A DNA stretch of 64,000 nt, taken from NCBI RefSeq assembly GCF_018350175.1, contig NC_058368.1:71550001-71614000 (forward strand). Reading direction: 5' to 3'. Numbering within the stretch: position 1 is the stretch's first letter; every line of letters starts with the position of its first letter. Positions 1 to 64,000 of this stretch are shown here, one piece after another. The DNA comes from Felis catus. Its lineage: Eukaryota. Position numbers and translations under genes: made by a program. A model generated the notes under the pieces. It was not told the DNA's origin, searched no databases, and saw only the letters and a list, made by a program, of their open reading frames with translations.

Positions 1-2936
1 ACTGTTTTTAATAAGCGGAATAATATCCTGCCTGCAGCATACAATTAAGTGTTGAAACAAAAGATACGCAGTGTTCTGCACATGTTGAACTCACTGTATT
101 TTCTCCATACACCGTAGCATCTCGTAGTGTGAAACATGCTGATCAAATAGAACTTTTTTTTTTTAATTTCTGTGAATATACTCTCTTCCTATAAAGCATT
201 CTTTTTAACTTCCAAAGAGGCTCTTCAGTTTTACTTTGAACAACTCAAATAGTCTTCCATTTCTTACAGTGTAATTTGTCTGGGATTTAATGTGTTGTTT
301 CTCGTTAGCGTTTTACATACAAGATTTTCGTTTTGCGTAGTCGCGTTGTTTGAACATTTGCGAGCAGAGCTGCCGACTAACTGGTATTGGCCGTTTCTTT
401 GTGTGGCATGATTTCTTCTCTCCACCTGCTCACAGCAGGTTGTCTACAGGCCTGAAGAGGAGCTAAATACTTTTGAAAATGTCTTGAGATCCCGCTAAGG
501 TCTAACAATCTCTGCGTTTGTGTGATGTGAAGCTATTCATGATGTAACCTTTGAAGGCTTTTTTTTTTTTAATTTCTCATATTCTTGCTTAAATATTTTC
601 AAGAGAAGATAAATTTATGATAAAGAACAGGAGAAAGCTGACTGCAGCACTAGCACATTCTACATTGAATAGGTCATTGATACTCAACTAAGTGGAACTA
701 ATTTTCTATGTTAAAGCAGACACATTTGGAATAGTGTCACACGAATGTCATGTTATTTACTACAGAATGCCAGATTAAATGGATTATTTGTGAATTGATT
801 GCAGTGTTAAATAGATTACATGACATGATAACTTAAAATGCTCAGTGGGCCTGTGTAATACAGAATATGATATAAGCACATGAACCTGAAGGAACGGCTC
901 TAATTGTGTTCGCAGATTGAATAACTATCTGTGGTACGTGTGCTTGCAAATGCTTGTGCAGAGTTTGAATAGAATTTAAAATTTTAAACTTAACTTTCTT
1001 TTCTCAAAGAAAATGAATTGATCCTCGTACCTCTTTGAGTAAGGAAAGTTAAAAATAAGCGGTTTTCTTTTTTTTTAGATGAAAGTAACAACCTCTGGGA
1101 ACAAACTTGGGGTACAATAAATGTGTAAATGTATACAGATGCTATATAAATGAATATAGATGCTAAAGTAAATATTTTAATGATATTTTAATTAGAAAAT
1201 TAAATGAAGGGGCTTCCTTGTTTGCTTATACTTTGCCAGTACCAAAAAAAGTGGATTTGGAAGTGATCATTTTATGTTTTTAGTCCCAAAATAAATGTTT
1301 TCCATGGGTTTTAGATGTTTCTCCCATCCCCTTAGAAGTAATTAGGTGTTATTTTGTACTATACACATGTGATTACTCTAGAGTTACCAAATGTAATATG
1401 GAACCATCTATTTAGGATGTATAGGATATATAAATATATAACCTAGAATAAGTGGAGGTTGGTATTTTTTTTCCAAAGAAGTAGGAAATAAGAGAGTAAT
1501 TATTAACCATCTCCTTTTCACACTGCTGAAAACATCAATTACAGTTACACATCTTAGAAACAAGCCTGCCAGGAGAACAGAAATAACTCCTTTCACTATG
1601 CTTCAAAAAATTTAATCACAATTTAACAGCTGGGATGTATTTACAACTATAATTTAAAATACTAATTTTGACACGTTTACCTGCTTTTGAAATGTAGTCT
1701 TAGAAGCTTAGTGGTTTTTTTTGTTTTGTTTTGGTTTGTTTTGGGTTTTTTGTTTGTTTGTTTTGTGTTTTTTTTTTTTTTTTGTCTCTAGTGGCATTAT
1801 GATTTGGAGTTGCTTTTAAATATTTACTATAATGGGAAAATGTCGTTCGGAATCTTCCCCCACTCCCCTCACGTATTCTTTTTCTCCTCTACTGTCTGTT
1901 TACTAGAAAATTGTATTTTAGTAGCTGCCAGAAGAAGAGAATTTTCAATAGTATAAACACTGATTGTAGTAAATGTGGAAAATAATACAGGCAGCCACAC
2001 TGGAGACCGATAAGACAAATCCCCCAGTAATGGCCTTTACAACATATTATCATGTTGGAAATCAGTGAGGGGAAAAGAAAACTATTACTATTTCTTCCTC
2101 TTACCGTTCAGTGAGATTACTTTTAAAGGTGAAATTGCTTCTGATTTTATTATACCAGGGAGATATTTTTGGAACATTTGTTATTTTGTGAATGTTTTGC
2201 CTTTTTTGAGTGAACAAACAGCCTTGCTAATTTGTATTTGGTTCTCACAAATGTTGAAGTCATTTTGATAATCAAAGTCTTCTTAAATATTCTTTTCTTT
2301 AAAGAAACAAAAAGGTGTGTATTTTGTAAATGTTGGAGTAGAGTATCAATATAAGAACAGAAGGAAATTTTTATCTAGCTATGAAGTACCACTTAAAATA
2401 GGAGAAAGGGTAAAATAAAAACTTGGAGAAAGTATTTTAATAGGGATGGAATATATTTCATGAAAATAAAAGTCTTAATTTTTATTTTATTCTACTTTTT
2501 GTTATTAGCTAATCAAATGGTCCGTTCCTATTTGCTTTGGCATGCCTCAGACTGTTTGTAAGGTCTGATACTTTGTTCTTGGTGAACTCTAAAACCTAAT
2601 TGTCTTAATTGTAAACTGTGGGAAAATTCTATATTCCTCTTTTGTATACAGAGATCAATCTCGGTGTGGATGAAATTTTTTTTCCCTATGTTTCATTTTA
2701 TCAGTCCTTATTGCTGAGCTGTATCAGATTTGGGCACTTCCTTTTTTCTCTCTCTTTCTCCTGTCATCGTCCCCCTCACAACATGTACAACATTTACTAC
2801 AGGGGGATGTAGATACCAAACATGTAAACACATAAATAACGTAATTAGTGTACGAAGAAGGTCGATAAAGGCTCTGAAACAGGATCATTCACAGAACGTA
2901 TGTAGAGGAGGTAGGGTGGTTAGAAAGTCATTTCCT

Positions 2937-3145
2937 GGAGCACCTGGGTGGCTCAGTCAGTAAAGTCTGACTTTGCCTCAGGTCATGATCTCAGCAGTTT
3001 GTGAGTTCAAGCACCATGTCAGGCTGTGTGCTGACAGCTCAGAGCCTAGAGCCTGATTCAGATTCTGTGTCTCCCTCTCTCTCTGCCCCTCCCCTGCACA
3101 CTATTCCTCTCTCAAAAATAAATAAACATTAAAAATTTTTTTAGA
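2937..3145 (+). mobile_element. Can-SINE (SINEC_Fc-like)
   Basis: ggagcacctgggtggctcagtc head, CT tract, AATAAA tail. Confidence 0.92.
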
Positions 3146-3169
3146 AAGGAAAAAAAGTAAAGTTTCTGA

Positions 3170-3581
3170 ATAGCTAACATTGAGTGAAGACCTTTGAGGA
3201 CAAGGGGGGGGGGCAACCGTGCAAAAATGAAAAGTGTGAAAGTCCCAAGTAGCAGAAATGGTAAATGCAAAGGCCCTGAGACAGGAACAAACTTGGTCTT
3301 TGCAGAGGCCTGAGGGAAGACCAGCATCTTGAGTGTAGCTTAGGAGAGTGCAAGAAGGAAGCAGGAACTAGACCATATAGAGCCTTCGTAGGCCAAAGAG
3401 TTTGGGTTTTATTCAGTTCCAACTGTGAAGCTTTTGAAGGGTTTTGAGTAGAGGAATGATGTGATGTGATTTAAAATCACTGCTCTGGGGACGATGGACC
3501 ACAGGGGACCAGTGGCAGAGGTAGGACAACCATTTTTATGACAATGTAGTCATGGAGGTGAGAGGAGCTGATGGCTTAGAC
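3170..3581 (-). mobile_element. L2 fragment (resumes after the hAT insertion)
   Basis: Purine-rich antisense L2 texture; continues at 5000. Confidence 0.6.
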
Positions 3582-4999
3582 CAGGAGTCGGCCAAATCCA
3601 GCCCACCGCCTGTTTTTGTATGGCTCACAAGTTGTGTGGTTATTTCATTTTTAAATGTTTGGAAAAAATTAAAAGGAGAATAATGCTTCATGACACATGG
3701 AAAGTATATGAGATTCAAATTTCAGCATCCACAAATACAGTTTTACCAGAATATAGCCACAATCATTTGTTTTTATTTGCTGTGACTGCTTGTAGAATTT
3801 TTAAGTAAAACCTTAATGTCCCAGTTTTCCAGCTATCTCACAGCAGTTCAATTGGCTTAGCAGTGGTAAAATTTATTGTGATTTTTTTTTTTTTTAGCGC
3901 AGAACCAAGACTTACACGTTCCTAAACAAGAAGAACCACTCTCAGCCACTGTTATCAAACATCGGATAGCTTTGAAAATTAGTTCATGCTGTAGATTTGA
4001 TGTTTATTAATGAATTCAACCTGAAATTGTAAGACAAAACAGCACTTACATACAAAATTTATACTGTGGTAACATTATTTGGACAACAACTAACATTTGA
4101 ATCACAGTTAATGTCCAGCAGCTTTTTTTGTTTGTTTGTTTATTTATTTATTTATTTATTTTTGAGAGAGAGAGACAGAGCATGAGCAGGGGCAGGACAG
4201 AGAGAGAGGGAGACACAGAATCCGAAGCAGGCTCCAGGCTCTGAACTGTCAGCATAGAGCCCGATGTGGGCCTCGAACTTGTGAACCTCGAGATCATGAC
4301 CTGAGTCAAAGTCAGATGCTTAACTGACTGAGCCACCCAGGCTCCCTTGTCTAGCTGCTTTTTACACTTCCCAGGCTGTCAGAAGATTAAAATAAGAAGT
4401 GAACTAGCTTCAGCAGCAGTTTTCAAACGTCAGTGCAAGAGCAAAGGAAATTTCCATATGTGAAAATCCATTTCACTGTACAATTGAGGATCTTCCACTC
4501 AGCCTAAAAGTGGAAGTGATCAAACTGCAATGTAATGTTAGGCTGATGGCGAATATCAAGAGAGGAATTTAACAAAATTCTATAAATCCCTTCCAAGCAA
4601 CGACTATGCTCAAGTAATATCCCTTACCCATGGATTATTGTTAGTATTTGGCAGTACCTGTCTCTGGGAAAAGGTATCGTCAAAGATGAAATCAGTAAAA
4701 TCTCACTGTAGGTCAGCATTAAACAGTTGTATAATTGCCATTGACTTTGGTGATAGGGAACACTAACTTTGAGCCCCAATTAAACAGAATTTTATCTCTA
4801 AATAAGAGAAGTCCATTTTCCGTATTAGTATTAGCAAAAACTGGTGCTTATTATATTTGGAATGTTGTCCCCCCAAAAGTTGTGAAAATCTGTTTTCTCT
4901 CTTGTTCTCTAACTAGCTACATAATACCTTCAATTTTGCCTCACAAAGCCTAAAAGGTTTACTGTATGACTCTTTACGGAAGGAGTTTGCCAGTCCTTG
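3582..4999 (+). mobile_element. hAT-Charlie DNA transposon, Cheshire/MER58 family, internally deleted, with transposase remnant
   Basis: MER58-type ends caggagtcggc.. and ..agtttgccagtccttg; 8-bp TSD gcttagac/gattagac; 4641-4724 reads LVFGSTCLWEKVSSKMKSVKSHCRSALN (hAT C-terminal dimerisation motif). Confidence 0.82.
4128..4346 (-). mobile_element. Can-SINE inside the Cheshire element
   Basis: TSD tgtccagcagcttttt/tgtctagctgcttttt. Confidence 0.93.
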
Positions 5000-5390
5000 G
5001 ATTAGACTAAGATGGTAGCGGTAGAGATGGTGAGAAGTGAACTGATTTGACATCTAATTGGGTAGGAAGGCAGCAAGGATCCACAGGTTCAGATACTTGA
5101 GTGTGAAGGAAGTTAAAGAATGAAGGGGTAAGCGACCGAGTGAACAATGGTCTTACTTAGGTCGGGCGGTGGGGGTGGGGGCGGGGGTGGTTAGGAGAGG
5201 AACAGGTTTGGAGAGGCAAATCAGTAATTCTTTTTGGACTTGGTAGGTTTAACATGTACATTACATATCCAAGTGTTGATGTCCAGTTAACTATTGACTG
5301 TGTGAGCCTTGAACTCAGACGACAAATGGGAGTTGAAAACATAAATTCTGTAGTCATAAGCCTGTAGATTTTCTCTCAAAGCATGGATCT
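5000..5390 (-). mobile_element. L2 fragment
   Basis: gatggtagcggtagagatggtgagaagtg..aatcagtaattctttttggac, antisense L2-like. Confidence 0.6.
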
Positions 5391-5392
5391 GC

Positions 5393-6617
5393 CACAAACG
5401 AAAGGATGAAATTGGATCTGTATCTTACACCATAAACACAAATTAGCTTAAATGGATTAAAGACCTAAATGTAAGACTTAAAACCATGAAACTCCTGGAA
5501 GAAAATGGAGGCCAAAATCTTCATGACACTGGACTTGAGAATGATTTCTTGGATATAATACCAAAGTCATAGGCAACAAAGACAAAGACAGATGGGACTA
5601 CATCAAACTAAAAAAACGTTTGTGCATCAAAGGACACAGCAGAGTGAAAAGGCATCCTACAGAATGGGAGAAAATATTTGCAAATCATAAATCTGATAAG
5701 GGGTTAATATCTAGAATACATAAAGAACTCCCACAACCTAAAAAAAAAAAACACCTGATTTAAAAATGGACAAAGGGCTTAAATAGACATTTCTCCATGA
5801 TGATATACAAACAGACAATAAGCATATGGAAATGTGTTCAATATCACTAACCATCCTAGAAGTGTAAATCAAAATGACAATGAGATATCATTTCATATCC
5901 ATTAGGATGGCTACTACCAAAAACAACAACAACACACCCAGAAAACAATAGGTGTTGGTGAGAACATGGAGAAATTAAAATACTTGTGCATTGTTGGTAG
6001 AAGTGTAAAATGGCACAACTTGAAAACAGTATGAGGGTTCCTCAGAATATTAAGAATAATACTACCATATGGTCCAGCAATCTCACTTCTAGATATATAT
6101 CTGAAAGAATTGAAAGCAGGGTCTTAAAGGGGTATTTGCATACCCCAGTTCATTGCAGCATTATTTAGGATAGCCAGGAGGTAGAAGCCACCAAAATGTT
6201 CATCGGCAGATGTATGGACAAATAAAATGTGGTATATACATACAGTGAAATGATTTACAGCCGTAAGAAGGAAAGAAATCCTGTCACATGCTGCAACATG
6301 ATTAAACCTTGAGAACATTATGCTGAATGAAATAAACCAGGCAAGAAAAGACAAATACTGTATGATTCCGCTTAGATGGGGCACCTAAAGCAGTTGAATT
6401 CATCGAAACAGAAAGTAGAATGGTGGTTACCAGGGACCACAGGGAAGGGAAAGGGAGTGTTGTTGTTTAGTGGGAATAGAATTTCAGATTTGCAAGATGA
6501 GAAAGTTCTGAAGATCTGTTTCACAACAGCGTAAATATACTTAACACTACTGAACTGTATACTTTCAAATTGGTTAAAAGGGTAAATTTTGTCATGTTTT
6601 TTACTATAAAAAAAAAA
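5393..6617 (+). mobile_element. LINE-1 (L1MB/L1MA-like) ORF2 3' end and 3'UTR
   Basis: atggattaaagacctaaatgtaagac..gaatgggagaaaatatttgcaaatc..; ends in poly(A). Confidence 0.9.
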
Positions 6618-6619
6618 GA

Positions 6620-7340
6620 TGCTGTTCACTGAAAAATCATAGGAGCCAAAGCAATTTTTAAAGTATTTTTTTTTCCAACGTTTATTTATTTTTGGGACAG
6701 AGAGAGAGAGAGAGAGAGCATGAACGGGGGAGGGGCAGAGAGAGAGGGAGACACAGAATCGGAAACAGCCTCCAGGCTCTGAGCCATCAGCCCAGAGCCT
6801 GACGCGGGCTCGAACTCACGGACCGCGAGATCGTGACCTGGCTGAAGTCGGACGCTTAACCGACTGCGCCACCCAGGCGCCCCTATTTTTAAAAAGAAAT
6901 ACAAAGTTGGGAGAATTATGCAACCTGATTTCAAGACTAACTATGAAACAGCAGTGTCGAGACAGTGTGGCATTGGTAGTTAGATATGTAGAACAGAAGA
7001 AAGTATAGTAGATCCGCATATAGATGATCAATTAATTTTTGGCAAAAGTGCTAAGGACTTTTAATGTGAAATTCTCTTAAACGGTACTCAAACAGCTGTA
7101 TGTCCATTTTGGTGAATAAAATGATCTTGTGCATTAGACACTAGATCAATGGTGGCCTGGGGGGCAAGGACCAGGATTGGAGTGTAAATGGGCAGGAAGA
7201 ACATTTTGGAGGTGTTGGAAATGTTCTCTGTGTTGATTGTGGTGGTGATTTCTCAAAATTGTCAAAAGTCACTGAATTCTATTCTTTAAATAGAATGCAA
7301 TCTTTTGTACCTAAATTATGCTTCAGTGAAATTGATTTGT
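6620..7340 (+). mobile_element. Older LINE-1 fragments (L1MD/L1ME-like), interrupted by a SINE
   Basis: agccaaagcaatttt..aaagttgggagaattatgcaacctgatttcaagact; 3'UTR piece at 7140-7340. Confidence 0.65.
6664..6883 (-). mobile_element. Young felid Can-SINE (SINEC_Fc1-like)
   Basis: gggcgcctgggtggcgcagtcggttaagcgtccgacttcagccaggtcacgatctcgcgg on the minus strand; CpGs intact. Confidence 0.95.
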
Positions 7341-7344
7341 TTTA

Positions 7345-8060
7345 AGATGGGCATCAGGATTGGGAGGAAGAGATGAGATTACACAGGGGAAGAGCATGAT
7401 GGAAAAGAGAAGAGAGCTGAGGACTGGGCCCTGGGGGCACTCCTGCAGGTAGAAATTGAATGAAGAGGTGAAGCTAGCAAAGAAGGCTAAGAAACAGCTG
7501 CCAAGGAAGTAGGAGATAAACTAGGGGCATGGATATCCTTGAAGCCAGTGAAAGAATTGTGTTTGGGAAAGAGAATCATTGACTGTTTGTAGTGTTGCTG
7601 GGTAAGATGAGGACAAAACCGACTGATAGGTAAAGCAACATGGAAATCATAGGTGATCTTGATGAGAATGATTACAGATGAATAGTGGGGGGGGGAAGCA
7701 AATGGAAATGAGTTCAAAGGAGAATGGAAAGTGACAAAGCAGAGACCAGGAAGAGAGACAACATTTTAAGGAGATTGGCTTTAAAGGAGAAATGGGGGGG
7801 CCCTGGGTGGCTCAGTCAGTTAAGTGGCCGACTTCGGGTCAGGTCATGATCTCACGGTCCGTGAGTTTGAGCCCCGCGTCGGGCTCTGTGCTGACAGCTC
7901 AGAGCCTGGAGCCTGCTTCGGATTCTGTGTCTCCCTCTCTCTCTGACCCTCCCCTGTTCATGCTCTGTCTCTCTCTGTCTCAAAAATAAATAAACGTTAA
8001 AAAAAAATTAAAAAAAAATAAAGGAGAAATGGGATAGTAGCTTGAGGGAAATGTCTGTAG
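7345..8060 (-). mobile_element. L2 fragment containing a SINE
   Basis: gagaagagagctgaggactgggccctggggg..gtaaagcaacatggaaatcataggtgatcttg. Confidence 0.65.
7796..8018 (+). mobile_element. Can-SINE (SINEC_Fc)
   Basis: Perfect TSD taaaggagaaatgg. Confidence 0.95.
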
Positions 8061-8069
8061 AATATTTTT

Positions 8070-8905
8070 TTTTATTCTTTGCATTTTACTTCTTGAAGGA
8101 ACAGGATGGTTTCTCCTATACAATTTTCCATGGTCAGAATTTAGCTGATTGCATTCCAGTGGTATGGATTAACATGTCCTCTCTCCTTTGTTTTCTAGAA
8201 ATTGATATTTGGATCTAGAGGAGCAATCAGATTCAGGTGCCATTATCTTTGGCAGGACTGAGTCATAAATGCTGTGGTGTGCCTCTGGAAGAGGCACATA
8301 CTGTCTGCTTACTTCTCTGTTGATGCTCAAGCTTCAATCAATAAATTCGTTAAGGTTTACAAAACAATGATATTCCATTGTTGTCATTTCTTTAAATTTA
8401 TTACCAGGATTAATTCTTTAAAGAGAAGCTCTACCTCTCCTACTTCTTGGGTTATCCAGCAGATCAGTTTTCATAGAAAAGGCAAGACAAATGCTGGATC
8501 CTTTCCTTTTACTTCCCAGTTCCCAAAGACTTGGTTCCCTATCGTTCTCCAAAAGTGACTCACTTAGGGTGTTATTTTGTTTTTGTTTCCAGTATCTGTT
8601 TTGAAGTCATGGGTTTAAACATACTTGGCTTTACTCCATTGCAGTTATAACCTTAGTGATGGTCAGATTTTGCCATCTTTGGCCAGGGACTCTTCTTCAG
8701 GTTGGCTTCTAAGTCCCTTTCGTGTGACTCCCCCCGTCTTTGATAGCCCCCTTGCTTTCTGAAATGATAAGATGTAGCAGCCTCATTTCTGCCTCAAACC
8801 AGGGCTAAGCTGTTCTGCCAAGAAGCCTTGATTTCCTGGAGTGGGAAACGGTATTTGTAGGCAACATTTGGGGTGCTAGGGACATTTGTTGCCACTGGGC
8901 CTCTT
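8070..8905 (-). mobile_element. Old LINE-1 3' region (L1MC-like)
   Basis: Antisense L1MC-like 3'UTR texture. Confidence 0.55.
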
Positions 8906-9759
8906 CAGTGTTTCTGGAGAAGACTCAGAAACCATGCCACCACTGCCATCTTCCCAGAGTATAAGGGCCATACTTTTCAATCAGAAAATTTCTCATTCTC
9001 AACAGCCGTTATGATTGATACTGTTGCTGCCTTACAGTAATTAATTGTGCTGCTTCTGTCCTGGTAAATATGGACTGGATTCTGGATCTCTGCCTTGAGC
9101 TTCTGAGGAAGGAAGATTTAGCTACTGCGGGGATGAGTCCTGGGCTGATAGTAATGGCGACGCTTGCACTGAGTGTTTTCCTCCCTACTCTTAAAATCTC
9201 AGCAGTGCGGAAGTCAGCGTATTATTGGACTGCCTATCCTCACTCTATCACACGCCTTTCCCTAATTTCTTGGCAGCTACACTTCTAACTCTCCCTAGCT
9301 AAAATTTCCACTAGACAGTTGAAGATTGAGAGATCTGTAGGTCACTGTTCTCTTTCATAGTATGAAAAAAATTCAGAATTCTTGATGAAGATTGATTTAA
9401 ATCTTTTCCATTTCTGCAGCACTGACTTGCATGCTGTTGGGATTAAGGAGGAAATGCTAGAAATGGTCCTTGTCCTTAAAGGACCCACCATCTAAGTGAT
9501 GATTTAGCCTGATGTTGTAGAGATATTCCATCCCACATAGTGGGGATATCCAAACCTTGCACAACTGCTTGGATTGGGATTCTTATTTTCCTAGTGCAAT
9601 ATAGGCATCCCTGTACCTTTGATTTCCTCATAAGTAAAACAAGATGAAGATTTTGAGATCTGTTTGCTTTCCAAATTCTAAGTTTCTGTGAATGAAACAG
9701 GCTTAGTTCTATTGTTGGGTTTACCTCTAGCATTGGAGCCCTACTAACCTGGTGATTGC

Positions 9760-10440
9760 TACCTGCTGCCTTTTCCTTGTGCTCCCAGCCCACCTCCTTC
9801 TCCATTCCGGTGTACCCTCAACCTCCCATTAGACCATCAGTCTTTCTAAAACAAACATGTTACTCCTCAGTTTTTAAGTATAAGAACTTCGTAAAGTATG
9901 ACTCTGTGCAGGATGGGACTTGGCTCCCTAATTTCTTCTTGGTTTCCTTTCTTGCCCCTTCCCTCCATCAACCAAACCTATCTCTGGTCATACTGGACTG
10001 TTCACCATGCCTTAAAATCACCGTGCTTCTTCTTAATCTGAAATTTGCATAAACAGTCCCATCTGACCAAAAGTGTTTCATTTATTACCCTTTTGGAGAA
10101 TGCTTGCTCATTTTTGAATACCCAACTCTAATGTGTATCTGCAAGTCTTCCTTAACCTTTCTGGGCATTTAGCTAGTCTGGCCTCTTATCCTATAATACT
10201 TTGTACATTTTGTACTATGGATTTATCATATTGAATTATAATTTATTTTATTTATTATTTTTTAATGTAATCTCTATCCCCAGTGTGGGTCTCAAACTCA
10301 TGACCCAGAGATCGACTCACGTGCTCTACCAACAGAGCCAACCAGACGCCCCTATGATTTCTTTTCAAATTCTCTTCTTTCATTTGGTCTCCCAGAGGAT
10401 GATTCTTAATTCAACTAGCAGTGCTCAACTCAATATAGTG
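9760..10440 (+). mobile_element. Degenerate L2 3' region containing a short SINE
   Basis: Pyrimidine-rich L2 texture ending in a GATG-like tail. Confidence 0.45.
10245..10352 (-). mobile_element. Short old Can-SINE (tRNA head plus tail only)
   Basis: tgtaatctctatccccagtgtgggtctcaaactc..agccaaccagacgcccc. Confidence 0.85.
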
Positions 10441-10485
10441 GATGGATGGATGGATGGATGGATGGATGGATGGATGGGTGGATGA
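10439..10485 (+). repeat. (GGAT)n microsatellite
   Basis: Visible. Confidence 0.95.
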
Positions 10486-10970
10486 CCAAAGTACAAGTGC
10501 CGGTGTCAGAACCCATGATTCAAGACTCAGTTTTTAATCCCTTAGGACATTGAGGGAAATAAATTAGTTTATTTCATTCTGTATTATTTCTCTTTTTGTC
10601 TTTATTAAGTTATGTATGTCCATTTGGAAGAATAGGAATAATAGGTAAGCCAAAAAGAAAGGCCAACTAATATCTTCCACCCAGAAATAATAGTTGACTG
10701 TTCTATGTGCATTATTTGTGCTAGAATTTTATCTTGAACATATAGAAGCTTTTAACATGATGTATTCTGAACATACCATTTTGAGTTTTTTGCACTTAGA
10801 AATATACTATAAACATTTTTCATGTCTCAAATTTTTTAATGGCTGCATGGATTATATCATAATTTATTTAACCAGTTTGTTTTATTTATCATTTAGATTG
10901 CTTGAAATTTTTAGATTCTGGAAACTGCACTACAGTGTCATTTTTGTAGCTGTGGGTTTTTTTGTGTGGG

Positions 10971-10998
10971 GTGTGTGTGTGTGTGTGTGTGTGTGTGT
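10971..10998 (+). repeat. (TG)n microsatellite
   Basis: Visible. Confidence 0.95.
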
Positions 10999-11105
10999 TT
11001 CCTATTCATGACTTTTTCCCTTAGGATAAGTTCTTAGAAGTGAAATTAATGGATAAAAATAGGGATTTTGAGTTTTCTCCACCTTGAGTGTGCTGGTCAG
11101 ATAGC

Positions 11106-11311
11106 TTTTTTTTTTTTTTTTAATATTTATTTCAGAGAGAGAGAGAGAGAGACAGCACGAGTGGGGAAGGGGCAGAATGATAGGGAAACACATAATCTAA
11201 GGCAGGCTCCAGGCTCTGAGCTGTCAGCACAGACCCTGACATGGGGCTCAGACTTGGGTTCATGACCTGAGCTGAAGTCGGACGCTTAACTGACTGAGCC
11301 ACCCAGGCACC
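11106..11311 (-). mobile_element. Can-SINE
   Basis: Poly(T), GA tract, ..ctgagccacccaggcacc. Confidence 0.93.
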
Positions 11312-11500
11312 ATCAGATATTGTGTTGAGTCACTGGGAGCAATATTTACAGGTGGTGTAACCAGTTGTCATTGTACACTGAACTACTTTCTTTCTTATTG
11401 ATCTAACTTCCCTCAATCAAGGACCCAAGGGCTCAGCTTGAATTCTGGAGATTTGCTCTGGGTTTTATGACTTGGGTGATCTTAAAGATTGGAACTCGTA

Positions 11501-11722
11501 GGGGGTCCCTGGGTGGCTTGGTCGGGTAAGCATCTGACTCCAGCTAGGGTCATGATCTCCTGATCTGTAACTTTGAGCCCCACGTCGGGCTCTGTGCTGA
11601 CAGCTCAGAGCCTGGAGCCTGCTTCGGATTCTGTGTCTCCCTCTCTGCCCCTCCCCTGCTCATGCTCTGTCTCTCTCTTTCTGTCTCAAAAATAAACAAA
11701 CATTAAAAATATTGTTTAAAAA
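11501..11722 (+). mobile_element. Can-SINE
   Basis: Degenerate TSD aagattggaactcgta/aaaattggaattggta. Confidence 0.93.
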
Positions 11723-12213
11723 AAAATTGGAATTGGTAAACCTGCACTTGTTAAAAAGGAATACTATTAGGATATGTCTGTAATAGTTCACGGCATGGAG
11801 TTGATTGATGGCCACTACTCCTTCGAGGGCCACATCTGGGAACTTTAAAAAAAATGTATAGCTACATAGTTAGAATTGCTTTATTTTTTTGTGTGGTCTT
11901 TGAAGCCACTGGGCCCTCTCTGAGTAGCACAGGGAAGAAAGAATTTTTAAGAACATGTTAGGAATAACACAGCAGTTTTATGGGTGAGAATTACTTGAAA
12001 AAGAAAGAGGTGTAATTTACTTTTCGTGAACTATTTAGTCATCATTTCTAGCAAACTAAAATTCAAACAAGATATGCATAAATCATACTGTATTCATTTT
12101 GAACTTATGTTATTTACAAATAAATGCATACCATAGAGGTGCTTTTTGACTACTCTCTGGCCATAGAAGAATTGTGTTGTCCCTCTTGTCATTTTAAACA
12201 AATGCTAACTTAC

Positions 12214-12399
12214 TTTTTATAACAAGTTTATTGAGATAGAATTCACATACCACAAGGTTCACCTAGAGTGCACAAGTCAGTGTTTTTTATTTTCATCACA
12301 GAGTTGTGCAGTAGTCACCACAGGCAATTGTAGGACATTTCCACCAATGTGGAAAGAAACCCCATACTAATTAGCGGTCATTTCTTATTTCCTTCTAGT

Positions 12400-12402
<3 letters not shown>
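12214..12402 (-). mobile_element. L1MB-like LINE-1 3' end (left half of a split element)
   Basis: tttattgagatagaattcacataccac...agaaaccccatactaattagcggtca resembles an antisense L1MB 3'UTR. Confidence 0.8.
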
Positions 12403-12778
<376 letters not shown>

Positions 12779-12780
<2 letters not shown>

Positions 12781-13930
12781 GGAATTTGATCTGTGCCTTA
12801 TTCCTAATTTTTTTTTTAAAGTTTGGTAAAAGCATGACCACTTCCAGAATTAGCTGACATAAAAATACTTAGACCAATCGATAAGTAAATTGTCATTTGA
12901 CTGGAAACATAAGTTCTTTATGAAACCCCTTAACATATATTTACTTTTGTATATAGACTGTTATCCAAGAAAAAATGATAAGTTAAGAGTTCAGATTTAT
13001 TAGATAAGACTTGACTTGTCTTTGGAAAGATGTGGGCTTTGGAAAGATGTGGAAACTCTTACTAAAGAATTTTTTTCTTACTTTTTTTCCCTAAACTTTT
13101 CTTCCTGGCTTTAACGTGGACTTACTTCTTGAGTCTCAGTCTGTCAAAATGTCCCACGTAAAGCATTGCAAAGAATAATTTTTTATTGTATCTGTTACTT
13201 AGGTACAAATTTCACTTCTTGAACTTGTGCCAGATGATTCTTCCAAAGATGTCTGTCTGTCTGTCTCTCTCTCTTTTTAATGTTTTATTTTTGAGAGAGG
13301 GAGAGAGAGTGCAGGTGGGGGAAGGGCAGAGAGAGGGGGACAGAGGATATGAAGCGGGTTCTGTGCTAACAGCAAAAAGCCCGACATAGGCTCAAACCCA
13401 TGAACTGTGAGATCATGACCTGAGCTGAAACTGGATTAAACAACTGAGCCACCCAGGTGCCCATCGAAGATGTCTCTTGTCCAAGCATGATGTCTAGTTT
13501 TTTCTGGAGCAGTCTGAAGAAGTCTTAGGGGCATCTTCTCTTTCCTGGACAACTTTAATGCATCCGTGGAATCTGCCACCCTTTCTAACTCTTCCAGACT
13601 TGGCCTTGGCAATCTCTGCCATTTGGCATTCTGCTCTGAAGTTATAAGCATGTCTCTTTTTTCAGTAGGACAACCAGAGTTTATGCATGTCTTCATTACT
13701 TTCATTCCTAATTGTTGACAGGTCCATGAAGCCCCAAGTTTCACTTTTTCCCCCTAATTTCTTGGGTCATCAAAAAATTCTTTGAGTCCTTTCCTTGACC
13801 AGTGGTGTAATTTACCCCAAAGAAAAGATGTGATATTTGGTGTATTCTTAGGCAACCTGTCGTAACCGAGGAAGTTGTGATGACCGGAAAGTCTCTGGGG
13901 TAGCTGTGGATCTTCTGCAAAGAACAGGCA
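12779..13930 (-). pseudogene. MRPL47: Processed pseudogene of mitochondrial ribosomal protein L47, interrupted by a SINE
   Basis: Minus-strand frames give [95 protein letters not shown][SINE]GRIIWHKFK..FFAMLYVGHF..FPHL..KSSLI* (stop at 13000-13002). Colinear with recalled MRPL47, no introns, several stops and frameshifts, 3'UTR, AATAAG at 12797-12802, then an A-rich tail. Confidence 0.93.
13255..13462 (-). mobile_element. Can-SINE inserted in the MRPL47 retrocopy
   Basis: TSD caaagatgtct/cgaagatgtct duplicates the RDIF codons. Confidence 0.93.
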
Positions 13931-14206
13931 AACTGCTCATCTGCTTCCTGTCTCTGTGGATTTGGTCGTTCTGGACATTCCATGTTAAATGGAATCGTAG
14001 AACATGTGGTCCTTTGTGACTGATTTCTGTTGTAGCATGTATCAGTACTGCATTCCTTTCTATTGCCGAATAATATTCCATTGTATGAAAATACCATGTT
14101 TTGTTTATCTGTGTACTGGTTGATGGACATTGGGTTATTTGGCTATTCAGAACAATGCTGCTACAAACATTCATGTACACATTTTTGTGTGGATGTGAAT
14201 TCATTT
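13926..14206 (-). mobile_element. L1MB-like LINE-1 (right half of the split element), ending ~20 nt before the PCCA acceptor
   Basis: ggcaaactgctcatctgcttcctgtctctgtgga...aatgctgctacaaacattcatgtacacatttttgtgtgga continues the L1 where 12402 stops. Confidence 0.8.
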
Positions 14207-14225
14207 TATACTTCTTTTTTTCCAG

Positions 14226-14279
14226 TGTCTTTCTCGAGAAGCAGGTGGAAACATGAGCATTCAGTTTCTTGGCACAGTG
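14226..14279 (+). CDS. PCCA: Internal coding exon of propionyl-CoA carboxylase alpha chain (human exon 21 equivalent), phase 0/0, 54 nt
   Basis: Acceptor cttctttttttccag| and donor GTG|gtaagtat. Translates [18 protein letters not shown], matching recalled human PCCA ...[30 protein letters not shown]... Confidence 0.96.
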
Positions 14280-14997
14280 GTAAGTATGAAAGAACTATTA
14301 CTTTGTATAATCATTTAATTTACAGAGAAACAAAAGCATTCAAATAGCTTTAGCCCATGTATTTGAACTTGGCTTCATCATGGTTTTATTTTACTATTAA
14401 ATGAGGTATCTTTGTATAAGAAAATGCATTCTTTAATGTGTTCATCACGTTTCCGTGATAGAATAGTTTTAGCTATTTCTTTTTAGAGAGAAAAGGTGTT
14501 TTTTTAATTATTATTTGAACTTTGTTGAGTATTTCAAGTGCTTTTTTTCTACTGAAGATTTTCTCTCTGTTTTTATTATAGAAATAAGAACATATTATTT
14601 AAGATGCTTTTAAAAATAGTGACCATGGCTTTTTTCTCTTCAGTTTTCCTTCTAGCTTTCTCTATCAGGTCCTTTTAAGTACACATTTCTAAGGGAACTG
14701 AGACATAATTTTGGATCTTGATTTTTTTCACTTAAGATCCTATTAATCATTTTCCATATTGCTAGAAAATATCAACATCATTTTACTGGAGCTGTGTTTA
14801 ACATTCTGATGAGTAGATGTGACATATTTTCTTATCCATGAATCCCAATTGTTAGGTATTTAAGTTACTCCTCGTTTTTGCCATTATGAATGGTGTTCTA
14901 ATGAACAACTTAATGGGTTTTGCTTTTTTGACATTTTGAATTATTTTCAAGCATGTTCAGAAATGTATGAAATATATCTCATTCTAAATAAAATCAT

Positions 14998-15206
14998 GGC
15001 GCGCCCGTGTGGCTCAGTTGGAAAAGCATCTGACTTTGGCTCAGGTCATGATCTCATGGTTTGTGAGTTTGAGCTCCACATTGGGCTCTGTGTTGTCCGT
15101 GCAGAGCTTGCTTTGGATTCTCTCTTCCTCTCTGTCTCTCTCTGCCCCTCTCCCACTCATACTCTCCCTCTCTCTCAAAAATAAATAAGCATTAAAAAAA
15201 ATTTAA
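14998..15206 (+). mobile_element. Can-SINE
   Basis: ggcgcgcccgtgtggctcagttgg head, CT tract, A tail. Confidence 0.92.
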
Positions 15207-15941
15207 GTGAATAGAATCAAAACCATGAATAATTTTATGGCTTAGTACACATTATCAGTTACCTCATATCTCTTTAGAATGCCATTCGTCATGTGTCAGC
15301 ATACCACTTTGCACTCTCACTAGTAGTAGTTATGATTTTTAAAAGCATTGAGCTTTATCTATGGAAAGCAATTTACAGTTACTATTTTTACTTTTAATGT
15401 AAAAGTAACGAGCATAATAATCATATCATTAGTAGTATTAGTTATAATTTTCAAAATAATTTAACTTAAAAAAGGTAACTTATTTATTTTAATTAGCATT
15501 TCTGTTTACTCCTTATGTATTCGAATGTTTCTCCATGTATTCATTTGCTAGGTATCATTTATAATCTGTAAAATGTCTGTTCATAGTTTTGGGTACCTTG
15601 TTCAGGTTGTAAATTCACATTGGATAGTTCTGTTTGCTCTGTGAGTTTATTGAGAATATCAGAGGAGAGGCCTGTGGCGTGGATCAAAGGATAAGTGTTT
15701 TTGTAGTCATGGAGATAGGAAGGACATTACTAATAATGTGCATTTATAGTTTATATATAGAGACACAGTAAAGTTTACGTATCAAAGCATATGTAGTAGT
15801 ATATGCATAGGCACTTGACTTATGTTACATAAATTTTAAGTGTAGCACCTGTGATTTATAGTTATTTTTTCTGATAAGTTATTTCATGCTTTTTTTTAAT
15901 TTAAAAATTTAAATATTATTTCAGTGCATGTCCTAGGAAGT

Positions 15942-15973
15942 TGTATTAGGGTTCTCCAAAGAAACAGAACCAG

Positions 15974-16011
<38 letters not shown>

Positions 16012-16319
16012 GTGTGTGTGTGTAGAGAGAGGAAGAGGGGTCAAGTCCAAAACCTGCACAGTAGGCCAGGAAATGGTTGGAGTTCAAGTACAAAGACCAT
16101 GTGCTTGCAGGATTCCTTCTTGCTTGGGAGGTCAGTCCTTTTTCTTCAGTTGATTGAATGTTACCCAACCAGATTATGAGGTGTAATCTGCTTTACTCAA
16201 GATCTACTGATTTAAATGTTAATCTAAAAATAACTTCATAGAAACATCTAGAATAATGTTTGGCCAAAAATCTGGATACTGTGGCCTAGCCAAGCTGACA
16301 CATAAAATTCACTATCACA
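15942..16319 (-). mobile_element. MLT2 (ERVL) solo LTR with internal (TG)n at 15976-16022
   Basis: tgtattagggttctcc..cataaaattcactatcaca; perfect 5-bp TSD gaagt. Confidence 0.88.
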
Positions 16320-16542
16320 GAAGTATACATCCCATCTCCTAGTGTATTTTCATTATTAACAGTAGATATGCAGGCATACCTTAAGGCTGTTGTGGGTTTG
16401 GTTCCATACTACAGCAAGAAATGTTATGTCACAATACAGCGAGTCAAATGAATTTTTGGTTTCCCAGTACATATAAAAGTTATGTTTACACTATAGAATA
16501 GTCTCTTAAGTGTGCAAAGCATTATATTTTAAAAAATGCACA

Positions 16543-16765
16543 GGGGCGCCTGGGTGGCTCAGTTGGTTAAGCTTCCAACTTTGGCTCAGGTCATAATCTC
16601 ACGGTTTGTGGGTTCAAGCTCCACGTCAGGCTCTGTGCTGACAGCTCGGAGCCTGGAACCTGCTTTGGATTCTGTGTTTCCCTCTCTCTCTGTGTATTCC
16701 CCACCCATGCTCTGTCTCTCTCTTAAAAAGAAATAAACATTAAAAAAATTTTTTAACAATAATTA
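16543..16765 (+). mobile_element. Can-SINE
   Basis: ggggcgcctgggtggctcag head; aatgcac on both flanks. Confidence 0.94.
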
Positions 16766-16808
16766 AAAAACAATGCACGTAACTTAATTTTCAAACACTG
16801 TATTCCTA

Positions 16809-16938
16809 GGGGTTCCTGGCTGGCTCAGACAGAAGAGCTCAGACATGTGACTCTTGATGTCAGGGTTGTAAGTTTGAGCCCCATGCTGGGTGTAGAGATT
16901 ACTAAAAATAAATAAATAAACTATTTAAAAATAAATAA
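16809..16938 (+). mobile_element. Short old Can-SINE
   Basis: TSD aaacactgtattcct/aaatactgtattgct. Confidence 0.88.
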
Positions 16939-17489
16939 AAATACTGTATTGCTATAAAATGCTAATCATCATCTGAGCTTTCAGTGAGTTGTAATCACTC
17001 ACCGATCACAGGTTACAACAATACAGTAATAATGAAATACAGTCATAATGAAAAAGTTGAAATATTGTAAGACTTATCAAAATGTGACATGGAGACAGGA
17101 AGTGAGCAAGTGCTGTTGGAAGAATGGCACTGATAGACTCACTTGATGCGGGGTTGCTACAAACCTTCAGTTTGTAAAAAAAGAAACAGTATCTGCAGCA
17201 TGCAGTAAACCAAAGCACAATAGAATGAAATACGCCTATATTCTTCCAGAAATAGAATTACACGTCTTCTCATGCAGCAATAACTCATGGGCATCTTTCC
17301 TAGAATGTATTCTGTGGAGGTCTTTCTGTACCTCAGTGTTCATGCTGGAAAGGGCACTTTTTCTGTTGCTGCTACTTGATAACTCTCCTTGCATTCTAAT
17401 CGATTTCTCAGCGCTCACACATGGAACACTGAGCTGTCAACAGGCAAGACCCACAAACAAAACCAAAACATTTCTCTTGCAATTTTTTC

Positions 17490-17628
17490 CTATCTCGAAA
17501 ATGGCTACATGAGCTGCCCCAATCCTGACCAAACCTTTCATCATCTCCTGTCTGAATTACTGCAGTCACCGGTCTTCCCACCTCTGCCTCTGGTCCTTAG
17601 ACTGTTTTTAATTTAACCATTAATGTGA

Positions 17629-17682
<54 letters not shown>

Positions 17683-18312
17683 TTTTAGTTTATTTATTTA
17701 TTTTGAGAGAGAGGGAGTGCGCACATGAGCTGGAGAGAGAGAGACGCAGAGGGAGAAAGAGAGAATCCCAAGCAGGCTCCACGCTGTCAGCCCAGAGCCT
17801 GATGCAGGACTGGATCCCACGGACCGTGAGGTCATGACCTGAGCCGAAACCAAGAGTGGGACACTTATCCAACGGAGCCACCCAGGTGCCCCATTAATGT
17901 GATCTTTTGAAATATAGATCCAGTTAGTTGGTCTTGTCACTCTTCTTCAAACATGTTGGGCACACACCTCAGGGTCTCAGCTGCCTTTCCTCTGCCAGGA
18001 CTGTCTGCCCCCACATACCTGCACAGGAGATTCCCTCACTATCTTCATGTCTTTTTACACAGCAGCCACCACCTCAGGGATGGCTTCCAGGTCACACTGT
18101 GTAAAATTTTGACCACCTTTCCTCCACTTTGTTCTTTTTCTCTAGCAGTTATCACTATTTGATGTACTTTAATGTTTTACTTTTAAAAACTGGTTATGAT
18201 AAGTCCCATGAGCAGAGGGCTCTGGTCTGTTCTCCCCACTCTCCACCCAGCACTCAGAACAGCACCCTAGTGAACAGTGGGCATCCAGTAAATACTTGTC
18301 GAGCGAATTCAT
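17490..18312 (+). mobile_element. L2 3' region containing a SINE
   Basis: ..tcccatgagcagagggctctggtctgttctcc..cagtaaatacttgtcgagcgaat, L2 terminus. Confidence 0.6.
17629..17892 (-). mobile_element. Can-SINE with (TG)n (17632-17682) in its tail
   Basis: TSD attaatgtga brackets both the SINE and the microsatellite. Confidence 0.93.
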
Positions 18313-19122
18313 GAGATTGACAGGCATGAGACCTAAGGATTAGGCTTAAGAAAGAAATGGGAAGAAAGCAAATACAGAAACAAATGGAGAAATGGAAAGG
18401 TGTAGGGGACTTTGGGACCTTAGAGTGAATCCCCCTTCCTCAGATCAGGAACTTGCATCAGAAAAGACAACTTGTTTTGCCCAAGGTTTCACAGCCAGTT
18501 GGTATGTAGAGCAGGCAAGCATGCTCGGGTTTTCCGCTGTGCCCAGTGCTCTTCCCATCAGCAAATGCCCTTTACCTCATTTAGTTTCATCCACTCCAGG
18601 CACCTAAAACATACGCACGTGCCCCTAAACAGCCACAACCTCCCCAAACATCTGTCCGCGTTGTTTATACAGCTTGTATGGAGAAGGAATGTCAATTTCT
18701 AGTGTAGTTTCTAAGCACTCTAAAATTCTGCATCGCCTGGGTTGGGATGGCCAGTGTCGTTTGTTTACAATGCATTTTTCTATTAGCAATAATAGACCAG
18801 GATGGAAGAGGGAAAGAAAGGGTTTAGAGATAGTGGGACTAGTAGGACAGATGCAGAGTACTTTCCAGGTGATTTCTAGCTAGGTTGTGCTGCTTCAGTC
18901 CTAATTTTCTAAAGCAGAAGCAGGTTCCAAAGCTTGCACTCCAGGAGCAAGAACATTAGCAGGTCACATGGTAAAGGGAGGACTTTCCCAATACACGTTT
19001 GTCTTTGTTTTGCCTTTGTGAGAATACCTGTGGAATTTTCCAAAGAAGTTGGCTTTTGAATATTGATAAGCATGACCTTCAGAGGTTAATTTTATGAGTT
19101 TTTTAGAAAGAGCTTAATTTTA

Positions 19123-19373
19123 TTTATTTTTTAATGTTTATTTTTGACAGAGAAAGGAGGAGGAAGGAGAGAGAGAGAAGAGAAGAGAGGGGGAGAGAGG
19201 GAGAGACAGAAATTATGAGCAGGGGGTAAGGGCAGAGAGAGAGGGAGTCTGAAGGTCCAAAGTGGGCTCTCCACCGAGAACAGAGAGCCTGATGTGGGGC
19301 TTGAACTCACTAACGGTGAGATCACGACCTGAGTGGAAGTCAGGTGCTTCACTGACTGAACCAGGAGGTGCCC
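19123..19373 (-). mobile_element. Can-SINE
   Basis: TSD aagagcttaatttta/aagagtttaatttta. Confidence 0.92.
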
Positions 19374-19667
19374 AAGTAAGAGTTTAATTTTAGACTAAGA
19401 AGTACTTTGTTGCAATGATAAACTTCAAAAATGTTACTGTTTCAACTCAGGGAAGGTACAGACTTCAAAATAATTAATTTCATTCCTTTTTTTTTTATAT
19501 ACACTTTGAATTTTAAAAAATACCATTTTGTTATTTTCATGTCCAGCAAAATAAATCTCATTAAAATTAGATTTTGTTAGATATATAAATATTAAATATT
19601 ATATAAACTATTATATATTTCAAATATTTGTAAGTATGTGTAAAAGGACATTTGTAAAATATTTGTT

Positions 19668-19866
19668 GGGGTATCTGGGTGGCTCAGTCAGTTAAGCGTG
19701 TGACTTCTGCTCAGGTCGTGATCTCATGGTTAGTGAGTTCAAGCCCTGCATCAGGCTTTCTGCTGTCAGTACAGAGCCCGCTTTCAGTCCTCTGTCCCCT
19801 TCTCTCTCTGCCCCTCCCCTGCTCGCTCGCGCTCTCTCTCTCTCTCTCAAAAATAAATATTATAAA
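19668..19866 (+). mobile_element. Can-SINE
   Basis: TSD aaaatatttgt/aaaatatttat. Confidence 0.92.
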
Positions 19867-19869
19867 AAA

Positions 19870-20560
19870 TATTTATAAGCTACAAAGCGTAAAGATAAAA
19901 CAAATGTACACCCACCAGAGTTTTTCTGAAAACAACAAAAAAATTTTCATTATCTTGGAAGTTCACTGTGGGCTCCTTCTCAATCCTACGAGATACCCTT
20001 TCTCCCCCTTTACAGAGAACTTTTTGATTTTTATCACTCTTTTTTTTAAAGTTTTCCACATATATGCACCCCTAAATATTATACAGCTTAGTTTTGCATG
20101 CTTTTAAGCTCAAAATGCATGGGATTATATTCTGTAATCATCTATGGCATGGTTATTTGGTTCTGTGTTGTTTGTGAGGCCCACCTCGACTGTTGATCGA
20201 CCCCCGGGTGGTCTCCAGTGTTTTTGCTGTAACTCAGTGCTGCTGTAAGAATTTATGTCCATGAGTGCACGTATCCTGCTTTGCACGTATGCAAAAGCTT
20301 TGTTAGGGTTGATGTACATGGAGTATGCAGTGAATGAATTCACTCTGTTCCACGTATTCACTAGTACTTGATATTATCGGACTTCTTAATTTCTGCCAGT
20401 GTCTGTCGTGTCTTCATTGTGGTTTTAATTAACATCCTGATTATTAATGAAGTAGGACATATTTTTCTGGATATATTGCTCCTTTATGTTTATTGACCAT
20501 TAAGTCTATTCCTCTGTAAAGTACCGCTTAAACCTTCTGCCCATCTTTCTGTGGAGTGAG
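19870..20560 (-). mobile_element. Old LINE-1 (L1ME-like) fragments
   Basis: cttcattgtggttttaatt..ctgattattaatgaagtaggacatattttt. Confidence 0.55.
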
Positions 20561-20619
20561 ACTGTATAAGTGCATGAATTTAGTCTATTTATGTCATTTG
20601 CATTTTCAGTAATAAGGCA

Positions 20620-21311
20620 GAAGGATTGAGTTGGACCACATGACTAGTTCTGACTATGAGCTATGAATGGAAGTGACTGTCAAGAACAATGGAGGGTCTG
20701 AGGTTTTACCCTATTTGAAGATTAACCCATTATAGTCATGTATGCTGGTGGAAGAGGCGAGACTCCAGGGTCTGAGATGGATGGTTTATTACAACAATAA
20801 CAATAGCCAGAATATCATTATTTTTGCACCATTTCCTTGAGCTCCAGTTCCCACAGGACAGTGTGATGAGGGCAGGGGGACACCTGCTTGCACAGTGGGT
20901 TGTGTGTTATAGCAGAGGAGCCTGAGTTTAGTTCAGAGAACCCCAAGTGTCTGTATGGGCTGGGAGCATGCCTTCCTTTGTTCTGAGGGAGACATTGCTA
21001 TGCAAACAGCCTTGAAAAATAGTCCAGAACAAAAGACAGCCAGTGCCGTGCTCACAAGAAGTGGAGAAGCACGAGAGACCCATGGAGAATAGTCTCCTCA
21101 CAGAGAGGTCCTCACTTCTGGTCAGGGAGTGACAAGAGCAAGTGTGAGCTTTCTGGGTTCTACCATGTCCACCAAGCTGTATGCTTGGTTGTTGAGTCCT
21201 AGCAGCACGCATCCCTGAGGAAGATGGGAGCTGGGCACTGTCCCCTCAGCCTTCCACGGACTAAGATTTCCGTGTTATTTCTAAAGCCTAACCTAGCTTA
21301 TCCTGACTCAC
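20620..21311 (+). mobile_element. MLT1J/K-like MaLR LTR split by LTR40
   Basis: ccacatgactagttctg..gaagtgac | cacttctgg..cctagcttatcctgact. Confidence 0.5.
20678..21102 (-). mobile_element. LTR40-like ERVL solo LTR
   Basis: Minus strand starts tgtgaggagactattctccatgggtctctc and ends ..ttcttgaca. Confidence 0.65.
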
Positions 21312-21709
21312 AGCCTTGGAACTTAAAGGACTCTCTTCTTATTCATAGAGCCCCACGCCCACTTACATAGATTCAGATTCATATAAAAGGTAGAGATTGG
21401 AGATACGGTGGATTTAGTCCACTTTAAAGCCTTTGGCTCTTCAACTTTAAAGCTAAGAGTAAGGTCTCTCCTTTCTATTACTGTTTGAACTTGATTTAAA
21501 AATTGTTAAGTAGTAGTATTTTTATGTAATGAAAGGCAAACTCTTCTGAATTAGTGAAGGGCGTTGAGAGATGAAATTTGTGCTCTATGATTCAGAGACG
21601 CAGCGTCTTTGACTTGAATGTACATACAAATTCAGACCATCCACATTTTAACCTTTGGTATCTATTAGTTTCATTAACCATCCCCAAAAAGTAGGATATA
21701 GGACAGTTG

Positions 21710-22156
21710 TTAGTTTCATAAGTTTTCCCTCAACAGGTTGCCACAAACGGGGTGGCTTAAAACAACAGAAATGTGTTCTCTAAGAGTTTGGGAGATGAGA
21801 AATGTGAAATCAAGGTGTAGGCAGGGCTGGCTCCTTCCAGAGGCTCTCCCAAGGGAATCAGGTTCATGGCTCTTGCGCAGCTTCTGGTAGTTGGGAAGCA
21901 CTTGCTGTTTGGTGGCTTAGACCTGCATTGTTCCGGTCCCTGCTTCTGTCCTCACATGGCTGTCTACCTCGGGTCTGTGTATATTCGGTCACAGACATCT
22001 GACAGCACCAGTCATTGGATTTAGGACCCACCCTTACAGTAAGACCTCTTCTGAATTAATTACATTTGCAAAGACCCCCCCCTTACCACTGAGGTCACAT
22101 TCTGAAATATCAGCTGGATGTGCCGTTTTGGATAGCAGTGTTCAACCCAGTATACA
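21710..22156 (-). mobile_element. MLT1C/D-like MaLR LTR
   Basis: ccacaaacggggtggcttaaaacaacagaaatg..ttcaacccagtataca. Confidence 0.75.
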
Positions 22157-22532
22157 CTCCATATAGACAGGCACAAAAGCGTATTTGATGTGTATGAAAA
22201 GTTGAAAACTAATTCAGGCAATGTGCCTAAAAATATATTTTATAAACAGAGCATTGTTCCTTAGGTCTAGATCTTACTAATAACTGACTTGAGTACTGCC
22301 ATTTATTTTCCTGAGTATTTTCTTACCTATTATCATCACCTATATCTCACATTTAAACATGTGGGACACTGATGAAGAGTATGCCTGATTTTCAGAAGAC
22401 AAAATGAGCACAGGCAGGTTAAATGACTATTCAGTGCTAATAACTGGTAGAAACAGGACACAAAACCAGGTGTCTCTAACTTTTAAGTTAAGTTGTTCAC
22501 TATCACAGTTCCTTAAAAACAAATTGCTTCAC

Positions 22533-22668
22533 GGGACGTCTGGGTGCTCAGTCAGTTAAGCATCCGACCTTTGATTTAGACTCAGGTCATGATCTCACAG
22601 TTCATGGGGTTGAGCCTCGCACTGAGTGTGATCCTGCTTGAGATTCTCTCTCCCTCTCTCCCTGTCTG

Positions 22669-22716
<48 letters not shown>

Positions 22717-22808
22717 CCTCCCTCCTCCCTCTCTTTCCTTCCCTCTCTCTCTGCCCCTCCCCCCTGCACTTGCTCTCTCTCAATAAACTTTAAAAAAAAT
22801 TAAAAAAA
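22533..22808 (+). mobile_element. Can-SINE with expanded CT tract
   Basis: Head gggacgtctgggtgctcagtc; A tail. Confidence 0.9.
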
Positions 22809-22825
22809 AAAGCAAATTACTCAAC

Positions 22826-23330
22826 TGTATAATCCAGTTATGGCCATAACTGCTAAGTACAACTGTGACAAAATACCTTAGACTGGGTGGTTTAAACAAC
22901 ACACATTTATTTTTCACAGTTCTGGAGGCTGGGAAGTTCAACATCAAGATGCTAGCAGATTCATTTCCTGGTGAGGGCCCTCTTCCTGACTTACAGGTGT
23001 CTGCCTTATTAGCTGTATTCTCACATGGCAGAGAGAGTGTTCTGGGCTTTCTTCTCTTTTATTTATTTCACTTTAATTTTTTTAAAGTTTTTATTTTCAT
23101 TCCAGTTAATTAATATACAGTGTTATATTCATTTCAGGTGTACAATACAGTGACTCATCTTTTTTCCCTTTTATAAGGGACTAATCCCATCATGAGGGCC
23201 TCACTCTCCTGATACCATCCAATCCTGACTGCCTCCCAGATGCCCCCGCATCCAAGTAACATTATATTGGGGGTTGTTAGGGCTTCAACGTATGGATTTG
23301 GGGTGGGACACAAATATATAATCCATAACA
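22826..23330 (-). mobile_element. MLT1A-like MaLR LTR containing a short carnivore L1 3' end (about 23055-23160)
   Basis: aaataccttagactgggtggtttaaacaac..atccataaca. Confidence 0.75.
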
Positions 23331-25547
23331 TACACTTACTTGGTAAGCTACGTATCCTGGAATTTTTCCAAGATATATATGCCTATTTCAAGTTGTAATC
23401 TGTCTGAGTTTTGTTTGTTTTGTTTGCATGTCTTTGGTGAAGCTGTGAGTTTGTATATACCAGACAGTATCAGCACACGAAGAAACAGAAGACGTCCAAT
23501 GTTTCTCTTAACCAGAATTCCTTACTTGACTGCTTTACAGTAAGGATGAATATTTTGATACTGTTCTTAGGAATGCACAAATTACCATTTTATTCCACAG
23601 TTTTGTATTGTAATCATTGTTTACGTTTAATTTTTAAAGTGCTATTATTTTATAAGTACTATAATAGGCTGTCAAACGTATCTCACCAAGACTAATTTTT
23701 TTTTTTTTGTGAAAATAATGCACATTGTCCAAAAGCGAAAACAAGCTCAGGGTACATTGAGCAGCTTCTTCAGGGTACAGTGTGCTACTGGCACTTACCC
23801 AAGGACTCTTCAGGAACTATCAGATTGTATGTCTTTGAAGCTTAGCCAGAGATCTTAATGAAACCAAATCATGGTGAAGTTCTTAAAGCTAATTTAAATC
23901 TCAAATTGTGCATTTAAATTAAGTTTTTATTGATAATAAATATACTTTATTTCTTATTAGCCTTGAAAGCTTGAGTGATAACATCAGTAGAATAAACATG
24001 TTTTACCAAGATTTACCATTAAGAAGGCTATTAATATGACCCTTGATACACTAGCACAATTAGATTTCAAAGTAAGCGTTTACGAAGTAACAGCGATTAA
24101 TGACAACCATCGAAAACAATTTTGAACTCCATCAGTTTAACTCAGGAGGGTAAACTTAATATGATAATTCATCTAGTTGAATTGTATCAGCTTAGCAGGA
24201 AAGTATGTAAATATGTGACCCTTACCTACTTTCTAAATGGATGCTGTGCTGGTAGATTTATCAGTTCCATTAAAGAACTTTGGGGAACTTTGGAATTTCA
24301 GCGATGTTCCCTTGGAGGCTGAAAACCCAACCTGATCTCATACTGGGACCATTCTGGTCTGCATATTTCTATAATTTGCCTTTGCTACTAATATGACAGC
24401 AAGACACAAATAACTGTTTCTAATAATATCAGATGGAGTTGTGGAGGACAGCATTTTAATGTAGTAAAAGACCTCCCCGTGGGGTTGTTATTGCTACTAT
24501 AGAACAGCAGCTATGCGGTTGCAACTGTAGTCTCTTAATTGATTCGTTTAATTAGCAAGAGCTGAGGCTTAGGCTGTGTCTTGTCATCTGATATCATAGG
24601 ATCCACAGTCTGCATTATTCATATTTATAGATGTATGAACATCATCAAAAAGTTCTACTTCTGAAAACTCACATATGGATATTGAATTTTGATAGAGTAA
24701 ACTCCCATTTGTTTGAACTCCAAATAATCGGAAAATGAAAATAACTATGTTATTGTTTTTCTTAGTACTCTGGAGAAGTGAATGATGTCATACGGTTTGG
24801 GTTATTATTGTCTTCCAAAAATAAACTTCCAGGGAACTCGTTCAGTATTGTATACCTTACAAATTCGTAGGCAGTTCCTCTATTTACATCATGCCTGACT
24901 CCTCTCTAACTCCATCTGCCTTTTCTCCCTTCTGTAGCCCATCCCCTTCTCTCTACTAGTGGGGTTTCGGGAGTGAACGATGGCTTACTGGGGGGTTTTG
25001 TGTGTGCTCGTCCATGCCTGCCTCTGCCGTCACACCAAGTGCTGCTGGCTTAGGCTTTCCACTTGTGCCCACCTCCTCTTACCTGAATTGCACCCCCTGA
25101 AGTTTGCTCACCTCACCCAGCTGCGCCCCTTCCGATTTCCTTGGATGGGGGAAACTGGGGTGGAGCTGGGAAGTGTCTAGCCACAGAGACTTCACAGGGC
25201 CACTCCCGCCCCATCCAGACAGGACTCCTTCCCCACTGGGTCACGTTCTCCTTTTTCCTTATCCTTAGCCTGTCCAGCCACAGATATCAGACAGAGGCTG
25301 CAGAGCAGACATTTTATGGAGGGTTGATGAAGTCGTTCTGTTCTCTAGATGCATTTTACCATACTGTGAAAAAGTAATTCCGTAGCATTCTGTCTTGCCA
25401 TTCCCCCCATACGCAAAATCTCAGCCAAAATGTCACTAAAACAAGATTTTTTGAGATGGGCTTTCAATGCAATCTCATTCTTGAACGTTGTTTTTGTGGT
25501 AACATGCTTTCTGTGTACTATGTAACCAACCATAAATAAACCTTTGA

Positions 25548-25758
25548 GGGGCGCCTGGGTGGCCTAGTTGGTTAAGCATCCAACTTTGGCTCAGGTCATG
25601 ATCTCACGGTTTGTGGGTTCGAGCCCCGTGTTGGGCTCTGTGCTGACAGCTCAGAGCCTGGAGCCTACTTCGGATTCTGTGTCTCCCCGTCTCTCTGCCC
25701 CTGTCCTGCACGCACTCTGTCTGTCTCTCAAAAATAAATAATAACCATTAAAAAATAA
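25548..25758 (+). mobile_element. Can-SINE
   Basis: TSD aaataaacctttg/aaacaaacctttg. Confidence 0.94.
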
Positions 25759-26070
25759 AAACAAACCTTTGGGATGTAGCTAAGTTTACTTTTCTGGCCT
25801 TTTGAGATTGGCATGCTGTATATCATATGAAAGTGCAATTATTAATATCCCATGATGTGATGCCTTTTGAACAAAACTTTTAGAGAAATCATGGACTGCC
25901 TGCTGCACCATGTGCTAGGAAGTTTGCTGGATGATGTGATCTGGTTTCTGCCCTTACACTGTATATTGGCTTCAGATAAAAACAGACACACTGGTATCAT
26001 GAGTATGTGGTAAGTGCTGAGATGGGTTATGTACAGGCTGATGTGGTAGCAGAAATCACATATCTGTTAG

Positions 26071-26071
26071 C

Positions 26072-26102
<31 letters not shown>

Positions 26103-26272
26103 CTTTTCTTTTCTTTTCTTTTCTTTTCTTTTCTTTTCTTTTCTTTTCTTTTCTTTTCTCTTTTTTCTTTTCTCTCTTTTCTTTTCTTTTCTTTTCTTTT
26201 CTTTTCTTTTCTTTTCTTTTCTTTTCTTTTCTTTTCTTTTCTTTTCTTTTCTTTTCCTTTTCTTCTTTTTTC
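26071..26272 (+). repeat. (TTTTC)n pentanucleotide microsatellite
   Basis: Visible, about 200 nt. Confidence 0.97.
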
Positions 26273-26349
26273 TATACAGAAAGCGAGATGGCATGTTCAG
26301 AAGCTGTGCTCTGTGATGATAGTAGAGAAAACAAATGGTGTAAAATAAA

Positions 26350-27215
26350 TGAAGGTACAGAGGCTGAGGGTGTCCAGATGTTTAAGGAAGAGCAGGTTGG
26401 CTGGTGAGGGTGCCAGGCAGGGGGCAGAGGTCTGTATGGGAGGTGAAACTAGGCAGGAGCTTGATGATGCAGAGGCCTGCTAAGGCGGTTGGACTTTATT
26501 CTCTGGACTTCGAAGGATTTGAAAGAAGAGGTGTGGTTTGTTCTGATTTAAAATTTTTTGTTAATGTTTATTTTTGAGAGGCAGGGCCAGTGGGGGAGAG
26601 GCAGAGAGGGAGGGAGACACAGAATCCGAAGCAGGCTCCAGGCTCTGAGCTGTCAGCACAGAGCCTGATGCGGTGCTCAAACCTGCGGACCACGAGATCA
26701 TGACCTGAGCCGGAGTCAGATGCTTAACTAACTGAGCCACCCAGGTGCTCCTATTTTGTTCTGATTTTAGAGAGAACTTGGGGGAGCACATGAAGAAGAG
26801 GGTGGGTTTGAGAGCTTCCTCTGGAGGACCCAGTGTCCAGTTATGTGTATTAGACAGAGTTGAAGATGATTCTGAGGTTTCTGGATGTGAACAATGATAC
26901 AATTACCTGAGGGAGAAAAACAGGAAGAAGAGAGGAATTATATTACAGAAAAGGTGGGAGAGATAATGAATTGGATTTTTGACTGTTTTAAGTTTGAAAT
27001 GCCAGGGAAACATCTCTGATACCAGGGACATTTCTGGTCTGGAGATCAGGAAAAAGGTTAAGGGTGAGCATGTAAATTGGTGCTTGGTCAACATGCAGAG
27101 GTGAGATCTGAGGCCTCCAGTAGCTGAGATTGTCCAAGGGGACGATAGAGAAGTAGAGGAAAGGCCCAGAATGGACCCCTGGGAAATGCCCACATCTAGG
27201 GAGGAGGCTCGGAGC
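26350..27215 (-). mobile_element. L2 fragments containing a SINE
   Basis: gatgattctgaggtttctgg..gagattgtccaagggg..gggaaatgcccacat. Confidence 0.55.
26551..26751 (-). mobile_element. Can-SINE
   Basis: TSD tttgttctgattt. Confidence 0.93.
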
Positions 27216-27674
27216 CTCTCTAATATCATTGTTAAAATGACGTTATCTCTTGTCCAAATCATTTATATTATATGTGGCTATTAGAAGCCAATTTAGTGTA
27301 ACCTCAGTCATGATTTCACAGTATCCTAGCATGTCACTAATTATTTCAGAGTATCTCAAAATCCTGCTGCCATCTGTCAGAGATCCTCAAAATAAAATTA
27401 ATTTTAATGAATAACATAATGCCTTACATTTGTATGATGCTTTAGGGTTTTAGAATGCTTATTTGATTCCATTCCATTTCTGAGACAAATAAGCCATACA
27501 GCAGTTTAGACGTCGTTGTAAAAATAAGACACACAGCACTCTGAAATGTCAATTAAAAATATTTGCTATTACTGAGTTATATGTTCACAAGCAATTTCCA
27601 CAAACCACTACCAGGATATTAGTGGATATTGGGATGGGCCGGGCTCATGAGTGGAGGAATGCTGCATAAACCTT

Positions 27675-27870
27675 GATTCCCTGAGTCTGAATCCCAGATC
27701 TCCCACTGACTAGCTTTGTGAATTTGATCAAGATACTTAACCTCTCTGGTCCTCGGTATTTTTCATCAGCAGAATATCTCCTTTGTGGAACTGGTGAGGG
27801 TTGAATAAGGAAGTGTTTGTCAAATGCCCGAAAATAATGAGTGCTTGACATACAGTGGCTCAGCTATTAC
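27675..27870 (+). mobile_element. MIR
   Basis: gaatcccagatctcccactgactagctttgtg..acttaacctctctg core. Confidence 0.7.
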
Positions 27871-28291
27871 TCTAGCCCTCACCCCCAACATTTAATACAC
27901 TTTCCCTTTGCTTCATTTTGCTTTGCATTTTTTTTTTCCTTTTTCTTGCTTGCTTGGGGACATGTTCTCATCTGAATGTGTAATCTCCAGATGAGATTAT
28001 ATTTGGTGCTCAGTCCCAGAAAAATTCAGAAGAAAAATATTTCTCTTTAATTTGGAAAGTCTGGTTTTTGTTCATCTTATGGTTATGACCTCCTCTCACA
28101 GTCAATGTGTTGTCATTTAATGCCAAGTATAAAGCATGTATATGAACCTGTACCTTGTGGCAGCCAGACATTTAAGAACATCAACCTGAAGAGTAAGTAT
28201 GTTTTACCAAGAACAGTCTTGACTGGGTAAATCTTGAGTTTGCAAGACAAAATACTTCTGATACAGGGAATTTTATGATGGTGCTTATGAG

Positions 28292-28382
<91 letters not shown>

Positions 28383-28540
28383 ATGTTTGTTTATTTTGAG
28401 ATAGAGCATGGGGGAGGGGCACAGAGAGAGAGGATCCCAAGTAGGTTCCACACTGTTAGCATAGAGCCCGACTTGGGGCTCAGTCTTACAAACCATGAGA
28501 TCATGACCTGAGCGAGAAGTCAAGAGTCAGATATTCAACC
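28292..28540 (-). mobile_element. Can-SINE lacking its 5' head, with (TTTC)n tail at 28292-28381
   Basis: SINE body; flanks gagctttctttctt/gggccttctttctt. Confidence 0.9.
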
Positions 28541-28724
28541 AGGGCCTTCTTTCTTATACCAGACCCCACTTTGAAGAGATATTATTTCAGGTAGCCCCTT
28601 TAAAGCCACTGTGGCATAGTGCAATATGTTGCTGATTCCGTATTTATAAATTATTTGATTGTTGCTATTTAACTTATGTAAGAATGATTTGGAAATGACA
28701 TCTCTTTTCACGTAGATGCAAAGT

Positions 28725-28855
28725 CAGTGGTTGTCAGACTTGAGCATGTATGAGAATCACTGGGAAACCTTGCTAAAAAATGCAAATTCTCAGGCCGCTT
28801 TCTCAGCAAAGCTCTTTCTGTAGGTCTCAGGTAAGACTTAGAGATCTGCATTGAT
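28725..28855. mobile_element. MER5-like hAT fragment
   Basis: cagtggttgtcagacttgagcatgtatgagaatcactggg. Confidence 0.6.
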
Positions 28856-29200
28856 AGAAATCAGTGTAAAATACACCAGGATTAGGATTTAGAATCTATT
28901 TTGACACTTAATGGTGGAATTAGTCTCTAGTTGAGGAAATGGATACCCAACACACATTAAATTAGTGGTGTTATGAGTCAAGCATAAGAGCAGTATTCTG
29001 GATGTTTCTTATTATAATGAGAGTGTAGGATACACATTTGATAACTTGAATTGATTAGTGTATGTACTTATAACACATATATATTTTTTTAACCAGGAAG
29101 GGACAATAGGAACCACAGTATAATTAAATCTATAGTATCAACTGTATCTCTTAAGTGTTATAGCCATTAGACAGTAATCATTTTTATTTTGGGCCTAGAG

Positions 29201-29435
29201 TGGGGTTTTTCAACCTTGGCAGTAATGACATTTTGGACAAGAGAATTCTTTGTTGTAGGAGATTGTGCTGTGCTATATGGGACCTTTAGCAGCATCCCAG
29301 GTCTCTATCCACTAGATGCCACAGCACCTCCCCCAGTATCACAACCAGAATTGTGTCCAGACATTGCCATGTGGTCCTGGGGGTGAGAAGGGGGCAAAAT
29401 CTGCCCCACCCCCACCCCCCAGCTGAGAACCACTG
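29201..29435 (-). mobile_element. MER20 (hAT-Charlie)
   Basis: tcaaccttggcagtaatgacattttgg..ccactagatgcc..ccagacattgcc..gagaaccactg. Confidence 0.85.
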
Positions 29436-29658
29436 GCTTTAAACTACAAGCAACAGTTGGAGTTTCAGAGTTTTCTTTCCCCTTTCACCAATAAGTTTCA
29501 TGTTGGAGACATGAAGTCTCTAAAGCAGATGTAATACTCCTCAGTGGCCTGAAGTTTACAATCTTACATACATCTTGACCTACTCAAATGCCTTAGGCAC
29601 AGAAAATGACAACAAACTTTAGCCTCTTGTTTGATTTTTGCTTTAGTGGCATTTTTAA

Positions 29659-29868
29659 ATTTTTTTTTTCAACATTTATTTTTTATTTTTGGGACAGAGA
29701 GAGACAGAGCATGAACGGGGGAGGGGCAGAGAGAGAGGGAGACACAGAATCGGAAACAAGCTCCAGGCCATCAGCCCAGAGCCCGACACGGGGCTCGAAC
29801 TCACGGACCTTGAGATGGTGACCTGGCTGAAGTCGGACGCTCAACCGACTGCGCCACCCAGGCGCCCC
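29659..29868 (-). mobile_element. Young felid Can-SINE (SINEC_Fc1-like)
   Basis: Perfect 17-bp TSD tttagtggcatttttaa; CpG-rich. Confidence 0.96.
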
Positions 29869-31017
29869 ATTTAGTGGCATTTTTAACTGTTAGCTGTTGG
29901 AGGTGGGTATGAGGACTGCTCCTTCATAGTCTTCCTTGTATTGGATCATAATCTAGATCTAATGAGGACAACTGTTCATGAAAGCTCTCGTCTGCATAAC
30001 TGCATTCTATTTGTTTGGATCCTTTCTACCGTTTACCAAGAAGAGTTTACCAAAGATCCTCACATGCTGAGTCGACAGGGAGAGGGTACAGGTAATATTT
30101 TATCTCAGAAGCTGCTGCTCTTTGTTTGGCCTTCCATTTTGTAAAAGTCCTGTAAAACCTTCCTGGTAAGATGTGTCATATAGAGTGTGTTACAGCATCA
30201 CCTCACAGTGGGCTCTGCAAAAATTTTTTGTTGTTGTTCTTTTTGGCTAGCATATAATTGCATAGCTCTTTAATGTTTTGTTGTACTTGCCCCCACGTGT
30301 GGGCGGTATATGGGCATGGTGCCCAGCAGGACATGTGAGAGGCAAATAGTATAGTCAGTATCTCAGGTATGTGTTTCTGAGAGGGGGCTTTCCCAAGCTG
30401 GCACGGGTGTGTGTATGGATGTAAATTCTCAAGCTTGTGGGGGACAGCTAAGGTAATTGCTAAGGTATCAGTGTCAATTACCCTAGGTAATTACCGTGAG
30501 GTCAGGGGACACGGGAAACTGTGAAGTGCCCTTGTTTGAAATAGAACCCCTGCCTCATTGAAGCACAGGGAAATGATTAGTTGCCTAGGTTTTAACAGTC
30601 ACCCTGAATGTACACCGTGTCCCAGACCTCACCCAACCCTTTCCTGTCTCCGTTGCTCATGAAACTAGACCAAGGAGACAGTGCTCCTTGAATGCCTACA
30701 GTGTGCCCAATGCTGTACATTTGTCACCTCAGTTCCCACAACTGTTTGAAATCATCAGCAGAAACCCCTTTTGACAGGTGAGGTCATATCCACTGAGCCA
30801 TCCAGGTGCCCCAACCCTCCTTTTAAGTGTTTGAACTTAGGGACCAGCCACTTAATGGGATAGAGTGTAAAAGCTTCAGGCTCCTCTGCTTCCTCATAAG
30901 TTACTTTGTATTCAGGGAAGGAATGTTCTTTTTACAAAAGGTAGTATTTATCCAAGTAATCATTCCAGATTTTAAAAATAGATTAAAATTTCAGTTTCAT
31001 TTAAAGTCTTTTTTCTT

Positions 31018-31217
31018 GGGATGCCTATTGGTTAAGCATCCATATCTTGATTTTGGCTCAGGTCATGATCTCATAGTTGTAGGTTTGGGCCCTGAATCAG
31101 GTTCTGCTCTGGGAGTGCGGAAACTGCGTGAGATTCTCTATCTCCCTAATGCCCCTACCCTGCTTGCGCTTGCTCACTCAGTCTCTCTCAAAATACATCA
31201 ATAGACTTAAAAAAAAA
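31018..31217 (+). mobile_element. Diverged Can-SINE
   Basis: ggttaagcatcc..ggctcaggtcatgatctc; A tail. Confidence 0.85.
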
Positions 31218-31460
31218 TCTTTCAATTTGAAGGTGAGAAAAACTTTAGATGATATTGAAGGTAATTAGATTGTGGAATACATGTTAAAGTGTGTGGTAAA
31301 AAATTAATTGTCCTTATTTGAGTATTTAACCCTTCTTTTTCTACCTCCCACTGCTTTGTTCAACCAAACTATGAGCCCCCTCAAAGGATTTTAGGAATAA
31401 CATGGGTACTTTTTGAAATACAGGTGCCTGGCAGTATTTCACAGTATTGCAAGTCTAGAC

Positions 31461-31691
31461 TGGCAGTTCTGAGCCCTGGGCCATTTTGCTTCTGACAGGA
31501 CACTTGGCAATGTCTGGAGACATTTTGGTTATTGCAAGTGGTGGGCTGCTACTGGAATCTAGTGGGTAGATTTCCTAAAAGTTATTGGAGGCATCACCAG
31601 GGACATTTCTAAATATCCTACAGTAAACAAGACAGCTCCTGTAAAGGAATTATCCAACCTGAAATATCAGCAGTGTCGAGGTTGAGCTGGA
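31461..31691 (+). mobile_element. MER20 (hAT-Charlie)
   Basis: ttggcaatgtctggagacattttgg..ctagtgggtaga; perfect 8-bp TSD gtctagac. Confidence 0.82.
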
Positions 31692-32503
31692 GTCTAGACA
31701 ATAACTATGGAACAGCATGTAATTACCTGTGACCGTCTCTCCAACTGTCCTCAAAGCTCTCTACTGTTCTGCAGACTTAAGTGTCCCCTGGACAGGTAGT
31801 CTGCAGCTGCCCCATCTTTTCAGTCTTATTTGTGAATCGATGGACTTGCTGACATCTTGATCGTATTAGCAAAGAACTGGGCCCCAGACACATACATGTC
31901 ACATGTATTGTTTTGCTATTTTGTCCTAATTTGATGATCCTCTCTGCATTTTGTGTCTTCACAGACTTTTGACCAACATGTCATTCCTCTAAATGAAGTT
32001 TTCTCTTAACCAGTGTCTGCAGTTATGATCCAAAGGACTTTGATATTGTTTTTTATATTGATTGTATTTAAATTTCATTTAAAAAAAAACCCAAACATCT
32101 TACATCTCAGGCTTGCCCATCAGTAGAGTTTTCTTGTTGAATCAGCTCTGTTAATGCCACAGCTGCTCAGAGTAAAAGATCAATTAGATGTTGTGGTATC
32201 AGTTTATCAATTTGTTGAAAATAAACCTATATAAATACATGCTGTGTGCTCCATGTGTGCACACAGCGTGTCTGAGCTTTCCACAAAGCCTGTATCTTCC
32301 CAACGGCGGCTCTTGTGGTTTGAAGGCAGGGTTGTGAGCGGGTGAGAGTGGGGCCCGGGTAGGAGCTTCCTGACCTCACACTTCGGCGCCCCTACACCTT
32401 GTGGCCTGCATTCTAGCCTTTGGTGGTTCTGCAGATTTGGTATTTACTTTGCGGGGTGTTCTGAAATGTACCTACAGGTTTTTAATTTATGGAGGTAATT
32501 GAG

Positions 32504-32977
32504 TGTTGCTGCAGAGGTTAATGCCATTGAAAGAATTTCTTAACATTTTCCATGAGAAGGGAGTGCCCCACACCACACGGGGCCACTGCAGAAGCACCAG
32601 GGGTTGTCAGGAGGCAAAAAGGAGCCAAGGGGGAAACATGGACAGGAGGAGCCTTTATTGGGGTTTGCACAGGAAAGGCAAGGTAGGGCAGTCTAAGTGA
32701 CTTAGGACTGCTAGTTGGCTTTTCATTGGGCTTTGGACTTTAACAAGTGGTCTCTGGTTGTCTGATACCTGGCCCTGGGATGATTTAGGGCATGGGAAAT
32801 AATGGCTTGGGTGAGTGTAGTTAGCTTGCATAGGAAAGGCATGTTCCCAGGTAAGTTCCTCCCTATCTTCAGGAGTTAGCCAGCCCTGGGAAGGGCAGTC
32901 ACTCCCCAGGTCTGTAGGGTCTCAAAGATATCAAAACAGTATAAGAAGTAGGAGGGAAAACCCTCACGATTAATACA
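32504..32977 (-). mobile_element. ERVL-type solo LTR (MER76/MER74-like, family uncertain)
   Basis: TG..CA termini, minus-strand AATAAA, LTR-like texture. Confidence 0.45.
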
Positions 32978-33235
32978 CATAGAACCCAGAAATAATCACA
33001 TCCAACGGAACTCACAGTAACTAAACCACAGTATGTGGTTATTAATTTGAGGTGAGGAATATTTCTTCCTGTGACCAAATCTTTAAATCTGTTCTTCAGA
33101 ACACCAGGTGAATGATGGTATCAGAATAATTAGGAAGGCTGGTTAGGCAGATTATTTCAAAACTAATGTGGGTTGTCAGAGCAGAGAGAGACCTAGTGTA
33201 CTTATGCTATGCTGAAATCTCACAGAATCACTTCT

Positions 33236-33245
33236 TTTTTTCTAT

Positions 33246-33316
<71 letters not shown>

Positions 33317-33509
33317 TTTTGAGATAGAGCAAGCGCGAGGGAGCACAAACAGGGGAGGGGCAGAGGGAGAGGGAGACATAATCCCAAAGCAGACCCCACA
33401 CTGTCAGAACAGAGACCGATGAGGCACTTGAACCCACAAACTGTGAGATCATGACCTGAACCGAAACCAAGAGTCGGACACTTAACCGACTGAGCCCCAG
33501 AGGCACCTC
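33236..33509 (-). mobile_element. Can-SINE with (TTTA)n tail at 33243-33318
   Basis: TSD acagaatcacttct/acagaatcgcttct. Confidence 0.94.
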
Positions 33510-34859
33510 TGACAGAATCGCTTCTGACTTGCAGCAGGAACACCCTTTAATGCCCACCTCATCTTCTCTGGGCCTCAGAGAACATGCTCTTCATGTTCCC
33601 ACGTGGCTCTTGCAGGTGACCAACCTGCAGCTACTGAAACTATTGTCATGGAGCCAGGCTGTGGAATGATAGTCCTGCTTCCTTAGGGCGACACACAGAG
33701 AACTTTGGTTGGAATTTTGAGTGCCCCCAAATTCTTTGGTGATGCACTTTCACCAACAGTTAGTTTTAGCACTTATGTGTGGAGTTTCACACAGGCAGCT
33801 CTCGGAAGTTCCTAAGAATTTTCCATTTCTTAGGTATCCCCCCACCCGGCCCCCATAGTACATACACTCAGAAAAAATAGTTCATGGAAAGAGCCCTGAA
33901 AGATCTCATTTTAGCCCCATAAATGCTTTAAACTGATTGTGTGACCTTCCCAAACCTCTGTTTTCTTTGTTGTAAAATGAAAGGTTGGAGTTCGTGACCC
34001 CTGAGGTCTTCCCCAGCACCAGCCTGCCCTGAGAATGATTATGTTTGTCACAATATGGGGTTTGCTTTGCTATGGTAGCAAAACATCACACATGCAACTT
34101 ATTATCATCGTCTTTTGATTTTCTTGGGTTTCTCAGTCTCTTCTGGGGGAGACATCGCTGGCTTATCACACAATGATACTGTGTCCTGTCACTTAATTTG
34201 GGGGGACAGCACATTGTGCTGGCACAGGCTCAGTGCTAATAATCAAGATTATATGTTCTGCTTACTGTGACTTTTTTGTGGTTTCTGGGGAAAAATGCAG
34301 ATGCTTTTCAATTATTCTAAGGGAATTTTGATTAACCCCCTGGGTAGACTTCTCTGTACCACCTGCCACGGAGAAGCAAGTTTTATTGAACAGAAGGTAT
34401 AGAATTGAATTGCTCATATTTGTTTTCTTTCTGGTGCCTATAGCATTATTTCAAACTAAAGCATTTTAATAAATATTTAATAAATATCTGTCTAAAATAG
34501 GTTGAAACTGTTAGAAACGAAACCTCTTTTGTTCTTCAACTTCAAATGCAAATAAGCTAATTTGACTTTTAAGTGGAATCTTCAAATTAAAGACTCACAT
34601 CTTCCTTTTATGATGTAAAAAGTAGTTATTTTTGACTGGTATAGTCAGTGTCCTGCTTACAACATAATTCCAAGTATCAGCCCTTGGAAGCAATCTGTTT
34701 AATAGGTTTATTGCAATGTTGCTATTTTTGTTTTTCTTGTAGTATTTTGCGTGTTCACTACTTGTCTCTCTTGTATTGCTGTTTTTAACTTTTGCCTGTG
34801 GCCAGGAGATGCCAAGTTCTTGATTTATAGAGCATTTTCAAATGGCTGACTATAAGGCC

Positions 34860-35780
34860 TTTTTAAACAAAGTTTTGTTGAAGGGGGCCTGGCTGGCTCA
34901 GTCGGTGAGCGTGCAACTCTCAATCTCGGGGTTGTGAGTTTGAGCCCAATGGTGGGGGTAGAGTTTACTTAATAAAAAAAGTTTTATTGAAATGTAATTC
35001 ACATTCCACACAAGTCACCCATTTAAAGCGTACAGTTCAGTGGTTTTTCGTCTGTTCACAGGGCTGTGCATCCTCTAGTCCGTTTGAGAGCATTTTCATC
35101 ACCCCAAAAAGAAGCTCTTTCCCCATTAGCAGTTAACCCCCATTCTCCTTCAGCCCTGCCAGCCCCTGGCAGCCACTAATCTTCCTATTTGTGTATGTTT
35201 GCTTATTCTGGACGTTGCATATAAACAAAACATATAGTATGTGATCTTTTGTGAGTGGCTTCTTTCACTTGGCATCAAGTTTTCAGAGGGTTCATCTCTG
35301 TTGTACCATCAGTAGTTCATTCGCTTTTTGCCGAATAATTTTCCAGTGGACGGATACACTACAGTTTATCCGTTCCTCAGGATGGATGTTGTGTTGTTTC
35401 TTTTTAGCTCCTATAAATAATGCTGCTGTGAACATTCCTGTTTTTGTGTGGATATATGTCTTCATTTTTCTTGAGTGTGTATCTACAAGAGAGGTTTCTG
35501 AGTCATATGGCAACTCTATGTTTAACTTTTTGAGGAATTGCCAGGATGTTTTCCAAAGCACCTGCACCATCTTATATTCCCACCAGCAATATGTGAGTCA
35601 TTTATTTTCCCCACATCCTTGCCAGCATGTCATTATCTTTTTGTTATTGAAGTGTAATTGACATACAGCATTGTTAGTTTCAGGTACTCATTATTTGTAC
35701 GCACTGTGACATGATCACCACAATAGGTCTAGTTCATATCCGATGTCTGTCTTTATTTCTAGACACCTAGCGGGTGTAAA
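34860..35780 (-). mobile_element. L1MB-like LINE-1 3' end, with a short carnivore L1 piece at about 35640-35735
   Basis: cattttcatcaccccaaaaagaa..atggcaactctatgtttaactttttgaggaattgcc. Confidence 0.88.
34883..34978 (+). mobile_element. Short old Can-SINE
   Basis: TSD aaagttttgttgaa/aaagttttattgaa. Confidence 0.88.
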
Positions 35781-36497
35781 GATAGGACTCGTTTTCAAAT
35801 ACTCTGTGTAGGATTCCTTCTTTTCACTACAAAAGCAGAAAAAACCCAAACAGTGTATTAGTTGTGTCTTGTTTTGTTTTGTTTAAAAACAAACTTAACC
35901 CTAATGAAACAACAAAGCACATTGATTTTAATTATTGTATATTTTCTATTGCACTGTTGTCTCTTTCTTCTGCATGTAGAATGTTTTTGATATTAAAGCA
36001 AGCAAATCCTTTCATTTCCCTAGGGTTTTTTTTTTTTTTATGGTAGCACATACTGTGCAGGAAGGTCATTATATAGAGAGGAAGAAAGAGTAATCAGCAT
36101 TGAAGAGAAAGTTAATGCTGCTTGTGTAATTTTTTAATAGGTATCTTGTAACATTTTGAGATATAAGCCAACTGATATTTTTTGCACATTACTGGGCAGT
36201 TTCTTCTTGTTGCCTGTGAATTGATATTTTGCTTTGGAAACTAAGATAGTGGGAAAATATCAAGCTTCAAATACTTGATTCCTTAGTCATTTAGGTAGTA
36301 ATTCTCTTCTGTAGACCACCTACATGTGTTTGTAAGGGATATAATAACTGACACTGTATTTAATTAGTGCTAATACTGTGCAGAAGGAAAAACATATTAA
36401 GTATCTTTACGAGTCACTAGTTCAAAGTTAGCAGATGCCAGGAAGAAAAAGTCCTTGTCTATGCACCACTGTTATTTTGCATAACTGTGGAAGTTTG

Positions 36498-36590
36498 TGA
36501 TTCATTCATTCATTCATTCATTCAACAAATATTTGTTGGGTGCATATTACTTGCCATACAATGTTATAGGTCCTGGGGAAATGGACCAAT
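36498..36590 (-). mobile_element. L2 3' terminus with (TTCA)n
   Basis: attcattcattcaacaaatatttg. Confidence 0.7.
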
Positions 36591-36671
36591 TGATGTAAGA
36601 CAGAGTATAAACCACAAATAAGTATCCAGAAGCAACCAGCTAACGTATACAATGAGCCGATGTAGTAAGTA

Positions 36672-37143
36672 TGGATCTTCCTCCATTGGGAATGGGGTTA
36701 CATACTCATCCTCAGTTGAAAATATCATGCATGGAAAATGCATTTAATACACCTACCCTACTGAGCACTGTGGCTTAGCCTAGCATACCTTAAATGAGCC
36801 TAGAACACTTACTACATTTGGGCAAAACCATCGGACACGAAGCCTGTTCTATAATCAAGTGTTAATTTATTGAATGCTGTACTGAAAGGAAAGACAGAGT
36901 GGCCATATGGGTGCAGAAGGGTTGTCATTGTATGGCTGCTTACCCTTGTGATCATTACCCAGCGTGGCTGACTGGGAGACGTCACTGCCCCACATCACCA
37001 GAGACAATCGTGCCTCTGATTACTAGCCTGGGAAAGGTCCAAGTTCAGATCCAAAGTGTGGTTTCTCCTGAATGCATATCCACTTTCAAGGCATCATAAA
37101 TTAGAAAAAATCCTATAGGGCCATCATAGGTCAGGGATCATCA
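36672..37143 (+). mobile_element. MER47/Tigger5-like TcMar element
   Basis: atggggttacat..aaaatgcatttaatacaccta..gcttagcctagc..ccatcataggtcagggatca. Confidence 0.7.
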
Positions 37144-37583
37144 TATGCAACCCAAATTACCTTTCCTTAGCTTCTCATAGCAAAATGAAAGGCCTTTGAG
37201 GTCAGTTCTCAGAGTTCCCCTTTGAGTTTGGGGGCAGGGAAATTGAGTAAGGGGGATGATGAAGACTTTGGATTCTGAAGATTGTCACTTTATTCTCCCT
37301 TTTTGAAGTAAAAGCCATTTTTTAGTTTTGTGGTCTTAAGTCTCCTTCCACAAATGTAAAGATCTTGCTTCCTTTCTTGAATTTCCCTTGCATTTTATAA
37401 TTATTACTTCAATTATATATTTTCCACCTGTTTGTATACAGAAAGCAATTTACTCGTTGATGGAGTTCCTGCATGTGAGGGGCAGGGAGTATATGGGAAA
37501 CCTCTCTATTTTCCACTTTATTTTGCTTAAACCTAAAGAACTTCTAAAACATAAAGTCTGTTTTTTAAAAATGTAATTACAGA

Positions 37584-37800
37584 GTGGCGCCTGAGTGGCT
37601 CAGCCAGTTAAGCATCCAACTCTTGATCTCAGCTCAGATTATGATCTCAGCTCAGGTTATGATCTCACAGTTCATGGGATCATGCCCTGCATCAGGCTTT
37701 GCACTGGCATCACAGAGCCTGCTTGGGATTCTCTTTCCCTCTCTCTCTGCCTCTCCCCAGTTCTCTCTCTGAAAATAATAAATATTAAAAAAAATTTTTT
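37584..37800 (+). mobile_element. Can-SINE with an internal ~18-bp tandem duplication
   Basis: tgatctcagctcagatta-tgatctcagctcaggtta; flanks aatgtaatt(t)acagag. Confidence 0.92.
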
Positions 37801-37814
37801 AAATGTAATTTACA

Positions 37815-38010
37815 GAGTAATGATTAAAGGTACCTGTTTTAAAGTCTGGCAGACACTTATTAGCTATTTGATCTTAGCCTTATTTGCTCTCTCTAAGCCC
37901 AGTTTCCTGGTTTGTAAAATGAGAGTGATAATCCCATCTATTGTGAGAACTAAGTGAGAGAATGCATATGTGCCAGTTATTATAATTCTCAGTATAATTC
38001 ACTCAATAAG
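37815..38010 (+). mobile_element. MIR
   Basis: ctctctaagcccagtttcctggtttgtaaaatgagagtgataat. Confidence 0.65.
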
Positions 38011-40214
38011 TTTAACCAGCACTGTGGAAATATATTTTATACCAAGGACTAAACTTGTGTTCACCTTTATGAGACACCATCCTGGGAAATTTCTAGTTGC
38101 CATGGCGGCTTTATCCTAAGGACAACTAATTTAGATGCAGAGCCTCTAACTTGGTGTGACTTGCTGTGTTTCTTCATTCTATTATGAACATCTCTGTACC
38201 ACTCTGTCTTTTCCCCTGAAATATCTAACATGTGGATGCCTCAGATAAGCTGTCCATGGGGTAGAGTGGCCTTCCTGCCACAGGCATGGGGGAGAATGGA
38301 GGTGGCCGTGGTGGAGACAGGAGGAGGACAGGGGCAGGTAAGGTGGAGGGTGGGGTGCGGGGCATGAAGGGGAAGGCAGAAACCAGATGGGATGCAGAGT
38401 CAAAGGAGAGTTTGTTTTCTTACTGGGAATGGCTCAAGCTTGTTTTTCAGGCTGAACAGAAGGAGCCAATGGAGAGGAAAACGTGTAGTTGGTGAAGCAG
38501 GGTCATAGTTGATGAAGGAAGGAGTAAAGAACAGGCCAAGGATTCAAGTGCAATGTCTGATGGCAAATAGGAAGAGCACTCCCTCTCTCCCTTTCTCCCT
38601 AGACTAGGGGGACAGAGCTACAGATTGACAAATCATGGAGAGTTAGTTGGGCAGTAGGCTGTCTAAGGAGCCCAGGGAACTTTTTTTCTTTGTGAGAGCA
38701 TTCATCCATTCAGTAATAATTATTGTGTTGACATGACAAGCTTTTCTATTTCAAAAGACCAGAGTGAGCACAAATTTATTTTATCTTACACTCTTTAGGG
38801 TGAAAATTCGTATTATTTTAAAGCTATCTACCATAGGTGCTATTATATATTTATCATCTAATGTTTCTAATAATGGAAATAACAAAAAAGTGACTAAAGT
38901 ATCCACATTTGACCTTGTACTAACATCATTCTTGGCTTACTCAACGTCCCTGAAGGTCAGCAAGAGATGAATCTGCCCTAGACTGGTCTTTTCCTGCATT
39001 CATCACTTAAAAAAAAAAAAGAAAGAAAGAAAGAAAGAACAGCGAGAACAAGCTATCTTTTACTTTTATAATTTTTAATCCATCATTAAAAGTACAACTT
39101 GCTTTATGATCTAAAGAAATATCTAAGTCTTTATATTAGGAACAAAAGTGAGCCTTTCAGGAAAAAGGGAGGAGAGCTTAATCTGCATTAGCCCTTTGAT
39201 GTATTTCTAGATTTTAAAGAGCTTCCTGCCGTCCCCAGCCACACTGAGACAGACCCAGCCGTATGTCCAGCAATGGCCTTGTCCTTTCTCTTCTCAGCAC
39301 ACACTGAGCTAGAGAGCGGGCCTTTTGGGAGTGAGCTAGGCTCCTGCCATTAGTGACATACTGTTTCTTCTCCTTGTACTTCCGGGGGAAGACTCTTAAG
39401 TTAATGATCGGTTTAGAAAAATAAACTAGATCACCCTTTGCTCTTCTTTGGAACATTTCTTTAAAATGTGACTGTCACTGGTGGATTTCGGGGACTTTAT
39501 TGAGTGAGAAGTGGAAGAACGCCAACTGAAATGAGGTCTATCTGTCTATAGCGATGAAGTAGGGACTGCAATAGATAAATTTGAAATTAAATTAAAAATT
39601 GAAATCCTATTGTTTGAATTCTTGCCATTTTTACTCTTGGATTTCATTTCTTATAACCTAGCTTTCAACTTTAGAGACGTTGCTGAGCCTTATATGGCAG
39701 CTTCTTAGTACTCATGTCTCCTTACGTTGTGTGGTGGAAAGTGATGGGTTAGTGCGTGTTTTTAATGCTCTTCCTATTCATGGACATTTTTGCCAGGAGG
39801 GGTGCCTTGTGCCAGCTAGTTTCATAGATGGAGGAAAGCAATCTGGGTTTCAGTTTCACAAAAGGAAAAACAAAACCTAAGAGGAAAAGGAAACAATTCG
39901 TTAGCAGTGGGCCCCTGTGCAGGGGAGGATAACCTGCCTTCAAAGATTTTTGTGTTGGGCACTGTAATATAATGTTTAATAAATAGTTTACTTCAAAGGG
40001 CCTCACAACAAGAAAATAGGCAGCTTTCCTGCCATTCTTGTTCCCTGGTTCAGTTTTACTATAAGTAGCTCATATCCGGTCCTCTGTGGTCTCGGGTGGT
40101 CGTTTGTGTTTATGACCCTAACACTGAAACGGTAAGAACTGTGGCCCTATTTTAAGTCAGTAGCAAATCCACAGTGTTCTTCAGGAACTGAGCGAGGGGC
40201 CCTCCTGAAACCCT

Positions 40215-40227
40215 TGACCTTTGACCC
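40215..40227 (-). promoter_or_regulatory. Consensus nuclear-receptor DR1 motif GGGTCA-A-AGGTCA (candidate)
   Basis: TGACCTTTGACCC in a locally CpG-rich, apparently unique segment. Confidence 0.45.
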
Positions 40228-41579
40228 GTCTTAAGGAAAGTGCCCAGATGCTGTCAGCCGTACGCGTGGGATTATGTCCTCCCAAAATAGAAAACTACTG
40301 AGGAATAGAAAAACTCATTGACATGCACCTAAAGTTTTTGATGTATTGTGACTACTCCTGTGCTCCCATTCTAAACTTCTAAACAGTATGTATGTTCAGT
40401 ATCCTTGAGATAAAAGCCTGAGGTTACAAAGATCACTGGAGATGTTTGAATTTTTCTTTTTCTTCCTGTAGATATATTTGGCATATGGAGACTTTGAGAG
40501 CCCACTGTTAATATCAGTTGCTTCCAGATATGACCAGATATCAGGTAGCCAGATGGAACTCAGAAGAAACTGATGGAACTCATAAAGCAACCATTATATA
40601 TGTTTTTTTCACTATGAATTTTAACCCAGCAGTGTATTGGGTCTGGGTGGGTCCTGGCCATCTCCATTGTGAAATGGCTTCCCATGATTGTGGTGAATAC
40701 CTCTGTAAAACCACCGTTGTAAACTCTTGTTAGGTATGGTTTCATTTGTGTATTTTTTTGTTGCTAACTGTTTGGTGCAGGGCTGTTCTAAGAAACATGG
40801 ACTTGAGATAATTTCCCACCGGCTTACACCTCCTTCCGTTCCTGTTCCTCTCATTCTCCCTTTGTGTAGAAGCAAAGGGAAAGCATTGCGCTAAGACCCA
40901 GCAGTCAGAAAGCCTAAGGGGTGAAGAGGAGGAAACAGAGCAATTGGGTGTAGAGAAGGGGGAAACTGTCCCACCCCATTGCTTTCATGGGTGTGGAAAG
41001 GGTTTATGGATTGGGCCTGCGTTTCTACATGAGCCACACTGTTCTCTAAAGCAGTGGTAGTAGAGCCATCTTTTTCTCCCACCCTTCATATTCTTGAGTA
41101 TTTACCCAGAACCAACCCACTGTGGCAGCTCTGGTGGGGAGGGGAGGTGCACTGTCAGTTCTGGTTGTCATTTCTGAGACCCATGTTGAACTTGAACACA
41201 GTTAACCATTGTAACAGCCAATGACAAATCCTCAATTCATGTGAACCAAGCATTTCTACAGTTTAGGTATCATGTGGTTGAATTTCTTTAGAGGAATCAG
41301 TTCACACCAGTGTCCAGTATGAATAACTTCTAACAGAAGTTTCTCCAAGAGAATTATATATACTCCTCTTTGACGTGGCCATCCCAACTCTAGAAATTTA
41401 TCATAAGGAATTGTTTTGGTTAGATTCTTTTGCTTGCAGGAGATTCACTCAAGTTTCCTAAACTTATCACCAGGATGTGTGTAGAGAGGCCTTTGGAAAA
41501 GGCCAGTTGTCTAGGCCCCAGGGCATCCATCCAATTGTCTGGACCCAGGGTGGCTCAGATCATAATGATAAGACTGTAA

Positions 41580-41780
41580 TTATGAGAGCTAACCTATATT
41601 GAGTGCTCGGTATGTAGGAGGCATTTCAGTTTATCTTCTCATTTAATCTTTCATGAGATAAATACTGTTACTATTCATGTTTTTGAGTTGAAGGACTTCA
41701 GATGTACAGACATTAAGTGATCTTCCCAGGGTCATGTAGCCAGAATCAGAAACAGGGGTTAACCTTGGGACTCTCTGATG
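41580..41780 (-). mobile_element. MIR
   Basis: ctcatttaatctt..ttaagtgatcttcccagggtcat. Confidence 0.65.
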
Positions 41781-42214
41781 GCAAAGCCCATCAAGAGTGG
41801 CTCCTGGACCCTCCTTACAGTGCACCCCCATTAACATGACTGAGTGCCTCTGCAGGGGTCTGCTTGCATCCATCTGTGGCTTTTACTTCTTCTGCAGGGT
41901 ACAATTTCTGCCTGGTAACTGAGGACTACATATGGCAGATTGACGCATATCATGGCCTTGTCAGCCATTCTCCAAATCATGCTCTCCCTGGAAGCTGCCT
42001 CTCATCCTGAGAGACTAGCTCATGTCATCCTCTCTCACTTAGATGTGTAGTGGATCACTGGGTTATTGAGGTTTGTTGTCCTCTCATCCCATCAGCCAAC
42101 ACCATGGACAGAAGGTGGGGCATGCACTATGCTATATATACTGCCACCTAGCAGGACTTGGATGGGAAGAGAACCCAGCCTGAGGTCCATCAGGGGGACT
42201 AATTGGATGAGTTC

Positions 42215-42600
42215 CCAAAAGTCTATGTCTGTGATATTCATCACAGTGTTGTTTATGTTAGCAAAATAATTGGAAACTACCAGCCTGTCGATCAACAGGG
42301 GTTTGATTAAAGAAATCATGGCATTCCATATGGTAGAATATTAATATTCAGCCATAAAAAGTAGGATTAGGTCAGTGTTTATTCACATGGAAAGATGCAA
42401 TGTGAACTACGCTGACATGAAAAAATAAGGTTAAAGTGACGTATATAGGATCCTGTTTTGTTTTAAAAGCACAGACTTGGATGGTGGAATTCAGGAATAT
42501 TAATAGTTGTGTAACTTGAACAGAATCTTCTTCATGCCTTTCTGTTAACATCTGTTTGTGTGATAATGAACACCTATCGCGTATATATTCAGCAGCATAT
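42215..42600 (+). mobile_element. Old LINE-1 3' fragment (L1ME-like)
   Basis: gatattcatcacagtgttgttt..aattggaaac..attcagccataaaaa. Confidence 0.55.
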
Positions 42601-43180
42601 TTGCAAAACATATCAAGGTATAGAAGTTGTACTGATTAAAAGCTGAAATGAATAGTATTGATTATTGAGAAAGAAAATAAAGTAAGACCTAGGGGCTACG
42701 AACTATAGTTACCTCTACCTGTATCACACAACAAATTAAGGGCATAAGGGGGAACGTAATAGCGTCATTATTACCAAGGAGCTAAAATGAGAAAAGTGCA
42801 TTTCTTTAATAGAGTAACACTCCAGATTTCTGGAACTGTCTTACCATGGAGATGTTTTTTGTTTGTTTGTTTTGTTTTTTGTTTTTTGTTTTTTTTTAAC
42901 CTAGAATAACTGGAAAGAGACTTGAGAATCAATGAAAGGGTGTCATTAAGTTCATGACTTTAAGTTTATTAACTCTTAATTTACATAGAATTCTAAGAAT
43001 TAGCTCATTCTAATCATTTACAGCTGATTCTAAGAATTAGTTGATCTCTATGTGCCTGGGTCTGTGTGTGTGTTAGTTTAGGCCAGTTTTGCCAAGCAGT
43101 GTGAATGGTAGTCCTTTAAAAAAAAAAATTCTATTTCATATAATTTGGGAAATGGTAGGTTAAATTAAACAATTTTGTAA

Positions 43181-43271
43181 GGGAACCTCGACTCCCAGTG
43201 TGGGGCTCGAACTCACTGACCCCAGGATCCAGAGTACACAAGGTGTACCAACAGAGCCAGCCAGGTGCCCC
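43181..43271 (-). mobile_element. Short old Can-SINE inside a probable hAT (MER112/113-like) fossil at about 43083-43490
   Basis: gtggggctcgaactc..agccagccaggtgcccc; flanks taaacaat. Confidence 0.8.
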
Positions 43272-43499
43272 TAAACAATGTGGTTTTTATTTTTATTTTT
43301 TAACAATGTCTTTTACTTCAGGACTTCTTAGTCTTTATTAGATTTATATTCATTTTGAATCTCTGAGAGGGAATATGGAATGCAGTAGTATTTCTCAAAC
43401 TTATTTTTATCACTGAATCCTTTTTTTCATTGAGTATGTGTTAACCTTTCCCAGAACTTGTATTGTAGACTAACATAGGAGATGCTGCCTTGAGATCTT

Positions 43500-43630
43500 T
43501 TATTTTTTTATTTTTTGTTTATTTTTATTTATTTATTTTTAAGTAATCTCTACCCTACAACATGGGGCTCAAACTCACAGCCCTGAGATTAAAAGTTTCA
43601 TGCCCTTCCAACTGAGCCAGCCAGGTGCCC
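43500..43630 (-). mobile_element. Short old Can-SINE
   Basis: TSD tgccttgagatctttta/tgccttgggacctttta. Confidence 0.88.
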
Positions 43631-44221
43631 GATGCCTTGGGACCTTTTAAACTAGGAATTAGAAGATAGCAAGATGTGCAGAGGACTGAGAAACAGAAAT
43701 AATACCTGAGTTGCCAATGACTTGGAAAAAGAACCCCCTCCAAAAAAAAAAAATCCCCTACAAAACTATAATCTTACAGGAAGGATAGTAGCATGTGATT
43801 TATAGGGACCTGTCTCAATTAGAATAGGCTAAATTATGTTCTCTATTTTATCTCTATAAGTAGGAATTATATAGTACATTTTACAAAGGTGACCCCACCC
43901 AAGTGTTTCAAATACATAGGTACTTTCGAAATAGTTACTATTTTTTTAAAAAAACATATTGATTTACTTAATTTTATAGATTTAAAAAATATTTTTACAA
44001 AGCAATAACCCTCTGACTTGAGGTTTTGAAAAATATTCTGTAAGGGCTCTCCCTGGGAGATTCACAGTGCATACTGGCATTTTAAAGCTGTTGAGCAGTG
44101 CTGTAGTGAAGAAACCTGCTTCCCAATTTCCCCAAATCTGTTCCCCATCTTTTTCCCCCCATATTCCTTATTAACAAGCCCTAAAAGTAGTGCTCCTTCG
44201 AATACCTTTGGGAGGCACTGC

Positions 44222-44425
44222 CCCGGAGTGGTAAACTGCAGCCCACCATTCCCTTTTGTAAATAAAGTTTTATCCGAACACCGCCACACCCGTTCGATTC
44301 TGTATTTTCTGTGGCTGCTTTCATGGTGCCGAGGCAGAGCTGAGTAGTTGTGACAGACATATGACCTGCAAAGCCCAAAAGATTTACTATCTGCTCTTTG
44401 TAGGAAAAGTGTGTCCACCTCTGCC
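44222..44425 (+). mobile_element. MER58A (hAT-Charlie)
   Basis: ttttgtaaataaagttttat..ggcagagctgagtagttgtgacaga..atttactatct. Confidence 0.82.
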
Positions 44426-44621
44426 TGGACAATCAGTTGTAGGTAGTTGTGTGTGCACACTAATTTTATCTTCTGCTTTTTTGTTCTCTAGCACATGCAT
44501 ACAGGTATATGTATGTTGTGCATATAGGTGTGTACCCTAAAATATCATAAAATGTCAAGGGATTCAAGTAACATTGTTAACCAGAGTGGATAGAAATGCC
44601 ACCCAAACTTGTTCGTTATAT

Positions 44622-44926
44622 TTACTGTGTCAAGAACAAAATGCACTGGAGAATTGAGAAGAAAGATACTTTTATTCAGGCTATTGCAAGAGGGAGAATG
44701 CTCATTAATGAGGAATGTCTTAAAAGGAAGGGTTCGGGTCCATCGAAGCAGGTACACAAGGGAGTCATCGTCAGTCTAATGGGGCTTATGGAGGAGGAGT
44801 GGACAGTAAGTCTTGTCTAAGTCATGGGGGGAGAGTGGCTCTCTGCCTTTAGCCACTTACCAGATGGAAGAGAGTGGAGGTTCTGTGACCGTTTCTGCAC
44901 AGCACTTGGAAGATTCAACATTGTCA
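44622..44926 (-). mobile_element. Probable ERV1 LTR remnant (MER31/MER67-like)
   Basis: ttttattcaggctattgcaa; minus strand starts tgacaa. Confidence 0.35.
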
Positions 44927-45171
44927 GTTGTCAGTAAGTCAGTATTGTTAAATACCTACTCATACATAGTTCTGGCACTAACGTGTGGTTGTTTTCTCAG
45001 GTTCTACCCAGGGCCACCCTCGAGCGCTTCCTGTATGTTGCCTTGCATTACTTCTCTTGCCCGTATCCTAATCCTAATATAGTTTATGATGAGTCATTGT
45101 TATTGAAAGAGATGGCAGTAATGAAGACTGCTACTCTGCATTAAAGTAAATCTACACGGTCACCGTATTTT

Positions 45172-45399
45172 ATTTTATTTTATTTTATTTTATTTTATTT
45201 TATTTTAATGTTTATTTTTGAGAGAGAGAAAGGGAGAGGGAGAGAATGAGCAGAGGAAGGGGCACAGAGAGAGGGAGCCACAGAATCCAAAGCAGGCTCC
45301 AAGATCTGAGCTGTCAGCACAGAGCTCAACGTGGGGCTCGAACTCATGAATCACGACATCATGACCTGAGCCGAAGTCAGACTCCCAACTGAACACCCC
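45172..45399 (-). mobile_element. Can-SINE with (TTTTA)n tail
   Basis: TSD tcaccgtatttta/tcaccatatttta. Confidence 0.92.
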
Positions 45400-47308
45400 A
45401 CGTTCACCATATTTTAAAAGGAAAGTGAGTGATTATGGAGCAGTGTAACTGGATTGGTTACATGCCAGTTTGCTATTGATACGTTACTCTGTGGGATATC
45501 GTTTTTTCCGTCTGTAAAATCTTCGTAATAGAAATGATTGCCATAGGCCTAATTTACTTTTCAAATCAATTACAGGTTACAACACAGATCCCATTCAAGA
45601 CATCAAGGCAGAATGTGACCCTCACACTTTGAAGGGAGATTAGTTCCTTTTATGACATGTCCAATTTGATAAATCCTTTTGAATGAAATGATAAGAGCCA
45701 ACATCTGATACTATGAACTGGGCACTCTTCTAAACATTTTTAAGTTTTAAGTTTTATTTAAATTGAGGTATTCTTTACAGACCACAGTCGGCCATGTGGG
45801 TTGCGATCCAGTGATTGGTAGCAAATGGACTCTTGCAGCCACCACTACAGTTCGCTGTTAGAACATTCCAGCACCCCAGAAGTTCCTTTCTGCCTGCATG
45901 CAGCCAATCCCTGTCTCCCCCGCCAGCCCCAGGCAACCACTAGAAACACTTTATGTGTGTTACTACTTTGCTCCTCACAGCATCCTTCAAGACAGGTTAC
46001 TCTCATCATCTCTGTTTTCCTGGTGAATACAGTCTCCAGCATCATGAGAAATACTTCCTTTTGTGATGGGTCTTCTGTGTGTGCTTGTTACGATCGTGCC
46101 AAGCATTTCTGACAATCAGATATGGTGAAGTCTAGAGGAAAGAAATGTATGAGACTACATGGTAAACATGCCATTAGATGCCATCTGAGAGGTCATGTTT
46201 TCCAATCATCTTGAAGTGCCGTTGGTGCTGCTGTGTGTGTGCATGCACGCGCACGCCTTCTCCATCAGTTTGTGACTTTCATTAGAATGAATTAAGGTCA
46301 CATGACTCTATATCCATTTCTGCTTTTGAAAAAGCAGACAGCTATTCACGGCAGCAAGACACAGACCCAAGCTTGGTTCTGATGCCCCTAGTCACAGGCA
46401 AAAATGTCAAGGGTAATTTACCCAAATAGGAGAAAAAATCAAGACGAAGAGAAAGTACTGACTCACTGCAGACAGCTGCAGAATGTTGCCCTTGGGATAG
46501 AGGTTAACTCAGTTGTGAAATAATGGCCAAAGCTCACACTCCTAATAACTTTTTCTTAGCCCTCGAGAAAGCTCCTCCATTTAATGTGAGAACACTTGGC
46601 AGAAGGTCTGCAGTTGAGTGGCTGGCTCAGCAGGAGGCCCGGATTGAAAGCTCTCCGTTTGTACAAACTCATTTGCATTTGTAACGCTTTTATTTTAAAT
46701 CTTCCCTAAATGTAAATATTTTGGTGTCCTTTTCTCTATTTTTTAAAATAGAGTTTAGGTAAGATGAACCTAAATAAGCGTGAATCAAGTAGCTTCTCAT
46801 ACGCCCCAAAAGAACAAGTGGGAATGGTAGATAACTCTCAAGAGTGATGCTGAATTCTACTCCATAAAGAACCTGGTGAACGTCAATTGGAGGGCCCATT
46901 TCAGAAGTATATTGGAATACAGGGGAAGAGTTACTTAGGAAAGGTTCATTTGCACCTTTTGGAGGTGGTCCAATAGGTTTGATAGGTTTCTTGAAGAAGT
47001 CAGCAGAAGGGTGTTTGCTGTCTCCCACAGTTGAGTGCACGGATGTAGGGGGCCCAGGACCAGCCTACCTCAACCGCCAGTGGCACTCCTGGCATTCTCA
47101 GACCTCCAGAGGTGTCATGGATGTGAGCTGTCCACCCTGCTGCACTGCCAACCAGTGCCTGTCCAGAGGAGGAACAGTAGAAGTGTTCCCTTTAGTCTCC
47201 AAGATTGCAATAGATTCTCTGAACGTGAGCCCTTCCAGAGCCTTCCTGGGTGTGTCTGAGCGCCATGCTGAGAGGAGAACCAGCCTAGTCTAAGGAAGCT
47301 CGGTTCTT

Positions 47309-47531
47309 CTTTTTTTTTTTTTTAATGTTTATTTATTTACTTTGAGAGAGGGAGCATGTGAGTGGGTGGGAGAGGCAGAGAGAGAGAGAGAGGGAGAGAG
47401 AGAATCCCAAGCAGGCTCCATGCTGTCAGCGCAGAGCCTGATGCGGGGCCTGATTTCATGACTCCTGAGATGATGACCTGAGCCGAAACCAAGAGTTGGA
47501 CGCTTAACTAACTCAGCCACCCAGGCACCCC
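47309..47531 (-). mobile_element. Can-SINE
   Basis: TSD aggaagctcggttctt/aggaagcttgattctt. Confidence 0.94.
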
Positions 47532-48454
47532 AGGAAGCTTGATTCTTAAGGCTGGCGCTGGCCTTGATCAGACTCTGCCACATGCCCAGTTTTCTCACAA
47601 TCACAGCGTGATTTGAGAAAACTCACTTGGGGTCAGTTTTGGATCTATAGAACCAAACGAAATAAAGACTGAAGTATTGGTCATCCATACACCTGCAGAT
47701 CCTAACCTTCTTGGCATGTGAGCATTGCTTGAATATTGGAAAATGTTAACTAACATTCTGCCATCTTTCAGGAAATCTGATGCATTTCAGTCCAGCATCT
47801 GATGACTGTTATTCTCTTCCTCTCCCTACCCACCACTCACTTGCCATCTGCTTCTCTTCAATGTGGACTTTAAAATGAGAGTCAAATCTCTGTCATTCAC
47901 ATGTAGAGAGCAGTGGTAGATAAGAGAGCAAACATTTATATTTTTTGAAAATGGAGGAGTGGATAATATGGTGTGTTGCCTAACTGTCCAGCATGCCATC
48001 GTTCTTCCAGAACATTGTCTCTGGATAGGACTGCGTTCACCTTTGGCTTTCCCATGACATGGGTAGGTCATGGATACTAACCTAAGCAGCCTTGACTTTG
48101 GATTGGAAATTCCTTCAACACATTACAACATTACAAATACTTCTAGCTTTATCTACTGTTGAACGCTTTTGCTTGGCCAGCTGACTTCCTAATAGTCCTG
48201 TTGCAGTCTTGTTCTTTCCTACCTCTTCTACATCTTGATTCCTAGCATACTTTTCCAAGGAAGCTCACTGCTTCCTCTGCCCTTCTTCAGAATTCTTTTA
48301 CTCCAAGACTTCTCTCCAGTCTTACCTTCTCCACAAGTCCTCTGACTACCTTAGGCCCTCCCTCTGAAATTCTACAGTATTTCATTTTCTCAACACGGAC
48401 ACTCAGAGAAATTTGCTTGTTTGGAGTCCCTCAGCTAGGGACAGTCTACCTCCG

Positions 48455-48560
48455 CCCACCACCAGCAGACATTTGGCAATGAATGGAGATATTTTCAGCT
48501 GTGACAACTGGAAAGGGGACTACAACATCTAGTGGCTAGAGGCCAGGGATGCTGCATTGA
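48455..48560 (+). mobile_element. MER20 fragment
   Basis: gacatttggcaatg..catctagtggctagaggccagggatgctgc. Confidence 0.75.
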
Positions 48561-48639
48561 GAAACGTGACCTTCAGTGATTCAGCCTAGATGATGTAATA
48601 AGAATCCTTGGTTCTTGTAGGACTTGAAGAGTACATCCT

Positions 48640-48760
48640 GGATATACTTGAGTGTATTTGGTGGCGAGGCTTACTACTTCACAAGGCCACCTATTGTATT
48701 GTTGGAGAGCTCTGTTGGAAATTGTTTCCTTATGTTGGATTGAACTCTGCCTCCCTGTGC
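48640..48760. mobile_element. Possible L3/CR1 fragment
   Basis: tattgttggagagctct..ttccttatgttggattgaactctgcctccctgt. Confidence 0.4.
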
Positions 48761-49299
48761 AGGTCTTCTGTGGCTGGGCAATAAATCGATTCCTTTCCCT
48801 ACATGGAGGTGTTTATAGAGAGCTCCCTTGTGAGTCCTTGCAGCTCTCCCACCCCTCGCTGGTTTCCACATTATGCTTGGGCCCACGACTCACCTCTATA
48901 CGTGTGTTCCTCACATGTCATGGTAAACTTCCTGACGGCAGACGCAGTGTCTTACTCTCTTTGCTTTGTAGCCCTGCCGCTAGTACAGTTAATTTAATCT
49001 TGTCCTAGAAAATGCTGCCTCGGAAACGACCAACCCCATAGAGATGATTCCCCTGCTGGCAGTGAGGATCAGTCGGCTGCAAACCCTAATCCTGGCACAA
49101 CATTATTGTTCCTTATCTTTTGTGTAGGGTATTTGTAGGATCATTACCTTTAAGGTGGAGTTTGTTGTTTGTTTGTTTTTGTTTTTTAGTTTGTAAAGGC
49201 GGTGAGAAAGATAATTATTTCTAAAGCAGGTAGAGAGCTCAGCATTATGGACAGTGTATTTGCTTCCCACTTACAACTATACAAGTAAAGAAAATTCCT

Positions 49300-49505
49300 T
49301 GTATTGCGACGCTGTCCAGTTTGTTGGGTTAATCTGGGAGAGCGTATCAGTGACCTGGAATCGTGCCAACTTCCAATTAGCACTCTGTGTAGCCACTGAT
49401 GTCACTTTAAAAGTAATTACTGCACGGGGGGGAGAAAAAGGTAATTACTGCAGATTTTCTCATCCACCCTGAACGTAGCATATGCGTTTCTAATCCTGTA
49501 CGTTA
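49300..49505. promoter_or_regulatory. Candidate conserved enhancer with NFI and homeodomain motifs
   Basis: TGGA-N5-GCCAA at 49356-49369; GTAATTACTGCA twice; TAATCT, TAATCC, CAATTA. Confidence 0.4.
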
Positions 49506-49544
49506 TTATTCTCATCAAAAAGGAAAATTTTCTTTCGGTTTTTA

Positions 49545-50290
49545 TAATTTAAAAAGTTTTAAACCTATCTTGATATAATTTAAGACTTCTAGAAAGAATG
49601 CAAAAATAGTACAATTATGAATGTCCATATAATTTCACTGATTCCCCAAATGTTAACGTTTTGTATAACATGTTACTATGTATAACATTTGTTGCGGTGG
49701 CTTTATTGTGTGTCATCCCACACCCCCATGATTGTTTTTCTGAACGATTTTAGTTAAGTTGCTAGCAACTTATTTTAAAGTCAGGACAGCATTCCCTTAT
49801 ATAACCACAGTGCAGGAAGTTAACATTGGCACAGTAATATTATCTAGTCTAAAAGCCTTTAAAGTTTCGCTGGTTTTCCTACTTATGTCTTTTATAGCAA
49901 AAGAAAATAATTTTTTTTTCTGGTTGGGGCTCTAATTCAGAAACACACATTGCATTTACTTTTCATGTCCTTTTACTTTGCTTCATTCGAAAAGAGTTCC
50001 TTGGTCTTTGTCTTATGTGACCTTTACATTTTTTTAAGATAGGTCTTTTATTTTGTCAGATGGGTCTCAATTTAGGTTTGTCTGGTGTTTTCTCATAATC
50101 AGATGAATTTATACATTTTTGGAATGTATACCAAAGTGTGGCATACCACCGAAGTGTGTTGTGCCCTCAGTACATCCTAGGGAGAGAGGCACATGTCCCA
50201 TCACTGGTGATATTACTTTGATTACTTGGTTAAGGTGGGATTTGTCCAGTTTCTCTGCATTAAACTTACTACTTTTCCTTTTTCTAGTTG
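49545..50290 (-). mobile_element. L1MC-like LINE-1 3' region
   Basis: taattttaagacttctagaaagaatgcaaaaatagtac..tttggattacttggttaaggtgg. Confidence 0.7.
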
Positions 50291-51689
50291 TCTGGTAAAG
50301 GAAATTGACACTTAAACTGGTCATTTCGACACAGCATGGTAGGTATGACAGACAGCCAGGGTACCATGGGAGCCATGGAATCCCCTGACGTGATGACACC
50401 TCAGCGGTGACTTAGGGAATGATTGTTGAATCAGCCAGCCACAGGAATCTGAGGAGGATATTCTAGAAGGCTACAATACCATGAACACAGCCATAGAGCC
50501 ATGAAATAGCATGGTATGTTAAGGAAACTGCAGTGGTTGGCATCTTGAGTTCTGAGATTGAGTTCTCCAATCATGGAATCCTCAGATGGAAATCTGAGTG
50601 CGTGAGGTCTCATGGGAAGCTGGAAGTGAAGGTCCTGCTCTCTCTCAGGAATTGTGGGGTCTTTTTTTGTCTCTGAATTCTACAGTCCTCTCTTCCCTAA
50701 TTCACAGAGCCAAAAGTAGCAGAAATGTGGGCATTAGAGGGAAAATCACAGTATTTGATAGTTGTACAAGTTACATCATCAGTGGGATGCAATTTATTCT
50801 ATTCCACTGGAAATTGATTTCTTTTTCAGAGAAGGTAATTATCTTTGCAAAAAGCTCATGTCACTTTTTTGTCTCATCTTTTCCAGCATAAAAATTATTG
50901 AAAATAAAAATGGGAAAAATGATGCAAATAAAACAAAAATCAACCTGAATCTGGCTTTGCAATATATAGCCGAGAAGCCTGCTACTCTTTGGCTTGAGTA
51001 AGAAGTTAAAATTGTGGAGTGGTGAATGGGTGTAGCCTCTCTATGCTCTTTGACACTCAGCCAATTTGAAATTTTTATTTTTGTGGCAAATGTTGCTAAC
51101 TTACCCAAGTATGAGGTAGCAAATACATTTGGACTGCCCAGGACTTTTCCAGGCTCCTGTCAAGAAACTGCTATAATTCTCCAAGAGTCTCCAAATTAAA
51201 TTCGTGTCAAGACATCCCCTTTGTTCTAGAAGTGAGGTCATCTTTGGAAAGTGGACATTAGCGATGCTGTGAGTGAGAAAAGGATTATGAACCTCTGTCT
51301 GAGCTTTAATGATGTCTGGGCAAAAATACATGTTCAGAAGAATTCCTTGAGGTTTTCAAGACCCTATAAATTTCTAAGAGAAATTACTAGTTCTGAGGCT
51401 CAGAGAATTTCATTCTTCAGCATTGGAACTTTTCATAACTACCTGCTTTTTGCCTCCTCTTGCTCGGGTAGAGGTATGCAGAGCTTGGCCAAAATGATCA
51501 TAGATTCTTTTTACTTTTCATCCACAATTTTGACTATCTTCTGTGTACCAGACACTATGATCCGTAACTAATGGAGGTCATCACATCGATGTGTGTATCA
51601 GTGCCAGCCCCAAATCAGGTAGCATAATCCAGTATTTCTAACTAAAGAGCCTTAATGTGAATGCTTTACTACATTCATGTGGCTAACCG

Positions 51690-52060
51690 TATTCTTTTAA
51701 TTGAGTCAAAATTTATGTAACATAAAATTTGCCATTAATTATTTTTAAATATACTGTTCTGTGGCATTTAGTACATTTGCAGGGCTGTGGCCTCTCTCTA
51801 GTTCCAACGCAAAAAGCAACTCTGTACCTCTTAGCCATCACTCATACCCCTCTCTCCCCAGCCCTCAGCAGCCACTAGTCAGCTCTCTGCGCCTGGATTT
51901 TCCTGTTCTTATGTTTTGTATAATTGGAATCATAGATTATATAACTTTTTGTGATTGGCCTCCTTCACTTAGCATAATATTTTTTTGTGGTTCACCTGTT
52001 GTAGCAAGTGTCAGTTTCCTGTTTTTTGTTCCTTTTTATGGTTGAATAGTATTCTACTAC
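51690..52060 (-). mobile_element. L1MB-like LINE-1 3' end
   Basis: gtggcatttagtacatt..ttcacttagcataat..gttgaatagtattc. Confidence 0.8.
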
Positions 52061-52074
52061 CAAGTGTATTCTTT

Positions 52075-52273
52075 TAAAAAAATGTTTATTTTTGAGGCAG
52101 AGAGAGAACACAAGAGGGGAGAGAGGGAGGTGTGAGGGAGAGAGAGAATCCCAAGCAGACTCTGTGCTGTCAACACAGAGCCCAATGCAGGGCTCAATCC
52201 CATAAATCATGAGATCATGACCTGAGCTGAAGTCAATAGTTGGACACTTAACCAACTGAGCCACCCAGGCCCC
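52075..52273 (-). mobile_element. Can-SINE
   Basis: Perfect 18-bp TSD ctaccaagtgtattcttt. Confidence 0.95.
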
Positions 52274-52445
52274 TCTACCAAGTGTATTCTTTAAGTATGT
52301 TTAAAAATCAACTCCTCCCATTGAACTGTTTTGAAGTGATATTTCTAGAATACAAGCAGTTTAAAGACTCAGCAGTATTATGTTAGCAGATTTTTTTATA
52401 GTAGAGAAAGATTTTGTATTCTGCCCTCAAACCTTGTCCAATTTT

Positions 52446-52650
52446 AAAAAATATTTCTTTATTTATTTTGACAGAGAAAGAATGTGAGTGGGAGAGGGGC
52501 AAAGATAGAGGGAGAGAGAGAATCCTAAGCAGGCTCCATACTATCAGCACAAAGTCCAACACGGGACTCCATCCCACGAACCGTGAGATCATGACCTGAG
52601 CCAAAATCAAGAGTTGGATGCTTAACTGATGGAGCCACCTTGGCGACCCC
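52446..52650 (-). mobile_element. Can-SINE
   Basis: Typical body ending ..ggagccaccttggcgacccc. Confidence 0.92.
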
Positions 52651-53499
52651 TTTACCCATTTTGTTTTTGAACAAGGTACTGACTCAGTTCTCTGGTTCTG
52701 AGAGCTTGGCAATGACAGCAGACAAGATTTGTATCAGCCTGGAGGGCAAAATCACTGCTGTCAGTTGATACTGTGGTGGAAAACTATGAGTTGGGTTGAC
52801 AGGTGGAGGCCTTTCCACCTGTTACAGGTAGAAATCACAGGTGTGCAATCCATGCCTAGGACACTGTTTCCTTCCATTGCTTAGCATGGAACTGCTTTAC
52901 CTTTTCTAAAATACCAACAGCCTTTGCTGTTCCTAAAAATAGGCCTAGAAACTAAGATTTTTTCCTTTGTCAGCAACAGTGTTCCCATACTGAGCTTATT
53001 GACCTGGGAGATAGTTTCATTCCACTGGAGTTTTGGGCAGTGAGAATGGCATATCAGTCTGTTCCCCAGGAGATATTAGTGAAATATTTGTGATTCCGAT
53101 ATTGATGGCTTTTAATGTTTGAGAAACTCTTTCTACTTTTTTCCTCTGGACCAGGAGTCACTGTTTCTAGGCCACGTGGCTTCCTCCTCCCCTTCTGGTA
53201 CCATTGACCTCTTTTATTTGGCAGGGTAACAGGCAAGCCTGTAGGGTGTCTCGAGACAGACGTTTATGTTGGGATGAACAATACTTTGGTAAAGTTAGTT
53301 TCAGCCTTTCGTGTCATGCCTTCTCATGATAAAGAGCATGGGTTGCTGCTGTTTCCAAGATGGACTGATGCTCATTGCGACAAGCACTTCTCCACAGAGC
53401 ACTTGGCCACAAAGGAGCATATCTGTCCCATCATCTTGAGTGGCAAAAATAAGACCAGGGCTCATGTGAACTTTGACAGACTTCCTTATAGAAATAAAT

Positions 53500-56400
53500 C
53501 TTAAATATATTTGATATTAAAAATAAAACTTTTTCTCTCACAGAGGACAGTTTTCAAAATGACACAGAAGAAGCCAAGGAAAACAATATTTTATGTTTTT
53601 GGTTCATAGGCTATGTGAGACTTTTCTGGAGGTGCTAGTATTTAATTGTCCCTAACTTAAGAGTCTATAGAGTTTGAAGGAATAGTCAATTAAATCATGC
53701 TTCTGCCATTGGGGGAGAATGAATAACAGATTTTTTTTTTTTTTTAAGATGGACAATATTTGAATCCCATCCTCAAATCCCTCTGGCTCTGAACATAATT
53801 GAAGTAAGAAATTTGGCAAGAATGGAGTCCCACTGTCCAGGAAAAGAGCTAAAACAATTCTAGTTCAACTCCTTTTCTCCTGGGACCATATTCAGATTGA
53901 GGCAATTAGTTTTAAAATGAATGGAGTTTCCAGATTCTCCACATTCTAACAAGATTGTAGAAAGGTTGAAAGTCACATAGAAGTCAAACTGGTTGAGTGT
54001 ATAATTTCCTCTTGCAGATGCCAGACCAAAGGCAGTAGTGATCTAGTACTTATATTTGCTGTCATTTATTGAGACTAGAATTCTCCTTGGGATATATTAT
54101 AATTTCTTTAATATTAAAGTTTCTTTTCGAGGGATTTGTACTTAATAAGTTTTGTGTAATAACATATGCATTCCATTTGAAGTTACCTTGCCAACTTTTC
54201 TAGGACTTTTTTTTTAGCCTCCCCATAGTTTTTAATAAACCAAGAGATCAAATGAATACTCCCCCAGTTGCCCAGATATTGGGTGGTTATAGCTGGTTTC
54301 AGCCTATCTATAATCTGTAAACATTTAAAGAGAACCCCTTTTGAGAAGATACTTTGAGCCCAGAGGTATTCTCCAACCTCAGAAGGTCACTTACAGAACC
54401 AGAGAAACCTTCAGTCTGTATTAACATGTTTCTTTCTCTAATCTCACCCTTCAAATGATGTGTATGATCTCATTCAGGGGCAGCAACATTGGGGTCAAAG
54501 AAGAACTAACAAGAGAGTAACTGTTGACACCAGAAAACTCCCCAAACTTAGCAAAGCTGGAAAGTTTCGAGGTAGCTAGAAGGTTTTGAAAGCTATTTTT
54601 AGTACACATAGCATAAAATATATTGTGAAGAAGTTCACCTAAAGACTCTTACCCACGTACATCTATGTAAATTCCAACATATGTTTACTCACAAAAACTT
54701 CTTGAGACAGTAGACAAAGTCAGCCATCATCCCAGACTGTTTTTCTTGCTGTTGAAATTTGCAAGAGGTATTAAACATATTTAGTAAGCCTGGGTAGAAT
54801 AAAAGTATTCTATTGAATGTTGATAACTCTAAAGACATGTCTATGTTAATTAAACCAACAAACTTAAACTAGTTTTAATACTGAATAATTTCCCTGATTA
54901 CCCATCCAGAGGTAGAAAAATATGACATCCTAGAGAAGATGGAGGTAGAAAATCCACATCACAAAGGTACAGAGTAAGTATCCAGCTTTTCTTCAAGGAG
55001 TTTTGGGGGTATATCTGCCTCCTATCAGAGGTCTAGAGTGATTACTTTCATTTTTTTCCCTTTCCTTAAGTGCAAGACAATCCTGTTTCTAATGTCCTGA
55101 ATTGTATGCACCTAGAAGTATTTTGAGATGAATAGGGGAGGTTTGAATTGCTTCTCAAACCACATTTCTGGTATTGTAGAGATCACCAAGACAGTACATT
55201 TGTTTGTAATTCCCCAAAGAACTAGATTGCAGCTTGAATATCAAGGGACTGACCTGCTCATCTAATTAAGTTTTCTTCAATTTGCTTCTTTATATCAGGG
55301 AGAAGACTTGCATTCCACCTAAAATTAGAATTAAAAGATTTCTGTGTTCTAGAACTTCAGGGTTTAATGCATTACATCTTTTAAAAGTCTATATAAAGTG
55401 TTTTAAAAAGGACTTTGGGTGCTCTCTTTCCTGAAAGCATAATTCAGTCTTGGCTTTTATCAGCCCCCAAACATCGGTTTCCAGCTGATCATTTGTAGTA
55501 AGGCCTAGAAGAAATTTCGTCATCTGTTTCCTCTGTGAAGCGGGTTGTAAATGGCCACGAATCTTTCTAATTCCTTCCTAAGTTTGGCAAGATCTTCTGA
55601 AAGTGGAGGTCAAAAGAGCTTTATAACTTAAAAAATCTATTGCTGTCCAGGGGACATGAATTCTTTGCACTGGGGGTCCAGGATATATCTGCAGAGAACA
55701 TTGTGTATGAAGGCCTGCGGCTGGCAGGGCCTGATCTCAGGGCTCTGGAAAGTAGAAGGAATTGTAAGAGAAAGATGAGCTAGTCTGCTGGCCATTCAGG
55801 TGCTTCTGCTGAATTCACTACCTGACCTTTATTGTTTACTTGAGGAGCCTGTGTAATACCCTCGGTGCTCTGGGGTGCCTGGGTGACTCAGTCAGTTGAG
55901 CCTCCAACTCTTGATTTTGGGTCAGGTCATGATCCCAGGGCTGTGGGATCAAGCCGTGTATTGGGCTCCACTCTGAGCACGGAGCCTACTTAAGATTCTC
56001 CCTCTCTCTCTCCCTCCCCACCCCGTCCCTCTCCCCCACATGCACACACGCTCTCTAAAATAAAAAAATTAAGTTAAAATTAAAAAAAACATTACAATAT
56101 AGAAGGTTGTCCAATTCAAAGGATCCATCATCTGGCCGTTAAGTAGAATCTTATTTTAATCTCAATAACAACTCAAACCAATAAGCCTTTTTATAACTTA
56201 ATCATGGACACCCCTCAGAGCTGTCCCCTCAGGAGAGTATAAGAAATGGAGCCCTCACAAGTCCAGAAGTTCACTCCCAGGGTTAGCCTTGGAAAGCAGA
56301 CTTCATTGTCACAGGCGGTAGGAATAGTATAGCCTAAACAGTGTCCCTGGCTTCCCAAGAGAATGTGAGACACCTCAGTCACAGATCTGCTAAGCTGTCA

Positions 56401-56610
56401 CACTGAGCAGGTACTACTGGATTGGGACTTTACCAGCTCTAACAAGACAACAAAGGCTGAGATGACAAAGGTCCTCTCTTATCCAGGACCCCTTATGACG
56501 AACTCGTCTGTGAGCTTGCACGGTTGGAGAAAGAGAATGCTGACACCAGTCACAACTCCAAATTGTTACTTGTACTCTGACTGACGGGCTATAAATCAGA
56601 GGTTTCTGTG
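53500..56610 (-). mobile_element. Decayed ERV1 internal sequence (MER4-group-like); boundaries uncertain
   Basis: AT-rich ORF-less interior; leader-like caaaccaataagcctttt..agccctcacaagtccagaag near 56.2 kb. Confidence 0.45.
55872..56090 (+). mobile_element. Older pan-carnivore-type Can-SINE
   Basis: gatcccagggctgtgggatcaagcc..cttaagattctc variant. Confidence 0.9.
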
Positions 56611-56624
56611 ACTTCCTTTCTCTC

Positions 56625-56689
56625 TTTTTTTTTTTTAAGTTTGTTTATTTTTAAGAGAGAGGGGGTATGCACATGAGCAGGGGAGGGGC

Positions 56690-56744
<55 letters not shown>

Positions 56745-56868
56745 CCTGAGCAGGCTCTGTGCCATTAGCACAGAGCCTGACATGGGGCTCGATCCCACAA
56801 ACTGAGATCATGACCTGAGCCAAAATCAAGAGTCAGGCACTTAACTGACTGAGCCACCCAGGCACCCC
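56625..56868 (-). mobile_element. Can-SINE with long (GA)n
   Basis: Typical body. Confidence 0.94.
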
Positions 56869-56974
56869 ATACTCATAACTTCTTAGGTTTATCAGTGATT
56901 ATCATATATGAAGAAAGACTATGTCACTCAGAAGATTTTTCTACCCAGAGCAAGAGTCAAAGAAGCATTCTTTA

Positions 56975-57172
56975 GGGGCTCCTGGATGGCTCAGTCGGTT
57001 AAGCGTCCGACTTTGGCTCAGGTCATGATCTCATAGTTTGTGAGTTCAAGCCCCGTATCAGGCTTCGTGCTGACAGCTCAGAGCCTGGAGCCTGTTTCGG
57101 ATTCTGTGTCTCCCCCTCTCTCTGCCCCTCCCCTGCTTGTTCTCTCTCTATCTCTAAAGAAAAAAAATAAAA
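56975..57172 (+). mobile_element. Can-SINE
   Basis: ggggctcctggatggctcagtcggttaagcgtccgac head. Confidence 0.94.
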
Positions 57173-57249
57173 ACCTCAAAAGGAAAATATGTGATTAAAT
57201 ATTTTTGTGACTTAATATATGTGATTAAAATATTTTAAAATAAATAAAA

Positions 57250-57463
57250 GGGGCCCCAGAGATATCCCTTGCCCCTTCTACCATGTAGGACACAACAGAA
57301 AGATGGCTGTCTGTGAACCAGAGAGCAGGCTCTTACCAGACACAGAATTTGCCAGTGCCTTAATCTTAGACTTCCCAAACTTTGTAACTGTGGAAATAAA
57401 TGTCTGTTATTTGTAAGCCACACATGCATGCTTTCTGTTACAGCAGCCCTGAAGGTCTAAGAT
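57250..57463 (+). mobile_element. MLT1A-like MaLR LTR, 3' part
   Basis: cttagacttccca..aaataaatgtctgttatttgtaagcc..tgttacagcagcc..ctaagata. Confidence 0.78.
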
Positions 57464-57514
57464 AGGCCCCCCTGAAAAGGCTGCTCCAATAGTGGAGTAG
57501 GGTGCCTTACATCC

Positions 57515-57685
57515 ACACTTCTCCAAGGGTGGTCCCAGATCAGCCACCTCAGCATCTCTTGGGAACTTATTAGAAATACAATCCCCCACCCAGTCCTGAG
57601 TCAGCAACCCTGGAGGTGGGGCCCAGCAATCTGCTCTAACCAGCCCTCTGGGTGAGTTTTGAGTCTTCTGGGTGGAGAACCACTA
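57515..57685 (+). mobile_element. MER5A
   Basis: cagcatctcttgggaacttattagaaat..ggtggggcccagcaatctg..gagaaccact. Confidence 0.8.
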
Positions 57686-58918
57686 CTTGTGCTGTCTTAA
57701 TGGAGAGCACTGCCCCTTGATGCCACTTCTGCTGATTCCATGTGTATCAAACAACCATGGATGTAATTTGTGTACACACACTACACTTGCGGGATGTGCT
57801 ACTTCCCTTTACAAATGTATTTCTGATTGTAAATTTACAGGATGGTTTTCACACATCAGTTGCTTGTGAGCTTGACAAGCAAACCCATCTAGCTGAGAAT
57901 GACCCATTCTGTGCTATAGAGGAAGTCTGTAGCACAGTGTAAGTCTGAGGAAGTCTAAGGCTGTGAAACAGTGGCCCGGCCTGTGATCTAGGGTGGATTC
58001 ACTAACGTAGATGCCATGGGGTGAGTCAGCCCAGCGGCCACGGTCCCATCCCAGCCCTCCTGGGGCTCTCTCTTTCCTGACCTTATATTCCAGTGGAAGA
58101 ACTAACTGATAGCCCTCTGGTCTCTGGGTTCTGGACACAAGTGAAGTGTTTCCTAGACTTATTTTCGTGGACTGCTGTGTAACATTATTTAACTGTAATT
58201 GTAAAAGTGTTAGGTGTTTTTCAATTTGATTAGACAGCTTTCGCTTAGGAATAAGTCCACAGGGAAATGATCCTAACTTCTATGACTAAAGCTTCGGGTG
58301 ATTTCTTTTGGCATTTCTGACCTTCTAGACTCAGAAAAACCACTGAGTGGTTAACAGTTTATAAAGTTAAGAGAGCTTTATGTTGATTGATATGAATGTT
58401 AGTATTTGAGCAAAGGACAGCTTCTGGGACATTATTGTGGAGTCATTGCAACCAAGCTTGGTTATCTGCTCCGTACAGATAACCGGTCATGCTGTCGGGG
58501 ACAATTAGAGAAAACGAGAATGAAGTTGAGTGAAGGACAGGGGGATAGAGGAGACGGCAGACATGGTTTGTCAGTGCAGCCTTGGGAGGAAGGGCCCGAG
58601 AAGCTGAGGGGCAGCATACCCAAGGCCTTCTTACATTTACAACTGTGCCTCTTAGTCCTCAGGAATAAGAGAGCTGAGTCCTGGGGAAGAGGGGCCAGCC
58701 GGGCCAGTTGGGGCTATTTTTCTGCATTCTGGAGTTGTTATAGCAGAGTCTGTGTATTATGGAAGGGGGTTGGGAACAACACAGGGGTATATGGGAATTT
58801 TCCCTCTGCTTCAGATGAGCTAAGCATGCAAAAAGAAGTAACCTAACTTCCTTCCTGTGTTTAAAAACTGATAGTCAAGGATGCTGACTGGCAAAATACC
58901 ATGGATTTCCCCCTTTTT

Positions 58919-59128
58919 ATTTATTTATTTTTATTAAAATGTTTTATTTATTTATTTAGAGAGGTGGGGGCGGGGGGAGGAGCAGGGAGAGGGAAACCAA
59001 GCAGGCTCCACACCATCTGGCCATCTGCGCAGAGCCTAATGGGGGATTCGATCCCATGAACCATGAGATCATGACCTGAGTCAAAATCAAGAGTCAGATG
59101 CTTAACCTACTGAGCCACCCAGGTGCCC
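58919..59128 (-). mobile_element. Can-SINE
   Basis: TSD ttcccccttttt. Confidence 0.92.
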
Positions 59129-59785
59129 GAATTCCCCCCTTTTTAAATAAGGCAGCTTCCTTGTTGTATTGTACCCAGTGTGGATGCATTTATAAAAATA
59201 GATATGTATGTTTGTGTTTTTATAGATTTACATGAGTAGATTTACAATCCAAATTATTTCATGACTTCAGGGGAGTGGGATTGGAGGGGGGATTATTAGC
59301 TTGTTTTATATACTTCTTTATTATAGGACTCTTACAAGTCTTTAACTCTTGCTCACTTCATAAAAGAAATCTTAAATTTTATAAGAGTTTTCAAAGTTCA
59401 CTCACAAACTCAGTCCCCAGTTCTCTCTCTCACTTATAAATCTCTCAATTTCCTCAAATATGAATTCTCCTGCCCTGAGAATTTAGAACATAGACCCTAA
59501 GTCTGGGGCAAGATTATGATAGATTAGCATAGATACAGCAAAGTTTCCAGGTAGTATGCTCATGAGAATTGAATAGAAGGCCACATTATTAGGCTAAGAA
59601 TATTATCAGAGGAAATTCCAAATGTAGGAGACTGAGGTGTGAAAAATAAGTTGTGTGTTTACATGTGCTTGAGAGAGAGAGACTTAGATCTATGTGTTTT
59701 GATGAATTCTGGAATACCCAATACAGCCTCCAGTGTCTTCTCGGAGAATATGCCCAAGCATTCTGGTGTCTGAATTTTGACTTCA

Positions 59786-60890
59786 TGAGATATTGTGATT
59801 TGTAATAAGAAATACACGTTTGGGGGTGCCTGGGTAGCTCAGTTGGTTAAGTGTCCAGCCTTGGCTCAGGTGATGATCTCATGGTTCATGGGTTTGAGCC
59901 CCACATTGGGCTCTATGCTGACAGCTTGGAGCCTAGAGCCTGCTTCAGATTCTGTGTTTCTCTCTGTCTCTGCCCCTCCCCTGCTCATGCTCTGTCTCTC
60001 TTTCAAAACTAAATAAACATTTAAAAAATTAAAAAAAAAATACATGTTTGTTCTTTGTCCCATTCCTGGCATAGAGCTCCTAAAGCCCTTGGAATTTCCT
60101 AAGTGAAATGAGTGATAAAGGTAAAGAGAGCATCTTTCATTATTTATAACAAGCCCCTTCCAGCTACACCTGAGCTTAGGTTAATGAGTGACTTTTGGAA
60201 AGCCTCTAAGGATGGGGGGGGGGTTGCTAGTTTCCAGGGAAAGCAAGAAGGTGATTAGAGTTCTGGAACTTTCAGCCCTACCCCCCCCTCCCCCCCGCCA
60301 AAAAAAGAAAAAAAGAAAAAAAAACAACTCTGGGGAGAGAATAGAGGCTGGAAGTTAAACTAACCACTAACAGCCAATGATTTAATGGATCATGATTCCA
60401 TAAGGAAGCCTCTGTAAACTCTAACTGAAGAGGTTTGGAGAGGTTGTGGGTTGATGTGCCAGGAGGGTGGCACACCTGGTATGGTCATGGATGCTCTGCA
60501 CCCTCCCTCATATTTTATCTGTGCATTTTTTCAATCTGGCTGTTCCTGAGGGGTTTTCTTTTGTAATAAGTGAGTAATCTAGTAAGCAAACTATTTTCCT
60601 GAGTTCTGTGAGCCATTCTAACAAAGTTTCAAATCCGAGGAGGGAGTTGTGGGAGCCTCCAATTTATTTATAGCAGGTCCATCAGAAGCACAGGTGACAA
60701 CCTGGACTTGTGATTGGCATCTGAGGTGGGGCCAGTCTTGTGGGACTGAGCCCTTAACCTGGGAGGTCTGACACTAACTGCAGGTAGACAGTGTCAGAAC
60801 TGAATTGATTGGTGTGGGGAAAATGCCCACACAGTTAGTGGCCAGAGTATTCTGAGTATGAAAAAGTGTTTTGTTTTTCCTTTCACTTCA
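59786..60890 (+). mobile_element. MER21-family LTR containing a SINE
   Basis: tgagatattgtgatttgtaataagaaat..ttcctggcatagagctcctaaagcccttgg..ttgtgggactgagcccttaacct. Confidence 0.75.
59822..60037 (+). mobile_element. Can-SINE
   Basis: TSD aaatacacgtttg/aaatacatgtttg. Confidence 0.94.
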
Positions 60891-61399
60891 AGAGAGGGGC
60901 TAACATAAAAAAGCCCCCCTCACATTGATTACATGATTTATAGTCCTCATCTATATTTATATTTGTGTTATTTATGAATGTCTTTTCTCTCTGGCCAGAT
61001 TCTGGTGTTTGAGGTCAGGAGCCAATTTTTCTTATTTATATTGTATTCTCATATTACCCATATGTGCATGATAAATAGTTTTTGAATGAATGAACCATAC
61101 TCTTTCACTAATTGAGTATGACATTATCTAAGCAAAGGATGACCATAGAATCCTGCACTGCCCGATCTGGATGCCTTCTTAATATCAGAACCAACTTCTT
61201 TTCTTTGATCTTAGAGCCAGGTGTCATTTTGAAAAATTTAGTCTATTTCCTTAATGTGGAACCATAGAACTAGAATTGTAACCAATAGAATTTGCTATTC
61301 CATGATGCTTTACAATATACAATTAAAAAAATCACAACTACCACTGTCTTGTCTTTGACAATCAGAGGTACTTGGGAAGGAAAGAGGAAATCATATTTG

Positions 61400-61590
61400 G
61401 TGAGTGGTTACTGTCAGGCACTTGCTACTTAGTCTGCAAAACTTTTTTCAGTTTAATCTCTCAGTCATTTAATCCATGTTTTATCTTGATTTTAGAAATG
61501 AAGAGATTTGTTCTGAGAAGTTAGATCACTTGGCCAAAAGGTGAATCTATTGGGATATCAAAATTCAGGCCATTTGGCTTCAAAGACTTG
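61400..61590 (-). mobile_element. MIR
   Basis: ttttagaaatgaagag..ctgagaagttagatcacttggccaa. Confidence 0.55.
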
Positions 61591-61816
61591 TGCTTTTTTT
61601 TCTTTGAACTCTCTTCTGCTTCCAGTATGGTGGCCACGTCTCCTTTTACCTCTGTTGTCCACATGGCTTTATAGGGCTTGTCTGTCTTCAATACTGTATC
61701 TTCTGTATATTGTGCCACATGTGACATGCCAGAAGTCCACTTAGTAGCATGGGTTAAACTTCTGAGATATGTAAGAATTCTAAACTATAAAATTGCTAAG
61801 CAGTCCCCTGATAGAT

Positions 61817-62364
61817 TGCAGAGGCCAAGGGCAGGCCACAGCAAAATGGGCCCTTTCGTATGAAGATAATTTTGAGTTAAAAGCAATCAAAACCCAGCAG
61901 ATTCAGGAAAAGCTCTTTATCTCCCGCACAACTGCCTAAAAAGAATTTAGTTAGGGGGCCTGCTCCAGGAAGAGAGCTGTCCCCACAGATGACTACATTA
62001 CACCTTGAGCTAGGTACAGTAGATAGGGAGGAAGCTAGCTAGCAAGGCCTGTTTGTTCCAAGTCCTCCATGTTCTGTTGTTTCTGAGTGGCCCAGCAAAC
62101 ACTTGTTTACCAAACATTTATTCTTTCTCATTCTTCCTAAAGGTTACATTCCTTCCCTTTGAGGTCCCAGACCCATACCCCCTTCTCCTCAGTGTTCAAC
62201 ATGACAGAGATGCCTTATTTTGCCTGTGTTTGCGATTTCATGTCTGTGTGGATTTCCTGTAACTACAATTTTAAATTTGATCTTCTGTTCATCTTACGTC
62301 CACCTGATCCTTAATCCAGCTAGAAGGACCTTGAATGTTAGAGGAAATTTCTTCCTCCCTGACA
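61817..62364 (+). mobile_element. MER34-family (ERV1) solo LTR
   Basis: TG..CA ends; gataattttgagttaaaagcaat; ..ttcttcctccctgaca; perfect 4-bp TSD agat. Confidence 0.75.
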
Positions 62365-62404
62365 AGATCATTCCCAGTACTTTGGACCAGGGGTTGTTGG
62401 GTTG

Positions 62405-62892
62405 TGTAGGAGATGAAAACTTTTTCTTCTCTCAGATTTCAGTGCCTGGAGCCTTTCTAATCAAACTGACAAAAGGCAGATTAACAAAAGAAAAAAATAG
62501 ATTATGTTACGTACTTATATACTTGGGAGTTCCCCAAAAAATGTAAAATAAGACATTTAGAATGTGGGGGGTTTATACTATCTTAACAAAGGACACTATA
62601 GTGTGGGGACAAAGGAAAGGAGGTTTGGGACTTCTGGGGGTGGGAGTAAGTTGTGGGAAGGTAACTAGGAAATGTAGGATAAATATGGTATTTTTAGTGT
62701 GGTTTCTCATGCCGACAAGAACCTTCTCAGGCCATAAGAGTAGCTCTGGAGCAGTTCTCTTCCTTGTGTATGAGAGAAAGACACCTGCTTCTAGACCAGA
62801 AGGGGAGGGCAGAGAGCTCATTGCTTTCAGCTCAAAGCAATCCTTTCAACGAAAGGGCATGTTTTGGGGTGGCTGGCATACTGTGCCCTTCT
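62405..62892 (-). mobile_element. MER34-family (ERV1) solo LTR
   Basis: tgtaggagatgaaaa.. and ..ttcagctcaaagcaatcc..ttttggggtggc..cccttc. Confidence 0.65.
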
Positions 62893-63804
62893 TTAGTTTT
62901 CTGCTTTCATCTTCTTGGCCAACAGTTTACTCCACAATATTATCCTCTGTACTTTTGTTTGCTTTTGCCTTGATATATTTTAGTTTCAAATTTCTGACCA
63001 ATATAAGCTAACATTCTGCCTTATTAGATTCTGAGTTTCTTTAGTGAATTCATACTAGTAAGAACATTGTATCATTAAAAAAATCTATATAAAGCCCAGA
63101 GCACTGTTGAACAGCCCCATGGCATCGGTACACTTCCCAGATCTCTGATGTTCCATCTCAGGACTAAAGAACTTTCCAGGGAAGGCCAAGATCCCTATCT
63201 TTTTTCCCCAGAGTTCACTTATTCTGTGCCCTGTAGACAACATTACTTTAACTTGAGATGAGCACAGAACAATTCAAATAGAAGAGGAGGAAATGGAGGC
63301 GTAGGGACCATAGCGAAATGGTACACTTCCCTACCTATGTGCTTATTTACATAATTGTGTTTTTATAACACGTCCTGTACTTTTCTGTAAGCTGATGCTG
63401 CCCTAATTATAGATTTTCAAGAGAACACTTCATTGTACCCCAAATTATATAGTGCTTTAAAAAGGTACCTTCTTACTGGTTTACCAAATACCTCATAAAT
63501 GCGTAATTACGTAAAACTGTTCAGGATACAGAATAGAAACAGCCTGTACTGTTCACAGATGTTGGTATTGTTACATAATTGAGCACAAGGCTTTCAAAGA
63601 TCTATAATATTTTTCTTGTATGAAAAAGAAATGACTCATTATAGTCATAATGTGTCACAGAGACTCCTGATCAAACAGAATGCGTGTGTTCTGTTTTGTG
63701 AGTTCTGTACAGAACATTGTCAATGGACTTGCCTTTGTGGATGGGAAAGTGCCACTTATTCCAGCAAATTACCTTTGTGGCATATGTACTTGCTTGTTAG
63801 ACAG

Positions 63805-64000
63805 CTTGCGGGCACCTGGGTGAGGCAGAGGCTGGGCCCCTTTATCCTGGCACACCTGCACACTGCGTCCCCACAGCGCCGGGCACCAGGGAAGTTCCCC
63901 CATTCACTGACTCACTCTTTCAGAAACCCGTTGAGGACCCGCAGCCAGCGCTGTCCTGCAAACTGGGAGCGGGCTGGCTTCCTGTACGGTACAGGCTTTT
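63805..64000. promoter_or_regulatory. Candidate enhancer: GC/CpG-rich with NF-kB, AP-1, E-box and ETS motifs
   Basis: GGGAAGTTCC 63889-63898; TGACTCA 63908-63914; CACCTG at 63813 and 63853; CTTCCTG 63978-63984. Confidence 0.4.

Follow-up and report, generated by a model that had tools for sequence, protein, structure and literature searches.

An ancient and inert MRPL47 retrocopy probably lies antisense in an intron of PCCA in the cat

How a broken version of the MRPL47 (uL29m) reading frame came to lie antisense to PCCA, when it arrived and whether it does anything there are the questions raised by a 64,000-nt window of cat DNA, the whole stretch that was analysed. The reading argued for here, and held to be very probably correct, is of an ancient, inert L1-type retrocopy of MRPL47 within a PCCA intron, inserted on the carnivore stem or earlier and interrupted later by a SINE.

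Identity and extent of the MRPL47 copy

A broken but nearly complete copy of MRPL47 lies on the minus strand, from about 13934 to 12780. With its internal stop read as X, the frame at 13472-13936 matches uL29m/MRPL47 chains in the PDB (E 5e-34), and the piece beyond the SINE matches the same chains (E 1e-11). All seven PDB matches listed for the first frame are MRPL47; the Pfam MRP-L47 match (E 4e-5) lies below the curated cut-off of that family. The cat MRPL47 protein XP_006944298.1 (P0020) was taken as the reference parent and used as a tblastn query against the whole window, where residues 41-175 align to 13855-13466 (E 7e-33) and residues 173-224 to 13253-13104 (E 9e-14), the remaining nine rows all having E > 1 and leaving no second MRPL47 copy in the window. 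These matches, with N-terminal shuffles for the first piece and a PDB match, a frameshift-aware alignment and the C-terminus for the second, delimit coding remnants of residues ~5-175 at 13467-13934 and of residues ~173-252 at 13000-13254, both on the minus strand.

Removal of 13255-13475, a check proposed in an earlier note on this DNA, rejoins the frame exactly, and a frameshift-aware alignment of the remainder runs colinearly over cat MRPL47 residues 41-246, where 136 of the 196 aligned codons are the same. That note had described an antisense, nearly full-length MRPL47-like sequence running from about codon 8 to a C-terminal KSSLI. The near-full-length extent stands, as does the C-terminus, which ends at a stop at 13000-13002, while the 5' end may instead lie at codon 4-5; its boundary is uncertain, from about 13925 to 13937, and overlaps the flanking repeat. 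For the N-terminal 25 codons, the match to 8 of 14 orthologues (colugo best) was reached in no more than 3 of 300 shuffles, and significance was not reached with cat, meerkat or wolf MRPL47 (300 shuffles). From residue 28 to residue 41 the copy has lost a net 29 nt (by arithmetic from the alignments). This gap was considered as the fossil of an isoform, and decay was preferred, as the gap does not keep the frame and the three isoforms with a shorter second exon (P0025, P0032 and P0048) resume near residues 53-56, unlike the copy.

The structure is no assembly artefact, since 14 genome-sized runs from 8 studies contain 0.93-0.94 of the sampled words. RNA runs contain 0.41-0.61 of them, which may reflect DNA or intronic RNA, and small word shares in two further RNA runs (0.13 and 0.10) were left out. 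A search of proteins by word index, with the fragment that carries the frameshifts, yielded 0 of 435 candidates.

Processed origin and decay

Exon junctions were inferred not from the DNA of the parent but from proteins whose sequences run on into an intron or change to another isoform, 19 of which were chosen from 65 fetched. Sixteen of the 19 depart from cat MRPL47 at residues 34, 84, 104-106, 137, 180 or 212, and the other three (P0003, P0010 and P0012) break at other residues. The first junction falls in the deleted stretch of the copy, so five count, and over these the copy spans 15, 14, 15, 15 and 15 nt, where 15 nt would be expected without introns. The intronless state from which the earlier note had argued for retroposition is thereby borne out, and the colinearity over five inferred junctions supports a processed origin for the MRPL47 copy.

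Past the stop, the copy continues into a putative MRPL47 3'UTR of 220 nt (12780-12999, minus strand), in which the hexamer at 12802-12797 is one mismatch away from a poly(A) signal and is one of five hits from 12 hexamers scanned; a 3'UTR with a decayed poly(A) signal is plausible. There follows, 220 nt beyond the stop, a purine-only GAAA/GGAA array of about 375 nt (12403-12779, minus strand; 12405-12780 by TRF), with no C and a single T on the minus strand of 12430-12779. The array most likely grew out of the poly(A) tail of the retrocopy, an origin made likely by carnivore SINEs, whose A-rich tails regularly grow into microsatellites, AAAG included (PMC1634856). As the earlier note had observed, no target-site duplication of the retrocopy, a hallmark of L1 insertion, is found between its two ends (best exact match, 6 nt); the array has overwritten the 3' junction, where the loss of a duplication looks the same as its absence. 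Of the pattern matches in two metagenome scans for exons of the parent or for an orthologous locus, none was confirmed (0 of 596 in one, 0 of 133 in the other).

The coding remnant is disabled many times over. Stops fall at residues 76, 186, 218, 237 and 238 of the frameshift-aware alignment, the first being the TAG at 13754-13756, at the position of W76, that had been reported before. The frameshifts reported with it are now placed near 13711, 13673, 13659, 13552 and 13529 (five within residues 41-246), and frame-breaking indels in the copy total about seven. Near residue 246 the frame is shifted by a tandem duplication at 13020-13052 with a period of 17, its two 16-mers (13020-13035 and 13037-13052) being identical, as had also been described. 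Among sites invariant in 14 full-length orthologues 34 of 139 have changed, and among variable sites 15 of 57 show a new state (Fisher p 0.86); since the two kinds of site have changed equally often, the decay looks neutral. Compared with the carnivore majority, the copy differs at 56 of 196 sites and eight functional carnivore orthologues at 1-6, and a minimal count gives 66 replacement changes over 472 sites (~14%; 0.155 corrected). Judged by its sequence, the copy is a dead processed pseudogene with no sign of function, having neither the intact frame nor the purifying selection by which a functional retrogene is recognised.

A stop-free frame of 105 codons at 13436-13753 (minus strand) was considered as a gene and rejected as the product of compensating frameshifts. 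An 89-aa product of this frame is present as a gene call in one assembly (P0001).

Nested insertions and the age of the copy

The copy and its tail stand between two parts of an old interspersed repeat, both on the minus strand, with the 3' part at 12210-12402 and the 5' part at 13925-14205 (ends approximate). Self-comparison of the window identifies an old dispersed repeat, which we take to be an L1M-type 3' end. The 3' part is identical to 34965-35157 at 129 of 187 columns (score 106; best of 100 shuffles, 38), and for the 5' part an alignment of 13944-14239 to 35181-35490 gives 203 of 263 columns (score 142; best of 100 shuffles, 52). The flanks are 23 nt apart in the uninterrupted copy at 34965-35490 and 1541 nt apart here, and because they are colinear with that one copy, the retrocopy and its tail have split an older repeat. 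About 10 nt are common to the 5' part of the repeat and the 5' end of the retrocopy, and aligning the junctions globally to the uninterrupted copy did not fix exact breakpoints. Further, the remnant at 14100-14225 reaches to about 20 nt from the PCCA acceptor AG (its last aligned columns are gappy), and the branch-point region of the PCCA exon may be repeat-derived.

Within the copy, a Can-SINE-type element at 13255-13466 (minus strand) is inserted at codons 172-175. It is bounded by an exact 9-bp target duplication (13246-13254 and 13467-13475), and since this repeat consists of MRPL47-derived sequence, the SINE was the last to insert. The order of old repeat, then retrocopy, then SINE, which the earlier note had read from the nesting, is thus supported by the uninterrupted repeat paralogue together with the duplication around the SINE. 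The element has the anatomy of a Can-SINE (high copy number, a tRNA-type head, a CT-rich middle, an A-rich tail and short direct repeats), and blastn finds it 33 more times in the window. Against 15 of these copies its identity averages 0.787, near the low end of the range of 0.784-0.847, so it is not young. Neither of the 7-mers diagnostic of subfamilies I and II in PMC4084570 occurs exactly in the element, one-mismatch hits falling at unrelated positions, and it is assigned to no subfamily.

In a sister copy, ARAGORN recognises the head as a tRNA; the tRNA-Gln call at 15003-15088, which overlaps a SINE copy hit at 15039-15198, is most likely the tRNA-derived head of a SINE, and Rfam has no matches in the window. 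Two further SINE copies (29675-29867 and 6685-6882) are 95% identical, far above other pairs, and belong either to a younger subfamily or to a case of conversion.

The age of the copy can be approached through the 44 private residues that it holds and all 14 orthologues lack. Two of 50 screened proteins have many of these in common with it, the raccoon-dog protein CAD7681019.1 (P0033; 9 of 23 covered) and P0009 (6 of 17 covered), and the other 48 have at most two. Over residues 113-185 the counts are 5 of 17 for P0033 and 6 of 17 for P0009, where independent decay expects 0.38 and 0.47 (0 of 20000 simulations). In a tree of 27 rows and 74 columns the window copy groups with P0033 and P0009 (support 99/95), other long-branch rows staying outside the group; the end branch of the window copy is itself long (0.17), and the shifted C-terminus of P0033 matches two other frames of the window. 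Neither protein has an insert at residues 172-175, so both lack the SINE, which most likely arrived later, on this lineage only.

At five of six alignable carnivore-typical sites the copy has the non-carnivore state (sites 7, 14, 15, 45 and 138; carnivore at 139), with sites 7, 14 and 15 depending on an ungapped alignment of the fast-evolving transit peptide. All eight carnivores differ from the copy at site 45, and there the outgroups agree with it in four of four cases. As carnivore-specific parental residues are missing, the template mRNA would predate crown Carnivora. If neutral sites change at about 2.2e-9 per site and year, the divergence of 0.155 corresponds to roughly 70 million years. 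The crown Carnivora split is placed at 45-60 million years (PMC4084570). The shared canid residues and the pre-carnivoran states together point to an insertion that most likely predates the cat-dog split, with felid and canid copies descending, we infer, from one event.

A protein of 66 aa (P0056), which has residues 131 and 161 of the window copy plus a similar shifted tail, was tried as an older orthologue and stays a weak lead (2 of 13 shared sites, no tree support). Four diverged MRPL47-like proteins (P0049, P0050, P0047 and P0054; gray whale, narwhal, a slow loris 'like' protein and one more) share at most one private residue with the copy and look like independent retrocopies.

A younger, secondary origin would place the felid and canid copies at different loci, both drawn from an earlier MRPL47 pseudogene that was transcribed or duplicated. 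Re-copying of pseudogenes occurs, and the scans for the orthologous locus yielded no contig; this history is nonetheless unlikely, as it requires an extra, unseen source copy, the window has no second copy and the long end branch of the window copy fits an old insertion. A duplicate made at the DNA level, an unprocessed pseudogene, would be in keeping with the absent target-site duplication, and is opposed by five junctions without introns and by the A-rich array behind the 3' end, while a chance or endogenous retrovirus (ERV) match is opposed by E-values down to 5e-34 to MRPL47 alone; both are scarcely credible.

Under the favoured history of an ancient L1-type retrocopy, a spliced and polyadenylated MRPL47 mRNA would have been reverse-transcribed, with LINE-1 proteins most likely acting on it in trans, and inserted antisense to PCCA into the older repeat remnant in the intron. 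The shared canid copy and the pre-carnivoran residues suggest that this took place on the carnivore stem or before it. The 5'UTR and first codons would have been lost at insertion, with no promoter and with neutral decay to follow. The SINE would then have entered the copy on this lineage only, given its target duplication and the SINE-free relatives, and the poly(A) tail would have grown into the GAAA/GGAA array, maybe erasing the target duplication of the retrocopy. Today the copy would be inert intronic sequence.

The host intron and known systems

The host exon is an internal coding exon of PCCA of 54 nt (14226-14279, plus strand), with a PDB match to residues 614-637 of the 728 of human PCCA, an AG at 14224-14225 and a GT at 14280; it is presumably exon 21 in human numbering. 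As the exon is internal, the copy lies antisense within a PCCA intron, its 5' end ~295 nt upstream of the exon by measurement, close to the 300 bp first estimated. On the PCCA strand an acceptor-like AG occurs at 12821 after a pyrimidine tract. Cryptic splice sites in the copy were considered and dismissed, the density of acceptor-like sites being at background (3.8 per kb vs 3.9 for the window), with a sole extra donor-like site at 13315.

A regulatory role could take the form of antisense pairing with MRPL47 mRNA, or of the 375-nt pyrimidine tract serving as a decoy 3' splice site. It can draw on the place of the copy in a transcribed intron so near an exon, on the AG behind the tract and on reports of splicing altered by intronic retroelements in dogs (PMC13756887), but the background density of acceptor-like sites, with only the donor-like site at 13315 in addition, the ~14% of replacement sites that differ from the parent, and a copy broken by the SINE and indels with no constraint seen make it very unlikely. 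It is likewise highly improbable that the tract and the AG at 12821, ~1.4 kb before the exon, tune PCCA splicing in a repeat-length-dependent manner, as a decoy acceptor or through a rare poison exon. Long simple-repeat arrays in PCCA introns (12405-12780, 26079-26273, 28292-28382 and 33243-33319) are possible length-polymorphic markers.

As it stands, the copy is one more ordinary processed pseudogene, of a kind that numbers in the thousands per mammalian genome, and matters little. It does record three nested insertions in datable order, preserves residues of a pre-carnivoran MRPL47 allele and is a possible presence/absence marker near the root of Carnivora, and it exposes a raccoon-dog 'unnamed protein' and the 89-aa gene call as pseudogene debris; it would be of interest to specialists only if an effect on PCCA splicing were shown. 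In the literature on MRPL47 or mitochondrial ribosomal protein pseudogenes and on PCCA exon 21, no title or abstract opening among those listed concerns this locus, and the copy may already be annotated; what is new here is the age of the insertion, most likely before the cat-dog split. The main text of RCPedia, which covers 44 species, contains neither 'cat' nor 'Felis' (PMC11387616).

Intragenic retrocopies are a recognised class (PMC4558860), translation genes are typical parents, and great apes have ~8,000 retrocopies, the load in Carnivora being intermediate (bioRxiv 10.64898/2026.06.26.734816). The parent belongs to the same class as in the survey of Zhang and Gerstein (2003), whose title gives more than 100 mitochondrial ribosomal protein pseudogenes for human, the genome surveyed there (PMID 12706105, in PMC1669708). 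CAD7681019.1, annotated as 'unnamed protein product', and P0009 have private residues 131, 136, 138, 161 and 168 and a shifted C-terminal reading in common with the copy and, unlike it, have no insert at the SINE site; the former lacks residues ~186-212 and was predicted as a gene from a decayed copy, under a name without MRPL47. The SINE resembles feliform CanSINEs as described in PMC4084570 and PMC1634856 in its tRNA-type head, CT-rich middle, A-rich tail as a microsatellite and short direct repeats, and differs in having neither exact subfamily-diagnostic 7-mer. Compared with the L1 retrocopies of mammalian mRNAs described in PMC13756887 and bioRxiv 10.64898/2026.06.26.734816, the copy differs in no longer showing a target-site duplication and in having a GAAA/GGAA array for a tail, and it is alike in being intronless, with an A-rich 3' end, no parental promoter and a neutrally decayed frame.
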